Positions 1 through 64,000 of a stretch of DNA of 64,000 bases are shown in pieces. The translations under genes were made by a program, and so were the position numbers. Where the stretch lies: IMG/VR virus record IMGVR_UViG_3300010049_000001, positions 1,510 to 65,509 of that record; one strand, 5' to 3'. The DNA is from a virus. Its lineage: Duplodnaviria; Caudoviricetes. The notes under the pieces are model-generated. The model did no database searches, was not told the DNA's origin, and saw only the letters and a list, made by a program, of their open reading frames with translations. Each line of letters opens with the position of its first letter. The stretch's first letter is position 1.

Positions 1-1
1 G

Positions 2-121
2 CTCATGCGAAATATTCAACGTGTAGAAGCATGGCAACAGGATATAAAGACTGCTCGTAAGGATGCAGTTTATGTATTCTCGTCTATGCAAAACAATCGC
101 AGAAACTTTAGTCCATTATGA
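2..121 (+). CDS. 3' end of an upstream virion gene (partial)
   Basis: Open frame from 2 to TGA at 119-121 (LMRNIQRVEAWQQ...NFSPL*); the stop overlaps the next ATG (ATGA). Confidence 0.6.
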   Translation, partial: LMRNIQRVEAWQQDIKTARKDAVYVFSSMQNNRRNFSPL

Positions 122-831
122 CCACAGTTGCTGACTATCTCTTGACGATTGCTGCGGTGCTTGGTGACGATGAGCCAATGCATGAATATACCCGCTACAC
201 TCGTAAGATGCTTTTGGATTCTATCAATGCAGCTGTTCAAGCTGCAGCAGTTCCAAGGAGCGACCTATTTACTGAGCACAAAATCGTTAAATTAAACCCA
301 GGAACTTATCAGGACATAAGGGGTTGCTTTGATAATGTTTTCGACGTTCAAGCACAAGTTGACGAGAGCGGGAATATCCTACGGAAGCTCGATGGTTCTC
401 GTGCATTGATGACCACGGTTAAGAGTCAGTGGAGTAAAGCTTCTGCCTTGGCTGATACTAGACATACAGGTTTTCTATTAGCCTCTGTCACATTGGATGC
501 TACTTTTAATGGCCGTTTTCAAGTTACCCCAGCTATTCCTGTAGAGAAAGATGTATATGTTCTTGTTAAAGGTTTTAAATATCCAAGGCCTTTGACCGAA
601 GCAGATCTTACTTCCGAATTGACTTTGCCGCCAGCTGTGATGAATGCGGCTTATTACTTTGTTCTCTCCAGAATGAAACTGGTAGATCGAAATACACAAG
701 AGAGTCAGGCTCACATGCAGACATTCCTTACTCTACTTAATCTGACTGATATATCAGAACGAGCAGCTGAGTCTGTGCTGGCAGCACCAGACGGTTCAGT
801 GCCAACGACTGGTGGAGTGAAACAATCATGA
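118..831 (+). CDS. Head-tail adaptor / tail tubular protein A-like
   Basis: N-terminus (ADYLLTIAAVLGDD...RYTRKMLLDSINAAV...RSDLF) resembles podophage adaptor proteins; lies downstream of the capsid genes if the genome is circularised. Confidence 0.55.
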   Translation: MTTVADYLLTIAAVLGDDEPMHEYTRYTRKMLLDSINAAVQAAAVPRSDLFTEHKIVKLNPGTYQDIRGCFDNVFDVQAQVDESGNILRKLDGSRALMTTVKSQWSKASALADTRHTGFLLASVTLDATFNGRFQVTPAIPVEKDVYVLVKGFKYPRPLTEADLTSELTLPPAVMNAAYYFVLSRMKLVDRNTQESQAHMQTFLTLLNLTDISERAAESVLAAPDGSVPTTGGVKQS

Positions 832-2126
832 ATGAAGAACAACAATGCTGCTGCGAGAAATGCCCGCCTCCGCCTGATCCGGTTCTTCCTCGGTGTAACA
901 TTGCATTGCCAGATGGTGTCTATCAGCACGCTACCCTTGTAATCGAAAATGGTTGCATAGTTGAAGTGCGAGAAGGTGAACCATTTATCTATACCCCTCA
1001 ACCATGTTGCTCAACTGGTGGGGGTTCTGACGGAGGCGGCGGTACCCCTACAGATGGAATTGCTGTTGCACAAAGCCAAAGTATTCAGCTAACTGGTGAT
1101 GGGACATCCGGAACACCTTTGACAGCGAATGTTAGAGTTTCAGGTTCAACTGGAAATACTCTACAGATTAGAGCTGATGGTTTATTTGCAGCCGGTGGTG
1201 ATGGGAGTGGTGGGAGTTCTATTGTTCGTGTAGCGAACTCCCCTTCTTTAAATCTATCTGGTACTGGTACTCTTACTGATCCTATTTCTGGATCGGTGCG
1301 AATTGATCCTCGTGATCCAGATAACTTCTTAACCATGACAGATCAAGGGTTAGAAGCGAATGGAAGAAACATTCCAGTCAGCGCTGATTTGGATAATATT
1401 ACCCGTAAAGGATCGGATGGATTGATCTCTACTGTTCTACAATATGTAGATGAGACTTTCCTAACACCAATTCGAATTGGCGGAGCAGGAAATGCTATTG
1501 ATCCGCTTGCTGCTTTTTTAAATTTTTCTACTTCATCAGATAGCGCCCTTATGATGGATCAAGAGGGCGGAACGGTTACACTAAAAGCATGGCGATATAT
1601 CGATTTCGATGTTTCGCATATGAATGATTCTATTACCAATCCTTGTGGAAGATATATTCGACTTGTCAATAAGCATACAAGAGATTTTATCATCATCGGA
1701 GATGTTCAACTTGCATGTAGTGCAGCAAGTAGTATGATAGTTAATCCAACAGGGTATACACCTTCAACTACTATTACGGGGGGTATGGGTGGTACTGTTC
1801 CGCAGATGCTTGTAACTTTAGATTCAATGATTTCGTGGCAATCGATACTTCAATTTACGCCGTTCAATAATCATGCCTGTCAACAGCTTATGACGTTTTC
1901 TTCACCTGTTAGTTATTTAACACATCCAATAAGTGCTGTTATAACTAGTGCCAATCCAAATGATTATGCAACCATTCGTGGATGGTATTATGGAAATGCT
2001 CGTCCAGCTACAAGACCGGCGACAGTTCAATTGACTTATCTGGCTTTCTTCAAGAGTTTGTTACCTCCTGCGATCATCAACCCAACGGTTCCACCAAACC
2101 CTCCTATAGGTACTGAAAAATGGTAG
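828..2126 (+). CDS. Fibre-like structural protein with Cys-rich N-terminus
   Basis: CCCEKCPPPP start; two SI.L.G.GT...P(L/I)...V......N.L....(D/Q)GL repeats also present in the 42042 fibre. Confidence 0.55.
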   Translation: MNEEQQCCCEKCPPPPDPVLPRCNIALPDGVYQHATLVIENGCIVEVREGEPFIYTPQPCCSTGGGSDGGGGTPTDGIAVAQSQSIQLTGDGTSGTPLTANVRVSGSTGNTLQIRADGLFAAGGDGSGGSSIVRVANSPSLNLSGTGTLTDPISGSVRIDPRDPDNFLTMTDQGLEANGRNIPVSADLDNITRKGSDGLISTVLQYVDETFLTPIRIGGAGNAIDPLAAFLNFSTSSDSALMMDQEGGTVTLKAWRYIDFDVSHMNDSITNPCGRYIRLVNKHTRDFIIIGDVQLACSAASSMIVNPTGYTPSTTITGGMGGTVPQMLVTLDSMISWQSILQFTPFNNHACQQLMTFSSPVSYLTHPISAVITSANPNDYATIRGWYYGNARPATRPATVQLTYLAFFKSLLPPAIINPTVPPNPPIGTEKW

Positions 2127-2737
2127 ATGAGCTTGAAAAGCGTACGCCTCGCCGCGGTGATGGTACTCGTAGATGGGATCCACAGAACCGTCAGATGAGT
2201 TTTACTATTGGACAGGTTAATTCTGTTGCTTGGGATCAACCACCGTCAGTAGTCAACATAGGATCAGAGAACCATGTTAACTTGGTTTTTGGAATACCTT
2301 CCGGAGTTCCTGGTAAGGACGCTCCTGAGGGAACAGGTATATCTATTACACAGAATGGGTTTGTAGTAGATAATGGATTAGTTAAAGCTGTCCCACCAAT
2401 GCCAGAAGTTCGAGCTGTTACCACAGAAGTTGGTGAAGGGATTTCTTTATCTGCTTTCATTACAAAAGAAGGTGTTCTCGAACTTAAAGTTGATGCTGTT
2501 GGGCTTAGAAAACATATTGATATCCAACTCGAGTTGTTTTCTCGTGAGGTAGAATATGTAAAGGGCTTCGTCGATGAAGGAACATTTAAAGCACGTGTTT
2601 CTGAATATAGAGAAAAATGGGTTGAAGCTGAAAGTAAATGGGCGATGCTCAATGAGCAATTTATGAGGTTATTACAAGATTATAATTACTTCAAGACGAT
2701 AATGATCCAAGCTCATCCAACACTAATTCAGTCATGA
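2120..2737 (+). CDS. Structural protein, fibre-linker motif plus coiled coil
   Basis: PSVVNIGSENHVNLVFGIPSGVPG matches a linker motif common in collagen-like phage fibres; C-terminal heptads. Confidence 0.45.
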   Translation: MVDELEKRTPRRGDGTRRWDPQNRQMSFTIGQVNSVAWDQPPSVVNIGSENHVNLVFGIPSGVPGKDAPEGTGISITQNGFVVDNGLVKAVPPMPEVRAVTTEVGEGISLSAFITKEGVLELKVDAVGLRKHIDIQLELFSREVEYVKGFVDEGTFKARVSEYREKWVEAESKWAMLNEQFMRLLQDYNYFKTIMIQAHPTLIQS

Positions 2738-2738
2738 T

Positions 2739-4382
2739 ATGGCCGCTCCTACCATCACCTACAATTTCTTTCGGGGTAGCGTACCACGAATAGCCGCACA
2801 TCTTCTACGTGAAGGTGATGCGCAACGTGCGCTTGATGTTCGATTGGAAACGGGTAGATTAGAAGCATGGCGCGAACCTTCTCTTGAGCTAGCTACTAAG
2901 CCTGAAACAAAAACAGTCTATTTATATGATTGTTGCTGGTTAGAATTTCCAGCATGTGTATCAGTAACTGAAGGATCAGTAACATGTAGAGAAATCTATG
3001 TTACAGGTCTTGCTGGTTTCCCAATTGAAGGTAGGGTCGAAGATGACTGTTCAGTTTCATGGCGCCGCCTTGGAATGCCTTGCCCATTATTTCCGCCACG
3101 AGTAACTGATCCAAACGATTTATCAAACAAAGATGTAGAAGGTCGATCCTATTGCTATGCCTATGTTAATAGAGCAGGCGCAGTAGGACAGATGTCTCCT
3201 GGATCTTCTCCAATACTTATCAACGATGGGACATGTGTCACTGTCTCCGGTTGGGAAATTCCACCGGCTGAATGGGACATCACCGAAGTTCAGATCTATC
3301 GCTCGGTCTCGGCTAATCTCTCCGGCCAAGCACCAGGAGCGGTAGATCTGGCTAACAACAAACAAGATACTTTTTGGATGGTGGTTGGTAAAACTTCTAT
3401 CACCTCTCCAACCTTTATAGATTGTAGAGTAAATGAAGAGTTAACCTCTTCTTCTCAATATACCTACATGCCTCCCCCTCCAGCAAACTTAGAAGGAATC
3501 GGTTCAATCTCTTCGATGAATGTTCTATTCGGGTTTGTAGGGAATAAACTTTACTTCACGGAGAATAATAATCCACATGCTTGGATTCATTCATACACCT
3601 TGGATGATAACATTCGAGCAGTGACTTACTCTGATGGAATGATCTATGTTGCTACAGATGGTCATCCTTATATGCTTTCTGCTACTGATGAATGCGATCA
3701 CGCTGGATGCCGAAGGGTGGTTCGATTTGATGAAGCACTTCCAATGGTTGGTTTTGGTGTTCGTCGCATGGCAGCAGTACCGGGTGGAGCAGTTTATCCT
3801 TCGCATAAAGGTCTTGTGTTGCTTGGTGACAAAGGGCGTGCGAAGCTTATAACTTATAACCTGTACTCTCCAGAACAATGGCAAAGATTGCAACCGGACT
3901 CTATTACACCTATATTCCATGTGGGGAAACTTTTTGTCTTCGGAAAGGGAGGCTCCTTCGTTATAACACTCAAAGGTGGCGCGGAGGATCTATGGGCTTT
4001 CGATGGTCATTCAGAGCTTTCCGATCGTGTGCTCGACGCATTCGAATCCAGACAAGGATTTCTTTACCTACACAAGACCGATGGAGTATATCGTTGGGAA
4101 GGATCTTCCACGCGAAGATCTTACCTATGGCTTTCACCAAAGGCACTGATGCCAAGACATGAAGCATATGGAATAGTTTATGTTCGAGTCGATTCAGGCG
4201 GTATTGGTCATATTAGAATCCTTCGTGACGGACATTTAGTATCCGATCGCGATGTATTCAAAACTCAATACTATACTCTTCCAAATTGGGCTGTCGGAAT
4301 GAGTTGGGAAATTGAAGTGACTGGTACAGCCTCGGTGTCTGTAGTCTCTATAGCCACACAGCGCGAAGGATTGATGACATGA
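2739..4382 (+). CDS. Tail tubular protein B / nozzle-like
   Basis: 547 aa, beta-rich; FRGSVPRIAAHLL...ALDVRLETGRLEAW start typical of podophage nozzle proteins; position before the ejection genes. Confidence 0.55.
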   Translation: MAAPTITYNFFRGSVPRIAAHLLREGDAQRALDVRLETGRLEAWREPSLELATKPETKTVYLYDCCWLEFPACVSVTEGSVTCREIYVTGLAGFPIEGRVEDDCSVSWRRLGMPCPLFPPRVTDPNDLSNKDVEGRSYCYAYVNRAGAVGQMSPGSSPILINDGTCVTVSGWEIPPAEWDITEVQIYRSVSANLSGQAPGAVDLANNKQDTFWMVVGKTSITSPTFIDCRVNEELTSSSQYTYMPPPPANLEGIGSISSMNVLFGFVGNKLYFTENNNPHAWIHSYTLDDNIRAVTYSDGMIYVATDGHPYMLSATDECDHAGCRRVVRFDEALPMVGFGVRRMAAVPGGAVYPSHKGLVLLGDKGRAKLITYNLYSPEQWQRLQPDSITPIFHVGKLFVFGKGGSFVITLKGGAEDLWAFDGHSELSDRVLDAFESRQGFLYLHKTDGVYRWEGSSTRRSYLWLSPKALMPRHEAYGIVYVRVDSGGIGHIRILRDGHLVSDRDVFKTQYYTLPNWAVGMSWEIEVTGTASVSVVSIATQREGLMT

Positions 4383-4765
4383 AAGTAGCAGTCTATCATC
4401 CTTCACCAAAAGCTGATGAATCGACCCCTCTTCTTTCTGTTTTGATATCGGAGATGGCTGAGATTGGTTGGAGAATATCGAACGAAATGTTTTGTGTTCA
4501 ATTCTTATCTAATCAACTCATGATGATTGGATTTGAAGATGATCGAGGTGAACGTATCCTCCAGCTTGGAATGGCACAACGTCGTTGGCGCTGGTGGGAA
4601 AACGAAAAATGGGTTGTTATAATCAAAATGACCGGGGACGATATACTAAACGCCTACCGCTCTCTCGTTAAGGCAACTGATGCCGACTTCTTAGTATGGG
4701 AAGAAAAACTGGAGGACGGGAATATACTCTTGCATAAAGAGCCCGTTATAAGGAATGCCAGCTAA
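4379..4765 (+). CDS. Hypothetical tail-assembly protein
   Basis: ATGA-coupled 128-aa ORF between the nozzle and the internal proteins. Confidence 0.45.
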   Translation: MKVAVYHPSPKADESTPLLSVLISEMAEIGWRISNEMFCVQFLSNQLMMIGFEDDRGERILQLGMAQRRWRWWENEKWVVIIKMTGDDILNAYRSLVKATDADFLVWEEKLEDGNILLHKEPVIRNAS

Positions 4766-5642
4766 TACAGTCTTCGATACTGCTTATGTTGAAGCTGCCG
4801 TCAATAAAGCGCTAGCGGCAATTGAGGCTGCTACTACGCAGCGGAACTGGGATATAGCTCTTTGCCTGGCTCAGGTTGCTCTCCAACGTTTTGCATCAAA
4901 TAGTGCTAATGCAATTGCTGAATGGCAACTTGCTATCGCTGAAGATTATCAGCGGCAGTGGGAGAAATTTCTTCCATATGAACGCCAGTTAGCCATTGAT
5001 GTATTTAATATTCCAAAGTATCTAGCTCAATATTTATCATTAGCTTTACAATACGATGACATTATGGAAGATTCGTTTTATGCGAATCATGATGATCTTT
5101 TGGATTGGCTTGAAAAGAAATGCGCTGAAACAAATCCATGTGCCGATGGACGTTGGTTAAATGAGATGGCCTTAGCTCGGGCAGATATGATGAGCTACGC
5201 AGCACGGGTTGAAGAACAACGTGAACAAGCATTGAATGACCGACGCTACGCATGGCAGTACGCAGTTCTAATGCTTGGTAAGAATACTGTAGGTTCTATC
5301 GCTGGGTTTGCTCAACTAGCTGGAGATGCAGTAGGAACAACAAACGACATGATGCAAGGGCTTATTCGTTTCGGAGTTCATGCCTTGACCTACACACCAC
5401 CACAAGCCAATGTTCCATGGACACCGCAGGCAAATGTTTCTACAGCTGGATACAATGTAGGTGTTCGTCAGATGTACATGGAACCACCAAATACCGGAAG
5501 GATAGATAATGTAGAACTTCCTGCTCATAGTGGAGCTGACATCCGTTTCGAACCTTTTAAGTTTGACTTCGCTGCTGGTAAGCAACAAAGAACTCGTAGC
5601 GATGAAGTTCGTAGCGAGGAAAACAATGACCGGAATCAGTAG
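4755..5642 (+). CDS. Internal virion (ejection) protein
   Basis: Ala/Gln-rich helical protein; appears paralogous to the next gene. Confidence 0.5.
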   Translation: MPANTVFDTAYVEAAVNKALAAIEAATTQRNWDIALCLAQVALQRFASNSANAIAEWQLAIAEDYQRQWEKFLPYERQLAIDVFNIPKYLAQYLSLALQYDDIMEDSFYANHDDLLDWLEKKCAETNPCADGRWLNEMALARADMMSYAARVEEQREQALNDRRYAWQYAVLMLGKNTVGSIAGFAQLAGDAVGTTNDMMQGLIRFGVHALTYTPPQANVPWTPQANVSTAGYNVGVRQMYMEPPNTGRIDNVELPAHSGADIRFEPFKFDFAAGKQQRTRSDEVRSEENNDRNQ

Positions 5643-6702
5643 TCACGGCTACACATCAGCAGAATACTATTACGCATGGGGGGCTAAAGAAGTAGCTACT
5701 CAGCGTCAGATAGCTATGCTCGCTAATCTAGCAATCATGACTGCTGCGGCCATCGAAGCTTACACTAAGCAAAAAGCTGCTGCCGATCGGACAATGAACA
5801 TCACGCAGAAGCAGCTAAATCGTCTCAAAGAAATCTATTGGCCAAGGGAACTTCAACACCTCGAAGAGTTCGCTGGTAACCCTGAACCGATTGAGCCTAT
5901 TGAGGTCATGGGTTCACGCTATGGTGGTCGTTTAAATGCAGCCGTAGCAGGAGCTTACGCAAAAGCAATTCTGGAAGTTGAATGTAAGGCTTCTCGATAT
6001 TGTACTTCCGCTAATGAACAGGCTATGGAATCAATATTCATTGGCCGAGCAATTGACGAAGCAAATGCCCGAGTCAAGGGTAGGCAAATTGCTTTTGCCG
6101 AGTATAGAGCGAAAGAGGATGTTAACTTTGACCGACGAATTAAAGCAATTGGTATTGGTGCAGGAGCAATTGGTGATGCTGCTTCCCTTGCTGGAAAAGC
6201 TGCTGCTACCTTCGCTGGACAATTTGCACAATACTTCGGTGGTATGAGCGATGCATTAAAAGGTTTTGCTTACGCTGCTCGAACACCCTATACTTCTAGC
6301 CAGCAGTTTCATACTGATCTACAAAGACAGATGGAGCAACAATTTGGTATAGCTGATTTCAATGCTACATATTCTGGAACTGATAACTCAATTGGTTCTG
6401 GTGTAAGAATGAATCCTCTTGGAACTAGCTTACTAAATGATCCACTCATGAAAGGAAACACCGAAGCACGTGATGCTTTTGGTCCAGGTATTGATATAAA
6501 TATGACCGCAGGTATGGAGCGTGATTGGTTCTATGAACAAACAAACAACGCTTCGACTCCAATGTGGATGAATATTGATCGAAGTGGTATGCAAACGTTC
6601 CCGGTGTCTATGGCTGTAGCATATGTTACTATCGATCAATTCGATTTTGTATATGTTGATGATGTAGAAGTTACCCGACACATCTACGGAAAACCGCTCT
6701 AA
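5626..6702 (+). CDS. Internal virion (ejection) protein; start revised to ATG 5626
   Basis: GAGGA Shine-Dalgarno before ATG 5626; Gly/Ala amphipathic segment AIGIGAGAIGDAASLAG. Confidence 0.5.
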   Translation: MTGISSHGYTSAEYYYAWGAKEVATQRQIAMLANLAIMTAAAIEAYTKQKAAADRTMNITQKQLNRLKEIYWPRELQHLEEFAGNPEPIEPIEVMGSRYGGRLNAAVAGAYAKAILEVECKASRYCTSANEQAMESIFIGRAIDEANARVKGRQIAFAEYRAKEDVNFDRRIKAIGIGAGAIGDAASLAGKAAATFAGQFAQYFGGMSDALKGFAYAARTPYTSSQQFHTDLQRQMEQQFGIADFNATYSGTDNSIGSGVRMNPLGTSLLNDPLMKGNTEARDAFGPGIDINMTAGMERDWFYEQTNNASTPMWMNIDRSGMQTFPVSMAVAYVTIDQFDFVYVDDVEVTRHIYGKPL

Positions 6703-6711
6703 GGAACTGCT

Positions 6712-7674
6712 ATGCCATCCTTCAATCTTTCATTCGGTCAACCATTATGGGAAGCAGACAGACAAGCTCTGGCCATGAATCAAGGCTTGCTTGACTATGG
6801 TAATCAGTACCGAGCATCTGTAGAGACAAATCGTTTGTTAGATCAATCCAGATCAGCAGATGCTTATCTTAGTACTTTAGCAGGCAATCAACAACGCGCT
6901 GCGATGATGGGTCATACCCCAACTGAATTTTGGACGAATCAGCAAGCTGAGATTATGGCTGACCCAAACTTCCAAACTTATACACCGGAGACTCAAGCTG
7001 AAATCCTGAAACGGCTGCGAACACAGCAGCTGGATTGGCAGAATCAACTTGCCCAACAAGGTAATCTCTACGAATCTCAGCAGTTTGGACAAGCCGCAGG
7101 TATCAACCCGATTGTAAGTGATCTTATGATAGCACTACAAGCCGGTAATGCACCAGCAGTAGCTGGGGCGATGAATGCAGCTAATCCACTTGCAGCGCTT
7201 GCAGCAACCCCACAAGGCGGATTACAAGTTGGACAAACTACATTACCGCCCGGTGTAGGTATGTTGGGAATGGCACAGAATCCAATGATGGCTGGTGCTA
7301 CCTTAGCTGATAGAGTAGCTGCTTATCAACAGATGCTTAACCAGCAACAGCAACAGAGCGCAATGCTTCAACAGGTTCTTCAAATGCAAGGGGCTGGGCG
7401 TCAGCCGTTTGTTCCTGGAACACCGCTTCCAAAACTTCAAGAAGCACATCCAGCAGACAATTATACCTCCCCAGAATCATTACCTCCGATGAGTTTTAAT
7501 TCCTATCAGGATGCAGAAAGAGTTTTTCCGGGAATTGCTAGTCAATATGGGCCTGATTCTGAATTGTATAAGCTTATGCAGCAACAACGTATGCCAGTGC
7601 CAGGACAAGCTCCTCCAGAAATTCCACAATGGCTTACGCAATACCTTCGGATGCAACAGGGAGGTAAAAAATAA
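6712..7674 (+). CDS. Internal virion protein, Gln/Pro/Met-rich
   Basis: AAGGA SD; low-complexity Q/A/G/M composition; position among the ejection genes. Confidence 0.5.
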   Translation: MPSFNLSFGQPLWEADRQALAMNQGLLDYGNQYRASVETNRLLDQSRSADAYLSTLAGNQQRAAMMGHTPTEFWTNQQAEIMADPNFQTYTPETQAEILKRLRTQQLDWQNQLAQQGNLYESQQFGQAAGINPIVSDLMIALQAGNAPAVAGAMNAANPLAALAATPQGGLQVGQTTLPPGVGMLGMAQNPMMAGATLADRVAAYQQMLNQQQQQSAMLQQVLQMQGAGRQPFVPGTPLPKLQEAHPADNYTSPESLPPMSFNSYQDAERVFPGIASQYGPDSELYKLMQQQRMPVPGQAPPEIPQWLTQYLRMQQGGKK

Positions 7675-8933
7675 TGGCCACTCCTCGCCAGCAAAAGCTT
7701 CGTGATAAATATACGCAAGCTCTTCAAGATCCAAACGTCCAAAAGATGCTTAACGCTATTGGAGGATCTGAATCTTCTAACCAATATGACATCCAATATG
7801 ATGGTACTTGGTCAGGAAGAAAAATAGATACTAGCAAAGCTCAAGGAGTAGCAGGACATCCTGGAACAAGTCTAGCAGATGATTCTTCGGCTGCTGGAAG
7901 ATACATGATTACTGGATTCCCATCTTCAAAAAGAAAAGATGGAAGGAAATCGACTTGGGAACGTGCTGTAGATGCTTTAGGTCTAACTGACTTTAATGAT
8001 CCTACTCAACAAGATTTAGCTGCTACTTGGCTTCTTGATCAAAGAAAATATAGCGGAAAGACAGGTCTCGAACTAGCAAAGGCTGGAGACTTTGCAGCAT
8101 CGGCAAGAGCGGCAGCTCCTGAATGGCACGCTATCAAAGAAAAAGGAGGAGATAATTATAAAGATTGGATAACTAAAAATATAGACAATCGAAAGCTTAT
8201 TCCTTTTGGGCAAATATCATCAAAAGAAGTTCTAGCAGCTCAAGGTGGAACACCAGGAGCCTATGGTGGCGCAACGCAAACACCTACGATAGATGGAATA
8301 ACACCTGTTTCTTTGGAGCAACCTACACAAGGACAAACTCTTTCGCCGCAGGCGCCCTTGCAGATGCCGGGTGATTTAGCTAACCGGTTGCGTGGGAACA
8401 TGACAGCAAGAGGAGCTGGCCAACCTATGCCTCCGCGTGACCCAACTATGGCAGCGTTGGATGATCCATGGCGTGCGCGTTTCTTAATGCAAACAGAAAA
8501 CGAACGAATGCTTACTCCTGGAACACCTGAATCATTTCAGGCGAATCCATTTCTTCGATTCTTTAATGCAATCTCTGGTCGAAAAAGCGAGGACATGGTT
8601 CCAATGAATCAAAGCCTCGCTAGTGCTTTATTTGGTGGTGGAACAAGGCAACAACCACAAGCTCCAATTGAAGATAGTTCTATGATGAACGTAGGAGCAC
8701 CTCAACTTCTTCCGAGTCCTTCGCAAACACCAACGCCTCAATCTTTTCCAGTGCAACCATATCCAGCTGCTGATATGCGTGCGCTCCCACCGCTGCGTGA
8801 AGCATTCGGTAATATAGCTAATAGTTTGCACCGCGAAGCTACTCAAAAAGTATTTGGAGAATCTCCACTTCTAAATGTGCGTTGGCCGGAAGGAATTGAC
8901 GCTACTATAAACTCTCAACTGGAGTTGAAATAA
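7674..8933 (+). CDS. Virion-associated lytic transglycosylase (lambda-R-like domain) with Q/P-rich tail
   Basis: NVQKMLNAIGGSES, SSAAGRYMI, TW...LGLTDF..PTQQDLAATWLL, GDF...EW are lambda-lysozyme-like motifs. Confidence 0.8.
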   Translation: MATPRQQKLRDKYTQALQDPNVQKMLNAIGGSESSNQYDIQYDGTWSGRKIDTSKAQGVAGHPGTSLADDSSAAGRYMITGFPSSKRKDGRKSTWERAVDALGLTDFNDPTQQDLAATWLLDQRKYSGKTGLELAKAGDFAASARAAAPEWHAIKEKGGDNYKDWITKNIDNRKLIPFGQISSKEVLAAQGGTPGAYGGATQTPTIDGITPVSLEQPTQGQTLSPQAPLQMPGDLANRLRGNMTARGAGQPMPPRDPTMAALDDPWRARFLMQTENERMLTPGTPESFQANPFLRFFNAISGRKSEDMVPMNQSLASALFGGGTRQQPQAPIEDSSMMNVGAPQLLPSPSQTPTPQSFPVQPYPAADMRALPPLREAFGNIANSLHREATQKVFGESPLLNVRWPEGIDATINSQLELK

Positions 8934-11900
8934 TGGCTGCCGATGGATTAAAGCAACTCCAAGCTCTTATTACCTCTAGTGCTAATGTTCCGCAGCAGCC
9001 TAGTTTAAAATCGCTTTACGCTACTGGAACTCCAAAGGAAACATTCACTCCGCAGATGGCAGTGTCTGATCCAATGAAACTCTATATGTCTGCCCTTGCA
9101 GTTCAGCAAAGACAGAATGCGATTGATCTACAACAGCAACGGATAGCTTCTTCCCAGCAAAGAGCTGCTGGAAAACAACCTCTTGACTTTGATCTTATAG
9201 TTGCACAAGCAGCATCGGAACAAGGCTGGGATAAACTTACACCAGATCAACTACATGTAGCCAAACAAAATCTTATTGATGACCTGGCAATGGCCTACTC
9301 TGGCGGTCGGTTAGATAAGGATATTGAACCAATAAAAGAAAACGTTCGTCAACGAATCGATCCATCCTTTGCCCGTTGGCAACAAACACTTCCAGGGCAA
9401 ACTGGACTACAACAATCTTCAAGTGGAAACTGGCTTGGTGATATGGCTAGAGCTTTAACTGAAGGAAACGTTTTATCAGTAGCCGAAACCGGTGTAGGTC
9501 TTGCTAATATCCCGACTGGTGGTGCAGCGGGTAAAGCTCTAGAAGGTACTTTAGCTGATACAGGAGCCCTTCGTCAAGCCTATGAAGCATCCTTTGCTCC
9601 AGAGCAACGTGCTGCACGTGAAAAAGTTCAGCAAGCGGAAGGCTTTTGGAATACACTTGGTGCATTGATTTCAGAACCAAGAGCACTTTCTACCTACGCT
9701 GCTGAGAATCTAGCCGGGATGGGAGCTGGTGCAGCTGTTCGGATGGGTGCTAAAGGTCTTGGAAAACTAGGTGCTGCTCAAGCTGCTAAAGCTGTTGGTG
9801 GAACACCCCTCCGTGCCTCACTTGTAGGACAGTCACTTTATGCAGGCGGGATGACTTCTGAACAACTTCGACGTGAACGCGAAGGTGGTTATCTTTCCCC
9901 AGAAGATTACGCTGCTATAGCTTCAACTATGGCAACTGAACCTCTATTTGGATTACTCGGAGCAAAAGCTGCGAATCGTTTTGGTGTAGTGAATCCAGAA
10001 GTCTACCTGGCGATGAACAAAGCAGAACGTGAAGCAATGCGTGCTGCTGGTCGGTCGCCTGATATGCTTCGTGCTGCTGGCCGCGGTGCCCTTATTGAAG
10101 GATTGGAAGAAATTGGCCAAGAAAGCTCTCAACAGATTGCTATGAACTTGGCACAAGGAAAGCCGTGGGATGAAGGAGTTGGTAATGCAGCTGCTATTGG
10201 TTTCGCTCTTGGTTCAACTATGGGCGGGGTTGTCAATACTGTAGAGTCAGGTCTATCAGCCAGACGAGTACGTAAGGGTGGTGCCCCACAAGAAGAACAA
10301 CTACGCTCCGATCAGCAAGTCATCGATACTTTGACACCTGAGATGCAAGCTCAGCTTACACCTCAGGATACCGCAACTGTTAATGATATTCTTAATACTG
10401 TTATTCAAGCGGAGCAACAAACCTCTGCTGCCCAAGCCCCTGCTCCTGAACCTGGCACACCAGCTTCGACTTTGGCTGAAGCAATCAATGCGATTGAAAA
10501 TGGCGGAGCTGTAACTTATACCTATTCTAGCGGACGCACGCAAACAGTTAAAAATTCAGATCGTTTGCGGATGAGCCCGCAAGGGAATATCCAACTGCAA
10601 GGTGGAAAACAATGGTTTAATGCTAAGCCTGAAAGCTTTACAATTACACCGCCTGCGGTGGAAACTCAACCTGAAGTGGTACCACCCGCTCCACCTTGGG
10701 ATCAACCATCTAGTTCAACTGAGACATCTGACTGGGCTAGGGATACACTTACTACGGAGGCCGAAAATGGCATGCAAACGGGGCAAGCGCCCACCCAAGA
10801 AATAGCACCTGCGGTTGTTCCGCAAGGAACTGAAGCAATTCCGGGTGCAACACAACAGGCAACCCCTGACATCACCCCAACCCCTACCGAGGCAGTCGCC
10901 CCCAGTTCCGTGACAGAACAAACACAGGCTGCAATAAATGAATTATTACAACCCCGGTTGCCTGTTGCATTGGCAGGAGCTAAGCCTAGGTTTGCGTTTG
11001 GACAGAATCAATTTACACTTCGTTTCGCTAGTGATGTAGATAAAGCTGCCTACATCGCAGCACAAAGAACAAAGTCAAAACGTGATGCTGCTTATGTAGA
11101 TTTTGTTCGACAAGCAACTGGAATGACTGAACCTCAAGTCAGAGCTTATGGTGACACCGTTAAGAGTACCATAAGAGATCTCGCTCAAGGTCGTTCGGGC
11201 GGAATAGAAATTGTTGTTCCAGATCTTCGTACTCAACCTTCCGTTGCCGCTGCTCCGGAGGTGAGGCAATCGCGCCCTACCGTTTCTGAGGCTACTACAG
11301 AATCTCAAGTCCTACATCGAAACCTTCATGGTGACGAACGCCTTGCTGAACTAAAGGCTGATCCTGTAGCAGGTGAGGCAATCAGAAAACTCTCTTCCAT
11401 CTATGGTGGAGATGTTATTGATTCACTTATCAACGGTGGAAGATTAAATTTCTATTCTGGACCAGCGAATGTGTCCGGTGAGTTTAATCCTTCTAATGGA
11501 ACAGCTTATCTCAACACAAACAGTCCTGCTATTCGTGCCAACATCAATGACAATGTTTTCGTGCATGAGATGTGGCATAGCCTTTTCGATGATATGCGTC
11601 GGAGGGATAGGACTACCTTCGATCAACTGACCAATAGACTTAGCGACCTTATCAATGATCCGAATCCATCTTGGTGGGTTCAGGACATCATGGAAAATAT
11701 CCGGCAGAGTTATCCAGAACTTATCCAAGCAACAATAACCAATCCGAATAGTTTGACTGCCAAGCAAGCTCTTGCAGATGAATTCGCTGCTCAAGCAATC
11801 AGTGAGTATCTAAATTCACAAACTGATCCATTGAACCCAAGAAGTATGGCAGATAAGGTTGCCCAATGGGTTAAAGATTTCTTTACCTTTATCGAAGAAG

Positions 11901-14900
11901 CTTTCAATCGAGTATTTGATCGTCCAAGCACTGCTAGGATTACTCCTCCGCAGCTCACAGCTATGGCCAGAGCATTCATTCATGATGTGTCCGGTGCTCC
12001 TCGGTCTATATTCCCTGTAGCAGAAGGCACCTTCCCGAAGATGTTTGCTCGCGAACGTCGGACAAAACCTCGTGGAACTGTGGCTCCAGACATCACCCGT
12101 CCGACTGTGACTGCTGTAGATAAAGCTATCCATGCGAATACTAATGCTGAAAACATAAAAGTAATCCAAGATAATATGGTATCTCCTACAGGTGATACTA
12201 CGTTAACTGGAACTTCAATTATAGAAGCTGCTAATGGTAATCCTTCTGCGTTCAAACGTTGGACTGATCGTATCGGAACTATCCTAGTTGACAAAAAGAT
12301 TCCTGTAGTGAATTGGATTGACAAGCTTCCAATTACACAGCAGATGAAAAATGATCTGGTCAACGCTACATACCTTGGACGTAACCAAAGAAGTGATCTT
12401 ATTGCTGACCTCCAAAGAAACTGGGGTGGGCAAGATGCAATGGTCGAACTTAATAATATCGCTGAAAAGCATAACATGATCCCGCAACGTGCCCTCGAAG
12501 TAATGGGTACTTGGATAACTACCAACTGGGTTCCAGAAGTAAATATTCGTATAGCGAGTAGAGAAGCTAAAAGAATTAAAGCTGAAAACGCTGAAGCTCG
12601 AACGATGATGCAAACGCTATTGGAACAGCGGAAACAATATAATAATACTCAAGCGCGTTACCATGAACTAACCAAGCTCGCATCTGAACAACAGGAAATC
12701 ATCGACAAGAATATAAAGTCACTCCAAGACTTCAAAGAAGCAGTTAATAATCCAAATATGGATATTAAATCGCATGGTGTAGAGTTGGCTGGTGGGATGT
12801 CAACTGCTCAAGCAGCAACTTTAAAGGCACAAGCTGAAAGTATTCTTCCTGTCAAAGAAATTCGTAAGGTAGCAGAAAGTATCTGGAAGATGAATCGCGA
12901 ACGGCTTGTAAGAGATGTAGAAGGTGGGCGAGTAAGCCCTGATATGCTTATAAGTTTTATTCCGGATGCTCAACAAAATCAGGTTAAGACTAAAGCAGAA
13001 GCTCTACAAGTAGCGTCGCGTGAACTTAATAACTTGGTTGATCCGCAAGCTGGTAGGTTAGAAGCTGCTTATAAGAAATTACAAGCAGCACGTGAAGCTC
13101 TTCGTAATGTTATTGGATCTCAGTATGTTCCATTAACTAGTTTGAAAAAGGAATATGTTCAAGGGAGTGGTTCAAACCAAACGGTAACTGGTGATGTAAG
13201 GCCGCTACATGTTCTTGAGGGAAGCAAAACAAGAGTAGCCGAGAATGGAATTGTAGCATCGTTTCGTAATGTAGCTAACGCCGGTTATTTCAAACAATGG
13301 GAAGGATTTAGAAAATCAATTCTCGCAGCATATCAGAACATGAATGATGCACAACGAAAAGAAGCTGGAATGATTGCTTTGCATGAAGCTACTCCAGCTG
13401 ACCGTGCATCTAACACAGCACTGGTGGTTGCTGATTCTAAAGGAAAAGAATATGCTATCAAGTTTAGAGATGCTAGTTTGTTGGAGGCAATCAATACAAC
13501 TGCTTCGTTAGGAGATCTAAACCCATACTTGAAACCGTTTGCTTTTTTGAGTAGAAACTATGGACAGCTTCTTACCCGCCGCCAACCAATTTTCGCACCA
13601 ATCAATGGATTCCGAGATTTCTTTGAGCGCCTCGGAAATATACAAGCTCGAACTTATTATGATGCAAGTGGAAACGTTATCCGTAGTCGTAAAATTATTA
13701 GAGATATGTTTTCGAACCTTCCAGAGGTCACCTCTGTTGCCTCAAGGCTTGCTTCTAGAATCGTTGATAAGCTACCAGTAGTTAAAGAAGGATCGCCGAA
13801 TCAACGCGTTCAAACATACATGGAAGAGCTTATGAACCAAGGCGGTTTCATGGGCTATATCGATCAATTGTCCGCAAACAAACAACAACTCTATAAACAA
13901 GTAGAAGCACTATCTAAGGATGCAAAGATACGTCCACGATTCAGAAAGACATTTGTAGATGGTGTATCAAATCTTCTTGACAAGTGGAACAGACAAACAG
14001 AGATTGTTCCTATCCTTACCAGCTATATTTCGATGCGTGAAAATGGAATGCGTCCTGCGGATGCAGCCTATCAAACACTTGACTTGGTCAACTTTGGGAA
14101 GTCAGGAATAGCAACTCCAATACTTTCTGCGTTCTATCCATTCGTACGTTCCGCTTTTGTAGGTGGTCAAAACGTTGCGAAAGCATTATCAACAAAGAAA
14201 GGACGGATTGCCTTACTTGGGCGGTACGCAGTTCTCACGATGATGTGGATGGCCATCGCTGGCATGTCCGATGACGATGAGGATGGCAATCATGTTCTCT
14301 CCCTTGCCGACGTTACTACAAATGGCTACATACCAATACCAGTTGGTGACAGCTATATTCGGATTCCAATCTCATTTTCTATGGATAGGATTGCCAACGT
14401 TGCTGCGCGAAATACTGTTCAAGTCATGCATGGGTACAAAGACCCAGCACCAGCTGTCGCTTCTATCTTTTCCGGCGGTGTTCTTCCAGCGATGACACCA
14501 TTCGAAGCAGCTCCTATAGGAATGGATGAGAATGCATTACTTAGCTTGTTTTCTTCCTTCGCATCACCTACTGCTTGGCCACTTCTTCAAATAGCATTTA
14601 ACCAAAACGATTATGGAAGAGCTTTAGCTAAGGCTCCACAGAAGGGACAATATCGGAGCGAGGTAAAGGTCACCTCGCAGCCACCTATCTGGCAAGAGAT
14701 AGCTGAAGAAATTCGAAAGACTACAGGGTTTGATTGGCCTTCCACTTACTACGAGCATTTATTCAAATCATACCTTCCTGGTCTTCCTCAGGATGTAACC
14801 GCTGCGTTGGTAACTAATCCTCATAAGCAGGCAGTTGGTCAAGTTACACAAATTCCATTGATGTCTCGTCTATGGTATAGACATAATCCTGCGGTAGCTA

Positions 14901-15154
14901 ATTCTAGGTTACGCAGAATGCTTGATGACTATGACGAGATTATAATTAAAGCCAAGCATGGCGAAACATTGACTCCTACTGAGCAAAGAATTAAATCTGT
15001 TGGCTCAACTTACATGAGTCGAATCAGTAAAATTAATGCTCGTGGGGCTACGATCAACCGTATCAAGGATGAGAATCTTCGATATGAACAGATCAGAAAA
15101 CAGAACGAAGACCGACTTTCAGCAACAAGAGATGCCCTTCGAGAGCTCAAGTGA
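8933..15154 (+). CDS. 2073-aa internal virion / polyvalent protein with a zincin-like peptidase motif and an LPD38-like C-terminus
   Basis: Gly/Ala membrane-type helices near the N-terminus; VHEMWH...LADEFAA; C-terminal YIPIP...YIRIPI...PLLQIAFNQNDYGR pattern. Confidence 0.7.
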   Translation: MAADGLKQLQALITSSANVPQQPSLKSLYATGTPKETFTPQMAVSDPMKLYMSALAVQQRQNAIDLQQQRIASSQQRAAGKQPLDFDLIVAQAASEQGWDKLTPDQLHVAKQNLIDDLAMAYSGGRLDKDIEPIKENVRQRIDPSFARWQQTLPGQTGLQQSSSGNWLGDMARALTEGNVLSVAETGVGLANIPTGGAAGKALEGTLADTGALRQAYEASFAPEQRAAREKVQQAEGFWNTLGALISEPRALSTYAAENLAGMGAGAAVRMGAKGLGKLGAAQAAKAVGGTPLRASLVGQSLYAGGMTSEQLRREREGGYLSPEDYAAIASTMATEPLFGLLGAKAANRFGVVNPEVYLAMNKAEREAMRAAGRSPDMLRAAGRGALIEGLEEIGQESSQQIAMNLAQGKPWDEGVGNAAAIGFALGSTMGGVVNTVESGLSARRVRKGGAPQEEQLRSDQQVIDTLTPEMQAQLTPQDTATVNDILNTVIQAEQQTSAAQAPAPEPGTPASTLAEAINAIENGGAVTYTYSSGRTQTVKNSDRLRMSPQGNIQLQGGKQWFNAKPESFTITPPAVETQPEVVPPAPPWDQPSSSTETSDWARDTLTTEAENGMQTGQAPTQEIAPAVVPQGTEAIPGATQQATPDITPTPTEAVAPSSVTEQTQAAINELLQPRLPVALAGAKPRFAFGQNQFTLRFASDVDKAAYIAAQRTKSKRDAAYVDFVRQATGMTEPQVRAYGDTVKSTIRDLAQGRSGGIEIVVPDLRTQPSVAAAPEVRQSRPTVSEATTESQVLHRNLHGDERLAELKADPVAGEAIRKLSSIYGGDVIDSLINGGRLNFYSGPANVSGEFNPSNGTAYLNTNSPAIRANINDNVFVHEMWHSLFDDMRRRDRTTFDQLTNRLSDLINDPNPSWWVQDIMENIRQSYPELIQATITNPNSLTAKQALADEFAAQAISEYLNSQTDPLNPRSMADKVAQWVKDFFTFIEEAFNRVFDRPSTARITPPQLTAMARAFIHDVSGAPRSIFPVAEGTFPKMFARERRTKPRGTVAPDITRPTVTAVDKAIHANTNAENIKVIQDNMVSPTGDTTLTGTSIIEAANGNPSAFKRWTDRIGTILVDKKIPVVNWIDKLPITQQMKNDLVNATYLGRNQRSDLIADLQRNWGGQDAMVELNNIAEKHNMIPQRALEVMGTWITTNWVPEVNIRIASREAKRIKAENAEARTMMQTLLEQRKQYNNTQARYHELTKLASEQQEIIDKNIKSLQDFKEAVNNPNMDIKSHGVELAGGMSTAQAATLKAQAESILPVKEIRKVAESIWKMNRERLVRDVEGGRVSPDMLISFIPDAQQNQVKTKAEALQVASRELNNLVDPQAGRLEAAYKKLQAAREALRNVIGSQYVPLTSLKKEYVQGSGSNQTVTGDVRPLHVLEGSKTRVAENGIVASFRNVANAGYFKQWEGFRKSILAAYQNMNDAQRKEAGMIALHEATPADRASNTALVVADSKGKEYAIKFRDASLLEAINTTASLGDLNPYLKPFAFLSRNYGQLLTRRQPIFAPINGFRDFFERLGNIQARTYYDASGNVIRSRKIIRDMFSNLPEVTSVASRLASRIVDKLPVVKEGSPNQRVQTYMEELMNQGGFMGYIDQLSANKQQLYKQVEALSKDAKIRPRFRKTFVDGVSNLLDKWNRQTEIVPILTSYISMRENGMRPADAAYQTLDLVNFGKSGIATPILSAFYPFVRSAFVGGQNVAKALSTKKGRIALLGRYAVLTMMWMAIAGMSDDDEDGNHVLSLADVTTNGYIPIPVGDSYIRIPISFSMDRIANVAARNTVQVMHGYKDPAPAVASIFSGGVLPAMTPFEAAPIGMDENALLSLFSSFASPTAWPLLQIAFNQNDYGRALAKAPQKGQYRSEVKVTSQPPIWQEIAEEIRKTTGFDWPSTYYEHLFKSYLPGLPQDVTAALVTNPHKQAVGQVTQIPLMSRLWYRHNPAVANSRLRRMLDDYDEIIIKAKHGETLTPTEQRIKSVGSTYMSRISKINARGATINRIKDENLRYEQIRKQNEDRLSATRDALRELK

Positions 15155-15560
15155 TTTCTTGGACTACAACATCGATATGTGGTCTATTGCTATAGATTTT
15201 CCAACAGTTTCCATACCCGATGATTTGCCCGTCGTCTGTCCAAACTACTCCATTTAGTGCATCTTCGATGCCCTTCATGAAGTTGGACATGTCTGGTTTA
15301 CCCATAGCATGAATTAAACCATTAGCTGCAAGCTCTTGGAGTTTCTTTGACCAGGACTTTGGTATAGCTTTATGAACTACGACTGATAATATAATCGGGC
15401 CTGTTATTGGTTTGAAACCTGGAAGCATTTCCTTTGCCATATGCTTCATCCACTTCTCAAATTCTCTTGTCTTTTCTGGGGTATAGGCATGCCCTTTACC
15501 AAAGCGAGGACGACCTTTAGCAACAGGTTCTAGATCAAAATAGAGTTCGAGTGTTTTCAT
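15147..15560 (-). CDS. rusA: RusA-like Holliday junction resolvase
   Basis: PVAKGRPRF, KPDMSNFMKGIEDALNG, WTDDGQI. Confidence 0.88.
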   Translation of the reverse strand: MKTLELYFDLEPVAKGRPRFGKGHAYTPEKTREFEKWMKHMAKEMLPGFKPITGPIILSVVVHKAIPKSWSKKLQELAANGLIHAMGKPDMSNFMKGIEDALNGVVWTDDGQIIGYGNCWKIYSNRPHIDVVVQEIT

Positions 15561-17572
15561 TTACATGCTCCCCAATTTGGACCACAAGAACCGTCTACCT
15601 TAACTGGAATACTTAATTGAATAGCCGTTTCCATAATATTTTGCATCTCATCGAAAGCTTGATCCATATCACCTGGATCACTAAAGCCAAGCTCATCGTG
15701 AACAGTAAGGCGTGGAACCCCAGTCTCATCGAATACACCATCCTCCCAACATTGTAGCATAGCTTTTTTAATAAGATCGGCTGCGCTACCTTGAAGTCTA
15801 CGGTTGAGTCCACGATAACTGTAGGCTCTTACCACCCTTCCATATTCAGAACAAGCTTGTTCATAAGGCAAAGGCGGACGCGGATCATGTTTATCGGGTG
15901 GTTCCCATAAGTCAAAACGTGACCGCCGCCCAAGGATTGTAGTGATAAATCCATATTGTCTAACCAAGTCAGAACAATGATCCATCGTCTTGGTTGCGAA
16001 AGGAACTGCTGCATGGTACGCTTTGTGTAGTTGCTTTCCTGCTGCCTCAGATAGATGCAAACTTCGAATCAACTTTGGAATACCCATTCCATAGATCATT
16101 CCAAAGTTGATATTCTTAACCGGCTTGCGCCAGTGCTTACGCTTCTCAGGTGTAGAAACATCCCAATCTACGTTAGGAAGGATAAGATCCATTGCCCAGT
16201 CATGATAATCAGTATCCGGATGATCTCGGAAATGCTTTCTTGCCTCGTCACTGCCAGGACCAACAGCGAAGTGAATAAGAAAACGATACTCAATTTGACT
16301 ATAATCGTAAGCACGCCATTGTTTATGTCCATAATCTGGTATAAAAATTCCTCTAATGAGTGGTGCCAGTTCATCATCCCGTGCCGGTACATTCTGTAGA
16401 TTCGGATCCGATGATGAGAACCTACCTGACCTAGCTCCTCCATCATCCATTGCTAGCTGCTTGAATTGACAATAGACTTTACCATCAATATGCTTTCCAA
16501 GGATGTATGATTTTATAAAAGTCCCATTCAGTTTGGAAAGACGTCTTATATTTAGAATTGATTTTGCTATTGGATGACTAGTCCCTTCTAAAAAATCTTT
16601 TGTAAAGCTTGGTTTACCATTCGGATTTCCTTTTGTAGGTTTTGTTCTTGGATAAACTAACCCAGCTGCATCAAATACTCTTGCAAGATCAGCACTAGCA
16701 TTTACATTAACTGGACTTCGAGCAAGAATATCTAACTCATCCTGACATTTAGTTAGTTCTATATCAAGATGCCCAGTAAGTTCTTCTGCCTTTCCTACAT
16801 CTACTGACACCCCAGCGAAACGCATCTCTATCATAAGATAAATAAGCGCGCATTCCATATCAAATAGTTCGACTAAGTTTTCCTGCTCAAGCAAAGGCCA
16901 TTGCTTTTCAAGAATTCTCAGTGGAAGATCAACATCTCCCTCTGCATAAGGTCCAACTAATCTTGGAGGGGCTCTCCAGATGTTCTCTCTTTGGTCATGT
17001 TTGTCACCACCATAGAATCTCCAGCACCAATCATAAAGAAGATTGGAAGTTTTACCTTCCCCGCAATATTTTTCTCCAAGTAACTCCAAATTATTGTTTC
17101 CCCGTTCCTGAAGTAAAGCCTCAGCGTACTGAACATCATATAATCTCCCACGAACATGGACGCCTTCTTGACGAAGCCACCCTATATCGTAAGTTAAATT
17201 TGCACCAACCTTTGGTTGATGTGGATTGCTTAGTGCTTCATTCAACCATTGGAACACACGTTTTGAATCGAGATTGTACTCTGGTTCGATAGTATGTCGT
17301 ATTGGAAAGTACCACCTTCTCCCATCTGGAGTGCCTACAGACACGCCAACGATATGCCCCTTTCCTTTCGCCCAGCCTGGACCACCTGTTACCAATTCTG
17401 GATCATATGTTTCTGTGTCGATTGCTATACATGGTGCGTTGCCCAGGTTTGGAAATTCAATAGGAGTTCGCCAGAAGGTATCCGGAATCGGAGGTTGTAC
17501 CCTACTATAGGAACCACGAGTTCCCTCAGCTGGAAGATCTTCCCAGAAGAAACCTACCGAATCAGCTCTCAT
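15557..17572 (-). CDS. DNA polymerase, family A, with 3'-5' exonuclease and no 5'-3' exonuclease
   Basis: IAIDTET, ARSGRFSSSDPNLQNVP, motif A DYSQIEYR, motif B KNINFGMIYG, motif C TVHDEL. Confidence 0.95.
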   Translation of the reverse strand: MRADSVGFFWEDLPAEGTRGSYSRVQPPIPDTFWRTPIEFPNLGNAPCIAIDTETYDPELVTGGPGWAKGKGHIVGVSVGTPDGRRWYFPIRHTIEPEYNLDSKRVFQWLNEALSNPHQPKVGANLTYDIGWLRQEGVHVRGRLYDVQYAEALLQERGNNNLELLGEKYCGEGKTSNLLYDWCWRFYGGDKHDQRENIWRAPPRLVGPYAEGDVDLPLRILEKQWPLLEQENLVELFDMECALIYLMIEMRFAGVSVDVGKAEELTGHLDIELTKCQDELDILARSPVNVNASADLARVFDAAGLVYPRTKPTKGNPNGKPSFTKDFLEGTSHPIAKSILNIRRLSKLNGTFIKSYILGKHIDGKVYCQFKQLAMDDGGARSGRFSSSDPNLQNVPARDDELAPLIRGIFIPDYGHKQWRAYDYSQIEYRFLIHFAVGPGSDEARKHFRDHPDTDYHDWAMDLILPNVDWDVSTPEKRKHWRKPVKNINFGMIYGMGIPKLIRSLHLSEAAGKQLHKAYHAAVPFATKTMDHCSDLVRQYGFITTILGRRSRFDLWEPPDKHDPRPPLPYEQACSEYGRVVRAYSYRGLNRRLQGSAADLIKKAMLQCWEDGVFDETGVPRLTVHDELGFSDPGDMDQAFDEMQNIMETAIQLSIPVKVDGSCGPNWGACK

Positions 17573-18522
17573 CTTAATCCCATGATAGCACCATCAAGAT
17601 CATCTCCAGTGAATAAACAACCTGCTGGATAAGCATAGAAGTCGATGGTGTGTATAACATTCTCAAGCTTGAGAAGGTAACCAAGATTGAACTTTGGACC
17701 AGCTAAGACAGGAAAATCAGCTTCGGCATTGACATTCAAACCACTACACAAAGCGATGCGCCCGTCTTCAAAGATAATGTCGTCGCCAGTGCTCATTGTT
17801 CTAAGCTGATTGATCGCTTGGAAGAAACCATCTGGAACAGGTTTCTGGTTTGATTGTTTATCCAGGATTCGATTTATATCTGGCCAGTCACCTACAAACA
17901 ATAGAGAGCATAACCATTTATCCTTTTGATAATGAAACGCAACCTTATTTCGTTTCTCTGAGATTTGTATCCATTCGACCGGTTCATTGATGCGGATCAA
18001 TTCGTCTACTGTATCTTCAGGAAGGATTATTGAAAAAGGTATCTCGGTTAAGAGATTCTTTCTAACAATAATAGAGTTGTTCGTAGCCAGCATGTGAATT
18101 CCATCCAGCTTAATACCCGTTGACCATCTACGAGACGCATCTTCACTAATAAATGGTCGGAGTTGTTTCAACCCTTTTAGAAACCTAGCTGGATCGACTT
18201 GATAGTAATTGCCTTCTGGCATAAGTGCCTGTATTGAGTTTACCGTCTGTTCAACGTAAGCCCGGTACCTTCCAGACTTTACCGTCAACTTGCCACCTGC
18301 TGTCATAGATAAGGTAACTTCTTCACTACAAGCACGAATAGCTCGTAAGAACGAATCCCCTTTCGGAGAGGCTTCAATCGTTGTATCGATCGGATGCTGT
18401 AATGAGAGCTGCCCATTGTAGGCATACACTGCGCCGCCGCCAATACGAACATGGGTAAGCCCTTGATTCGTAAAATCTTTTTTGGCTATCCCGCCTTGGA
18501 TGAATCGTAGAGCTTCAAGCAT
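17569..18522 (-). CDS. DNA polymerase III beta-clamp-like protein
   Basis: 317 aa; LEALRFIQGGIAKK, AYNG, L..LRPFIS...SRRWSTGIKL...ATNN, P.LF....GAIMGLR pattern of phage beta-clamp homologs; GGAG SD. Confidence 0.8.
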   Translation of the reverse strand: MLEALRFIQGGIAKKDFTNQGLTHVRIGGGAVYAYNGQLSLQHPIDTTIEASPKGDSFLRAIRACSEEVTLSMTAGGKLTVKSGRYRAYVEQTVNSIQALMPEGNYYQVDPARFLKGLKQLRPFISEDASRRWSTGIKLDGIHMLATNNSIIVRKNLLTEIPFSIILPEDTVDELIRINEPVEWIQISEKRNKVAFHYQKDKWLCSLLFVGDWPDINRILDKQSNQKPVPDGFFQAINQLRTMSTGDDIIFEDGRIALCSGLNVNAEADFPVLAGPKFNLGYLLKLENVIHTIDFYAYPAGCLFTGDDLDGAIMGLR

Positions 18523-18600
18523 GATAAACTCCTAAGATTATAAGACCGATTATGATCAAAATAATCTTATAGATACAGTGTTTTTTGAAATCTATCTCGT

Positions 18601-19512
18601 TCATTCGAAGAACCCCATCTGGCTGGCTTTAAAAGGATGATCTGGTATGTCATTCATTGCATCGAATGCCCAACAATTATAAGCCCATCTACTAAAATAC
18701 TGCTCGCGTACCCTCTCAGGATCAAAGCCCTGTTCCCTGAGCATATTGGATGCCGCTTCGCTTTGAACATCACAGTATGTATCGAGATGCGAATTCTTTT
18801 TCTTAGCCGTTGGACTCTTAGAAGATACATTTAACAGCCCACGGCCAGGCACATAAAGCATACCGAAGGCAGCATTCTGTACCCATGTGGATGAGTCAAC
18901 GCTATGCCATGGATACCTTGTGATAAGTTCTATAGTGGTCATACCAAAACCGTGTACTTTGATCTTCGGATGACCTGCACCATCAGTGAGATATTTATCC
19001 CATATCTGATCGAGCCAATGGTAGAGTTGCTTGGTTGAAATAGGAACCATACCGCCGATGGTGATATAAGAATAGTTTTTCATATAGTATTCTAACCATC
19101 TAATGTCCTCGCCATAGTGATAGCAAGGCAATGGACGAACACCAAGCCATTCCATATGCTGCTGATTGTTGTAGGTTCCGAGCGGGTCACCAATAGCATC
19201 AAGCACTGATGCTAAGAGAACACCATCTTCTTGTTTGATAAGATCCCAGTTCTGTTTAATGTACTCACAATAGGCTGGAAGGTCAACTAGGATACCTTTT
19301 GTAAATGAAGAGTACGCCCCTGAATCGAGAAAAACTTTTATATTATCATCTCGAATTGTATCTACATACCGTTGCTTATTGATATAGTGATAGGACTCGA
19401 GATAATGACGAACACCATCGCGGGCGTATTTTTCCCTTCCGTCAAGTTGGGCATAGAGCTGACCCAGTTTGTGGAAGTTAGAAGTATAGATACCCGCGAG
19501 ATATACATTCAT
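18601..19512 (-). CDS. dpdA: DpdA-like 7-deazaguanine DNA transglycosylase (TGT fold)
   Basis: FLDSGAYS, LDAIGD, PCYHYGE, GGMV, HGFG, SVDSSTW; last gene of a fol/que cluster. Confidence 0.85.
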   Translation of the reverse strand: MNVYLAGIYTSNFHKLGQLYAQLDGREKYARDGVRHYLESYHYINKQRYVDTIRDDNIKVFLDSGAYSSFTKGILVDLPAYCEYIKQNWDLIKQEDGVLLASVLDAIGDPLGTYNNQQHMEWLGVRPLPCYHYGEDIRWLEYYMKNYSYITIGGMVPISTKQLYHWLDQIWDKYLTDGAGHPKIKVHGFGMTTIELITRYPWHSVDSSTWVQNAAFGMLYVPGRGLLNVSSKSPTAKKKNSHLDTYCDVQSEAASNMLREQGFDPERVREQYFSRWAYNCWAFDAMNDIPDHPFKASQMGFFE

Positions 19513-19577
19513 AGGAACCAGTTATAGCAGCAACCGATGGCACTACCAATCATAAATCCCCAGCCAAAATCAATCAC
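19509..19577 (-). CDS. 22-aa hydrophobic peptide coupled to dpdA (not in ORF track)
   Basis: GGAGGA SD, GTG start overlapping the upstream TGA, MIDFGWGFMIGSAIGCCYNWFL*, TGA overlapping the dpdA ATG. Confidence 0.45.
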   Translation of the reverse strand: MIDFGWGFMIGSAIGCCYNWFL

Positions 19578-19828
19578 GACATTCCTCCCCTTCTTCTTGT
19601 AGCTTTTTCTTTTAATTCTTCTATCCCAGTATGCATAGTCTCAAACAAACTCGAATCAGGATGTTGTAGATATATCATAAATGTCTCGAAGAGTGCTGCA
19701 ATCAACATAATTCTGTGATCGACAGATACTACTTCACCTAGCTCTTTGAGGTCTACTTCTACAAGTGTTCCTTCTTTACTCACAACCAATACTTTATCGG
19801 ATGAGGCTTTGTCGTTATCTTTCATCAC
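19574..19828 (-). CDS. Hypothetical protein in the modification cluster
   Basis: 84 aa, overlaps both neighbours by 4 nt. Confidence 0.6.
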   Translation of the reverse strand: MMKDNDKASSDKVLVVSKEGTLVEVDLKELGEVVSVDHRIMLIAALFETFMIYLQHPDSSLFETMHTGIEELKEKATRRRGGMS

Positions 19829-20721
19829 TTATGCTCCAGACTTGCGAAGAACTCTGCACGAACCTCTGGCCTCTCATATTTGCCACGGATAGCACAGTAG
19901 GTCATGTCCATCTTCTGTTTGTTAACTCCCCTGCTACATGCGCACATGTGCCGACCAGTGATGAAAACGATAACACCATCCGTCTCATTGGTTTTCCAAA
20001 TCTCTTCAGCGACCTGTTCCGCTATACGTTCTTGAGTTTGGAAGCGTCTTGCAAACTTGTCAACGACTCGTGGGAGTTTACTGAGACCGATAACTTTTCC
20101 TTTTGCAATGTAGCCCACGTTGACTTCCCCAAAGAACGGCGCCATGTGGTGCTCACAATGGGAGTAGTATTCGATTCCGCGGACAATAATTGCGCCACTA
20201 CATGCTGCCAAGGCATCATCTTCGAACACCTTTAGATTTACATCCTGACTGTATCCTACAAACCATTCCTTCCATGCTTTGGCAGCACGGGTAGGTGTTT
20301 CTAACATGCCAGGACGAGTTGGATCATCGCCTGCAAATTGAATGAGGCGTCGGAAGTTGTCTTCGATAGAACTTTCTTCGGTTCCTTCCCATGGAAAGAT
20401 ATACCATGTCGGATCATTTAGATACTTTCCTTTTCCTTTATCCACAAGAGCGAAGAAAGGTTTAAAATAGTTATCGAAGTACTTTTTCTTTGTTATTCCA
20501 GAGTCAATAATATCATCAATGAATATGGTTGCTTCGCTCGCATTCTGAACAATAGAAGCACTCTCAAGTCTTTGAGCTACTTGATATGCTGGAACTATCC
20601 CACCACGAGGAACTCCATATAACTTATGATGTCCTCTTCCAAGATTATGATGGATATGATTTGCCACATCATCGGCTAGTTCTTCGCACTCAAGCAAAGT
20701 CAAAGATCTTATTCGATTCAT
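19825..20721 (-). CDS. folE: Type I phosphoribosyltransferase domain fused to GTP cyclohydrolase I
   Basis: N-terminal YGVPRGG, IDDIIDSGIT, WYIFPWE; C-terminal ETPTR, YSHCEHHMAPF, GLSKLPR, QTQERI, HMCACSRGV. Start revised to ATG 20721 after GGAGGTG. Confidence 0.9.
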   Translation of the reverse strand: MNRIRSLTLLECEELADDVANHIHHNLGRGHHKLYGVPRGGIVPAYQVAQRLESASIVQNASEATIFIDDIIDSGITKKKYFDNYFKPFFALVDKGKGKYLNDPTWYIFPWEGTEESSIEDNFRRLIQFAGDDPTRPGMLETPTRAAKAWKEWFVGYSQDVNLKVFEDDALAACSGAIIVRGIEYYSHCEHHMAPFFGEVNVGYIAKGKVIGLSKLPRVVDKFARRFQTQERIAEQVAEEIWKTNETDGVIVFITGRHMCACSRGVNKQKMDMTYCAIRGKYERPEVRAEFFASLEHK

Positions 20722-21179
20722 CTCACCACCTCCGTATAGCACTTGGAAGTTTCTTCTACACGGACAGAAACAAGTTCGACCTCGGTATAGTCCTTGAGAA
20801 GATAGTTTCCATTCCCAAGAAGATATGAAGCCATGTTCTCAGCTGTAGGATTGAAAGGAACCCATACAATTGACCTTCTCAATAGAAGACCGCCTTCGCG
20901 ACCTTCCATGACTGAGTTTATCCGGATCATATCCGGATCTTCATTCCAGATAAGAGTTTTATGATCCCAGTTATCTTCCAGCCATTGGCAAAGGACAGAC
21001 TTCATTACTGAAAAATCAAGTACCCTTCCAACCTCATCAAGCATACGAACCGCTGTTACACCGAACGTAATCTTGTATCTGTGACCATGTAGGTGTTCGC
21101 ACTTCCCACCTTGACCGACGACCCGATGGCCGCAGTCGATTTCATGTGAGCGATAAGCTATCGGTAGATTTGAGTTCAT
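20718..21179 (-). CDS. queD: 6-carboxytetrahydropterin synthase
   Basis: CGHR, CEHLHGHRY, LDFS, WDH, PTAEN, VEETSK; start revised to ATG 21179. Confidence 0.9.
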   Translation of the reverse strand: MNSNLPIAYRSHEIDCGHRVVGQGGKCEHLHGHRYKITFGVTAVRMLDEVGRVLDFSVMKSVLCQWLEDNWDHKTLIWNEDPDMIRINSVMEGREGGLLLRRSIVWVPFNPTAENMASYLLGNGNYLLKDYTEVELVSVRVEETSKCYTEVVR

Positions 21180-21945
21180 TCTCGCACCTTTCTTGATAGA
21201 GATTGGATTGTTCCAAGAGAATGTTTGCGAATCGCAACTCATTCCCTTCGAAGTTTATTTCTCTTTGAGCTCTGTCCCACAGAATAGCAGGATCAGGAAT
21301 ACCGGCATCAGCAAAACCTTTAGCACGAAGAGTCGCTGCTGCATCAGTTCCGATAACCTCACCAGAATAACTAGTTATAGAATGTGCAAGAGCATAATAA
21401 AGCAATGGATTTTGCATCGCATACTCTGCCTCTTCTTTTTTTGACCAAGTCATTAGAGGGGTTACAATCGAAATCCTTGCATAGTCACCAGAGTTAAATA
21501 GCCCCCAGTTGCTAGCAGCTTGGATAGAATCAATAAATGTCGCCCTACAATCTGGGTAACCGCTGTAGTCAACTTGGCTTACTCCAATGATAATTTGCTG
21601 ACAACCAATAACTACAGCTCTATTATAAGCAACAGTTAGAAAGAGTTGGTTTCGCATCGGAACAAAGGTGTTCGCTACTCCACCTTTATATTCTTCTAAT
21701 GGCAGTTCATGTTGAAGAAGAGGAGAGAGTCCATGCAGAACATTATCTACATTGATAACTTCATGTGAGTCAACTTGGAGGATATGTGCGATCCTTTTTG
21801 CTGCTTCGATTTCAGTTCGATTTCGTTGACCATAGTCAAAGGTAATTGCATGAATGCTATCGAAGTTGTCAAGGTGCCTTGCCATGTATAGACAAGTGGT
21901 AGAATCTTGCCCGCCTGAAAGAATCACTAATGCTTGTCGTGTCAT
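21142..21945 (-). CDS. queC: 7-cyano-7-deazaguanine synthase, variant lacking the Zn cysteines
   Basis: LSGGQDSTTC, FDYGQR, VPMRN, YSGYPDCR, TPL, LRAKGF. Confidence 0.9.
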   Translation of the reverse strand: MTRQALVILSGGQDSTTCLYMARHLDNFDSIHAITFDYGQRNRTEIEAAKRIAHILQVDSHEVINVDNVLHGLSPLLQHELPLEEYKGGVANTFVPMRNQLFLTVAYNRAVVIGCQQIIIGVSQVDYSGYPDCRATFIDSIQAASNWGLFNSGDYARISIVTPLMTWSKKEEAEYAMQNPLLYYALAHSITSYSGEVIGTDAAATLRAKGFADAGIPDPAILWDRAQREINFEGNELRFANILLEQSNLYQERCENELKSTDSLSLT

Positions 21946-21947
21946 GA

Positions 21948-22652
21948 TTATCTCATCCCGAGAAGTTTATGGGTTTGAATACTGACCTTCCAACCTCTTA
22001 AAGCTGCTTCAGTTATAGCAAATTCTAAATTATCTATTCCAGGTTCCGGTTGTAGAAAAACTTCCGTACTCAAAAGCCATTCTTTATCAAGAAGTTCTAC
22101 TGGACTTATATTTCCAAGGACAAAGTTAAAATCTTTTTCTGGTTTAGTCACGATAAATTTTATAGCTGTTGCTTTCTTAATAGCATCTTCATGTATTCTT
22201 GTTTTTGGGCTGACCACTATATGTAAATTTGGTTGATTTTTTATTGGAATTGGTAGTGATCCATTTGTTTCAAATTGTACCACAAACCCATGAGCAAGTA
22301 AAGCATTTGCGAGAGGAGTTACATTCTGATGGAATGGCTCACCACCAGTAATAACTACAGTTCTATATTCTGGATACTCTATGAGGATACGATTTTGGAT
22401 TTCATACACACGTAACGATTCAAGATTAGAAGTGTAATCTGTATCGCAGCGCGGACATTGTAGATTGCATCCATAGAGACGAATAAATACCGCAGGTGTT
22501 CCACAGAGCGGACCTTCAAATTGTACAGAGGCGAAGATCTCCATGACATAAAGATTACCTTCTGGGTGCATGAAGGCCTTAACTGGTCGTTGCTTATTCA
22601 TTTCGGGCTCACTGTAGTAGAAGCGCTTTACGTTATCGCCCAACGGGTTCAC
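21948..22652 (-). CDS. queE: 7-carboxy-7-deazaguanine synthase (radical SAM)
   Basis: EIFASVQ.EG, FIRLYGCNLQCPRCDT (CxxxCxxC), ITGGEP, ETNG, VSPK, LQP, SIQTHK. Confidence 0.92.
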   Translation of the reverse strand: MNPLGDNVKRFYYSEPEMNKQRPVKAFMHPEGNLYVMEIFASVQFEGPLCGTPAVFIRLYGCNLQCPRCDTDYTSNLESLRVYEIQNRILIEYPEYRTVVITGGEPFHQNVTPLANALLAHGFVVQFETNGSLPIPIKNQPNLHIVVSPKTRIHEDAIKKATAIKFIVTKPEKDFNFVLGNISPVELLDKEWLLSTEVFLQPEPGIDNLEFAITEAALRGWKVSIQTHKLLGMR

Positions 22653-22654
22653 CT

Positions 22655-22812
22655 GCTTGCTAGTCTTTTCCTTGACTCTTTATATTGGTAGCAGTTTCAA
22701 TCTGAAACTTGGAAAGACGCGGTCATCGTTTCAGCAACCCTCTACTATATCCCGGCTCTCGTGTTGCACCATGGCTGGCCACACTCGCAGGGAAGCGTCT
22801 ATGAGTCATAAT
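22655..22812 (-). ncRNA. Candidate structured leader / ncRNA upstream of queE
   Basis: Nested stems TGACTC/GAGTCA, TAGTAG/CTGCTA (G-U pair favours the minus strand) and CTGAAAC/GTTTCAG. Confidence 0.4.
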
Positions 22813-22813
22813 C

Positions 22814-23119
22814 TTATTCAGCCTGGGCTTCTTTGGCAACAGGTGCAGCCTTCGGCTTGCCAAGATAAACACACCACTTTCCATACTGCGTCATGGCGGT
22901 AGCTTTGTTGATGCCGGCGTTGACGCAAGCTTCGATGACTTCCTTGCGGGTCGCCCATTCCTTCTTCTCATTTGAGAGCTTGGAGGCGATGTCCCATACC
23001 CTGCGACAGGTTGTTCCTTCGCCAGGTCTGGTTACACCGTTCTTAGAATCCTTGGGGGCCTTTTCGACGGCAGGTTTGGCGGCTTCTTCAGCGGGGGCTT
23101 CGGCTTTGTTCTTAGCCAT
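22814..23119 (-). CDS. Small helical DNA-binding-like protein, paralog 1 of a four-member family
   Basis: RVWDIAS...RKEVIEACVNAGINKATAMTQYGKW; AAGGAG SD. Confidence 0.7.
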   Translation of the reverse strand: MAKNKAEAPAEEAAKPAVEKAPKDSKNGVTRPGEGTTCRRVWDIASKLSNEKKEWATRKEVIEACVNAGINKATAMTQYGKWCVYLGKPKAAPVAKEAQAE

Positions 23120-23140
23120 GATGTTTGCTCCTTATGTGGA

Positions 23141-23989
23141 TTAACTCCACGGGTTTGAGGATGTTACGCTTGAGTCATCCGTCGGCTCGGGTGAGTCAAA
23201 ACCGTTTGACTTAATAGAATTGTCTGTGATAGTTTGGTCATTGTCACTAGTGTCTTCTTTATTATTTAGATTACCTTTTTGATTACTTAGCAACCATTTT
23301 CCAAATTGGACTTGTGCTGTAGCTGGATTGATATTCTGAGAAGTACACCTAACAATTACTTCTTTCTTAAGACTACGAAGTTCTTGGTTAGGATATAGGA
23401 GTCTCACTTCATCAGCGATTGCCCATACATTACCTGTTGCTGTGCCTGCCTTTGGTCTGCCAGGAATCCCGCCGTTCTGCCCTTGTGTGACACGACCGCC
23501 CCCTTGCCTTTGTGAGGACATTGCCCTTGCCCCACCACCCCGTGTGCCTTGTTTTACGGGGTATTGGATTTCCGGAACATCCTTCGGATTAAGCGGTATC
23601 ATATCTTGTGCTAGCTTACTACAAATAGCACACATAGTAGCATAATCAAGGTCACCACAATCAGTCCCCACGGTATTCCAGTGGAGAGTCCGAAGGTCAT
23701 TCTTCTCGAATGAAGAAAAGGTATGGGATCGTTCGAGTGGTCCAATAATGATGGACTCAACTGGGATTCCAACTTCTCTTCCATATCCATAGACTGTTGC
23801 ATAGCTTCCTGTTCCGATAAAGGTAAGCTTGCGCTTATCAATTCCGACCCAGCGAGTTGAATTTGTAGTCTTTTCATGCTCCTGTGGGAGCGGGTTGTGA
23901 TGTTCACCAAAGATCTCCCCAGTAGGATCGGATGGATGTCTTCCGCGAAGAACATTTATCACAGAAGGTTCGTCAGGTTTGGTGGTCAT
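23141..23989 (-). CDS. Hypothetical protein with C-terminal paralog-2 domain
   Basis: NVWAIADE...KKEVIVRCTSQNINPATAQVQFGKW. Confidence 0.65.
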   Translation of the reverse strand: MTTKPDEPSVINVLRGRHPSDPTGEIFGEHHNPLPQEHEKTTNSTRWVGIDKRKLTFIGTGSYATVYGYGREVGIPVESIIIGPLERSHTFSSFEKNDLRTLHWNTVGTDCGDLDYATMCAICSKLAQDMIPLNPKDVPEIQYPVKQGTRGGGARAMSSQRQGGGRVTQGQNGGIPGRPKAGTATGNVWAIADEVRLLYPNQELRSLKKEVIVRCTSQNINPATAQVQFGKWLLSNQKGNLNNKEDTSDNDQTITDNSIKSNGFDSPEPTDDSSVTSSNPWS

Positions 23990-23998
23990 GTCTTACTC

Positions 23999-24199
23999 CT
24001 AGAAAGGAAGTTCCAATTCCCAATGATGGCATCCATGAACAATTACATCCGGAGGAGGATTGCCATACTCTTTACACTTTAGATCTTTCTTGCACCAGGT
24101 CATGCAGTTGATGCAAGAGTGCCAGACCTGTTCCTTTAAGCAAAGCTTTTGAAACTTGATCGTTTGATCGTTCTGGTTGTAGTTTGGGTAGCGCATCAT
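23999..24199 (-). CDS. Small Cys-rich (putative Zn-binding) protein
   Basis: SCINC, CKKDLKC, GCHHW, ends ELELPF; coupled to the helicase. Confidence 0.6.
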   Translation of the reverse strand: MMRYPNYNQNDQTIKFQKLCLKEQVWHSCINCMTWCKKDLKCKEYGNPPPDVIVHGCHHWELELPF

Positions 24200-25833
24200 G
24201 CTGCCTCATGCAAACAGTACTGGTCAATCTTTGAATACTTCTCTCCATACTTAACACGAATAGAAGAGCAGGTTTTTAACTCTCCAAGCCTAGACAATGC
24301 TTCTTCTACAGTCTTTGGCACAGGAGTTAAACTTCTCTTAGCCCACCACTTCTCAGCTGTATGGCGAGGATATCCATTGTGTTCAAAACAAACCCATTCT
24401 CTAAACGCTTTCAGATTACAATGATAAGTAACTAGCATTGATTTCTTTTCTTTCATATGTAGAGAATAGATAACACGATCAACTATATATTCTTTTAACT
24501 CAGATTCGTTATTGGTTTTTACTAGAACATCTGTTCCAGATGTTGCTTTAATCTTTTGACTGATTGGAAATATATTACCACAATGGGGACAAACTTTCAA
24601 GCTTGCATGGACATAGGTGTTACATTTATCGCAGAGCCGAACTGGTGCAATAGCCTCGCCGACACCTTTCTTTCCAGTAGGTATGACTGGGTCGTTGATT
24701 GGACCAAGCCTCTTGGTGTTTCCGGCGAAGTCGAGGACGAGACAGTCGGGCTTTCCAGAAGCAGCAATAGCAGCCAGGCGCCCTTCTTTTGTTAAGAGAT
24801 CATATCCAGGTGCATACAATGGACGGTCTCCCCGGCCGAGCATCTGAACCCACAGCCCAGCAGACTTAGTAGCGCGAACGACCGCAATAAGATCCAGAGC
24901 GTCGAAATCGTAACCAGTAGTAAGCAAACCAAAAACGACCAATGCTCTAATCTTTCCTGATTCAAAATCCGCAATGACTTCATGACGATCCTCCGACTCA
25001 GCACTCAATGACCGTGCTCGAACAAAGTTGTACTGTAGGACTCTACAGATGCTTTGTGCGTGTTCAAGTCCTGACGCAAAGATAAGCCAGTGTTTTCTAT
25101 TCTGTCCCTTAGCTATTATTTCTTCGCATACCTTTATAGTTATCGGATCTACATTGTACTTAGCTTGTTGATCTTTCAGGTTGTAGTCACCTGCTGTTGT
25201 TCGTAACCCATGAACACTTAGGGTGATGTCGGTCGGTTGTGGTCTTAGATAGGATAGATAACCATTCTCAAAGAACCAGTTAAACAAATCCATCTTGGTC
25301 ATATCAACAGCGATGTCTGTAAAGACTCCACCGTTTGTAAGACAACCTAGTTTCTGTCTCCATCCTGTAGCACTAAAACCTATCCAACGACAATTCGGAT
25401 TATGATGTAAGGTCTTCTTAAAGAACTTATGATACATGGTGGTGTCTTTATCAGACACTAGATGACACTCATCGACTATAACCAGATCAACACCAACAGG
25501 ATCTATCTTTATTATAGATGCGATACCAGCATTCACTATTTGTGCTGAGTGATCTTTTATCTTTAACCCTGCTGAGTAAATACTTACGGGTGCCTCTGGC
25601 CACCATTTCTTGAGCTTATCTACGTTCTGTCCAATGATCTGAATGTCATGGGTAAGAACTAATGCTTTGTGTGTCGGGTGTTGCTCGAAGTATCTAATCA
25701 AAAACAGCGCAATGCAGATCGTCTTTCCAGTTGCTGTAGGAGCTAAGTACAAAGGATGTCCGGGCTTGGTTTCTAAAAAGTTACCAAGCACATTGACTCC
25801 CCATGTCTGATAGCTTCTAGCTTCTAGATGCAC
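24196..25833 (-). CDS. SF2 DExH helicase with Zn finger (RadD/YejH-like)
   Basis: RSYQ, APTATGKT, IVDECH, FSAT, TTGYD, QMLGRGDR, CDKC...CPHC. Confidence 0.93.
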   Translation of the reverse strand: MHLEARSYQTWGVNVLGNFLETKPGHPLYLAPTATGKTICIALFLIRYFEQHPTHKALVLTHDIQIIGQNVDKLKKWWPEAPVSIYSAGLKIKDHSAQIVNAGIASIIKIDPVGVDLVIVDECHLVSDKDTTMYHKFFKKTLHHNPNCRWIGFSATGWRQKLGCLTNGGVFTDIAVDMTKMDLFNWFFENGYLSYLRPQPTDITLSVHGLRTTAGDYNLKDQQAKYNVDPITIKVCEEIIAKGQNRKHWLIFASGLEHAQSICRVLQYNFVRARSLSAESEDRHEVIADFESGKIRALVVFGLLTTGYDFDALDLIAVVRATKSAGLWVQMLGRGDRPLYAPGYDLLTKEGRLAAIAASGKPDCLVLDFAGNTKRLGPINDPVIPTGKKGVGEAIAPVRLCDKCNTYVHASLKVCPHCGNIFPISQKIKATSGTDVLVKTNNESELKEYIVDRVIYSLHMKEKKSMLVTYHCNLKAFREWVCFEHNGYPRHTAEKWWAKRSLTPVPKTVEEALSRLGELKTCSSIRVKYGEKYSKIDQYCLHEAA

Positions 25834-26735
25834 GGGTTCCTCCGATAGAGATTACATCCAGCGAGCTGTTCATGATAGGACTTAACGATGTTCTCCACTT
25901 TACAGACAACACCGATCTTTTGTACTTCGCAAGCCTGACAAGTTCGACAGTTAATCAGTACTGGTTTTGTTTGGTTACAGACATCTTTGAAATCGCAATA
26001 AGCACAGTCAAAAGAAGTTGGATCTAATGAACATCGTGCCGGTGGGGTAGGTAAATAAACTATCGTTTGAGCCAGATTGATTGAGTGTGCGAAACACTTG
26101 GAATCGTATGGGATAAGTTCACCATAGATATTCGAATCGTTTTTGTTATATCCTAGATACAAAGCCCACGGAAGTTGATAAGCTCCCATGTAGCATTGTG
26201 TCTGAACGTAGTATTTATAGTATGTTTCTTTTACACCGGATACCTTAAGCTTTCCATACAGCTTATCGTTGTGAGTCTTAAATTCTGCCAATCCTGCTCC
26301 TGGTGCATCAGGAACGTTCTCAACTACCCCGTCGAGATGGCCTCTCATGTGACCATCGACAGCAGTCATTCCATACTGTTGTCCATCTTCTCTTTTGTCA
26401 TGGACGGTTACTCCTGCCATTCTAAGAAGGGCTATAAAACTGTGCTCTTTTATTTGGCCGTCGTCGAAGATTCTTTGTAAGCGTGCTGGATGCTTTTCTT
26501 TATGCGTCCATCTAAACGCATACCACATTGCTCTTGGACAAGCTCCACCGATTACAGATGCCCCAAGATATTGGCGAAAAGGTTTATCCTCATCTACAGG
26601 GTTGGTAGCAGCGTTGAGATTCTTGTAGAGTTGTTCGCGATAACTTTTTCCTTGATCGGCTTCCATCAATTCATCAATACGAGTAAGAAGCTTTACTGGG
26701 TAGCGCATAATCGATCCAGGAAAAAGTCCCGCCAA
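25824..26735 (-). CDS. PD-(D/E)XK (Cas4-like) exonuclease
   Basis: YLGAS.IG..CPR..WY, GHLDG, EFKT, QTQCYM, CAYCDFKDVC, NCRTC. Confidence 0.85.
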   Translation of the reverse strand: MAGLFPGSIMRYPVKLLTRIDELMEADQGKSYREQLYKNLNAATNPVDEDKPFRQYLGASVIGGACPRAMWYAFRWTHKEKHPARLQRIFDDGQIKEHSFIALLRMAGVTVHDKREDGQQYGMTAVDGHMRGHLDGVVENVPDAPGAGLAEFKTHNDKLYGKLKVSGVKETYYKYYVQTQCYMGAYQLPWALYLGYNKNDSNIYGELIPYDSKCFAHSINLAQTIVYLPTPPARCSLDPTSFDCAYCDFKDVCNQTKPVLINCRTCQACEVQKIGVVCKVENIVKSYHEQLAGCNLYRRNPCI

Positions 26736-26805
26736 CGAAAGGAAAGGTGGAACGTTGGCGGGAGAAGGACTTCAGGAGGAAAAGCTGAAATCAGGCGGCA
26801 ATTAT

Positions 26806-27486
26806 TTACCAGGGTGGTTGCTTGGCTACAGGCGGTTGTCCTTGCGGAGGTTGCGCCGGAGGAGTCCATTGGCCTTGCTGTTGCGCTTGAGGTGGTGCTT
26901 GTTGCGCTTGTGCAGGTTGAGGCGGAGGTTGCCATTGTTGTTGCTGCTGCGGCGGAACGTTTTGTTGCGGCGGTTGCTGCGGCGGCGTCCACTGTGCTGG
27001 CTGCTGCTGCGGCTGAGACTGAGGCTGAGCCGGAGGTGTCCATTGGCCTTGCCCACCTGTAGCTTGTGGCATAGGTTGTGCAAACTGCTGTTGCGCTTGA
27101 GCTGCTCCTGGGCCAAGAATAGGACGAACATCCTTGATCTTGAAAGTGTCAGGGTACTGTGGATCTTTTGAAGGAACCCATGCCCCACGAAATTCGAACG
27201 GAATGTTATGAAGCTGTTCGGTATCCTGGAAGGAAGCAATACCCATCGCAGAGCAATACTTGGACAGCTGTTTTCTTGCTATTGCTTCTGCAGCAGGGTT
27301 CGGATTGATGACATTGAGCAAATCAAAGAACGCTTCGCCGGAATATTGCCCTTGTGTCACGACGACTGTGAGTGAAAGGTATTCTCCATCACCACCCTTG
27401 GTGGTTTCTTTGGAGGAAGCTGTGATAACACCGGTGTACCAACCATCTTGAATAGGCGGTGCAGCGGTGAATGCGAACATAACCAT
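26806..27486 (-). CDS. Single-stranded DNA-binding protein with Q/P-rich tail
   Basis: PIQDGWY, YLSLT, FFDLLN..NPNP.AE.IARKQL...C..MG; beside the Sak4-like ATPase. Confidence 0.75.
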   Translation of the reverse strand: MVMFAFTAAPPIQDGWYTGVITASSKETTKGGDGEYLSLTVVVTQGQYSGEAFFDLLNVINPNPAAEAIARKQLSKYCSAMGIASFQDTEQLHNIPFEFRGAWVPSKDPQYPDTFKIKDVRPILGPGAAQAQQQFAQPMPQATGGQGQWTPPAQPQSQPQQQPAQWTPPQQPPQQNVPPQQQQQWQPPPQPAQAQQAPPQAQQQGQWTPPAQPPQGQPPVAKQPPW

Positions 27487-28178
27487 TATCTGGCTCCTTG
27501 TATCTTTGCAAAGATTTGAGAGAGGTCGGGATTTATTTCGATAGGTGCCAAGACTCCCGACCGATCCTTGGCATCCGCTTCTGGGGATGGTTGTGTTTGT
27601 AGAAATCTATACTTCTGATTTTGTTCAGTCACTCCCACACCCATTCGCCATACTTCATCGAAAAAAAACGGGATGTCAGAACCAACTTTATCCCAAGGTG
27701 TCATACATCCATACTTCAATCCACCTCCGGGCTGTTTAACTTTATCTTCTTTACAAGTCATATAAATATGCTTGCCTGGAATATCTCGGTAAGCTTTTAT
27801 AAGCCATAACATACGCCGACGGAATTCAGGATAAGCCCTACGACCGTCATTCTTTGTTTCCTTCATAATTTGATCGAAGATTGTTTCTGAAATATCTGAA
27901 AGAGAGTCTAAACAAACAGTCTTAACCCAGGATGAAGCAGGAGTCATAAGCCATTGCCAAATCTCTGTAATAGTATCAATGCTTCTGATCTCAACTTTTG
28001 GAAGATCAAGATTGCGTAAAGGCATCAATCCTCTTTCAGCTGAGATAATGAATGGAGAAGGTGCCGTAGCAATTAGTGTGGTCTTGCCTACACCCGTGGC
28101 ACCATAGCAAACTACCTTCTGGGCATCCATGCTGGAACCAAGTGTGCTTTCAATAACAAACGGCATGACCTTCTCCAA
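27486..28178 (-). CDS. Sak4-like AAA ATPase / recombinase
   Basis: YGATGVGKTT, ISAERGL, LDSLS, FFDEV, AKDRSG. Confidence 0.85.
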   Translation of the reverse strand: MEKVMPFVIESTLGSSMDAQKVVCYGATGVGKTTLIATAPSPFIISAERGLMPLRNLDLPKVEIRSIDTITEIWQWLMTPASSWVKTVCLDSLSDISETIFDQIMKETKNDGRRAYPEFRRRMLWLIKAYRDIPGKHIYMTCKEDKVKQPGGGLKYGCMTPWDKVGSDIPFFFDEVWRMGVGVTEQNQKYRFLQTQPSPEADAKDRSGVLAPIEINPDLSQIFAKIQGAR

Positions 28179-28231
28179 GTTGATAATAGGATTCTATCAG
28201 GTTATCATTGAGTTGACACGACAAACCTAGA

Positions 28232-28399
28232 TTAATCCGGATAGAGTATCTTATGACACTCCTCCACAGTACCACCCTTCTTGAGACAAGCTTGATGCTC
28301 TTGCGCCTTTCTAGCTTTGTTAGGTTCCATGTAAATGGTACCACCGACGCAACCAGATAATATGACCGCGGTGAGTACTGCACAAATAACCAGCTTCAT
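28232..28399 (-). CDS. 55-aa lipoprotein (not in ORF track)
   Basis: MKLVICAVLTAVILSG|C lipobox, then VGGTIYMEPNKARKAQEHQACLKKGGTVEECHKILYPD*. Confidence 0.7.
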   Translation of the reverse strand: MKLVICAVLTAVILSGCVGGTIYMEPNKARKAQEHQACLKKGGTVEECHKILYPD

Positions 28400-28632
28400 T
28401 TCATACTCCTATTAAGTAGATACAACTTGGCTTGCTCAAGAACCAACATTTTATTGGCAAGCGGTGAGGTGGAAGATACGATATGTGTTATACCGTTCTC
28501 ATATGTTCCCGCAAGGAGTACTACAAAATCACGGGAAGTGTTTTCGTCATTTGCTTTGAAGGTTTCAATAGCCATCTCTTGAGTGACTTCCTTCGCAGCT
28601 TCGAAAGGAAATGTAGTTATACTAGCAGTCAT
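28396..28632 (-). CDS. Hypothetical protein
   Basis: 78 aa, AAGGA SD, coupled to both neighbours. Confidence 0.65.
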   Translation of the reverse strand: MTASITTFPFEAAKEVTQEMAIETFKANDENTSRDFVVLLAGTYENGITHIVSSTSPLANKMLVLEQAKLYLLNRSMK

Positions 28633-29222
28633 GTATTATATTCCTTTAGAAAGATTTCGATGAAAACTTCCTTGGCATGAGTCTCATGTGGGAGTTCAAT
28701 ACGCCGAGGATGCACTACAACATCTTTGAGACATTCCCATTCGTGATTGAAGGGCAGCAAGAAGTGTTTGCGTTCATAGGCTAGTGCCGCCAGGTCAACC
28801 TTATCGACAAAAATCGGTTGGATACTTTTCTTGTCAATAAGGAAAGCGTCATAGATTGCCAGCTGAATTCGACCTTCTATCTCTTGATAGTCAGGCAACG
28901 AACGCTTGAGCGGACGAACTACATCACCAATAAAAGCCTCGGCCGCATCATGAAGAAGCAAAGCAAGAGTAGTTTCCTTGGTGAGTTTGATGTCCCGGAT
29001 GACTGCAATCTCTTTTCCTAGACGGTAGCAGAGAATGCTATGTTGCGCCACCGAATAGAATGCTTTGGTATGTCCATTGAACCTACACTGGAATGCAAGC
29101 GCGTGAGCGATTTCATCGATTGTGTAGTCATACTTTTTTGGTTCGTCGAAGTAGAACTTCTGTCCAGACCAGGTTGCAATCCAATCACCCATTCTTTCCT
29201 CCGGTTGAACGCAGACACTCAT
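28629..29222 (-). CDS. HD-domain nucleotide phosphohydrolase (YfbR-like)
   Basis: IAHALAFQCRFNGH, YSVAQHS, LLHDAAEAFIGD, DLAAL. Confidence 0.9.
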   Translation of the reverse strand: MSVCVQPEERMGDWIATWSGQKFYFDEPKKYDYTIDEIAHALAFQCRFNGHTKAFYSVAQHSILCYRLGKEIAVIRDIKLTKETTLALLLHDAAEAFIGDVVRPLKRSLPDYQEIEGRIQLAIYDAFLIDKKSIQPIFVDKVDLAALAYERKHFLLPFNHEWECLKDVVVHPRRIELPHETHAKEVFIEIFLKEYNT

Positions 29223-29460
29223 TTATAATTTTTGGAAGCACCGTTGCGTAAGTAGAAATGCTCTCTGGTGGTTTGTCCATAAGAAGAAGTCCTCGAAGCG
29301 CCATTAATTCATTCCAGCTACCTTCTATAACTGCGATAATGCGGGCGGCTTTTTCAACTGCTACGCGTTCATTATCAGTTACTTGGATGAACCTTCCCTT
29401 GGCTTGGTGCATACGACCACGCAGAGAGGAAAAGGCTGCAAGGATTTCAGTGAGTTTCAT
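29185..29460 (-). CDS. Hypothetical protein
   Basis: 91 aa, coupled to the upstream gene. Confidence 0.55.
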   Translation of the reverse strand: MKLTEILAAFSSLRGRMHQAKGRFIQVTDNERVAVEKAARIIAVIEGSWNELMALRGLLLMDKPPESISTYATVLPKIINECLRSTGGKNG

Positions 29461-30404
29461 GTTGCTTGACTCTCAAGATAACTGATGAAGTCATTCAACA
29501 CCCAGCGTACTTTCGATTCGAAGTCACCCCATGAGTATTTCTTCATGTAGTCTTCGACAAGTGCTTTGGGATTCTGAACTATCTTTCCAGTTGGTTGCTG
29601 AGGCATTATAGGTTGCGGTGGTTGAACTGGAGTCCGTGAAGCCTGTTGTAGTCTCAAGTCAACGAGGCGCTGAAAGTCAGCAGGCGGGTAGGAAATGATC
29701 TGTTGTAGATCACTAAACAGCATCTGTTCGTTTGGAGACAACCGAGTGACCAGGCTAAGGTTGGCTGAGAATTCACGCAGCTTGACGATTGCTTCGCCAG
29801 CTCGAATCTCAAGCTCTTCCTTTAGTGCAGCCTTTGCCGTCTCAGTTGTCCGCTTGCCTTTGATAACTCCTTCGAAGTCCGGTGCACCGATTAGGGGGGC
29901 GAGACGAAGCTGAGGAAACTCTTGCTGCTTGCCTTCCAAAAAGGTATTCCATGCGTTGTTCGCTTCGCGAATGATCTGCGCCTTGGCATCAGCTTTTCGC
30001 TCTTTGACCTTCTTCTCCATCTCAAGGCGAACTTTGCGAGCTTCTTCACCTACTCCTCGGAGTACTTCAACTACAGCATTAACATCGGAGCTCTGCGAAA
30101 TGATGTCGGCTACTGCTACCTTTACAATATCCTCTATTCTCTCACACAACTTGAGATCGACTTTCTCGCAGTGACCAAAGTCATCATCAGTCACCAAATC
30201 CCGTTTGATATTTCCAATAGCTGCCAGTGCAAGCTGTTGAAATTCAGGAAGATTAGATTTAGTTACCTTCCCTTGAACCTTAATAGCAATTACTGGAAGA
30301 TTGGTAATTTCTTCTTTCGGTAAATTATTCTGTGGAACATCATTCCATTGCCCATGATCCCGAACTTTCTCATCGTCACTTCGTTCATCCCACGGTTGGC
30401 TCAT
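29457..30404 (-). CDS. Coiled-coil protein resembling the C-terminal domain of YqaJ-type phage nucleases
   Basis: VQGKVTKSNLPEF...NIKRDLVTDDDF...EARKVRLEMEKKVKERK; no nuclease motif. Confidence 0.6.
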   Translation of the reverse strand: MSQPWDERSDDEKVRDHGQWNDVPQNNLPKEEITNLPVIAIKVQGKVTKSNLPEFQQLALAAIGNIKRDLVTDDDFGHCEKVDLKLCERIEDIVKVAVADIISQSSDVNAVVEVLRGVGEEARKVRLEMEKKVKERKADAKAQIIREANNAWNTFLEGKQQEFPQLRLAPLIGAPDFEGVIKGKRTTETAKAALKEELEIRAGEAIVKLREFSANLSLVTRLSPNEQMLFSDLQQIISYPPADFQRLVDLRLQQASRTPVQPPQPIMPQQPTGKIVQNPKALVEDYMKKYSWGDFESKVRWVLNDFISYLESQAT

Positions 30405-30454
30405 GATAATCTCCAGTTGGTTATTTGATATTACAACTCAAGTTTAAATGTTTT

Positions 30455-30493
30455 ATTTAGATATATCTAGCATTTATCTAAACTATTTAGATC
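30455..30493. promoter_or_regulatory. Palindrome pair, operator-like
   Basis: TAGATATATCTA (30458-30469) and TCTAAA-cta-TTTAGA (30478-30492) upstream of the 30404 gene. Confidence 0.4.
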
Positions 30494-30957
30494 TCATCAC
30501 TTCTGTTGAGAGACTTAAGCATCTTGATTGCCCACGTTTTTGCTTTTCTACATTGTTGTTCATTGAACATTCCAAAATGACATTTAGTCGTTGGGATTCT
30601 AAGATGGTGAGCCAACTTATTATATGCTCTAGACCTATTGATTTTAGAACTATTCTTAGTGAACCAAAGTTTTTGGAAGGGTACCTTAGCATCTGTTCTA
30701 AGTGCTCTAAGCCGTTCATCTGCGAGTGTTCCAAGAGGGATATACGTTCCTGGATGGACTCCGACAGACGCTGCACAACTAGGGTTCGTACATCTATACA
30801 TGTAAGGCCAGTCACTGTAGTTTCTTCCATAGACTGAGAAATGTGTAGTAAGCTCGACTGGTGCATGGCAATAGGTACAATCTAGCGGAGGGCTAAGATG
30901 TGGTTTCGGAACCCGTGCTATGGCCTCAGAAGATTGATCAGGTATATTATTGTTCAT
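30487..30957 (-). CDS. Zinc-finger protein (DUF3268-like)
   Basis: CTYC, YRCTNPSCAASVGVHPGT..PLGTLAD..LR, AY..LA..L......CHFGMF...QC. Confidence 0.8.
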   Translation of the reverse strand: MNNNIPDQSSEAIARVPKPHLSPPLDCTYCHAPVELTTHFSVYGRNYSDWPYMYRCTNPSCAASVGVHPGTYIPLGTLADERLRALRTDAKVPFQKLWFTKNSSKINRSRAYNKLAHHLRIPTTKCHFGMFNEQQCRKAKTWAIKMLKSLNRSDEI

Positions 30958-31084
30958 TTTTCTTTTTGGGCTGCTTATCGGAGGTAAGAAAATACATCGG
31001 ACAACGAATAAGCCCTCTTTTTATTTCTTCATTACGCATAACTCTTAGAATTTCTTGTTGTTTTCGTTTAGCGGTGTAATTCAT
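30947..31084 (-). CDS. 45-aa basic protein (not in ORF track)
   Basis: AAGGAG SD; MNYTAKRKQQEILRVMRNEEIKRGLIRCPMYFLTSDKQPKKKNEQ*. Confidence 0.55.
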   Translation of the reverse strand: MNYTAKRKQQEILRVMRNEEIKRGLIRCPMYFLTSDKQPKKKNEQ

Positions 31085-31094
31085 TTCTCTCTCC

Positions 31095-31500
31095 TTTAAA
31101 GAAGGTGCCACCTCTGGTGGCCGTCACCCATTGAGTACTGAGCCAATGTTTTGGCAGACTCTAAAGTATTAAGGTCATCCTCTAGCCCTTTGTTTTCCGT
31201 ACGCGAAGGGTCGCTAGTTTCCCTAGGACTATTGTTAGTCATCCCACCTATTCCTCTGCATTTAAGGCCAAGCTGAGGTGTAACCCCATACACTAACGCT
31301 GAATGGTACAGCGGACGTTTTTAAGTCCGTCACGACATTCCCCTGTCTAGAGGAATTTGGTGAGGATCGCTTGAGCTGTATGGGTTACTTAGGCTACTTC
31401 AACCAAGTCTCTACCGGGACGCAACCTTTGGTGTCATAAACTTGTAGCTTGCAACAGCGATCCTCGTTGTTCTGTGGCCGTTCTCGGCCAGCGAACCAGT
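31095..31500 (-). ncRNA. Candidate ~410-nt structured ncRNA with a pseudoknot
   Basis: 10-bp helix 31456-31465/31362-31371 crossed by helix 31378-31388/31280-31291, plus at least 8 local hairpins. Confidence 0.6.
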
Positions 31501-31501
31501 T

Positions 31502-31795
31502 TCAGTGAGATGCACTAGCCATTCTTTGCCGGGCGGACTCACCCCATAATTTAATTTCAGTGTATGATTTATTATACATGACTGAGTCAATTTGTGAAGT
31601 TAAATTTAGACTTTTAGATTGATATAATCTTTCATCAGAAGTCATATTCTCACAATAATAATAGATTATATTTCTAACATAAGATTTACCATCTATCCAT
31701 CCTTTTAAATAATCCCATGTGAAGTAATGTGGTCGAGTAAAATTTTCTCTTCGAAGAGCGGAATCAAACCCAGCACGGTAATCATTACTCTTCAT
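31502..31795 (-). CDS. Hypothetical AT-rich protein
   Basis: 97 aa; GAGG SD; overlaps the primase stop. Confidence 0.55.
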   Translation of the reverse strand: MKSNDYRAGFDSALRRENFTRPHYFTWDYLKGWIDGKSYVRNIIYYYCENMTSDERLYQSKSLNLTSQIDSVMYNKSYTEIKLWGESARQRMASASH

Positions 31796-34304
31796 TGATT
31801 ACCTCTTTTTTTAAACCTTTCATTTTTGGGAAGGCTGGTCCAGGTCCATAGACCGGAGTTGCCATTCCATACTTTTGTTTTACTACATTTCGATTAATCT
31901 CTAGTATTATTCCGGCGTTAACCATTTCATTGAGAAGTTCTCTAATGATAGATGCCATACTACGATGTGAATTCTTAAAGAGGGTTCTTCTCTTAAGTCT
32001 ATCATAGATATAATAATATGGAACTAGTTCAATACCTACTAAGATCTCAGGACATTTATAGTTTATACGCTGTGATCTTGGGACGTTTGGATAATTGTGT
32101 ATTAGCTCACACACCATTGACTCACCTTGGAGGGCTGAGCTCTTTCCATGCATATTAAATTCGAATCGATGGATGACTGTATAGGCACACTTCTTAATGA
32201 ATTCGAATGCCCATACGATATCATCTTTATTCACTACAGGAGTATGCTCTTGTCGTACTACAGCTACAATCCCTGCTAAGCGGAGTGTGTTTAGATGAAC
32301 ACGATTCCATATCTCGCTGATGGTTGGATCTCTGGCTGAGTTCATAAACTTTGTTATAGCACAATCAATCTGTCTAGAGATTTCTTTTGCTTCCTCTGTC
32401 ATTTGAATATTTATTACATGGTTCTTATTGTTTAGAGTAAAAGCTATTGAGATAAGATCAGTTAACTTCTTCTTAATATGAGCTGTCAATGGTTCTCTAT
32501 CTGATTCATTTAGAACCGAACGCTTGCCAGTGTATTCAAGAATAACAAAACGAGGAATAAGACCTTCGGCGATATGTGTATCTTCTAATCCTGTATAGAA
32601 ATTGTCAGGGGTTGATTCCCCTACAAGGGTAACCGATGGAGCGAACACTGTTGGGAGGTTCTTTTGTGCATCACTGTAGGCAGTAGCTGTAAGCATATCA
32701 CCATGCCCTGATTTACCGTAGAGCAACAAAAGAAGTTTCTTTATTTGAATCTCGGTTGAGTTAGCACGAGGAGAACATAGTGCTTGTAGGGTTAATCCAA
32801 ACTCGCCAAGCACTGATAGAAAACCTGGCTGCTCAGTAAGTACTCTATGAACACCTGGAGCTGATGCAAAAGTTCCAGGACCAATTATCTGTTGAGCAGC
32901 TGGAACATCTATTGCTAATTGATGTAGGGTCTTATCAATGTTCTTTGATACTTGCTCTTTACCTACACCAGTGCGGGCGATTAACATTAGGTAAAGATTC
33001 AATCCTGTTTCTGATATGTTCCATGCCCTGTTACAGATGCCGGAAAGCAAACCAATAGCTGAGAATAGAGCTACCTCTTTGACTGGACGAGCTGAATTCT
33101 TGAAGAAGTATCCTGTTAATTCTGAAATGAATCCGGGCGGGGTAAGAGTGAAACCTTCTGATTCTTTAAGTGAGATCTCATAGTTAGTTGGGGTGTTCCA
33201 ATCCTTCTCTGTCTCTTCTGTCTGTGCTATAAATGTTTGAGAAGGATTGGATTCAAATGGACTTTCTTTATCATGTCCGTTAGCTACAGTGGGTGCAGGA
33301 TACGGCGGAGGAAGTTGAGGTGGAATCGAAGAGTGAAAATTAGCAAGGATGCGCTCGGAATCTTGTTTCTCTGTTTCGATTTGATACACCATCCGGCGTA
33401 GGTAATCGATTCTTTTGGCCTTAGGACGTTGGCCCAACTCAGAGAGCCAGAATATTTGTTTAGCCATCTCATATGATGGCGCAACGGCGCAAAGAATGTT
33501 GAAAAGAGCATAATCAGCTTCCGATTGAGATGGGTATTGGTCATGCCAATCACCAGACATTAAAGGGAGAGTCTTATCACTAAGTGTTGTAGCAGTTTCT
33601 ATTACCTCTACCATATCCCATTCAGTAAAAGGACTTTCCGGAGGCAGTATTATGTCTTGATCCAATGAAAGCCCTACTGGATACATTTCTCTGCAAAGAT
33701 CTTCCAACAATGAATAAGTTTTAAGAATATGTTTTTCAGAGGCTACATTGATTGGTGACTTCGTTGCCCACAATGGAACCCGCATATAATGCTTTGCCCA
33801 ATAAACTTCTACGGCATCCCGCTTTCGTCCAGCTGGACCATAAGTATCAATCAGCTTTTGCTTTTGATTAGAACCTATGTATAGCCAAATATGCGTTCCT
33901 TTTCCACCAGCAGAAGTGTATTGCCACCAAGCTACATCCCGTAGATAATCTTTAATCTTTGCATGCCGATTGGCTTGTTCCGGTGTGATCGGTTGTTTCT
34001 TTCCGTTAATCTTTACTTCAGCATCCAAATCAATCACTACAAATGGATCGACCGGGGTCAGAACAAACCCAAGATAGCAAAGCTTCGGAGGATCACCACT
34101 AAGACCTGCAACAGAATATTGATTATCTAAACACCCACAAGCATACTCTAAGGATGTCCATGTTTTGTAATCTGTAGGGGAAGCACGTCTGGTAGGAACA
34201 TCGGAAACCGATGGGTAATTTGGTATACCATCTTTGTCTGAGAGAATCCATTGCTTTAGTTCTCTCAATGCCGGCGCGAATAATGTGTCCTTAGAAGGTG
34301 CCAT
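31785..34304 (-). CDS. Primase-polymerase (NrS-1/AEP-like) fused to a DUF3987-type helicase-like domain
   Basis: KQW, ASPTDYKTW, LGFVL, FVVIDLD, TSAGGKGTHIW, SQSEAD..L, ARTGVGKE, GEFG, GESTP, GLIPRF. Confidence 0.85.
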   Translation of the reverse strand: MAPSKDTLFAPALRELKQWILSDKDGIPNYPSVSDVPTRRASPTDYKTWTSLEYACGCLDNQYSVAGLSGDPPKLCYLGFVLTPVDPFVVIDLDAEVKINGKKQPITPEQANRHAKIKDYLRDVAWWQYTSAGGKGTHIWLYIGSNQKQKLIDTYGPAGRKRDAVEVYWAKHYMRVPLWATKSPINVASEKHILKTYSLLEDLCREMYPVGLSLDQDIILPPESPFTEWDMVEVIETATTLSDKTLPLMSGDWHDQYPSQSEADYALFNILCAVAPSYEMAKQIFWLSELGQRPKAKRIDYLRRMVYQIETEKQDSERILANFHSSIPPQLPPPYPAPTVANGHDKESPFESNPSQTFIAQTEETEKDWNTPTNYEISLKESEGFTLTPPGFISELTGYFFKNSARPVKEVALFSAIGLLSGICNRAWNISETGLNLYLMLIARTGVGKEQVSKNIDKTLHQLAIDVPAAQQIIGPGTFASAPGVHRVLTEQPGFLSVLGEFGLTLQALCSPRANSTEIQIKKLLLLLYGKSGHGDMLTATAYSDAQKNLPTVFAPSVTLVGESTPDNFYTGLEDTHIAEGLIPRFVILEYTGKRSVLNESDREPLTAHIKKKLTDLISIAFTLNNKNHVINIQMTEEAKEISRQIDCAITKFMNSARDPTISEIWNRVHLNTLRLAGIVAVVRQEHTPVVNKDDIVWAFEFIKKCAYTVIHRFEFNMHGKSSALQGESMVCELIHNYPNVPRSQRINYKCPEILVGIELVPYYYIYDRLKRRTLFKNSHRSMASIIRELLNEMVNAGIILEINRNVVKQKYGMATPVYGPGPAFPKMKGLKKEVINEE

Positions 34305-34338
34305 GGTCTGTACTTGTATAGGACTTGTAGTTTGTGTA

Positions 34339-34366
34339 TTATTACCAGATAAAAAGGATATGTCAA
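34339..34366 (-). promoter_or_regulatory. Sigma70-type promoter for the primase arm
   Basis: TTGACA-16 nt-TAATAA, with TG one base upstream of the -10. Confidence 0.65.
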
Positions 34367-34379
34367 TAGGGTGTTAGCG

Positions 34380-34412
34380 AAAAAAGAGCCATTAAGAAGA
34401 TCCTAATGGCTC
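34380..34412 (-). terminator. Rho-independent terminator
   Basis: GAGCCATTA/TAATGGCTC 9-bp stem followed by T6 on the minus strand. Confidence 0.85.
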
Positions 34413-34425
34413 AACCTGAGAAGAC

Positions 34426-34629
34426 TTAGAAAAGATAGTCTGGTTCGAGTCCAAAATAATCTTGGAATACTTCTTCTGGATCTCCATCACCGGAGTCGAT
34501 ACATTCCATGACTTCTGTCATCCCTTCGTTGAAGTAATCTTCGGCTGCTTCTGGGGACATATTATCCCGTCGAATAAGTACCTCAATGATAGCCGGCTTG
34601 TTACCGAATTCGAATGCGTTAGGTTTCAT
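34426..34629 (-). CDS. Small acidic hypothetical protein
   Basis: 67 aa; AAGGAG SD; EVLIRRDNMS...PEEVFQDYFGLEPDYLF. Confidence 0.7.
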   Translation of the reverse strand: MKPNAFEFGNKPAIIEVLIRRDNMSPEAAEDYFNEGMTEVMECIDSGDGDPEEVFQDYFGLEPDYLF

Positions 34630-34903
34630 TTGGTTGCTCCTTGACTAGAAAAAGACGCTCGGATTCTCTCCACGCCTCTCTTATTTGTGTGATCTTACCT
34701 TCATGACTTCGAATTTGTTCTTCTTTGATTCGAATGTCATTGTTCAGATGTAAGATATCAACCTCGAGGGTTAATATCATTTTCTGATATTCCTTTATTT
34801 TCCGATGAGCTTCCATGAAGTCCATTGGTTTCTCCTTTCGGTTCTTAGACACTAAGAACTTTCTGTAGTGGCGGTTATGATGAAGATTATCTTCTTCTAT
34901 CAT
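34619..34903 (-). CDS. Coiled-coil hypothetical protein
   Basis: Heptad pattern; coupled to both neighbours. Confidence 0.55.
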   Translation of the reverse strand: MIEEDNLHHNRHYRKFLVSKNRKEKPMDFMEAHRKIKEYQKMILTLEVDILHLNNDIRIKEEQIRSHEGKITQIREAWRESERLFLVKEQPNET

Positions 34904-35631
34904 GATAACCTTCCTTGTTCGGTTGGCTTAGCCATCTGAACGTTCAGGTTGATAGACTTGGCGTGCTCTTTGCCTTGGTAATAAGCATCTGGAGAAAGAC
35001 GTCCAGAACGCATCTTAGTTCTGCGGAGGTTCCAATCAGAAAGAAACTCTTCATTGGCCTCCGCTTCCTGTTTGGCCAGATGATATAGAACCATCTGTGT
35101 GCCAGGAAAAGAACTTCCAGTACCGGAGCCGACCTCTTCGGCCTTGGCACGGATCATGTCATTAATGCGATGAGTCAGAGTGACAGAGCATCCTTGTGCG
35201 AATGAACGTGTCCCAGCGGAAAGATTATGCTTGTAGAGCTTTCTTCCTTCCTTGAGAATGTTTTCTACAACATAGGTGCTCATGTACTCGGCTGTAATGG
35301 CGTTTGATTCGCGACCTACAAACCAATGGGTCTGCTTGGTGCCATTGATCTTTCCGCCGCGGATGTACCTACACATGAATAGCCTGGCAATATCGTTTCG
35401 GATAAAGTGCGTCCAATTCATTGACCAGCCAGGATTCTCATGTGCAATGCGTGGGTCTTCTACATCCCTTTCTTTCTCATTGATCTCTAACAAAGAAAGA
35501 CCGTGAGTAGTGAGCAGGGAATGCGCTTGACGGAGAGCAGTCTCACGTTCATTGTCATTGCCGCGTTCGTCTTGCGCCATTGTCAGAAGCTTACGGATGC
35601 GGTCAATAATCTTTGGAGAAACGTCATTCAT
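34900..35631 (-). CDS. DUF2786-family protein
   Basis: IIDRIRKLL.MA......NERETALRQAH.LL..HGL; FVGRESN; SFAQG. Confidence 0.85.
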   Translation of the reverse strand: MNDVSPKIIDRIRKLLTMAQDERGNDNERETALRQAHSLLTTHGLSLLEINEKERDVEDPRIAHENPGWSMNWTHFIRNDIARLFMCRYIRGGKINGTKQTHWFVGRESNAITAEYMSTYVVENILKEGRKLYKHNLSAGTRSFAQGCSVTLTHRINDMIRAKAEEVGSGTGSSFPGTQMVLYHLAKQEAEANEEFLSDWNLRRTKMRSGRLSPDAYYQGKEHAKSINLNVQMAKPTEQGRLS

Positions 35632-36004
35632 GGTTACTACTCCTCAGACTTTCGATTTCAAGAAGCCTACAACGTTCCCTTTCGGCTTCTATATCCGCTT
35701 CAGAGATGACTTGAGCAAAGGAGCCGATAGTCGGCATTTCATACCATTCGATATCAACGCGAATCTCATTTGCAAGTGGAGAAGTTCCAGAGAAAGATAG
35801 TCCTTTAAATTCTTCTCCAGATGTAATAGATTCTTCGTACTCGTCTATTCTTTGCGGGATATCGCGAAAAGGAGCAGCGTTCATCTGACCAAATTGACTT
35901 CTAAACCGGTCATAGAAGTCCTGCATATTGTGAAAGCAACCGGTATAGACAAGCGCACGGCCGGAGTCTTTAATTGGCAGGAAAGTTATTGTGGTTTGAT
36001 ACAT
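35624..36004 (-). CDS. Hypothetical protein
   Basis: 126 aa; GAGGAG SD. Confidence 0.6.
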   Translation of the reverse strand: MYQTTITFLPIKDSGRALVYTGCFHNMQDFYDRFRSQFGQMNAAPFRDIPQRIDEYEESITSGEEFKGLSFSGTSPLANEIRVDIEWYEMPTIGSFAQVISEADIEAERERCRLLEIESLRSSNHE

Positions 36005-36113
36005 GTTTCAGCTCCTCAGGGTTATGGTTAGGCTTGATTCTGCGCACTCGGATGAATACGCATAACCAAACCGACCGGGGTTCACACACTGACCTCGGAG
36101 GCTTGGTACCACA

Positions 36114-36602
36114 TCATGCAACCTTTTTGTTGAGTGCTGCGGCTACAGCGGCATCGGCTTTCTGCGCTTCCTTCCACCGCTGATATTGGGTTTTAGCGGT
36201 ATGGATATTGACACCAGCATTGACGCAAGCAGCTATAACATCTTTGCGTTGCGCGCCTTTCATATCATCCGCAATGGTGAGAACCTTTAGCACCGGTGAC
36301 TCACAAGAGCTCTTGTTCCGCGGACCGACCAATGCAGCCTTGAGCGTCGTCGCACGGGTAATGACCTCGGTAAGTTGTGTAACGCTGAGCAACTCGATTG
36401 TATGCAGGAGACCCTGGAAGGTATTGGCATCCGGATATTCCGGCTCGGGTGCGTTTGGCTCTGCGACGGGTTCAATAGCCGATGCAGATACAGGTTCAGT
36501 TGTTCCGGTGACATTTTGGATAGCCTCCGTGAATTCGTTGTTGGAAACAGAAGCAGATGCTTCTTCCGTCGGTTGCTCGGCGGGCTTAGGTTTGCGTGCC
36601 AT
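36114..36602 (-). CDS. Paralog 3 of the four-member helical family
   Basis: CESPVLKVLTIADDM...RKDVIAACVNAGVNIHTAKTQYQRW; AAGGAG SD. Confidence 0.75.
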   Translation of the reverse strand: MARKPKPAEQPTEEASASVSNNEFTEAIQNVTGTTEPVSASAIEPVAEPNAPEPEYPDANTFQGLLHTIELLSVTQLTEVITRATTLKAALVGPRNKSSCESPVLKVLTIADDMKGAQRKDVIAACVNAGVNIHTAKTQYQRWKEAQKADAAVAAALNKKVA

Positions 36603-36662
36603 GGTAGTGCTCCTTCTAGGTGGTTGAGAAAGTGATCAGGACATTGATTAGATCACAATTGT

Positions 36663-36691
36663 ATTGTAGGAGGTTCTAAGGATGTTGTCTA
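36663..36691 (-). promoter_or_regulatory. Sigma70-type early promoter
   Basis: TAGACA-17 nt-TACAAT on the minus strand. Confidence 0.7.
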
Positions 36692-36893
36692 GAACTAAAA
36701 CAATGTTTTTAGAACGGTTGTAGAAGGTGTGTTCTTGTGGGATGATGGGCATGTTTATCAAAGGGTAGGTAAAAAGATTGAGGAACAAAGGGCATTTCCG
36801 GCGGTGTGAGGGGTGACTACAGGGTGGGTGATATGGGTGATAGGGTGAATGATGAAAATGGCAGTCGGGTTGAATTCGTAAGGAGTATATAAA

Positions 36894-37178
36894 ATGGAGA
36901 TGATTGAAATACTACAGAAGGTTTATGCCTATCAGAGAGGTTACCGGCCGAAGCCTTGGTTACAGAAAATGCGGGTGTCAGCATGTCCCACAACGGAGTT
37001 CGGAAGAGGGTGGAGAGGAAAAGATACAGATGATGCGTTACTAAAAGCATGTTCAGAAGGATATCTTATATTGGTTCCGGAATGGCATAAAGATAAGAAA
37101 AAGAAAGTAGCAGCGTTTATGCTGACGGAAAAAGGACTCAATCTCTTGTGGGAGGCTGAGTCCCTACAGGATGGTTAG
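36894..37178 (+). CDS. Lone plus-strand protein, winged-helix-like
   Basis: AAGGAG SD; L..ACSEGYL...FMLTEKGLNLL resembles a wHTH wing. Confidence 0.55.
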   Translation: MEMIEILQKVYAYQRGYRPKPWLQKMRVSACPTTEFGRGWRGKDTDDALLKACSEGYLILVPEWHKDKKKKVAAFMLTEKGLNLLWEAESLQDG

Positions 37179-37444
37179 TCGTCGCAGATTGAGATGTAGT
37201 CAATCTTGCCGTTGAAGAATCCAATTTGAATTTTTAGATACTTTTCAGATTGGGTTTCTGTTTCAAATAGAACAAAGGAATGTTGATCGTACTCTTGTTC
37301 AATAGAAACATTTTCGATCGGCATACCTGCATCGCAGGTTTCTGTTTCTTCCGGATCGTCTGCATCCAAAGAATATCGGACGGATGGGCGGTGTCCTACA
37401 AGGGAGGACAAGGCTTGGAAGAGTTCTTGAGGTGTGAGAGACAT
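37175..37444 (-). CDS. Acidic early protein; start revised to ATG 37444
   Basis: GGAG SD; MSLTPQELF...IQIGFFNGKIDYISICDD. Confidence 0.6.
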   Translation of the reverse strand: MSLTPQELFQALSSLVGHRPSVRYSLDADDPEETETCDAGMPIENVSIEQEYDQHSFVLFETETQSEKYLKIQIGFFNGKIDYISICDD

Positions 37445-37458
37445 GGTAGTGCTCCAGG

Positions 37459-37671
37459 TTAAGGAAGAATGACAATGAGGTTGTAGGCGCAAAAGATGAA
37501 TGATTCATCTCTATCGAAGGCTTTTTGATTGTCTTCGGTATGGCAACACAACATGGGTGGAAGATGAGTAAAGGCGTTGAAACTGCCTTGTTTGGAAAGT
37601 TCCACAGAAAGAAGCTCGTTTGAATGAGCCGGTGGGGTAATCAGTGGAATTAGAAAGGTTAATATTTTCAT
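37459..37671 (-). CDS. Small early protein
   Basis: 70-aa ORF in the early cluster; weak SD. Confidence 0.45.
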   Translation of the reverse strand: MKILTFLIPLITPPAHSNELLSVELSKQGSFNAFTHLPPMLCCHTEDNQKAFDRDESFIFCAYNLIVILP

Positions 37672-37684
37672 GTTAATCTCTACA

Positions 37685-37709
37685 GATGGAAGATGGAAGA
37701 TGGAAGATA
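37685..37709 (+). repeat. (GATGGAA)x3 tandem repeat
   Basis: Seen directly at 37685-37705, followed by GATAG. Confidence 0.8.
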
Positions 37710-37716
37710 GTGAAGG

Positions 37717-37959
37717 TTAAGTTAAAATGCGGATGTAAAGACCATACATCCCGTTTTCAAATTCGCCTTCGTCTTCTGCAAGTCTGGTGGATAGGAGTTC
37801 TATTGCAGGAAGATGCTCTCCTTCAGTGGTGCTATGTGGGAAGTGTTGGAGAAGTGATGGTGGGATAGAATATTTAATGCGTCCTCCATCTTTGGAGATT
37901 ATTAGAAAGGTCAGTTGGATGAGTTCAGAAGTTTTGGCATATTCAAGAGAGATGAACAT
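37717..37959 (-). CDS. Small early protein
   Basis: GGAGAG SD; 80 aa. Confidence 0.55.
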   Translation of the reverse strand: MFISLEYAKTSELIQLTFLIISKDGGRIKYSIPPSLLQHFPHSTTEGEHLPAIELLSTRLAEDEGEFENGMYGLYIRILT

Positions 37960-38050
37960 TTTTAGCTCTCCTTTAGACAGAGATGGTTGGAGGTTGTTTT
38001 GTAGGGCACCGGTTATAGATGCCCTACATTGTGTTGGAGGTTAGAGGTTG

Positions 38051-38377
38051 TTAATCAGGAAAATCATGCTTGTCAGAGATATCTACATTGATTTCAATTC
38101 CTACCAGGGTGTCGTCCTTGAATGCCATGAGGAGGATACATTCATTGTCACCATCGCCCGTTGGCATTTCAATTTTGATGGTGCGAATGCTAGGTTCTTG
38201 TTCATTGTCAGGCAGGATGGAAACAGCATTGATGTTTTGATAGAAATCCTCTGGTGATTCATCATGATTGGACATGATGTCACGTTCCATTAGAATTTGT
38301 TCCCTTTCTTGTAGTTCGTTGAGGGTGTTAAGAAGGGATTCGAAAGTGATGAAAGGAATGGCAGATGTGTGCGACAT
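38051..38377 (-). CDS. Acidic early protein
   Basis: AAGGAG SD; 108 aa, D/E-rich. Confidence 0.7.
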   Translation of the reverse strand: MSHTSAIPFITFESLLNTLNELQEREQILMERDIMSNHDESPEDFYQNINAVSILPDNEQEPSIRTIKIEMPTGDGDNECILLMAFKDDTLVGIEINVDISDKHDFPD

Positions 38378-38559
38378 GATGTTGCTCCTTGTGTGTGATG
38401 TTGCGTGTGTTAAGTTCCCCTACAGTGATGATCTGAATGACAAGGGGAACGGATAAGAGGAACAGATAAGTGGAACGAATGTCATTCAGAATGGATGATA
38501 CATGTATTGTAACATGAAATCTGGGTGTGTGCAGAAACTGTTGCTAAAAATAAATGTGT

Positions 38560-38885
38560 GCGAAAAAATGTGTTAATGTGTAAAGAGTAGTGTTAAAAAT
38601 TGTTATGGGTTAGAACGTACATTTTATCAATAAATGCCCTAACCCCTGGATATATGTCATAAATAGAACAACTAATATATACCTATAATATATATATATC
38701 TATTTAATATATTATTGTATTTATTATAGAATATATGAAATCCGTAGAGGCAGCAGATAATATAAGATAATCTAATAGATAAATTGATGCCGCAAACGTT
38801 TCTCCCTCAAAAACCAAAAAAAGGTCATTTAGGGTTAACAGGCATTTTAGGGTATTCCCTATGAAAAAAGGGTACATAAGGGTAT
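38560..38885. other. AT-rich non-coding region with AGGGT repeats (candidate origin)
   Basis: TATATATATA tract near 38686-38702; AGGGT at 38831, 38849, 38869 and 38879. Confidence 0.4.
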
Positions 38886-38982
38886 GAACTTTTTGTGACA
38901 GAATGTGCCGGTGAAATGGTAGTGTAGGAATGTGACTATGCCTCCCACAATGTAGGATTCAATAAATGCTTGGTGTTTCACA

Positions 38983-39006
38983 ATGATGCCCCTTGCGGGG
39001 CATCAT
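38983..39006 (-). terminator. 10-bp hairpin with GCAA loop after the paralog-4 gene
   Basis: ATGATGCCCC-GCAA-GGGGCATCAT; weak U tract, so it may be a stabiliser or processing stem instead. Confidence 0.5.
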
Positions 39007-39015
39007 GTTGAAACA

Positions 39016-39318
39016 TCATGCTGCCTTGTTCATTTGTTGCCGCACTGCAAAATAGATCTGATATTGTGTTTTGGCAGTGTGTATGTTCACTCCTGCCTCA
39101 ACACATGCCGCAATGATTTCACTGCGTTTCTTGCCTTGCATGCTGTCAGCAATCTGAAACACCCTTTTGACAGGGGAATCACATGCTGATTTATTTTCCC
39201 TGCGTGATGATTTGACATTTTTGATGATGGCAATCATTTCATCAAGTTTTTCATTGTTCATGCCTTCAAGCATGTTGATGATATGACGGGTGGGCATTGT
39301 AACAAATGTGTGTGACAT
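39016..39318 (-). CDS. Paralog 4 of the four-member helical family; first gene of the minus arm
   Basis: CDSPVKRVFQIADSM...RSEIIAACVEAGVNIHTAKTQYQ; start revised to ATG 39318. Confidence 0.75.
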   Translation of the reverse strand: MSHTFVTMPTRHIINMLEGMNNEKLDEMIAIIKNVKSSRRENKSACDSPVKRVFQIADSMQGKKRSEIIAACVEAGVNIHTAKTQYQIYFAVRQQMNKAA

Positions 39319-39713
39319 GATGGCACCTATGTGTGTGATTATGTACATACAACATGTATGCACAATTCAATTGCATCATGTTTTAGCATTGCATGTCATT
39401 GATCTAAATCAAATGTGATGCTGATTTGTGTCATATTGTTTATATGTATGTATCATTTTTATGTTCATTCATTCAGCATCAAAAATTTTTGCGGGGGGAG
39501 GGGCAGGGGGACATGCATTTGTCATGATGTGCATTTCATTTTGCATGCCCTTTTCAAATGATAATTATTATCATCTCCTATATGCATCCCCCACCTGGGC
39601 AACTGCCGGGGGGATATAGGGAATGACGGGACACTTTTTTCAATCAACTACCTCTCGCATTTCACCTCTATATCTACTCCCTACCTATCTTTTCACTTTT
39701 CTCAATTTCCCTC

Positions 39714-39742
39714 TTGACACCCAACACAATCTCTGTTACCCT
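39714..39742 (+). promoter_or_regulatory. Sigma70 promoter, probably giving a leaderless terS mRNA
   Basis: TTGACA-17 nt-TACCCT with extended TG; ATG lies 7 nt downstream with no SD. Confidence 0.7.
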
Positions 39743-39749
39743 CCCTCGC

Positions 39750-40178
39750 ATGAGCACAAACGATCGCCCACACAGCTGGTTAAATGATTACCTCTTCTAC
39801 CTTTCAGATGAGGGCGGAGGAATGTTCCCAGCTCAAGCAGTCCTTCGCTGTAATCGTTCTCTTGATGAGCTGTCCCACTGTAGGGATCTTTACCCAGAGC
39901 TCGTCACTCGTGAGAATCTTATCAAGCAAGCACGCATAGATGCTTTGGAACAACAAGCTCTCCAACGAGCTACCTATGGCACCCCTACCCCAGTTTTTGA
40001 CAAGCGTGGAAATCAAACCGGGGAAATCACCAAATACTCAGATCACCTTTCGAGCTTTATGCTTAAAGGTCTTCGGCCTGAAGTTTATAACCCAGATCAA
40101 AAACTCTCGCTCCATACCAATCAACCATTCACTGTAGTAGTACGAGACCTGGTTAACGAGGCCAAGACCAATGCGTAA
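39750..40178 (+). CDS. Terminase small subunit
   Basis: IDALEQQALQRATYG..PVF...G...G.I.KYSD.L..FMLKG.RPEVY pattern. Confidence 0.8.
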   Translation: MSTNDRPHSWLNDYLFYLSDEGGGMFPAQAVLRCNRSLDELSHCRDLYPELVTRENLIKQARIDALEQQALQRATYGTPTPVFDKRGNQTGEITKYSDHLSSFMLKGLRPEVYNPDQKLSLHTNQPFTVVVRDLVNEAKTNA

Positions 40179-40443
40179 GGTCTCTTTCTTCTCCCCACGT
40201 GTAGTCCAGCACGAAGACGGAACCGCCTCTAGCGTTCGTACTATTTCCTCTATCGGATTCAAACCAACCACTGCTGTAGTGACTACCCCGAGTTCCTCTC
40301 CACAAGTGCTCCAAGGTAAAGATATCCAGGACAAGGTGTGGAATGAAACAAGAAAGAGGTGGGTATTTGAAGAACCGAAAAATGTAGCTGGCTCTACTCC
40401 TCCACCCAATCTACGAGGATGGCGAAATGGAAATAAAGACTAA
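40171..40443 (+). CDS. Hypothetical protein
   Basis: 90 aa, coupled to terS; GAGG SD. Confidence 0.55.
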   Translation: MRKVSFFSPRVVQHEDGTASSVRTISSIGFKPTTAVVTTPSSSPQVLQGKDIQDKVWNETRKRWVFEEPKNVAGSTPPPNLRGWRNGNKD

Positions 40444-40690
40444 TGAAGAGCTTATTCAAGCCGTCAATGATACTCTCGAAGAACTTCACCGGCGTGGTGT
40501 CTATCTCGATGTAGATGCCTCTAGACAGATCTCACATCCGTTTCCTAAATACAACCCGTGTAGTCCTGAGTCAACTTTGCCGTCATGGGTGACTACTTTC
40601 TTTTACACCATAGCTTCTCCTTGTAGGTGCTGTTCTGGTGTTCGTATTTTTGTTTTCTTTTTGACTACCTTTTTGTTTGCTGTATCATGA
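40427..40690 (+). CDS. Hypothetical protein
   Basis: 87 aa; GAGG SD; hydrophobic C-terminus. Confidence 0.5.
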   Translation: MEIKTNEELIQAVNDTLEELHRRGVYLDVDASRQISHPFPKYNPCSPESTLPSWVTTFFYTIASPCRCCSGVRIFVFFLTTFLFAVS

Positions 40691-42045
40691 GCATACACAC
40701 GATCGTCATCCCACAGCAGGTCTTAGTTAAACCGTTGAAAAAAATAATGGTTTATCGTTATGACATCGCTGGACAACCATCGGTGACATGTGGGCATGTT
40801 CATAATACAATTCCCCCATCTGATTTACCGGTGCATTTTGTGCCGGGGAATCGAGTGAATCCATTTACTCGACCATCAGATATAAAAGTTCCAGTCCCCC
40901 CGGTGCAAATGACCCTAGAGGACATCACGTGGGTTTCCCACCCCGAGGGGGTTCTGGTCACCATTCCGGTCGAATGGTTATCTCCGCCTGATGAAGTGTA
41001 TCCAGTCTTTCTCGTTTTTGAAGACGAGAGCTCGTTTACATTTCAATCTCGAGCGCCTTCTGCTTCGCCTCCGTGTTGCGAAGTTAAGCCGGCACCTTAT
41101 CCTTTTCAGCAAAAGTGGTGTGGTCAACCCTTTGTCTGCCCCCCTACCCAAAAACCATTCGTTCCGAATCTCTGCCCACATCGGAAGCTGGATGGTATTT
41201 ATATGACATTGGGAGCGCCACATCACTTGCTTCAACCGGTCATATTGGGTGATTCTGTTTCTACAAAAACGAATCCTCTAAGTACTGGTTCAGTTCAGAT
41301 TGGAACAGATGAATTTCCTTTCCGTACCCGGGTACTGGCGTTGCCGTGGGAGCCGTTACCTACATCTGAACCAAACGGCGTAGTGGTAACCGCAGATGAT
41401 AAATATCTTTGTGTAGCCACCCCAACAAAATTTCTTCGTTCTTCCACGAAGCCTTCTTTATTTTATGGTGGGTTCCAAGTCGAAGTCAATAGCAACGTTC
41501 TACAAGTCAGCTTAGCTGGACGTTCGACTGATAAGATTACCATCTATAACAATTATGCTTCGCCTGTTTCGAAATTTCTGAAGCCTGGTGATGATGTGAT
41601 ATCTTTACCTTTTTCACCGACTACCAATCCACTTCACTTTACGATTACCTCTGCTTTTCTACCTTCTGTAGTCGGATGGTTCATCAGCGGCTCGAACACT
41701 TTGATTGTTGGAGCCTTGCATCAAGCTGGGCGTTTGATCCATCCAAATAAAGATAACTCATTGTTCTTCGATACATTTGGATTGACCTTAGAAAGATCTC
41801 TTCCAGAAAATCCATTAAGTTCTTTTAAATTATTAGTCCAGAATGATCCGCACCGAACTTGGATATCCTTTCCTGGATTTCCGACAGGCAATTTGCCGAA
41901 GGGGATCACCAACTTTACAATCTTGTCGCATGATTACCTCTTAGCGGGTGCGCATCCGATTTTGATGTTCTTGACTATTTTGCATACCAACATCGACCCC
42001 GCCAGCACGACGGCTGCCACTATGCTTCTTGAGGTGATCGAATGA
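40687..42045 (+). CDS. Pro/Cys-rich structural or fibre-associated protein
   Basis: ATGA-coupled start 40687; PPCCEVKP...CGQPFVCPP; beta-rich C-terminus. Confidence 0.5.
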   Translation: MSIHTIVIPQQVLVKPLKKIMVYRYDIAGQPSVTCGHVHNTIPPSDLPVHFVPGNRVNPFTRPSDIKVPVPPVQMTLEDITWVSHPEGVLVTIPVEWLSPPDEVYPVFLVFEDESSFTFQSRAPSASPPCCEVKPAPYPFQQKWCGQPFVCPPTQKPFVPNLCPHRKLDGIYMTLGAPHHLLQPVILGDSVSTKTNPLSTGSVQIGTDEFPFRTRVLALPWEPLPTSEPNGVVVTADDKYLCVATPTKFLRSSTKPSLFYGGFQVEVNSNVLQVSLAGRSTDKITIYNNYASPVSKFLKPGDDVISLPFSPTTNPLHFTITSAFLPSVVGWFISGSNTLIVGALHQAGRLIHPNKDNSLFFDTFGLTLERSLPENPLSSFKLLVQNDPHRTWISFPGFPTGNLPKGITNFTILSHDYLLAGAHPILMFLTILHTNIDPASTTAATMLLEVIE

Positions 42046-43787
42046 CACAATTTCCTTCTCGTTTCGGACCTCCGTGTTGTGGGAGTCCGCATAGCCATCT
42101 TCCGCAGCGGTTTGGTGAATCTGCCTGTTGTCCTCCACAACAATTTCCGGCGCCTATTCCGATTCCTGCTCATATCTATGGGGTTGATCTGTTACCAACG
42201 GAAGGCTCCAACAATGTAGTGGTTTCCGATGGGATTTATAAGGCGCTAGCACACCTTCATCAGATCTTTTCTGATGCTATCGGAGACTTTGGGTTACTTG
42301 GGACTACAGATAAATCCAACTTGGTCAACGCGATCAATGAACTTTGGACTTTGCTTATCAATGTAGATTCACGAACAGCCTGGTATGATAGAATTCCAGC
42401 TGCGCCGATCTCCTTGCAATACACAGCGACTAATGGTTTGGTAGTGTTTGCGGGCGATACCTCTTCGTTGAACTTCTATGTAGTACGGAATGGGGTAGCT
42501 ACCCTGATCCCGCCAAGTGTTTCTTCCCTTCGGACAATTTATAATTTCGGGGCGACGATTGAGCCGGGCGTTATGTTCCGTCTACAGCGCTCTACCGATA
42601 TCAACCCAGTAATGGATTCGTTGGTATGGCAATACACCGTACCGTTGTCTTTTGGGGTCATCACTGACTACAACGATTTACTCAACCTGCCATCTATTAA
42701 TGGGATCGTTCTCGAGGGCAATAAGACGGCAGCTGAACTTGGTCTGGCTACTCTTGCAAACATTGCTGGGTTTTATACCAAGCCGGCTTCTGGTATTCCG
42801 CTGACTGATCTTGCGGCTGCGGTACTAGATCGGCTAGTTCCGATCACTTCGAACAATGGGGATGTCCTTACGTTTAACAGCGGTGTCTGGTCTGGTGCTC
42901 CACCCGCGCCGTCCGGTCTCCAAGCTGTAGCGACGAAGGACAGCCCCACCTTTAGATGGACATTGGCTGGTGATGGTACTCCCTCCCAGCCATTGACCGG
43001 GGAAGTCAGAATCTCTCTGGCATCGGATAATGCTCTCGAAGCGAAACCGGACGGACTCTTTGTAGATCTTTCCACCTTCACCCCAGTTGTAGATTACAAC
43101 TCCCTTCTGAATAGACCTTCTATTAACGGGGTGACGCTAGCTGGTAATATCACTTTGGCCGCTCTAGGGATTTCCCCAGACACCATGACCAGAGTCTATA
43201 CCTCCCCATCTTCTAATGTTACCTGGACTGGAAATGGTACTTCCCCGATGCCGCTCCAGGCTATCATTAAGGTATCTCCGACGCCTGGAAACGCCCTGGT
43301 AAATTATGCCGATGGATTGTTTGTTGATATTAATACCGGTGGTGTCAATGATTACATGCTCCTTTCCAGCCGTCCGTCAATTAATGGAATCATTCTGGTT
43401 CCTGGATTGACTGCTGCTGCTCTTGGTATCCATGTAGATACCAATGTACAGAATTCCAATTCAATTCAGCTGACCGGGATTGGGAGTACTGCACAACCGG
43501 TAGTAGCGAACTTGAGACTTGATCCGGCGCCTACCAATCGCATTACTGTATCTCCAACTGGAGTGAAAGTTGACCCGGAACCGCTTGATTCGAATCCGGA
43601 AAATAAGCTGGAGCGCACACCGGATGGTTTGTTTGTAGCACCCGTTGACATGACAGGTGTGCTCTTTTATGATAAGACCCAAACGTTGACCACTACTCAG
43701 CAAGATAGAGTGCTCTCCAACATTGGTTTCGGTACTAACGCAACCTCGCATGATTATCGTGCGGTCTTTCTGGGAGCTCTTGCATGA
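42042..43787 (+). CDS. Tail/head fibre with alternating repeats
   Basis: 3x DY..L...PSING..L and 3x G.GT...P....RIS/KVS/RLD...N modules; ends YDKTQTLT..QQ....NIG...DYRAVFLGALA. Confidence 0.75.
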   Translation: MTQFPSRFGPPCCGSPHSHLPQRFGESACCPPQQFPAPIPIPAHIYGVDLLPTEGSNNVVVSDGIYKALAHLHQIFSDAIGDFGLLGTTDKSNLVNAINELWTLLINVDSRTAWYDRIPAAPISLQYTATNGLVVFAGDTSSLNFYVVRNGVATLIPPSVSSLRTIYNFGATIEPGVMFRLQRSTDINPVMDSLVWQYTVPLSFGVITDYNDLLNLPSINGIVLEGNKTAAELGLATLANIAGFYTKPASGIPLTDLAAAVLDRLVPITSNNGDVLTFNSGVWSGAPPAPSGLQAVATKDSPTFRWTLAGDGTPSQPLTGEVRISLASDNALEAKPDGLFVDLSTFTPVVDYNSLLNRPSINGVTLAGNITLAALGISPDTMTRVYTSPSSNVTWTGNGTSPMPLQAIIKVSPTPGNALVNYADGLFVDINTGGVNDYMLLSSRPSINGIILVPGLTAAALGIHVDTNVQNSNSIQLTGIGSTAQPVVANLRLDPAPTNRITVSPTGVKVDPEPLDSNPENKLERTPDGLFVAPVDMTGVLFYDKTQTLTTTQQDRVLSNIGFGTNATSHDYRAVFLGALA

Positions 43788-44842
43788 GCGTACAAGAAAA
43801 CATCGACCTGGCGTTTGCCGAGGTCGGTTTACAGATGAAGGCTGATCGTGCTAGGTTAACCGATCTTGAAGAACGGATGCCGCACGGCGATGGTGTAACG
43901 GTTGAACAAGACCCTACTGATCAGGCTCTCTCAGTCAAGAAAAGTTCCCTTACACTAGCGCACTTGGCAAATATCTCAGCCAAAGCATTGCTCGGTAATA
44001 TGGGTAGCGCTAGTGCTCCAGTCAGTGAGATAGACATCACTGATCTTGGTTCAGAAATATATCTCTATTTTCAGTCCAAGTTGACTAATCCGCCGACAGA
44101 TGCTGTCGAAAGTGTGACACTGTCCTCGGACAAGAAACAAATCATTTTCACTCATTCCTCTGGCGCAACATCTTATGTAGATGTTGATGAGTTCACTATT
44201 GACCTCGGACTCTTCTTACACGAAGATCTCAATGGCCGGGATCGACCAAATCAACACCCAGCGGAAGCCATCAATGATGTCCCACGTAGCCGCACAGTCC
44301 AGGCTGCTCTTAACGACATCATGGCACAACTCGAAAATATAAACATCAGCATCGCCATGTTGGAAGGAGCTTCTGTAGGAAGTATTCGTCCAACTAATGA
44401 GGCGTTGCCTGAGATCGCTGTACAGAACGATCTTAACCAAGCGTGGATCAATTCCGGTGGACCAATGCCTTTGGTCAACGGTAATACCTTGGTTTCGTTC
44501 AATAGTGGTACGATGAACTACACCTGGACGTACTTTGCGTCTGTAGGATCTTGGAAGTTCCGTGGTGCAAATTTTTTGAACCAAGGACCGCCTGGTCCTC
44601 CTGGAGATGGTGGTGTTCCAGGTGGAGAAGTAAATGATGTCCTAGTCAAAAACTCTAGCATCAACTTCGATGCGGGTTGGAGAAAGATCGTGAAAGCGAA
44701 TCTCGATCAAGCTTTGCAAGACGAACTTGATGGTAAAGTGGACAAGGATCAGGGGATATCTAATACCGGGCTTGTTCTTGGAGTAAATTCAGCTGGTATG
44801 GTGGTTCCAACAATCGGTTCCCAATCTTGGGTTCAACATTAA
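43784..44842 (+). CDS. Tail fibre segment ending WVQH
   Basis: MSVQENIDLAFAEVG start, HEDLNGRDRPNQHP, GPPGPPG collagen triplets, GGEVNDVLVKNS..NFD..W. Confidence 0.75.
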   Translation: MSVQENIDLAFAEVGLQMKADRARLTDLEERMPHGDGVTVEQDPTDQALSVKKSSLTLAHLANISAKALLGNMGSASAPVSEIDITDLGSEIYLYFQSKLTNPPTDAVESVTLSSDKKQIIFTHSSGATSYVDVDEFTIDLGLFLHEDLNGRDRPNQHPAEAINDVPRSRTVQAALNDIMAQLENINISIAMLEGASVGSIRPTNEALPEIAVQNDLNQAWINSGGPMPLVNGNTLVSFNSGTMNYTWTYFASVGSWKFRGANFLNQGPPGPPGDGGVPGGEVNDVLVKNSSINFDAGWRKIVKANLDQALQDELDGKVDKDQGISNTGLVLGVNSAGMVVPTIGSQSWVQH

Positions 44843-44853
44843 GGAGTAGCAAA

Positions 44854-46131
44854 ATGGCATTCGTAACGCACCATATTGTGAGCGCTTCCCTGATTGGGAC
44901 CGTTCCAGTAGTAGAAGGTCAAATTATCTTCGCTGGGGATAATGGAAGAGTCTGGCGAGATTTGGATAATGGCGCCGGCACGGTTCTCCGTGTTGAAGTC
45001 ACCAAAATGATCTACGCTTCAAGTAAGTCTTCGGTAACCAATCCGCAGCCTGCCTCGCAAGGGTTCGTGTATTATTTCGCCGACACCAGAACGTTCGCAA
45101 CATGGAACGGTACAGGTTGGGACGATGCTTCAGCTCTCGATGTAGATGCTGAAAATGTAGCCTATGATAATACAACTAGTGGACTCACCGCCACTAATGT
45201 TCAAGATGCCGTCGATGAACTTGCAGGCGGCTTGGATGTTATTGATGGCAAGGTTACTGAGCTCATCTCCGACAAGATGGATAAAGTTCCGACTGCGGAT
45301 GAAGATGCCATCGCCGTATTTGATGACGCTGGTCAAGTCATCGATAGTGGTAAGACCCTCTCCGGAATCACAACTGATATCCAAAGTGCGGTCTCGAATC
45401 GTCTGACACGTTCCGATATCATCGCTGGCACGAACGTCGTGCTAACTCCGGGTTCTGGCAACACCGTTACTGTATCTGTACCGGGTATTCCGTTGCCGGA
45501 TAAGTGGTCGTCTAGTGAAAATGGTACGGGCGCAATTGGCGCAACAAACGCCTATGATTCTACTCTCTTGACTCTTTTGACTGGTTCCGGAAATCTGTCA
45601 GTAGGTGATATCGTCATCTTCTCTAATGGTTTCCAAGCTGAAGTGACTGCGATCGATTCTCCGAATGTGGATGAATTTGAGGCGGTAACCATCAGCATTC
45701 CACAGTCGGTTGCGTGGGGCGGTATTGGTGGTACGTTGACAAATCAGACTGATCTGGTCAATGCACTAAATGCAAAAGTCAATGTAGCACAAGGTACCGC
45801 CAACGAAGGCAAAACACTCGTTGTAGATGTATCTGGAAATCTCGTGCTGAGTGATTTTCCGGACACCGGCGTTACGGACGTTGAAGTGGATGGCGTCTCT
45901 GTCGTCAATAGCTCTGGTGTTGCTGAGATTGATTTATCCAATAAGTTGGATAAGGATGCGTTCGGTAACGAGAATGACTACCTGTTTGTCAATTCCTCCG
46001 GTGAGATTGATGCTCGTCCGTTGGATGCAGATAAGGTGATCTTCGACGACACTACTGCCGGGTTGTCAAAGGCTAACACGCAAACTGCGATTGAAAAGCT
46101 TGCCGCTCTTCTTACTTGGGTTCAACACTGA
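44854..46131 (+). CDS. Tail fibre segment, starts MAFVTHH and ends WVQH
   Basis: AAGGAG SD; NVAYDNTTSGLTATNVQDAVDEL (twice, second degenerate), WGGIGGTLTNQTDL, VTDVEVDG. Confidence 0.75.
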   Translation: MAFVTHHIVSASLIGTVPVVEGQIIFAGDNGRVWRDLDNGAGTVLRVEVTKMIYASSKSSVTNPQPASQGFVYYFADTRTFATWNGTGWDDASALDVDAENVAYDNTTSGLTATNVQDAVDELAGGLDVIDGKVTELISDKMDKVPTADEDAIAVFDDAGQVIDSGKTLSGITTDIQSAVSNRLTRSDIIAGTNVVLTPGSGNTVTVSVPGIPLPDKWSSSENGTGAIGATNAYDSTLLTLLTGSGNLSVGDIVIFSNGFQAEVTAIDSPNVDEFEAVTISIPQSVAWGGIGGTLTNQTDLVNALNAKVNVAQGTANEGKTLVVDVSGNLVLSDFPDTGVTDVEVDGVSVVNSSGVAEIDLSNKLDKDAFGNENDYLFVNSSGEIDARPLDADKVIFDDTTAGLSKANTQTAIEKLAALLTWVQH

Positions 46132-46152
46132 TTAAACAATAAGGTGTCCATC

Positions 46153-48780
46153 ATGTCACTGGTTACTCATCACGAAGTACTTCAAGCGCAGCTTGGAACT
46201 ATTCCAGTTGTGGATGGACAGTTTATTGTTGCAGTGGATACTGGCAATATCTATCGTGACATCGGAGGCGTCCGGAGGTTATGCTCCGGAGCGCTTTCGG
46301 TGGATAATGTTGAGCACGTAGGAGGAAAAGTACCGTTGACCGAGTTCTGTCTAAAGTCAGATATTGAGTCAATGAATCTTACCGATTCTGGCGTGGAAGG
46401 AAAACGCTATATCGTTACGGATGAAGAAAGTGATCCATTTGAAGGTATTTCAGTTGAATCTGTTCACTATGGTACAACACCGCCTGTACCAAGAAATGAT
46501 AAAGTTCTTTGGGTGCGCCCTAAGATCGTTGAACCGATTCAATTAATTAGTTATGCCGAAACTGAAAATGCAGAAATTCAAATTCCAGAACATCAAGTAG
46601 GAGATTTAATTTTAATTGGTGTAAAATCTGCTACTTCTGCTATTCCTGTAATTCCGAATGCTTCCAATACTGTGCCTGTGTGGGAGGATATTTTGAATTT
46701 AGCGTATTCAACGTTTTATGGTTTTAGGGCAGCTTTTGCAATAGCAACAGAAGATAATCATACTACAGGAAATTGGGGAGTAAATGCCCGACTTGTAGTA
46801 TTAGTATTTCGCAATACTGTTGAAATAGGCGCTAAAGAAATTGAGCTAAGCGCAAACTATCAAGTCAGCTATCCTGCCTTAACGCTTGAACGAACTGGAT
46901 CAACTGTAGTTCGCTTTTTTGTCAGAAATGCTCCACTAAATGCTTATACACCTGTTGCTTGGGAAAGAATCATACAGTCGCCTGAAGTTGGTATGTCTAA
47001 TCTCGGTGCATTTGTTAAAAATGGGCTAAGCGGAAGCGTCAATCAAGATATTACTACGGGTGAATCAAACGGTATTTCGATTGGTACGTCAATTGAATTA
47101 AAAATTGCGGCTGATTTATCTAATTTATATAGATGGAACGGTACTACTTGGATTCTTGTAGGCGGTTTAAGCGAAGGTGTGACAGATCACGCCATGCTCG
47201 ATAATCTTGATGCACCAGATAGCGGACACACCGGCTTCATGATGCGCGGTGTTGGCGGAAATTATACGGAAGGGGCACATTTCCCTGTCGGAGGATTGCA
47301 AGCGTTTTTAGATGACAATGTTAATAATAGGTTTTTTGATACAGCCGTAACTATTACTGTAACTTCTGCGTATGCTGGTGATATTTTTATTCAAAATACT
47401 AAAGGCTTTGCATTGCCGACTGGTAAAGTATTTATGTTTATGGGCGCTGGAAAGATTGAAAATTTACATATATATGATTCAACGTCAGTAGTTGCAATGT
47501 CATTGAGCGGCATTGTGTGTGACAATCTTTCTGTGCGTGATTCATTTAGTATAGCGTTGCTGTCTAATAATACACTCTCTATAAAAGTATTTTCTTCTGT
47601 TTTTGAATTTCAAAGTGGCGCCACTAATGCGACTATAGGTCATGTTGATATATCTCATGGCAGTAATGTAAGTATCTATGGACTTAGTACTCTAAACGCT
47701 ATTGAAATAACTTCACTCGATAATGATGGTATTTTGAAAACATCAACGCCAATCTCTATAGTATCGAAGGTTGGCAGTGGTATTATCATCGATGCCAACC
47801 CTGGAAATGCATTAGATACTTTTCAGAGAAAGCCGCTCCCCGTTGCAACCCAAAGTGTTCTTGGAACTACGAAACTTTATAACTCTCTTGGAGCTGCAAC
47901 GGACGGCGCGGTGACGCAGAAGGTTTTGACCGACTCGCTATCCAGTTCGGCTACCATCGTCGTCGGCTTCACGGACGATTGTGACATCAAGATCACGGCT
48001 GCGAATACGCACAATACATATATCCAGAACGCCATTAACGCATTGCCTGCGGGCGGTGGGAAGATCGTGTTGCGCGAAGGGACGTATGATATTCGTGGCA
48101 CAATCAATATGAATAAGGATAATGTTTCTATTTGTGGTGTTGGGCCTGCTACCCGTTTAGAGTATTATTCCGGCGCTTCAAGCCTTGAGGATGGATTCGT
48201 TTTAACTGCGAAAAATTGCTCCTTTAAGGATTTTCTTATTAAAGGTGTGCAGTCACTTTCATCCTGTACATTTTTAGCTTCATATAGAGCAGCACCCTCT
48301 CGTGATCTAGGAACGCTAAGTGTTGCTAGAATTCACTGTATAGATATGACTTTTGGAATTTATTTCGATGTAACCTCTGGCTCTAACTTTGCTCCGACAG
48401 TTAACGCCACAATAGCCGATTGTCTTTTTGATTCTTCATATATTACTGAAGATGTATTAGCTATCACATCTAGGATAAACTCTTCTGGAATTAGAGTTTT
48501 GAATTGCGTTATTAATAACGCTAGACAAGCTTTTCGGCTTAGTGAGAATTTCTATTATATAAGTGGGAACATTATTAACTGTGAGAAAGGCGTTGTTATA
48601 GCTGGTTTAGCAAACAATTCTCAGTCTATAATCAGTGGAAATATCTTCAATTGTTCTAGTGTAACTATGGATTCACTAAGTAGCGCTGCAATAAAAAATA
48701 TTTTTGTGAATAATGTTGTCAAGGCGGGCACTGTTAATGTTGGAGTAGGTACTAATATTAACGCCAACAATTTAATATAA
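46153..48780 (+). CDS. Tail fibre / tailspike with C-terminal parallel beta-helix (putative depolymerase)
   Basis: Starts MSLVTHH; IQNAINALPAGGGKIVLREGTY..GTI...NVSICGVG entry to a pectate-lyase-like helix; N/I-rich rungs. Confidence 0.8.
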   Translation: MSLVTHHEVLQAQLGTIPVVDGQFIVAVDTGNIYRDIGGVRRLCSGALSVDNVEHVGGKVPLTEFCLKSDIESMNLTDSGVEGKRYIVTDEESDPFEGISVESVHYGTTPPVPRNDKVLWVRPKIVEPIQLISYAETENAEIQIPEHQVGDLILIGVKSATSAIPVIPNASNTVPVWEDILNLAYSTFYGFRAAFAIATEDNHTTGNWGVNARLVVLVFRNTVEIGAKEIELSANYQVSYPALTLERTGSTVVRFFVRNAPLNAYTPVAWERIIQSPEVGMSNLGAFVKNGLSGSVNQDITTGESNGISIGTSIELKIAADLSNLYRWNGTTWILVGGLSEGVTDHAMLDNLDAPDSGHTGFMMRGVGGNYTEGAHFPVGGLQAFLDDNVNNRFFDTAVTITVTSAYAGDIFIQNTKGFALPTGKVFMFMGAGKIENLHIYDSTSVVAMSLSGIVCDNLSVRDSFSIALLSNNTLSIKVFSSVFEFQSGATNATIGHVDISHGSNVSIYGLSTLNAIEITSLDNDGILKTSTPISIVSKVGSGIIIDANPGNALDTFQRKPLPVATQSVLGTTKLYNSLGAATDGAVTQKVLTDSLSSSATIVVGFTDDCDIKITAANTHNTYIQNAINALPAGGGKIVLREGTYDIRGTINMNKDNVSICGVGPATRLEYYSGASSLEDGFVLTAKNCSFKDFLIKGVQSLSSCTFLASYRAAPSRDLGTLSVARIHCIDMTFGIYFDVTSGSNFAPTVNATIADCLFDSSYITEDVLAITSRINSSGIRVLNCVINNARQAFRLSENFYYISGNIINCEKGVVIAGLANNSQSIISGNIFNCSSVTMDSLSSAAIKNIFVNNVVKAGTVNVGVGTNINANNLI

Positions 48781-48792
48781 CCGGAGCACATC

Positions 48793-48960
48793 ATGCCACT
48801 GCAAGAATACATACTCAACCCTGAAACGGGTAAGCTCGAACCAACTAGTGTTGGTGGCGTTCCGGGAGCGGTTAAAGTCTATGAGGCTGCTGACGAGACG
48901 GAAGCACAACAATACTCCGAGGCAAACCCAACGACGTTCGTCTTTGTTGCGGATGAGTGA
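48793..48960 (+). CDS. 55-aa acidic protein (not in ORF track)
   Basis: GGAG SD; MPLQEYILNPETGKLEP...FVFVADE*; stop overlaps the next ATG. Confidence 0.7.
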   Translation: MPLQEYILNPETGKLEPTSVGGVPGAVKVYEAADETEAQQYSEANPTTFVFVADE

Positions 48961-51900
48961 TGGCTTCCTATTCCTTCACTAACCTCGTACCGAATGGATC
49001 GTTTGAGTCGGATGCGACCGGGTGGGTCGCTGGTTCGAATAACAACGCAATCAACCTATCAATCGCTCGGCAGACGCCTATCATCGCGCCGGGGCATGGT
49101 GAGTATGGTTCGGCGAGTGGATATTGCAACGGGCAGATAAACTTCTCCGCACAGTCCGGTGTCAATAAAGCTGCCTCGCAGACAAGCAACATCACTGTGG
49201 TGAGCGGGCGGAAGTATTATATCCGTGCGCAATGTCGAGTGAATATATCGGCTTCCGGATTTACAGGAGACTCCTTTCAGTTCTCGAACGCCGGTGTCGA
49301 TATTGGACACTCCTTCACGATAGTTGGTGCGAATGTTTTTGGGCTGGTGGATTTTATCTGGACAGCGAATACGACTACCTTAGGGTTGCGTTTACAAGCC
49401 GCTGTTCAGGGTTTGTCAGGCAATACCGCAGCACAGTGGTGGATCGATAATGTCGTTGTGATGGATTTGACTACACCGTTTGGTGCTGGCAATGAACCAC
49501 CACTTGCTGCTGCACGACAGGCGGTATTGGACTACGCAGGGCCGAATGGTGGGAAAGGATTCTTCTCAGGTACGGCGACACTCACCTTTCCTGATCCACC
49601 TGTTATCGATACAACCGTCACGACATTTGCTGGCGTTTATAGTCGAGTCTTTTCCAATCAAGTATTGTTGATACCCAATACAGGTACAGGGCCATTTAGT
49701 TTTAACATCAGCGGTCTTTCAGATGGGCATGGTTTAAGTATTGATAATTACGGGAATATTTCTGGCATACTTGGGCTGTTTGAAGGGAGTTACAACTTTG
49801 ACATTGCGGTGACGGATGCTGTTGGTTTTCAAGATACTGCGTCTTATACCCTGAATGTTGGCGAGCCGCCACGCATTATAGATACATTTATTCCAAGCGG
49901 TGTGTATGAAGAGCCATACTCTTTCACCTTTGATGTTCAAGGTTCCACCCCGTTGACAGTTTCGATTGTGGTATCGTCTGGTACATTACCGACTGGATTG
50001 TCTATTAATCCTTCGACTTGGACAATCTCTGGCACACCAACTGTCGATGGACAATCGTGTCGCATTACGGTTATAGCCTATAATGTATATGATAATACTG
50101 GTAACGTCACAAGAACATTTGATTTTGCAGTGCGCTCTAGTGCGCATATCAATACCACGTCTCCGCTTCGTAGCGGCATTGCTGGACAAGCGTATGCGCC
50201 TCTACAGTTCAACGCGACAGGTCTTGAACCAATCACATGGGAACTTCTGAGTCTCCTGACAGACCTGCCACCCGGATTGTGGTTCGATGAAGAGACAGGC
50301 ATCCTCTCTGGTACGCCTACAATGGCGGGGACGTATGCGTTTTCATTGCGTGCAGAGAATGCTATTGGGCATGATGATGCGATTTTCGAAATCACGATCA
50401 ACACATTGCCACAGATCACGACGACAACGCTTGGCTATGCACGTCTCTTAACACCCTACTCAGCGCAACTCACTGCGACTGGCACGACACCGATTACATG
50501 GTCAGTCATATCTGGACAATTGCCGGTCGGCCTATCTTTGAACAGTGCGACAGGTACTATTACTGGACAGGTACAAAACGCAGGAACAGCGACATTCACG
50601 GTCGAGGCGCGTAACATTGCCGGTACAGTGACACGACAACTGTCCATCCAGTCTGGTACTGCGTTGGCAATCATGACGACTTCGCCATTACGGGTTGGCA
50701 CTGTAGGACAGGCATATGGCAACCTGACATTTGTAGCGGAAGGTATTGATAGTTTCTATACTATATCATGGACGAATCCCGGCGGTAACATACCCGCTGG
50801 TATGACTTTCACAACAGCGGGCGTTTTGTCTGGCACACCATCTACAGCGGGTACTTATACATTTAACATTCGCATCACGAATGGGACAAGTACAGCAGAG
50901 TCTCCATTTACGTTGGTAGTTGGAGCAGTACCACAAATTATGACCGGAACGTCTTTGGTTGGTGGTGCGGATCGTCCGTTTACGATGACCCTAGCTGCAA
51001 CTAGTACAGCCGCTGTGATGTGGGCGATTACAGCCGGACCAACACCTTCGGGCGGTGGTTCGATGCCACAAGGCTCGCAGCTTATCTTGTCGCCGACTGG
51101 TGTTTTGTCGTGGCTCGTGCCGGTAACAGGAAGTTACGTCTTTACGGTTGTTGCGACGAATCAGTTCGGTAATTCCATTCCGGTTACATTCACGCTGACG
51201 ATCACGACGCCTTCTATTTCTGATGTGTTTCCGCCTGATAATACGCAGGTGCTTGCACCAGAAATTTATCTAATCGTCGGAACGAAAAGCTCATCGTTGA
51301 AGCCGAACTTCTTGCCCTATACCTTCACTGCGAATGGTGATCCTCCACTGACATGGACGCTACAGCTACCGACAGGTGGAACAGCCTCTGGTGAGACTGC
51401 GGGCATTCCGGCTGGACTAACCTTCGACGAGCCTACGGGTTCGTTGGATGGCGTCCCTACAACAATAGGACGATACAAGTTTGATCTACGCGTATCGAAC
51501 ATTCCAGCAAATGCTCATGCACAAGAAACATTCTGGATTAATGTAGTTGCACGTCCAGTTATTTTGACGCCCTCACTGTTAAGCGGGGTGGAAGGTGAGT
51601 CTTACCCACCTCAAGCGCAGAGCTTGCAAGCCTCTGGCACACCGCCAATCACATGGACAATCCTTCCACCAGTTGGTTCTGAGACGGGGCTACCGCCCGG
51701 CTTGAGTTTGAATGGCTCGAACATTACTGGAACGCCAGCGCCCGGAACAGCTTTTGAGGAATACACCTTCACTGTTCAGGCACAGAATATATCGGGCCTT
51801 GGCTATGTGGATACGCGTCAATACACCATTCTAATTGCTGGTTTCAGTGGTGCACCTGTCATCATAACCCCTGCGACGCTTACTGCTATTCGCGGGCAGC

Positions 51901-52475
51901 CCTATTCGCAGACGATTTCCGTGCTTGGTGATCCGCTTGGATCACTACAAATTATGGATGGATATGGTACGCTACCTACCGGAATTAACTTTAGCTCATC
52001 ACAACTGGTTGGCACGTTGAGTGGTACGCCAACAGTAGCGGGCGTGTTCGAGCTTGCTTTCCAAGCCTTTAATGGGTATGGATTTGATGAGCGCATTATT
52101 ACGCTGATTGTGTTAGACCCGCCTATCATTACTACTAATGCACTACCAGATGCTACAGCTAATGAGCCGTACTATTATCAACTGACTGCGACGGGCGACG
52201 CACCGCTAAGTTGGACTGTGACTGGCTTGCCAGCAGGATTAAGTGCGAATGCATCTGGTGAAATCTCAGGCACACCGGAAGTTTTTGGTAATCACAATAT
52301 TACGATCCGCGTCTCTAATGATGCTGGCAGCGTCCAAACTGTTTTAGCATTGCACATCAATGCGCCGCTACGTATCATTAAGCTTTTTCTTAATGGAAAA
52401 CGAGTCGGTGCGCTATTTTATGGTGGCAAGAAATTGTCGCAAGCGTTTGTTTCTGGAAGGTTAATTTTTGGCTAG
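48960..52475 (+). CDS. Adhesin-like protein: CBM-like domain plus 10 Ig-like (He_PIG-type) repeats
   Basis: NLVPNGSFE...W, then WWIDNVVVMDLT; repeated LP.GL......G.ISGTPT..G.Y.F. Confidence 0.85.
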   Translation: MASYSFTNLVPNGSFESDATGWVAGSNNNAINLSIARQTPIIAPGHGEYGSASGYCNGQINFSAQSGVNKAASQTSNITVVSGRKYYIRAQCRVNISASGFTGDSFQFSNAGVDIGHSFTIVGANVFGLVDFIWTANTTTLGLRLQAAVQGLSGNTAAQWWIDNVVVMDLTTPFGAGNEPPLAAARQAVLDYAGPNGGKGFFSGTATLTFPDPPVIDTTVTTFAGVYSRVFSNQVLLIPNTGTGPFSFNISGLSDGHGLSIDNYGNISGILGLFEGSYNFDIAVTDAVGFQDTASYTLNVGEPPRIIDTFIPSGVYEEPYSFTFDVQGSTPLTVSIVVSSGTLPTGLSINPSTWTISGTPTVDGQSCRITVIAYNVYDNTGNVTRTFDFAVRSSAHINTTSPLRSGIAGQAYAPLQFNATGLEPITWELLSLLTDLPPGLWFDEETGILSGTPTMAGTYAFSLRAENAIGHDDAIFEITINTLPQITTTTLGYARLLTPYSAQLTATGTTPITWSVISGQLPVGLSLNSATGTITGQVQNAGTATFTVEARNIAGTVTRQLSIQSGTALAIMTTSPLRVGTVGQAYGNLTFVAEGIDSFYTISWTNPGGNIPAGMTFTTAGVLSGTPSTAGTYTFNIRITNGTSTAESPFTLVVGAVPQIMTGTSLVGGADRPFTMTLAATSTAAVMWAITAGPTPSGGGSMPQGSQLILSPTGVLSWLVPVTGSYVFTVVATNQFGNSIPVTFTLTITTPSISDVFPPDNTQVLAPEIYLIVGTKSSSLKPNFLPYTFTANGDPPLTWTLQLPTGGTASGETAGIPAGLTFDEPTGSLDGVPTTIGRYKFDLRVSNIPANAHAQETFWINVVARPVILTPSLLSGVEGESYPPQAQSLQASGTPPITWTILPPVGSETGLPPGLSLNGSNITGTPAPGTAFEEYTFTVQAQNISGLGYVDTRQYTILIAGFSGAPVIITPATLTAIRGQPYSQTISVLGDPLGSLQIMDGYGTLPTGINFSSSQLVGTLSGTPTVAGVFELAFQAFNGYGFDERIITLIVLDPPIITTNALPDATANEPYYYQLTATGDAPLSWTVTGLPAGLSANASGEISGTPEVFGNHNITIRVSNDAGSVQTVLALHINAPLRIIKLFLNGKRVGALFYGGKKLSQAFVSGRLIFG

Positions 52476-52495
52476 GCCAATTCAAAGGAGTAATC

Positions 52496-52684
52496 ATGTG
52501 TAAACAAGTCGAGCTGTTCTGGGTTATCTGTACCTGTGGAAGAAGACTAGGTCGGATCAACGGTACAGCGGAATTGAAATGCCGCTACTGTAGGAAAATT
52601 TCTCTTTTTACAGCGAAGGGCAAAGATGGAGAGGCGCCTCCGAAGGATGATACCTGTACTTGCGCTTGTAAGGAAAGCCAGTGA
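52496..52684 (+). CDS. Com-like zinc-ribbon regulator
   Basis: CTCGRRLG......ELKCRYCRK; extra CTCAC tail; AAGGAG SD. Confidence 0.7.
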   Translation: MCKQVELFWVICTCGRRLGRINGTAELKCRYCRKISLFTAKGKDGEAPPKDDTCTCACKESQ

Positions 52685-52714
52685 GCTTTGATAAACTGTA
52701 GTAAGGAGATAAAC

Positions 52715-53710
52715 ATGGAAGGGCACGAGCATATGCATGAATCACATGCTGCTCCCCATGCTGGTCTTTCTGGAATGTTACATGCTCACGATGTTCATTC
52801 TAGACATGCGCACCACACTACGCATGAAAAACTTGACGATGTGGAAGATGAAGTTGAAGAACTCCGTGATGATGTAGAAGAGGCTATTCATCGAGGAAGA
52901 GAGTCTTGCCATACCTCTCATTCTGGAGTCCATAAAGTGTATGACACTCTGGCAGGCGGGAGCGGCCTTTCAGCTCTGATTGGTGGTGCCGTTGGTGGTT
53001 TTGGCGGTGGTTTATTCTCCAGCTTCTTTGACCGCGGTTTCCGTGGTGGCTGGGGTGGTGGTCACGATGGTGGCGGATGTGGTTGTGGTGGCAAGGGTTG
53101 TTCTTGCTGCTGTGAAATTCAAGGCGCCGAAACTCGCATTGAAGACCGCATTGACAGCGCCAGTTCCACTCAGCAACATTTTGATTCGATGATGATGCTA
53201 GGTGGGTTGAAAGCCGAAGTTGCCGCTGTAGGTTGGAACATCACTAACCAACTTCAACGTTCGTTCTTCGAAGCACAAATCGCCAATGACCGTAATGCTG
53301 CGGTTAATCTGGCCGCAGTCAAGGAAGCACAATACCAAGCGGTGCGTGCCACTGAGCAAGCACAATTCGCGCTGGCATTACAAGCTTCCGATATCGCATA
53401 TAAGCAGCTCCAATTCTGCTGCGATCGTGACCGTTGCGACAGTGATCGCAGGCACAGCGAAGCACAAATTACCATCGTCCGGAATGAAGCCAATGCGCTT
53501 GCGGTTCAAAATCAGAATCAGCAACAGCAGCAGATGCAGCTCCTGGATGAAAGAAATAACCGTCGGCATGAAATCCTTGGGCTGCATATCAACGCCCTCG
53601 GAAATTACATGCAAAATGGTTTCCAACAAGCAACCAACGTAACGAAGTCTGTGAACTTTGGCTCCGGATCAGCGGCGACGACCAACACGCCGACACAAAA
53701 CATTGCTTAA
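52715..53710 (+). CDS. His-rich / Gly-Cys-rich / coiled-coil protein of unknown function
   Basis: AAGGAG SD, start 52715; HEHMHESH..., GCGCGGKGCSCCCE, QFCCDRDRC, poly-Q. Confidence 0.75.
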   Translation: MEGHEHMHESHAAPHAGLSGMLHAHDVHSRHAHHTTHEKLDDVEDEVEELRDDVEEAIHRGRESCHTSHSGVHKVYDTLAGGSGLSALIGGAVGGFGGGLFSSFFDRGFRGGWGGGHDGGGCGCGGKGCSCCCEIQGAETRIEDRIDSASSTQQHFDSMMMLGGLKAEVAAVGWNITNQLQRSFFEAQIANDRNAAVNLAAVKEAQYQAVRATEQAQFALALQASDIAYKQLQFCCDRDRCDSDRRHSEAQITIVRNEANALAVQNQNQQQQQMQLLDERNNRRHEILGLHINALGNYMQNGFQQATNVTKSVNFGSGSAATTNTPTQNIA

Positions 53711-53717
53711 CTAAAAC

Positions 53718-53739
53718 ACCGGGCGGGCAACCGCCCGGT
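53718..53739. terminator. GC-rich 9-bp hairpin with GCAA loop
   Basis: ACCGGGCGG-GCAA-CCGCCCGGT; T-run only on the minus strand. Confidence 0.55.
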
Positions 53740-53751
53740 TGGAGAAAAGAG

Positions 53752-54252
53752 ATGAACGATCAGGTAGTCCAACAATCACCAGCAATGCCACAGATGCCTC
53801 CGCTTGGTTTTCCAAATTTTACTGGTATGCCTCTTGGGCAGCAAGATCAAATTTTGCAACAGCTACAGGCTATGAACACCCGTATGGAAAAGTTTGAGCA
53901 GGAGATTGCTCCAACAGCCAAGCGGGCGGTATCAAAGGAACAACAAGTAAGTCAGCTTGAGGCACTGGATCGTGCCAAGAAAGCAGAGGAAAAGAAACTT
54001 CGTCTCTACATGGAGTTCGGTGGAATGTTATTTCTAATTCTTGGATGGCCGATGATTATGAAGCTCGGAACTATCCATGTAGAGGAAATAGCTACTATCA
54101 AAGTTCGGTCAGAGAGTGAAGCCGAATACAACGCTGGGTTGATAAACCTAGCACAGAAAGAATTCGGGTGGTTCGCAAATACTAAAGTCGGGCAGAAGTG
54201 TTTGCAAGATTTAGTGGCAGCGTATATTGGGATGAAACAATCTCCAACTTAA
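53752..54252 (+). CDS. Hypothetical protein, Q/P-rich N-terminus, one hydrophobic segment
   Basis: GGAG SD; 166 aa. Confidence 0.6.
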   Translation: MNDQVVQQSPAMPQMPPLGFPNFTGMPLGQQDQILQQLQAMNTRMEKFEQEIAPTAKRAVSKEQQVSQLEALDRAKKAEEKKLRLYMEFGGMLFLILGWPMIMKLGTIHVEEIATIKVRSESEAEYNAGLINLAQKEFGWFANTKVGQKCLQDLVAAYIGMKQSPT

Positions 54253-54269
54253 AAGTATAGGAGAGCGAG

Positions 54270-54563
54270 ATGGAAGGTCAAGTCATAAGGGATGCAAGCC
54301 AAGTAATGAGTTTTATTTGGCCTATAGTCATTGGCCTTCTTTTTTATCTTCTTAAGCAGAAAGATAAGAAGATCGAAGATACCTCTAAAGCGATTGAAGC
54401 ATTACACCTTGAAATCGAAAAACGGTTCGTAGAGTATGTACCAATCTCTCGTCTTGACCGACTTGAAGATAAACTTGAAGCTTCACTTAAAGAAGTTCAC
54501 GACCAGTTATTATCTATAGCTACAGCTCTTGGTAAATTACATGCCAGGAGATGTTCCGATTGA
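54270..54563 (+). CDS. Holin-like protein (1 TM plus coiled coil)
   Basis: FIWPIVIGLLFYLL followed by KQKDKK; directly upstream of the endolysin. Confidence 0.6.
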   Translation: MEGQVIRDASQVMSFIWPIVIGLLFYLLKQKDKKIEDTSKAIEALHLEIEKRFVEYVPISRLDRLEDKLEASLKEVHDQLLSIATALGKLHARRCSD

Positions 54564-54574
54564 TGAGGTGAATC

Positions 54575-55324
54575 ATGATAAAGCTACCAGACATAACACT
54601 TCAGTGGCCAATTACTTGGGACGGTGTAAAGCTTATTGCTGAATCGGAAAGTTGTCGTTTGACTTCTTACCAGTGTTCCGCTGGTAGATGGACAATCGGG
54701 TGGGGTGAAACATCTGGCATAACGCAAGGGATGAAGTGGTCGCAAGCGCAAGCCGATAAAACTTTTTGCGCTTCATTGACGACCTTCACCAACGGTGTGC
54801 GAGCTTTGCTCACTGGAATGACAGATGATGCGCAGATATCTGCAATGGTCAGTCTTGCTTATAATATTGGCCTTGCTGCTTTCAAAACTTCTACTGTGCT
54901 ACGAATGCATAATCAAGGAAAAACTGTTGAAGCAGCAAACGCTTTCAGCATGTTTAATAAGGTACGCAAAAATGGTGCTCTTGTAGTTGAACCCGGTCTT
55001 GTTATTCGCCGATCAAAAGAGGCCGTAGTGTATTTGTCTGGCACGTCTACTGTAGTAAATAAAGATCAAGAGCCATTACCAGATGCAGATGAAAAGTGTG
55101 ATGTTCCGTTGATGAAGTCATCTTCTGCTCAATCTGGGGCAGCTGTTGCAGCAGCTGGAGTAACTGCTGGTGCTGCAGAGGTAATTAATGAACTAGCCCC
55201 TGCTATTAGTACAATTCAAGTTGTCATGAAATGGTCTATCCCAGTCTTGATTATCGTTGCCATCGTAGCCGGTAGCATAGTAATGTATCGGGCATGGAAG
55301 CGCCGACAGGATGGCACGACATGA
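54575..55324 (+). CDS. Endolysin, GH24 lysozyme with C-terminal membrane anchor
   Basis: E-x8-C-x5-T triad, WTIGWG, SLAYNIG...F..ST.LR, GLVIRR..E. Confidence 0.9.
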   Translation: MIKLPDITLQWPITWDGVKLIAESESCRLTSYQCSAGRWTIGWGETSGITQGMKWSQAQADKTFCASLTTFTNGVRALLTGMTDDAQISAMVSLAYNIGLAAFKTSTVLRMHNQGKTVEAANAFSMFNKVRKNGALVVEPGLVIRRSKEAVVYLSGTSTVVNKDQEPLPDADEKCDVPLMKSSSAQSGAAVAAAGVTAGAAEVINELAPAISTIQVVMKWSIPVLIIVAIVAGSIVMYRAWKRRQDGTT

Positions 55325-55800
55325 CAAAAGGAAAATTCTTTCTTCTTTTAATTGCTGCCTTGTCTCTTTTTGGTGCAGGGTTCAAAGTTGGCAGTATGAA
55401 GGTCCAAGGAGAATTCGATGCTTCCGAAAAGGTTTGGCTCAAAAAAGTTGCTGATGGAGAAAAAGAACTTCGCGAGGCCAATGAAAAGAATCGGTTAAGA
55501 GAACAAGAACTTCTTATCAAGGTAAGGCTAGCAGAAGAAAATGCTCAGGCTGCATGGAGGAATTATGAAACTGCTACTATTGGTGTTGGTGATGCTACTA
55601 ACAAGCTGCTCAACGCTATCAAATCCACTTCCACCTCAGGTCAGCAATTGTCCGAATCTTCCTTCGCTGCCTGCCAGCGTCAACAGGAGCGACTATCCAT
55701 TGCGCTCGGAGAATGTGGAGCAGAAGTTAGAGAGTTGGTCAGAGCTTCTGACAAACAAGAATTAGAAAGACGTACCTGCCGAGATGGGTGGTCAGAATGA
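55321..55800 (+). CDS. i-spanin (Rz-like)
   Basis: N-terminal TM segment plus coiled coil; follows the endolysin. Confidence 0.8.
   Translation: MTKGKFFLLLIAALSLFGAGFKVGSMKVQGEFDASEKVWLKKVADGEKELREANEKNRLREQELLIKVRLAEENAQAAWRNYETATIGVGDATNKLLNAIKSTSTSGQQLSESSFAACQRQQERLSIALGECGAEVRELVRASDKQELERRTCRDGWSE
55565..55765 (+). CDS. o-spanin (Rz1-like lipoprotein) embedded in the i-spanin
   Basis: MKLLLLVLVMLLTS|C lipobox, Pro-rich, alternate frame inside Rz. Confidence 0.85.
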   Translation: MKLLLLVLVMLLTSCSTLSNPLPPQVSNCPNLPSLPASVNRSDYPLRSENVEQKLESWSELLTNKN

Positions 55801-57239
55801 CAGCTCTATACCAGCTCCCTGCCTATGACTGGAAATTACGCTTCTACCAAGAAGGGGCATGGTTAGCTATGGGTGGAGCTGGACCTGCTAAAAAGAAAAA
55901 GGAAGTTTGTCTAGCCTGGCATCGACGCGCTGGTAAGGACGAAATTGGAATGCATGCTGCTATTATTAACGCATTCAATCGCGTAGGTAATTATTGGCAT
56001 ATGCTTCCAAAGGCTGAACAATGCCGAAGAGCCATCTGGGAAGCTATAAACCCACGTACCGGACGAGTACGTTGGAAAGATTCTTTCCCAGCCGAGCTAA
56101 TTGCTCGTGTAGATAACCAAGCTATGCTTGTTCAATTCAAGAGCGGAAGCTCCTGGCAATTGCTTGGCTCAGATAATTACGATAATATTGTAGGAGCTCC
56201 GCCTGTATGGATCTTCTACTCGGAAGCCGCATTGGCGAATCCAGCGGCCTTTGGTTTTTTCCGGCCGATCTTAAAAGAGAACAAAGGAAGTGCTTGCTAT
56301 GTTTCTTCGGTACGCGGTCGGAATCATTTCCACAATATTTTTACGTCACTTGTTGGGAAAGATTACGCCTACACCTCACATCTCTCAGCAACCGAAACAG
56401 ATGTCTTTACACCAGAAGAGCTTGAAGAAGAAAGGCGTGCATACATCGCCCTCTACGGAAAAAGTCATGGGGAATCACTCTTCAGACAAGAATACTACTC
56501 CGACTGGGACGCCTCCAGCGTAGGTGCAGTATGGGGAGCCGAAATTGAAAAACTTAAAAGAGAAGGTCGTGCGAATATATGCAACTACGATCCTCGTTAT
56601 CCAGTTCTCACTTCTTGGGATCTGGGAACGAATGATCCTACTGTTATCCTCTTTTGGCAAGAAGTTGGAACAGATATTCGAATGATCGATTGGGCTATGG
56701 ATACTGCTGTAGGGATTGAACACTATGCTGAGATCCTTAAAAAGAAACCATATTTTTATATTGGTCATATCGCCCCGCATGATATAAAGAATATGGAATG
56801 GGGTTCAGGCGAGACTAGAATAATGCATGCTAAGAAGTTTGGTATTGAATTTACTCCAATACCAAGGGTTAAGGTAAAGGCAGAAGATATTGGTTATGGT
56901 GCTTCGTTATTGAACCGGTGTATCATCAATGTCCATGAACGTAGAGATGAAATTACAAGCGATTGTAAATATATTCTTGATGCTCTAACTATGTATCATT
57001 ATAAATTTCATGAAGAAAGAAAAATTCTTAGTACTGAACCAGAACATGATTGGACATCTCACTTTGCTGATGCATTTATGACTATGGGTCACTATCAAGC
57101 TATGAAGCGTTCTTCAACGAACCTCGTGCCTCAGAGGTTACAAGGGGCATATAATGGGGTACCGTTAGATCCGACTTTTGGTAAATGGACTATCGATCCG
57201 AAACCAAGCTATGGCGCTCGAAGCGCACTAGGATTCTGA
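55788..57239 (+). CDS. Terminase large subunit
   Basis: WHRRAGKD Walker A, LGSDN, YSEAAL, SWDLG..DPT, APHD, HDWTSHFADAF. Confidence 0.93.
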   Translation: MVRMTALYQLPAYDWKLRFYQEGAWLAMGGAGPAKKKKEVCLAWHRRAGKDEIGMHAAIINAFNRVGNYWHMLPKAEQCRRAIWEAINPRTGRVRWKDSFPAELIARVDNQAMLVQFKSGSSWQLLGSDNYDNIVGAPPVWIFYSEAALANPAAFGFFRPILKENKGSACYVSSVRGRNHFHNIFTSLVGKDYAYTSHLSATETDVFTPEELEEERRAYIALYGKSHGESLFRQEYYSDWDASSVGAVWGAEIEKLKREGRANICNYDPRYPVLTSWDLGTNDPTVILFWQEVGTDIRMIDWAMDTAVGIEHYAEILKKKPYFYIGHIAPHDIKNMEWGSGETRIMHAKKFGIEFTPIPRVKVKAEDIGYGASLLNRCIINVHERRDEITSDCKYILDALTMYHYKFHEERKILSTEPEHDWTSHFADAFMTMGHYQAMKRSSTNLVPQRLQGAYNGVPLDPTFGKWTIDPKPSYGARSALGF

Positions 57240-57240
57240 A

Positions 57241-59307
57241 ATGGCTGAGAAGATCGAACTCACCGAACCGATGCTAGATGAACTAGCTGATATTGTTGTT
57301 CGCCGATATGTAGATGCTTGGAACCATAAGAATCTTACACGGGTATATAGTGAGCTTACCATTGCAGAACAACTTCGTCGTGCTGATAGACAGATCAGAA
57401 AACAATATACACCAGAACAACGTCAAGCACTCCAAGAAATTTTTGGACCGACTTGTGCTCTCAAATATGATTCGATTACCCAAGAAAAAGTTGAAGCCGT
57501 TACCGATTGGTATTCAGATCTTTTCTTAACTAGCTTAGATAAAGTATTCACTATCAAACCTACACCTGAACCGGAACTTGATGAAGCTTCAAAAGATAAA
57601 ATCCGTGAAGAAATAAAGATAGCATTGTGGAAAAAGATGCAAGAGGCTGGGGTTAATGATCCGCAGTTGCTTATGCTCCCGAATGGTCAGCCCTCCCCGC
57701 AACTTAAAGGTTTTCTCGAAGAACAGATTCGTGCCTTAAGAAAGATAGAGCAGACACGAATTCTTGCCTTGGCACAGGACTCCGCAGATATTGTAGCTAA
57801 TAAGATGCGTGACATTGTAGTCGAAGGAAACTTCCGGCAGAACTATAGCCAGTACAGACGGGATTGTTTTTTGTATGGTATTGGTATAATTCAGTTTCCA
57901 TTCTGGCAGCGCAAAAGAGTTCTTAAGCATTCAGGTAAAAGAGGACGACCAGCACATGCAGTGAAGCCAACCTTTCGTCGAATTTCGCCGCATGATTTTT
58001 TTCCGTCACCAGAGGCAACCAGAGATATACAAACGTGTCTTGGTGTTACCGAACGTCGATTAGTCACCCGTATTGACCTGATACACATGGCTAATCAAAA
58101 AGAATATCGTGGCGAGGCGATTGCAGATCTTCTAGAAGAATATCAAATGAAGAGTCGTGGATGGCTTCCATCACAAATGGACTTTCATGACCAATGGGTC
58201 TCCTCTTACTGGGGGCCGGATGAAACAATTACGGTACTGATCCATGAGGGATATTTTACTGGTTCCGATATGGAGAAGTTAGGTATAACTGGAATAAAGA
58301 CTACTGATTATGTTAATGCACGAATCGAAGTCTGCGGACGGCGTACCATCCGAGCTGAACTTCTCAAAGCTCCCTTCGGTAATGAGCGTAGCTATTATGG
58401 CGTACCTCTTTCTATTACTGGTGATGGTTTTTGGGATACCGTTGGTATTGCTGCCCGGGTAGCGGATACTGAGGCACGAATTAATGTCATCATGCACACC
58501 GCAATCGACAATATGGATTGGGCTGCGAGGCCACCGGTGATGACAGATTCAGATGCATTTAAGAATCCAAATGATGCAAAGAATATTGTACCAGGCCGAC
58601 GTTATGAGGTGAACGATCAATATACCAATAATAACGTTCCTGATCCAATCCGGCCGATGAAAACGGTATCGGCTCAATATCACATGCTTATTACAGAAGC
58701 CAATGTCCTCAAGAAACGATCAGATGATGAGTCAGGTATCCCGGCGTATGCATATGGACAAGCTGAGTACGGAAGAGCGAGCCTTGGTGAGTTTGCTCAG
58801 CGGATGTCTAATGCCCTCAGAGCTGTTAAAGGCGCAGCTCGAAAAGAGGACGAATACTTCGTCGAACCTGCTTTTGAAACGCTCTTTAGATACCTTATGG
58901 AAACGGAAAAGGATCTCGCCATCGGAGCTGACCTCGAGTGCGTTGTGCGTGGTATGGCAGGCCTCCTAGAAGAATCTAAACAGCAGGTGGATAAACAAAC
59001 AGCCATTCCGATTGCGGTTGAAGGAAATCAGATGGGAGTGGTTAGCGAGGATGTCGTTAAGGTCGCTTTCCGTGAAGCCCTCAAGGAATATGGTATTCCA
59101 GTGGATGCTATATCGCCAGATGACGACCCATTGGTTAATCGTGCTATGTCTCTAGCCTCTGGTGGTAGTACTCCAAATATGGGTGGCTCCGGAGCTAGTC
59201 CGATGACCACACAACAAGTTCCACAGCTTGATGCTAGAAGTACTTCTGGCGGAGCATTGAATCAAACGATGGCGTCACCCTCTGGCGCTTCTCCTGGAGT
59301 AATTTGA
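57241..59307 (+). CDS. Portal protein
   Basis: 688 aa directly after terL; ISPHDFFP, GFW..GI.....D, D.SGIPAY..G, GEFAQRMSNA. Confidence 0.85.
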   Translation: MAEKIELTEPMLDELADIVVRRYVDAWNHKNLTRVYSELTIAEQLRRADRQIRKQYTPEQRQALQEIFGPTCALKYDSITQEKVEAVTDWYSDLFLTSLDKVFTIKPTPEPELDEASKDKIREEIKIALWKKMQEAGVNDPQLLMLPNGQPSPQLKGFLEEQIRALRKIEQTRILALAQDSADIVANKMRDIVVEGNFRQNYSQYRRDCFLYGIGIIQFPFWQRKRVLKHSGKRGRPAHAVKPTFRRISPHDFFPSPEATRDIQTCLGVTERRLVTRIDLIHMANQKEYRGEAIADLLEEYQMKSRGWLPSQMDFHDQWVSSYWGPDETITVLIHEGYFTGSDMEKLGITGIKTTDYVNARIEVCGRRTIRAELLKAPFGNERSYYGVPLSITGDGFWDTVGIAARVADTEARINVIMHTAIDNMDWAARPPVMTDSDAFKNPNDAKNIVPGRRYEVNDQYTNNNVPDPIRPMKTVSAQYHMLITEANVLKKRSDDESGIPAYAYGQAEYGRASLGEFAQRMSNALRAVKGAARKEDEYFVEPAFETLFRYLMETEKDLAIGADLECVVRGMAGLLEESKQQVDKQTAIPIAVEGNQMGVVSEDVVKVAFREALKEYGIPVDAISPDDDPLVNRAMSLASGGSTPNMGGSGASPMTTQQVPQLDARSTSGGALNQTMASPSGASPGVI

Positions 59308-59308
59308 A

Positions 59309-61270
59309 ATGAAAAAATTAGTGTTTAGTCCGAAATCCACCTTGAATGATAGTGTGGTTTTTATGGTCGGAAGCACGTCTCCAGTTGTAGAGGCGCGCGG
59401 GATTCCAGAAAGTGTAACTATCTACCTCGAAGTTATCTATGTTGATCCGACAAGGCCACCAATTGCTGGTCTTGAGAATCATCATCTTGGACGCATAGAT
59501 GAGATCATGCGTCAATCTATCATCGGTGTTCATCGTATTCCATGCTACGATTGCAAGAACATTGAAGAAGGTTACACTATAGGGCACGTGAGAAGGGTAA
59601 CCCGTCGCCAGCCTCTCATGATTGTTGATCTTCCAACAACTACCTACTACCGTTTTGTATGGGAAGGACCAGAACTTGGAGAGCATTGGGTATTCCTACA
59701 TGAAGAAACCGATGCCGTTCCGATGTATGGCGATGCTACCAAGGGTTGCCCATGCATTCTTCACGAAGAAGATCCTAATTTGTGGGTCTTTAGTGGAAAC
59801 ATTCGTTGTAATATCGAAGATGATGTAGTAGAGTGGCAATACATCTACAACGATGGAACATCCAATCGCCAAGTGTGGTTGGTTAAAGAACCACTTACCT
59901 GGCGGGATACTGGTGTAATTCGCGAAAACGGTGAAAACCCAAGCGATGAACACTACGATATTCAACAAGTCAATAACTGCGGCGGCCTTCGTTGGCAGTC
60001 AAGACCTTGGATGTTGTGGTCTGATACCGGAAAATATCGTTCGGTATGTCCAGATACCAACCATGAATATGAAAAAGAACAAAAGAATGACTTTGGTCGC
60101 TTCCGTTGGGTACCGGTTGATTGTGTAGATTGGGTTGATACGGCGAATCAACGTGAACTCTGCGAACCAGATGATGAGATCTTTGAACAAGAACAGCGTA
60201 ATCAGTTCGGTGGTACTCAATGGGTAGAAAAGACATGTATGTTCTGGACTAATACAGGACTTGTTCGTCCTGTTTGTCCTGACACCAATGACAACTACGA
60301 ACTTCAGCAAGTGAATCAGTTTGGACGTTTCCGTTGGGTAGAAGTAGATTGCGTCAATTGGACTCCTACAGGAAAATATCGGGAGCTATGTCCTCAAAGC
60401 GACGACGAATATGAATTTGAGGAATCAAATCAGTATGGTGGTACGCGTTGGACAATCTTTGAATGTGGTATGGAATGGAGTGACACTGGTGTTACCCGGG
60501 AGAAGGTTGATATTACTGAGGGCGATCCAGATGAAGAGCCTCCTACCGAAGATACCTTCCTGTTCAATGATGAAATCTATGAAAAGCAACAGGTCAATCG
60601 TTTTGGGCGCTTGCGCTGGATTGATGCTGAGTATGTAGTATGGGAAGATACCGGTGAAACTCGTGAGATTATGAATTTCGTTGAAGGCGATCCAGAGGCT
60701 GTTCCGCCAACTGAAGATACCTTTGAAGAAGAGGATTACTTGTATGAGAAACAGCAGGTAAATCAGTTTGGAAGATTCCGTTGGCTCGAAGCGACCATTC
60801 CAATGCAATGGTCAGCGACAGGAAAATTCCAAACAGCTGATTCTGGAGCTGTTAAGCAGCAGCTTGTAAATCAGTTCGGGCGGTTCACTTGGGAAGTTCT
60901 TGAAACCTACATAGCTCCAGTAGCGTTTATTCCGTATGCGGCTCGTGCTGAAGAGCTTACTACAGCGATCAACGGTATGTATGATTCTGGAACAGGTGAA
61001 GTTGACTTAACAGCAACTAAGACTATTGTTAGGGTAAGTTCAGCAGTTACCGTAGAGAAAGGGTATGGATTCATTGCCGGTGATCTAACAGCTGATCCTG
61101 ATGCAACTGTTCTCGTTTCACATCCTTTAACTGGTGCAGCAGACTTTGTCGCAATCTACCCAGCACCTTTACCAAACGCGACAATCGAGGTGTATGATTC
61201 TCTTGTAGATCCACACGCACCACCAGTGTTGCTAGGCTATGCAAGGAATAATCCACTTGGTATTTTGTAA
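59309..61270 (+). CDS. Acidic repeat protein (8-9 W..TG..R...YE..Q.NQFG..RW units), putative head fibre
   Basis: Repeats visible in the translation; lies between portal and scaffold. Confidence 0.7.
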   Translation: MKKLVFSPKSTLNDSVVFMVGSTSPVVEARGIPESVTIYLEVIYVDPTRPPIAGLENHHLGRIDEIMRQSIIGVHRIPCYDCKNIEEGYTIGHVRRVTRRQPLMIVDLPTTTYYRFVWEGPELGEHWVFLHEETDAVPMYGDATKGCPCILHEEDPNLWVFSGNIRCNIEDDVVEWQYIYNDGTSNRQVWLVKEPLTWRDTGVIRENGENPSDEHYDIQQVNNCGGLRWQSRPWMLWSDTGKYRSVCPDTNHEYEKEQKNDFGRFRWVPVDCVDWVDTANQRELCEPDDEIFEQEQRNQFGGTQWVEKTCMFWTNTGLVRPVCPDTNDNYELQQVNQFGRFRWVEVDCVNWTPTGKYRELCPQSDDEYEFEESNQYGGTRWTIFECGMEWSDTGVTREKVDITEGDPDEEPPTEDTFLFNDEIYEKQQVNRFGRLRWIDAEYVVWEDTGETREIMNFVEGDPEAVPPTEDTFEEEDYLYEKQQVNQFGRFRWLEATIPMQWSATGKFQTADSGAVKQQLVNQFGRFTWEVLETYIAPVAFIPYAARAEELTTAINGMYDSGTGEVDLTATKTIVRVSSAVTVEKGYGFIAGDLTADPDATVLVSHPLTGAADFVAIYPAPLPNATIEVYDSLVDPHAPPVLLGYARNNPLGIL

Positions 61271-61277
61271 GTCCCTC

Positions 61278-61306
61278 TTGCCATGGGATTTTGCAATCGG
61301 TATAAT
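61278..61306 (+). promoter_or_regulatory. Near-consensus sigma70 promoter for the capsid operon
   Basis: TTGCCA-17 nt-TATAAT. Confidence 0.85.
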
Positions 61307-61329
61307 CGCCTTACATAAGGAGGTCTATC

Positions 61330-61515
61330 ATGGCATCGTTTAATGGCTTTTCCGGGAACTTTAAGTTCGGATCAGGGGCGACTGCCGTCCATGTTACGCC
61401 TGTAAAGTTTACTCCGAAGGTTACCTCTGGTAGTACAGCTCCCAGTCGTGGACCAAATCCTATTACCTCGCCTCTCAAAGTTTCTGGTCAGTGTAGGAAC
61501 TGCGGTGGCAGATAA
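61330..61515 (+). CDS. Small basic protein
   Basis: AAGGAGG SD; 61 aa ending CRNCGGR. Confidence 0.7.
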   Translation: MASFNGFSGNFKFGSGATAVHVTPVKFTPKVTSGSTAPSRGPNPITSPLKVSGQCRNCGGR

Positions 61516-61750
61516 TTTTACTCATCTCGAGGATGATCAGGTTCTTAAGTTGTTGACCGAAGAGATCGGTCGCAACCCGAGGCTCCAAGATTTACTCCTC
61601 GAGCATTGCAACCGGCTAAAGATGCATGTCGTTGAAACGATGTCTAAGCTTAGACCACCAGTGGATCACTCCTATGTAGAGCGAAACCTTGGTGTGATGA
61701 ATATGCTAGACCGCCTCTTAAACATAGCCAAATCTAATCAGCCAAACTAG
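61448..61750 (+). CDS. Hypothetical head-assembly protein
   Basis: Helical ORF before the scaffold; the true start may be GTG near 61505. Confidence 0.55.
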   Translation: MDQILLPRLSKFLVSVGTAVADNFTHLEDDQVLKLLTEEIGRNPRLQDLLLEHCNRLKMHVVETMSKLRPPVDHSYVERNLGVMNMLDRLLNIAKSNQPN

Positions 61751-61759
61751 GAGACTACA

Positions 61760-62623
61760 ATGCCTGATCCGTTACCCGCCTCGGTTACAGGTCAACAGAC
61801 GCCACCCGCTGCTGCGCCGGCTTCCCTTACACCTGAGCAGATTCGTATTCAGCAACTCGAACAACAACTGGCCGCTGCAAATGGGCGTGTAGCTCCAATG
61901 CAGCAACAGTTGGCAGCGTCACAACAAGCGCTAGCAGAAGCAAAGCGCATCCAAGACCAACGCGATCTTGAGTTTGGTAAGCGGATTTCATCTTTGGAAG
62001 GAACGCTGCAACGGACAACCTCTGTAGCATTTGATCCTCTCAAGGCATTGACTCCTGAGGAAGCTGCAATCCTCGACCCGGAACAACAAGCCGTATTCGC
62101 CAAGATGTTGGCTTCTGTTGCACAAGCTGTACCTGCGGTAGCTGAGCAACAGACCAAGCAGATGTTTGAACAGTTTTCCGCCGAATATGCTGAACGGGAT
62201 CGGCAGAGTTATCTAAACTATATGTTGAATGATCCTACTAGGGGTCTATCGGATGTTCCGACACTTATGAACGATCCGAAATTCAATACCTGGCTTAATA
62301 CAACTGACGAAGGTCAGCTTGCTGAGCTTGCTCTACGCAATCTGGCCTCTGCACCAAAGCAAGATATGGATAGGTTGGCAAAAATCGCAAGGCGAGTTCT
62401 CCAACCTTACCAGCAAACTCAGACTCCACCAGCACAACCCGGAGTGGACTTACAATCGCGTCTCGCGAGCGCAGCTCAGAGACAACCAACCGAGATTGAC
62501 CAGACCAAAATAAATGAGATGGCTGCTCGAGCAGAACAGTTGGCACGTTCCCGCAACCCTGCTGATCGGCAAGAGTCTGCAAGGCTCATAGCTGAGATGC
62601 GTAAATTTCAACCTAAGAGGTAA
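61760..62623 (+). CDS. Capsid scaffolding protein
   Basis: Q/A coiled coil with a basic C-terminus, immediately upstream of the major capsid gene. Confidence 0.75.
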   Translation: MPDPLPASVTGQQTPPAAAPASLTPEQIRIQQLEQQLAAANGRVAPMQQQLAASQQALAEAKRIQDQRDLEFGKRISSLEGTLQRTTSVAFDPLKALTPEEAAILDPEQQAVFAKMLASVAQAVPAVAEQQTKQMFEQFSAEYAERDRQSYLNYMLNDPTRGLSDVPTLMNDPKFNTWLNTTDEGQLAELALRNLASAPKQDMDRLAKIARRVLQPYQQTQTPPAQPGVDLQSRLASAAQRQPTEIDQTKINEMAARAEQLARSRNPADRQESARLIAEMRKFQPKR

Positions 62624-62629
62624 CTCGAA

Positions 62630-63628
62630 ATGGCTGGATTGAATGTTGCCGCTGCTGGCTATGCCCAAGTAGACGGCTATTTTACTCCCCCGATTTTGAC
62701 CAGTGCGATCTCGTATGCGTACCACCAATGCGCTATCACTCCGCATCTGGCAAAATCTAATTTTCTCGGTGACCAAGAACTCTTTTGCGGTTCCCGGGCA
62801 ATCTTCGGTCGCGAGACTGACATTGAATGGTTCGGCTTCGGTACGGACAACAATGAAGACCCGCCGGTAACTCCTGGTCCAAGCGTTGATCCCGACGCTA
62901 TCACGATTTGCCAGCTGAGCAAGTTCCAGATCAAGCTATCCGATCGGGATCGTATGCTAATGTGCAATCATTACGATGAGTGGATCAAGATTTTGGAACG
63001 TCAGATCGACAAGAATATCATCATGGAGATTGACAACTACAGTCTTCCGTTGATCCTTGCCTCTGCTCATCCGGACAACGTTGGCAAACATGCCGGCATG
63101 CTCAACCATACCGTTGACCTTGGTGGTCAAGGTGGTTCGGGCGAGGAGCCGCTGCCGACCGCCACCATCGACAATTTCATCACCTTGATTGATAACATGA
63201 TCGAAGTTAGCTCTCAAGCGGGTTGGTTCTGCGATCCGGTTGAAACAGCGACTCCAGGTGAAGAAGTTGCCAATCCTGTGTTGGTAATCCCGTCCAAGCT
63301 TCGTGGGCTTGCCCAGAAGTATATCCGTGAAAACCAAAGCTGCTGTACCGACACCGGTGCTGCATACCGTTCTGGAGTCATCGGAATGGTTAACGGAATG
63401 GATATTGTGGTCTCGCAACGTCTGCAACCCGCGCGTATCGCTGGTAGTACTTTGATCGCACAGGTCTTGTTGGTCGATCCGAACCAAATCCTTCACGCCT
63501 TCAAGCTCTTGTCTAACAAGATCTGGGAAGGTAAGTTCGAACAATACTTTGTCGGGCAATACGCATACGACACCCACGTCATCAATCCGTATGGTGTGAT
63601 CGTGGCGAACGCTCAAGTGGCCGGCTAA
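62630..63628 (+). CDS. Major capsid protein (HK97 fold)
   Basis: 332 aa; FTPPILTSAI, I.IC.LSKFQIKLSDRD, IGMVNGMDIVVSQRL, YDTHVINPYGV. Confidence 0.85.
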   Translation: MAGLNVAAAGYAQVDGYFTPPILTSAISYAYHQCAITPHLAKSNFLGDQELFCGSRAIFGRETDIEWFGFGTDNNEDPPVTPGPSVDPDAITICQLSKFQIKLSDRDRMLMCNHYDEWIKILERQIDKNIIMEIDNYSLPLILASAHPDNVGKHAGMLNHTVDLGGQGGSGEEPLPTATIDNFITLIDNMIEVSSQAGWFCDPVETATPGEEVANPVLVIPSKLRGLAQKYIRENQSCCTDTGAAYRSGVIGMVNGMDIVVSQRLQPARIAGSTLIAQVLLVDPNQILHAFKLLSNKIWEGKFEQYFVGQYAYDTHVINPYGVIVANAQVAG

Positions 63629-63639
63629 GGAGACCAATC

Positions 63640-64000
63640 ATGGCCTGGAATGAAATTGATGGCAACACCCTTCAGATGTTTGCTGGTGGCCGTCGCAATC
63701 TTGATGTCTTTGCTCGCACTTTGGGTAAAGGTACATGCGATTGCGACGTCATTGGTGTAGCGCAAGACCGGCTTGTCAACCCTTTGCAATTCGATAGGGG
63801 CTTGTCTCACCTTTCGCCAAGCGGCGGGCGCGAGACTTTTTTCTTCGGAAACCATCAGCAGAAGGTTCTTAATCTAGAACTAAAAGCTCATCTTAATCGC
63901 GTCGGCGTTGGTGCTCTGGTTGAGATCATTGCGATCCCGACCGGTAGTGTTATTACTGGGCTTTCCGTCGGCGTTTATTCGATGGATGATGGGCTCAAGT
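63640..64000 (+). CDS. Gene after the capsid (decoration/cement candidate), truncated by the window end
   Basis: AAGGAG SD; MAWNEIDGNTLQMFAGGRRN... open to 64000. Confidence 0.65.
   Translation, partial: MAWNEIDGNTLQMFAGGRRNLDVFARTLGKGTCDCDVIGVAQDRLVNPLQFDRGLSHLSPSGGRETFFFGNHQQKVLNLELKAHLNRVGVGALVEIIAIPTGSVITGLSVGVYSMDDGLK

Follow-up and report, generated by a model that had tools for sequence, protein, structure and literature searches.

A phage of 65.5 kb encodes, in one reading frame, a reduced PRTase related to Gpt followed by an intact FolE, and this gene sits inside a cluster for making 7-deazaguanine bases and placing them in DNA. The fold of the N-terminal half, the conservation of its substrate-binding residues, its fusion to FolE and its strict genomic association with the rest of the pathway are all observed. 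From these we infer, tentatively and with a confidence that stops somewhat short of even, that this mini-PRTase converts guanine and PRPP to GMP, and so recycles the by-product of DpdA towards the substrate of FolE; it would then have to catalyse without loop II, with guanine as its substrate.

The genes of the locus, as found in the window (the whole stretch of 64,000 nucleotides that was analysed), are the following:

15557-17572, minus strand: family A DNA polymerase (PolA), downstream in the same operon (PF00476, E 4.6e-58)
17569-18522, minus strand: clamp-like processivity factor, downstream in the same operon (phrog_947, E 1.7e-47)
18601-19512, minus strand: dpdA, DNA guanine transglycosylase of the phage type, from which the free guanine is predicted to come (phrog_887, E 1.2e-73)
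19574-19828, minus strand: small ORF of 83-84 aa that separates dpdA from the fusion gene and starts with an ATG at 19825, overlapping the fusion-gene stop
19825-20721, minus strand: whole fusion gene, mini-PRTase plus FolE (ORF; AF2 full-length pLDDT 89.7)
20718-21242, minus strand: queD (CPH4 synthase), in translational coupling with the fusion gene (PF01242, E 7.8e-24; phrog_2389, E 1.4e-44)
21142-21945, minus strand: queC homolog without the four zinc-site cysteines (PF06508, E 1e-50; TIGR00364, 156.9 bits vs 150.3)
21948-22652, minus strand: queE (radical SAM CDG synthase; phrog_2076, E 1.6e-38; TIGR04322, E 1.4e-26)

The operon order is QueE-QueC-QueD-[PRT-FolE]-DpdA-clamp-PolA. The fusion gene runs from an ATG at 20721 to a stop at 19825-19827 and its translation has 298 aa, with a type I PRTase core in residues 1-112 and an intact FolE in residues 119-298. 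Its start is well supported, as the TGA of queD overlaps the ATG (ATGA) and a GGAGG lies 7 nt upstream (20729-20733). The earlier note had described an in-frame fusion of a Gpt-like PRTase to a complete FolE within a dpdA/que cluster; the ORF, the Pfam and NCBIfam matches and the motifs bear this out, with QueD, QueC and QueE upstream and DpdA, the clamp and PolA downstream. The window dpdA lies where the gene is annotated in Vibrio phage VpKK5, and it scores only 23.5 bits against the bacterial DpdA equivalog NF041059. A C..C..C..C motif was searched for in the window queC and none is present. The small ORF between the fusion gene and dpdA has no family match and no homolog in 80 related loci, and for a neighbouring 282-aa gene an Atlas search matched viral hypotheticals only. 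No nucleotide kinase or ribonucleotide reductase is encoded in the window, where only a weak HD/YfbR-like match was obtained, nor does it contain tailoring genes for a GMP reductase, decarboxylase or phosphatase.

Profile searches and predicted structures confirm that the N-terminal domain is, at the level of sequence and model, a distant relative of Gpt/XGPRT with the type I PRTase fold, far beyond chance by either approach. The family profile matched the XGPRTs of the PDB (E 2e-7), with chain residues 5-142, nearly the whole chain, covered, and also found 1vdm (E 4.5e-6), while hhalign of the mini-PRTase against E. coli Gpt gave a probability of 96.7% and E 3.8e-10. The domain, modelled by AF2 (pLDDT 95.3, pTM 0.88), has strands at residues 4-6, 31-36, 54-57, 66-72, 89-94 and 106-108, and helices at 9-27, 42-49 and 76-85. 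With this model, Foldseek retrieved 72 PDB matches at E <=0.001, the top ones all XGPRT (best E 7.8e-7), and the independent aligner VIA-align reached a best Z of 12.2 (114 of 118 residues, 25% identity), listing twelve PRTases from Z 12.2 down to 8 that cover residues 1-118. The two aligners therefore agree, their top fold matches all being 6-oxopurine PRTases. Single-sequence searches are weak for this domain, and profiles or folds are needed: Pfam PF00156 gave 17.4 bits, under its gathering score of 26.3, and phmmer against the PDB gave E 0.3. Among the relatives, PF00156 was found at E <=0.001 in 6 of 60 longer ones, and one homolog has it precomputed. The sole PRTase match in NCBIfam was the Gpt model NF006613, where the protein reached 25 bits; the cut-off is 138, and E. 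coli Gpt scored 266 in the same run. The profile and structure comparisons that the earlier note had proposed as a check on its PRTase assignment thus find a PRTase fold at the N-terminus.

The domains and motifs of the fusion protein are placed as follows:

20386-20721, minus strand: mini type I PRTase core, residues 1-112 (hhalign, AF2, Foldseek, VIA)
20599-20610, minus strand: PPi loop P38-R39-G40-G41, aligned to Gpt S36-R37-G38-G39 (hhalign, MAFFT)
20491-20526, minus strand: PRPP motif I66-F-I-D69-D70-I-I-D73-S74-G75-I-T77, aligned to Gpt D88, D89, D92, T93, G94 and T96
20437-20439, minus strand: K95, aligned to Gpt K115, the lysine reading the 6-oxo group and N7 (hhalign, MAFFT; role from PMC5081515)
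20386-20406, minus strand: W106-Y-I-F109-P110-W111-E112, aligned to Gpt W134-I-E-Q-P138-W139-D140, base-stacking aromatic and N1/O6/N2-contact segment (hhalign, MAFFT)
20368-20385, minus strand: flexible linker, residues 113-118 (GTEESS; pLDDT <50 at 114-116)
19828-20367, minus strand: FolE domain, residues 119-298 (PF01227; NF006825, NF006826; Foldseek 1wm9)
20146-20157, minus strand: FolE zinc and catalytic motif C189-E190-H191-H192 (C189 and H192 invariant; E190 and H191 at least 90%)
19942-19950, minus strand: FolE H258-M-C260, second zinc ligand and catalytic His (C260 invariant; H258 at least 90%)

The three hallmarks that had been read from the sequence alone, YGVPRGG (residues 35-41), IDDIIDSGIT (68-77) and WYIFPWE (106-112), are all present. 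The PPi loop follows core strand 31-36 (V37-P38-R39-G40-G41), and across 23 fusion homologs P38, G40 and G41 are invariant and R39 is kept in at least 90%. The PRPP motif, spanning strand 66-72 and the next loop, is invariant or near-invariant in three alignments (D69, D70, G75 and T77 invariant; D73 and S74 at least 90%). K95 is kept in at least 90% of the fusion family, and W106, F109, P110, W111 and E112 are invariant in the fusion homologs. In 6-oxopurine PRTases the acidic pair serves Mg2+ and the D-T-x-x-T loop the 5'-phosphate (PMC5081515); the residue roles given here are those of this general description of 6-oxopurine PRTases rather than of E. coli Gpt itself. All of these substrate-binding classes (PPi, Mg2+/ribose, 5'-phosphate, O6/N7 and base stacking) are invariant or near-invariant in 23 fusions, 68 mixed members and 28 standalone members, which indicates purifying selection on a site for PRPP and a 2-amino-6-oxo base.

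The mini-PRTase is about 40 residues shorter than Gpt. It has no loop II hairpin: Gpt residues ~58 to 78 find no counterpart, and strand 54-57 leads to strand 66-72 through only about eight residues. The hood is also incomplete, Gpt ~124-131 being deleted. In 6-oxopurine PRTases, loop II shuts over the active site and seals it off when the transition state is reached (PMC5081515, PMC6783271). In bacterial HPRT it builds the tetramer interface for inhibition by (p)ppGpp, and its deletion ablates pppGpp binding, the catalytic activity of these deletions not being reported in that study (PMC6783271). With loop II and part of the hood gone, the activity of the mini-PRTase could be low or absent. 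The earlier note had not noticed the missing hairpin, and ligand binding alone thus has to be weighed among the possible roles of the domain.

The C-terminal half is, judged by its residues, a complete FolE with its zinc ligands and catalytic residues intact. PF01227 matched residues 119-294 (192.7 bits vs 27, E 4.8e-57), and the NCBIfam models NF006825 (183.9 bits vs 174) and NF006826 (180.1 vs 162) were exceeded, the score falling just under the equivalog cut-off of TIGR00063 (164.4 vs 181.6). Foldseek recovered the T-fold with 1wm9 (E 1.8e-22, TM 0.88 on target, rmsd 1.9 over 183 columns). Despite the pLDDT of 89.7, the pTM of the whole-protein AF2 model is 0.63, which suggests that the two domains hold no fixed pose.

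The PRT module belongs to a large and almost purely viral family (626 clusters). Among 80 viral loci carrying it, FolE was found in 78, QueD in 76, QueE in 76, QueC in 67 and DpdA in 71, and all five occur in 21 of the 21 fully flanked loci. The module is fused to FolE in 77 of the 80 loci. Gene orders vary, with more than ten of them seen, but in every one the module is either joined to FolE or the gene immediately upstream of it, and it is never specifically beside QueE/QueC or DpdA. The QueC beside it may be canonical (35) or Cys-less (32), and the DpdA may be that of DpdA1-type siphoviruses or the DpdA3 of the myovirus immuto, which makes fdPreQ1 and replaces 100% of dG (345,000 per 10^6 nt) (PMC10516641). 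In cultured phages the module is found only in records encoding FolE, in about a tenth of those; it is absent from 343 of 381 (~90%), including the fully substituted Cellulophaga phiST and Campylobacter phages, so that it is dispensable.

Standalone forms of about 150 aa also exist, with a C-terminal helix (ED..xR.LQ) that matches the first helix of FolE, and viral contigs queried with a standalone-only alignment returned mostly fusions. One standalone copy, on contig L056, has no que genes within ~8-10 kb or in the 38 kb of the contig, which is 62% complete; its neighbours are genes of unassigned function. On a second fragment, L071, QueD-QueE-PRT-FolE is accompanied by genes for a ribonucleotide reductase, by a PurZ-like gene and by PolA, and neither QueC nor DpdA lies in the part sequenced. 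Together with L042 and L065, these were the candidates for phages with the module and without DpdA, and they were rejected, since all four are fragments 11-62% complete whose contig ends at the expected dpdA site. A whole-record search with phrog_887 gave zero matches everywhere, control genomes included, and so carries no information on the presence of dpdA. Outside viruses, a related fusion occurs in Chloroflexota chromosomes without que/dpdA neighbours, two of the genomes being without any TGT. In the FolE half of these proteins CERH/CEKH replaces CEHH, and the HxC histidine is Asn or Tyr in two of three; with its catalytic residues altered, this half is probably neofunctionalised, and these fusions were therefore dropped as proof of a DpdA-independent pairing.

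Guanine recycling accounts best for this pattern, although we hold it only as the leading candidate. Residues 1-112 would be a Gpt-derived, loop-less 6-oxopurine PRTase flexibly tethered to each FolE subunit. As DpdA puts the 7-deazaguanine base into phage DNA, one free guanine would be expelled per exchange, and the mini-PRTase would join this guanine, and other free guanine, to PRPP, forming GMP. The host kinases Gmk and Ndk would carry GMP to GTP, which FolE consumes, so that the excised guanine ring and the ribose carbons of PRPP would end up in the next deazaguanine base; the removal of guanine would also pull the reversible base exchange forward. The homology and fold evidence (profile, hhalign, two fold aligners, NCBIfam) points to Gpt-type 6-oxopurine PRTases, the PRPP- and base-binding residue classes are kept across the family, and the five pathway genes accompany the module wherever the locus is fully flanked. 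The module is independent of the final base, the constants being GTP in and guanine out, and its partner is always the GTP consumer, FolE. In immuto, 100% replacement of dG implies a release of guanine equal to the whole G content of progeny DNA, an amount at which recycling would be quantitatively meaningful. Against this stand several points besides the doubtful catalysis and the dispensability of the module: GMP is two kinase steps away from the FolE substrate, so the fusion cannot channel directly; a mere guanine sink for DpdA would be expected fused or adjacent to DpdA instead; hosts normally own Gpt/Hpt; and the Chloroflexota relative occurs in genomes without TGT/DpdA, though with an altered FolE half.

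The main competitor, which we consider rather unlikely, makes the domain a non-enzymatic binder of guanine, GMP, GTP, PRPP or (p)ppGpp that tunes FolE allosterically, or that rides on or stabilises the FolE decamer. Binding alone would conserve the same residues equally, the deletion of loop II and part of the hood would be understandable, and the constant attachment to FolE suits a role by physical contact better than one by a diffusible metabolite; the standalone forms' C-terminal helix, being like the first helix of FolE, could dock them on it. To our knowledge, bacterial FolE has no allosteric regulation by purines, which counts against this reading, as does the linker, predicted to be flexible with no confident interdomain pose. 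The full catalytic-type set, with the acidic Mg2+ pair and the Asp equivalent to Gpt D92, is also more than many non-catalytic proteins of PRTase fold keep. Precedents exist in the use of this fold by PyrR (1w30, Z 9.2) and PurR (1o57, Z 6.2), in a small PRTase-like protein crystallised with ppGpp (5vog, Z 11.5), and in animal GCH1, controlled by the bound regulatory protein GFRP (PDB 7ala, 1is7). PyrR (1W30), PurR (1O57) and the N. gonorrhoeae 5VOG share the fold and use it at least partly for PRPP or nucleotide sensing; unlike them, the mini-PRTase has no nucleic-acid-binding part, and its base-contact residues are of the 6-oxopurine PRTase type.

Two further readings keep the domain an active enzyme. 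It could be an unspecialised guanine/hypoxanthine/xanthine PRTase that boosts G-nucleotides from host nucleic-acid breakdown for replication and FolE, with no special link to DpdA, and that may escape (p)ppGpp inhibition for want of loop II. The same fold and residue evidence suits such salvage, HPRT needs loop II for that inhibition (PMC6783271), and both the L056 copy without que genes nearby and the fused Chloroflexota paralog in genomes without a TGT-family gene are consistent with it; but the L056 record is just 62% complete, salvage would predict a scatter over many phage types instead of the complete que/dpdA set, and cultured-phage occurrences are confined to FolE-encoding records, so we regard it as unlikely. 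Alternatively, the domain might ribosylate CDG, ADG or preQ0 with PRPP, giving a nucleotide for PolA (via reduction and phosphorylation) as a second modification route beside DpdA, or serving another role or a new nucleotide signal. The earlier note had offered this deazaguanine route to PolA on a par with a guanine loop; the loop has become the best-fitting role, and the route to PolA now looks quite improbable. 7-Deazaguanines are also 2-amino-6-oxo bases, and as such would be accommodated by the conserved lysine and Trp and by the backbone contacts, and L071 pairs PRT-FolE with a ribonucleotide reductase. Nevertheless, DpdA uses the free base and is present in every fully flanked locus, so that a base-consuming PRTase would compete with it. 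The window encodes neither the kinase nor the reductase required, and the module joins FolE, never the base-making QueE or QueC. The Asp aligned to Gpt D92, which we take to contact N7-H in 6-oxopurine PRTases, is kept in at least 90% of members, and the four seemingly DpdA-less contigs are fragments. The module also occurs whatever the QueC type or final base (PMC10516641 for the final base), fully substituted Campylobacter and phiST phages do without it, and every phage known to carry 7-deazaguanine encodes DpdA (PMC10516641). The same paper cites the nucleoside form of ADG as seen in cells infected with phage CP220, which would fit ribosylation.

The closest precedent for such ribosylation is TubE, experimentally shown to be a CDG-specific PRTase and encoded beside FolE/QueD/QueE homologs (PMC6112128), and toyocamycin clusters contain a PF00156 PRTase (bioRxiv 10.64898/2026.04.15.718813). 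TubE and ToyH, in tubercidin and toyocamycin biosynthesis, act on a 2-amino-6-oxo pyrrolopyrimidine base and PRPP and are likewise encoded with FolE, QueD and QueE homologs (PMC6112128). Their Streptomyces secondary-metabolite clusters, however, have no nucleic-acid insertion enzyme and include GMP reductase, decarboxylase and phosphatase, whereas the phage has DpdA adjacent and none of those three; it is this cluster content that sets them apart. With Gpt/XGPRT (E. coli 1NUL, 1A95-98, 4JLS; Yersinia pestis 5XTK, 6KP5; NF006613), the mini-PRTase shares the type I core, collinear over Gpt 4-141, the RGG PPi loop, the DD..D(S/T)G.T PRPP motif, the O6 lysine, the stacking Trp and the PW(D/E) segment; unlike Gpt, it is shortened, almost exclusively viral and fused or adjacent to FolE, and its PRTase activity is predicted. 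Small 6-oxopurine PRTases are nearly as good structurally (S. solfataricus HGXPRT 4Z1O, P. horikoshii 1VDM and H. pylori XGHPRT 7KL6, with Z 11.6, 11.2 and 10.9), but these housekeeping enzymes, 150-180 aa long, stand alone, keep the loop II region and have no link to FolE. The addition of a domain to a core deazaguanine enzyme recalls Gat-QueC, the glutamine amidotransferase-QueC fusion of phage 9g (PMC6884629). In contrast, Gat-QueC changes the end product (dG+), while PRT-FolE stands at the pathway entry whatever the end product.

The earlier note knew of no assigned function for the fusion, and none was found in full-text searches of the literature either, which gave no mention of a PRTase in DpdA phage clusters (PMC6884629, PMC10516641 and PMC10484667 included). 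The literature found does not address the fate of the guanine expelled by DpdA or the GTP supply for up to 100% G replacement. The current annotation, "GTP cyclohydrolase", hides the PRTase domain.

The phage 7-deazaguanine pathway is now described as FolE, QueD, QueE and QueC with tailoring enzymes and DpdA. The PRT-FolE module, which hundreds of viral contigs carry, would add to it a component so far unrecognised. As a sensor, the domain would give bacterial-type FolE its first regulator that responds to purines. Should the domain be active, it would be the smallest known 6-oxopurine PRTase, with loop II dispensable and perhaps traded for freedom from (p)ppGpp control, and the pathway would close into a cycle in which guanine and PRPP are turned into deazaguanine.

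The fusion gene belongs to a minus-strand operon in the order QueE, QueC, QueD, fusion gene, small ORF, DpdA, clamp-like factor, PolA and RusA, in a virus record of 65.5 kb that the window covers nearly completely:

21948-22652, minus strand: QueE, same operon as the fusion gene
21142-21945, minus strand: QueC, same operon as the fusion gene
20718-21242, minus strand: QueD, directly upstream of the fusion gene
19825-20721, minus strand: fusion gene (PRTase and FolE), ORF of 298 aa
19574-19828, minus strand: small ORF
18601-19512, minus strand: DpdA, downstream of the fusion gene and the small ORF
17569-18522, minus strand: clamp-like factor, after DpdA
15557-17572, minus strand: PolA, after the clamp-like factor
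minus strand: RusA, last of the operon, after PolA

The fusion gene starts with an ATG at 20721 that shares bases with the TGA stop of queD (ATGA) and is preceded by GGAGG 7 nt upstream; at its other end, the stop codon likewise shares bases with the ATG of the small ORF. These stop/start overlaps indicate that the gene is a translationally coupled member of the operon. The gene order matches that of the Vibrio phage VpKK5 (Queuovirinae). In VpKK5 the fusion is likewise present, under the sole annotation "GTP cyclohydrolase", and no gene lies at the position of the small ORF. The latter (83 aa from an ATG at 19825), located between the fusion gene and dpdA, retrieved no family match and no homolog among the 80 related loci. 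Between QueE and a helicase, a 282-aa protein (23141-23989, minus) matches phrog_7864 over residues 167-233 (E 3.8e-13) and, in an Atlas search, viral hypothetical proteins only; its profile matches 82 ORFs in 33 of the 80 related loci, showing that it contains a small domain recurring several times per phage. Apart from the que genes, the sole nucleotide-metabolism candidate in the replication module of the window is a 197-aa protein (28629-29222, minus) with a sub-threshold match to HD/YfbR-like 5'-deoxynucleotidases (21.8 vs 25.9 bits).

Taken as a single sequence, the N-terminal domain of the fusion (the mini-PRTase or PRT module, residues 1-112) gives weak evidence of its affiliation (PF00156 at 17.4 bits, under the gathering score; phmmer against the PDB, E 0.3). 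A profile of 23 fusion homologs matches the XGPRTs of E. coli and Yersinia (E 2e-7 to 2e-6; profile positions 3-113, chain residues 5-142) and a Pyrococcus purine PRTase (E 4.5e-6), and hhalign pairs the mini-PRTase with E. coli Gpt (96.7% probability, E 3.8e-10). The AF2 model of the domain alone (68-sequence alignment; pLDDT 95.3, pTM 0.88) retrieves only 6-oxopurine PRTases as top Foldseek matches in the PDB (4jls, 4jit, 1a95, 5xtk; E about 1e-6). Scanning 48,161 chains by a method independent of Foldseek places Yersinia XGPRT first (Z 12.2, 114/118 residues aligned), followed by Sulfolobus HGXPRT, a ppGpp-bound Neisseria PRTase-like protein, the Pyrococcus PRTase and H. pylori XGHPRT (Z 11.6 to 10.9). 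Profile and structure searches, either of which might have contradicted the earlier note, thus uphold its reading of the N-terminus as a PRTase fold. The correspondences with Gpt are the following:

P38-R39-G40-G41 (Gpt S36-R37-G38-G39): PPi loop
D69, D70, D73, S74, G75, T77 (Gpt D88, D89, D92, T93, G94, T96): PRPP motif
K95 (Gpt K115): O6 lysine
W106 (Gpt W134): stacking aromatic
P110-W111-E112 (Gpt P138-W139-D140): segment after the aromatic

These aligned residues are invariant or present at 90% or more in the fusions, the mixed members and the genuine standalones. In 6-oxopurine PRTases, such residue classes bind PPi, Mg2+/ribose, the 5'-phosphate and O6/N7, and stack on the base, the lysine selecting 6-oxo over 6-amino bases (PMC5081515). 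In contrast to Gpt, the mini-PRTase lacks segment ~58 to 78, the hairpin carrying the mobile loop II, and about eight hood residues (Gpt ~124-131); in enzymes of this class, loop II shuts over the active site and seals it off during the transition state (PMC5081515, PMC6783271). With the NCBI Gpt model, the mini-PRTase reaches 25 bits against a cut-off of 138 (E. coli Gpt, 266) and is therefore not a Gpt ortholog; judging from its sequence, it descends from a Gpt-like enzyme and is predicted to work likewise.

The C-terminal half is a normal, complete FolE, which bears out the in-frame fusion to a complete enzyme proposed previously. PF01227 covers residues 119-294 (E 4.8e-57), the cut-offs of two NCBIfam FolE subfamily models are exceeded, the zinc/catalytic motifs CEHH and HxC are present and conserved, and the AF2 model matches Thermus FolE 1wm9 (E 1.8e-22, TM 0.88 on target). 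The linker (residues 113-118) is predicted to be disordered, and the full-length AF2 model leaves the relative placement of the two domains free. One 339-aa fusion homolog (P0012) has another type of FolE, in which the first helix is followed by a long insertion and SACSHH stands in for CEHH; more than one FolE lineage thus seems to have been fused with the PRT module.

The PRT module is a family, and a viral one. A HMMER scan of the 118-aa domain against 1.84 billion representative proteins retrieved 626 clusters at E <=0.001; 45 of 60 longer members contain PF01227, and many members of ~145-155 aa are real standalones. After FPWE, the aligned standalones continue with a helix, ED..xR.LQ (invariant Arg), matching the first helix of FolE, and end in a short unrelated tail, a second helix. 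At split loci FolE retains its own copy of this first helix type, and the helix of the standalones may either serve for docking onto FolE or be left over from a gene fission. At least about 300 loci with the module were confirmed in IMG/VR, while 185,579 species genomes yielded only 11 matching loci, about half of them partial matches to ordinary PRTases. Among 50,697 cultured phage records, 381 encode FolE and 38 of these the PRT module, with hosts including Pseudomonas, Vibrio, Stenotrophomonas, Xanthomonas, Sphingomonas, Variovorax and Flavobacterium. In GenBank the fusions are labelled "GTP cyclohydrolase", and only the standalone of the Flavobacterium myovirus immuto is labelled phosphoribosyltransferase. 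The domain is unmentioned in the literature searched by full text ("phosphoribosyl" is absent from PMC6884629, PMC10516641 and PMC10484667), in agreement with the earlier note, which knew of no assigned function for the fusion.

To survey the genomic context, proteins encoded in the window served as seeds for local HMMs, which were applied iteratively to the 80 closest viral loci. Of these, 78 encode FolE, 76 QueD, 76 QueE, 67 QueC and 71 DpdA, and all five genes are present in 21/21 loci whose 10-kb flanks are complete upstream and downstream; every contig seemingly without DpdA is an 11-62% complete fragment. The que/dpdA genes occur in more than 10 orders, but the PRT module is without exception either fused to FolE (77/80 loci) or directly upstream of it, as at L098, a split locus with a 4-bp gap, and in immuto, an unrelated 160-kb phage (QueD-QueE-x-x-PRT-FolE-...-DpdA-...-QueF). 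This constancy makes FolE the specific partner of the module, which we regard as a family of predicted mini 6-oxopurine PRTases that lack loop II and serve FolE.

The final base varies among these phages. The module accompanies a canonical zinc-site QueC in 35 loci and a Cys-less QueC in 32, including the window, and occurs in Queuovirinae-type siphovirus clusters and also with DpdA3; immuto, which carries it, has 100% of dG replaced by fdPreQ1 (345,000 per 10^6 nt; PMC10516641, Table 1). Therefore, the module does not track final-base chemistry, and what stays constant across its clusters is how the pathway begins and ends, with FolE using up GTP and DpdA releasing guanine. In the QueC homolog of the window (21142-21945, minus), HSITSYSGEVIGTDAAATLRAKGF replaces the four zinc-site cysteines of the canonical C..C..C..C, and the protein is still above the TIGR00364 cut-off; CxnCxxCxxC is absent from 32/67 QueCs of PRT-FolE clusters and present in 35/67. 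Since a 'QueC*' homolog has been listed and proposed to stop at the amide, ADG (PMC10516641), the window phage may by analogy carry dADG rather than dPreQ0. In a 15.5-kb viral fragment, 16% complete (L071:1-10426, IMGVR_UViG_3300025267_003067), the genes after QueD-QueE-PRT-FolE encode the large subunit of a ribonucleotide reductase, a phosphoesterase of the DHH type, an adenylosuccinate synthetase resembling PurZ (phrog_1211, E 1e-92) and a PolA of 827 aa, and neither QueC nor DpdA lies within the fragment; this phage may combine 7-deazaguanine and 2-aminoadenine (Z) chemistry.

PRT-FolE-like fusions also occur on Dehalococcoidia and Tepidiformaceae chromosomes, surrounded by genes of ordinary cellular functions (carboxylesterases, Fur, polyprenyl synthetase). 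Three lie on MAG chromosomes in non-phage, non-que contexts:

L146:9878-10786, cellular PRT-FolE-like paralog
L148:9932-10903, cellular PRT-FolE-like paralog
L150:9971-10891, cellular PRT-FolE-like paralog

These chromosomes have a canonical FolE elsewhere, and two of the genomes contain no TGT-family gene. The PRTase motifs are intact, and the FolE half has CERH or CEKH in place of CEHH, with the HxC histidine replaced by Asn or Tyr in 2/3; because of these altered catalytic residues we treat them as neofunctionalised paralogs. The PRTase-T-fold pairing can thus persist without DpdA, which does not in itself show the role of the phage protein.

The best-supported reading of the mini-PRTase, to which we give somewhat less than an even chance, is a guanine (6-oxopurine) PRTase. 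The activity is predicted, and several points speak against this reading: loop II is missing, most FolE phages lack the module and hosts own Gpt/Hpt. Moreover, two kinase reactions separate GMP from GTP, which rules out direct channelling by the fusion, and strict attachment to FolE, not DpdA, may reflect a role for direct contact with FolE. That invariable attachment, the loss of loop II, the FolE-like helix retained by standalone forms and the precedent of PRTase-fold sensors (PyrR, PurR, 5vog with ppGpp) favour a binding-only regulator or scaffold of FolE, which we regard as less likely, though the leading rival. The missing loop is also compatible with a general purine-salvage gene, possibly (p)ppGpp-insensitive: in HPRT, loop II builds the tetramer interface required for ppGpp inhibition and its deletion ablates pppGpp binding (PMC6783271). 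The module is, however, essentially restricted to que/dpdA clusters, making this role improbable. A deazaguanine PRTase, with TubE (CDG-specific; PMC6112128) or ToyH as models, corresponds to the ribosylation alternative of the earlier note and appears the least probable: DpdA is present in every fully flanked locus, as in all phages known to have 7-deazaguanine (PMC10516641), the window lacks kinase or reductase genes, the partner is FolE rather than QueE/QueC, and the module occurs whatever the end product.

The guanine-recycling loop of the earlier note is favoured by the PRTase residues and the FolE and DpdA context, and weakened by the loss of loop II and by attachment to FolE instead of DpdA. 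As a guanine PRTase, the domain would join free guanine with PRPP to give GMP, which host Gmk and Ndk would convert to GTP, so that the expelled base would re-enter the substrate pool of FolE, the guanine ring and ribose carbons being converted into the next deazaguanine. Guanine uptake would also lower the by-product level of the DpdA exchange reaction. With complete replacement, as in immuto, the released guanine would equal the G content of all progeny DNA, and the flux would thus not be trivial.
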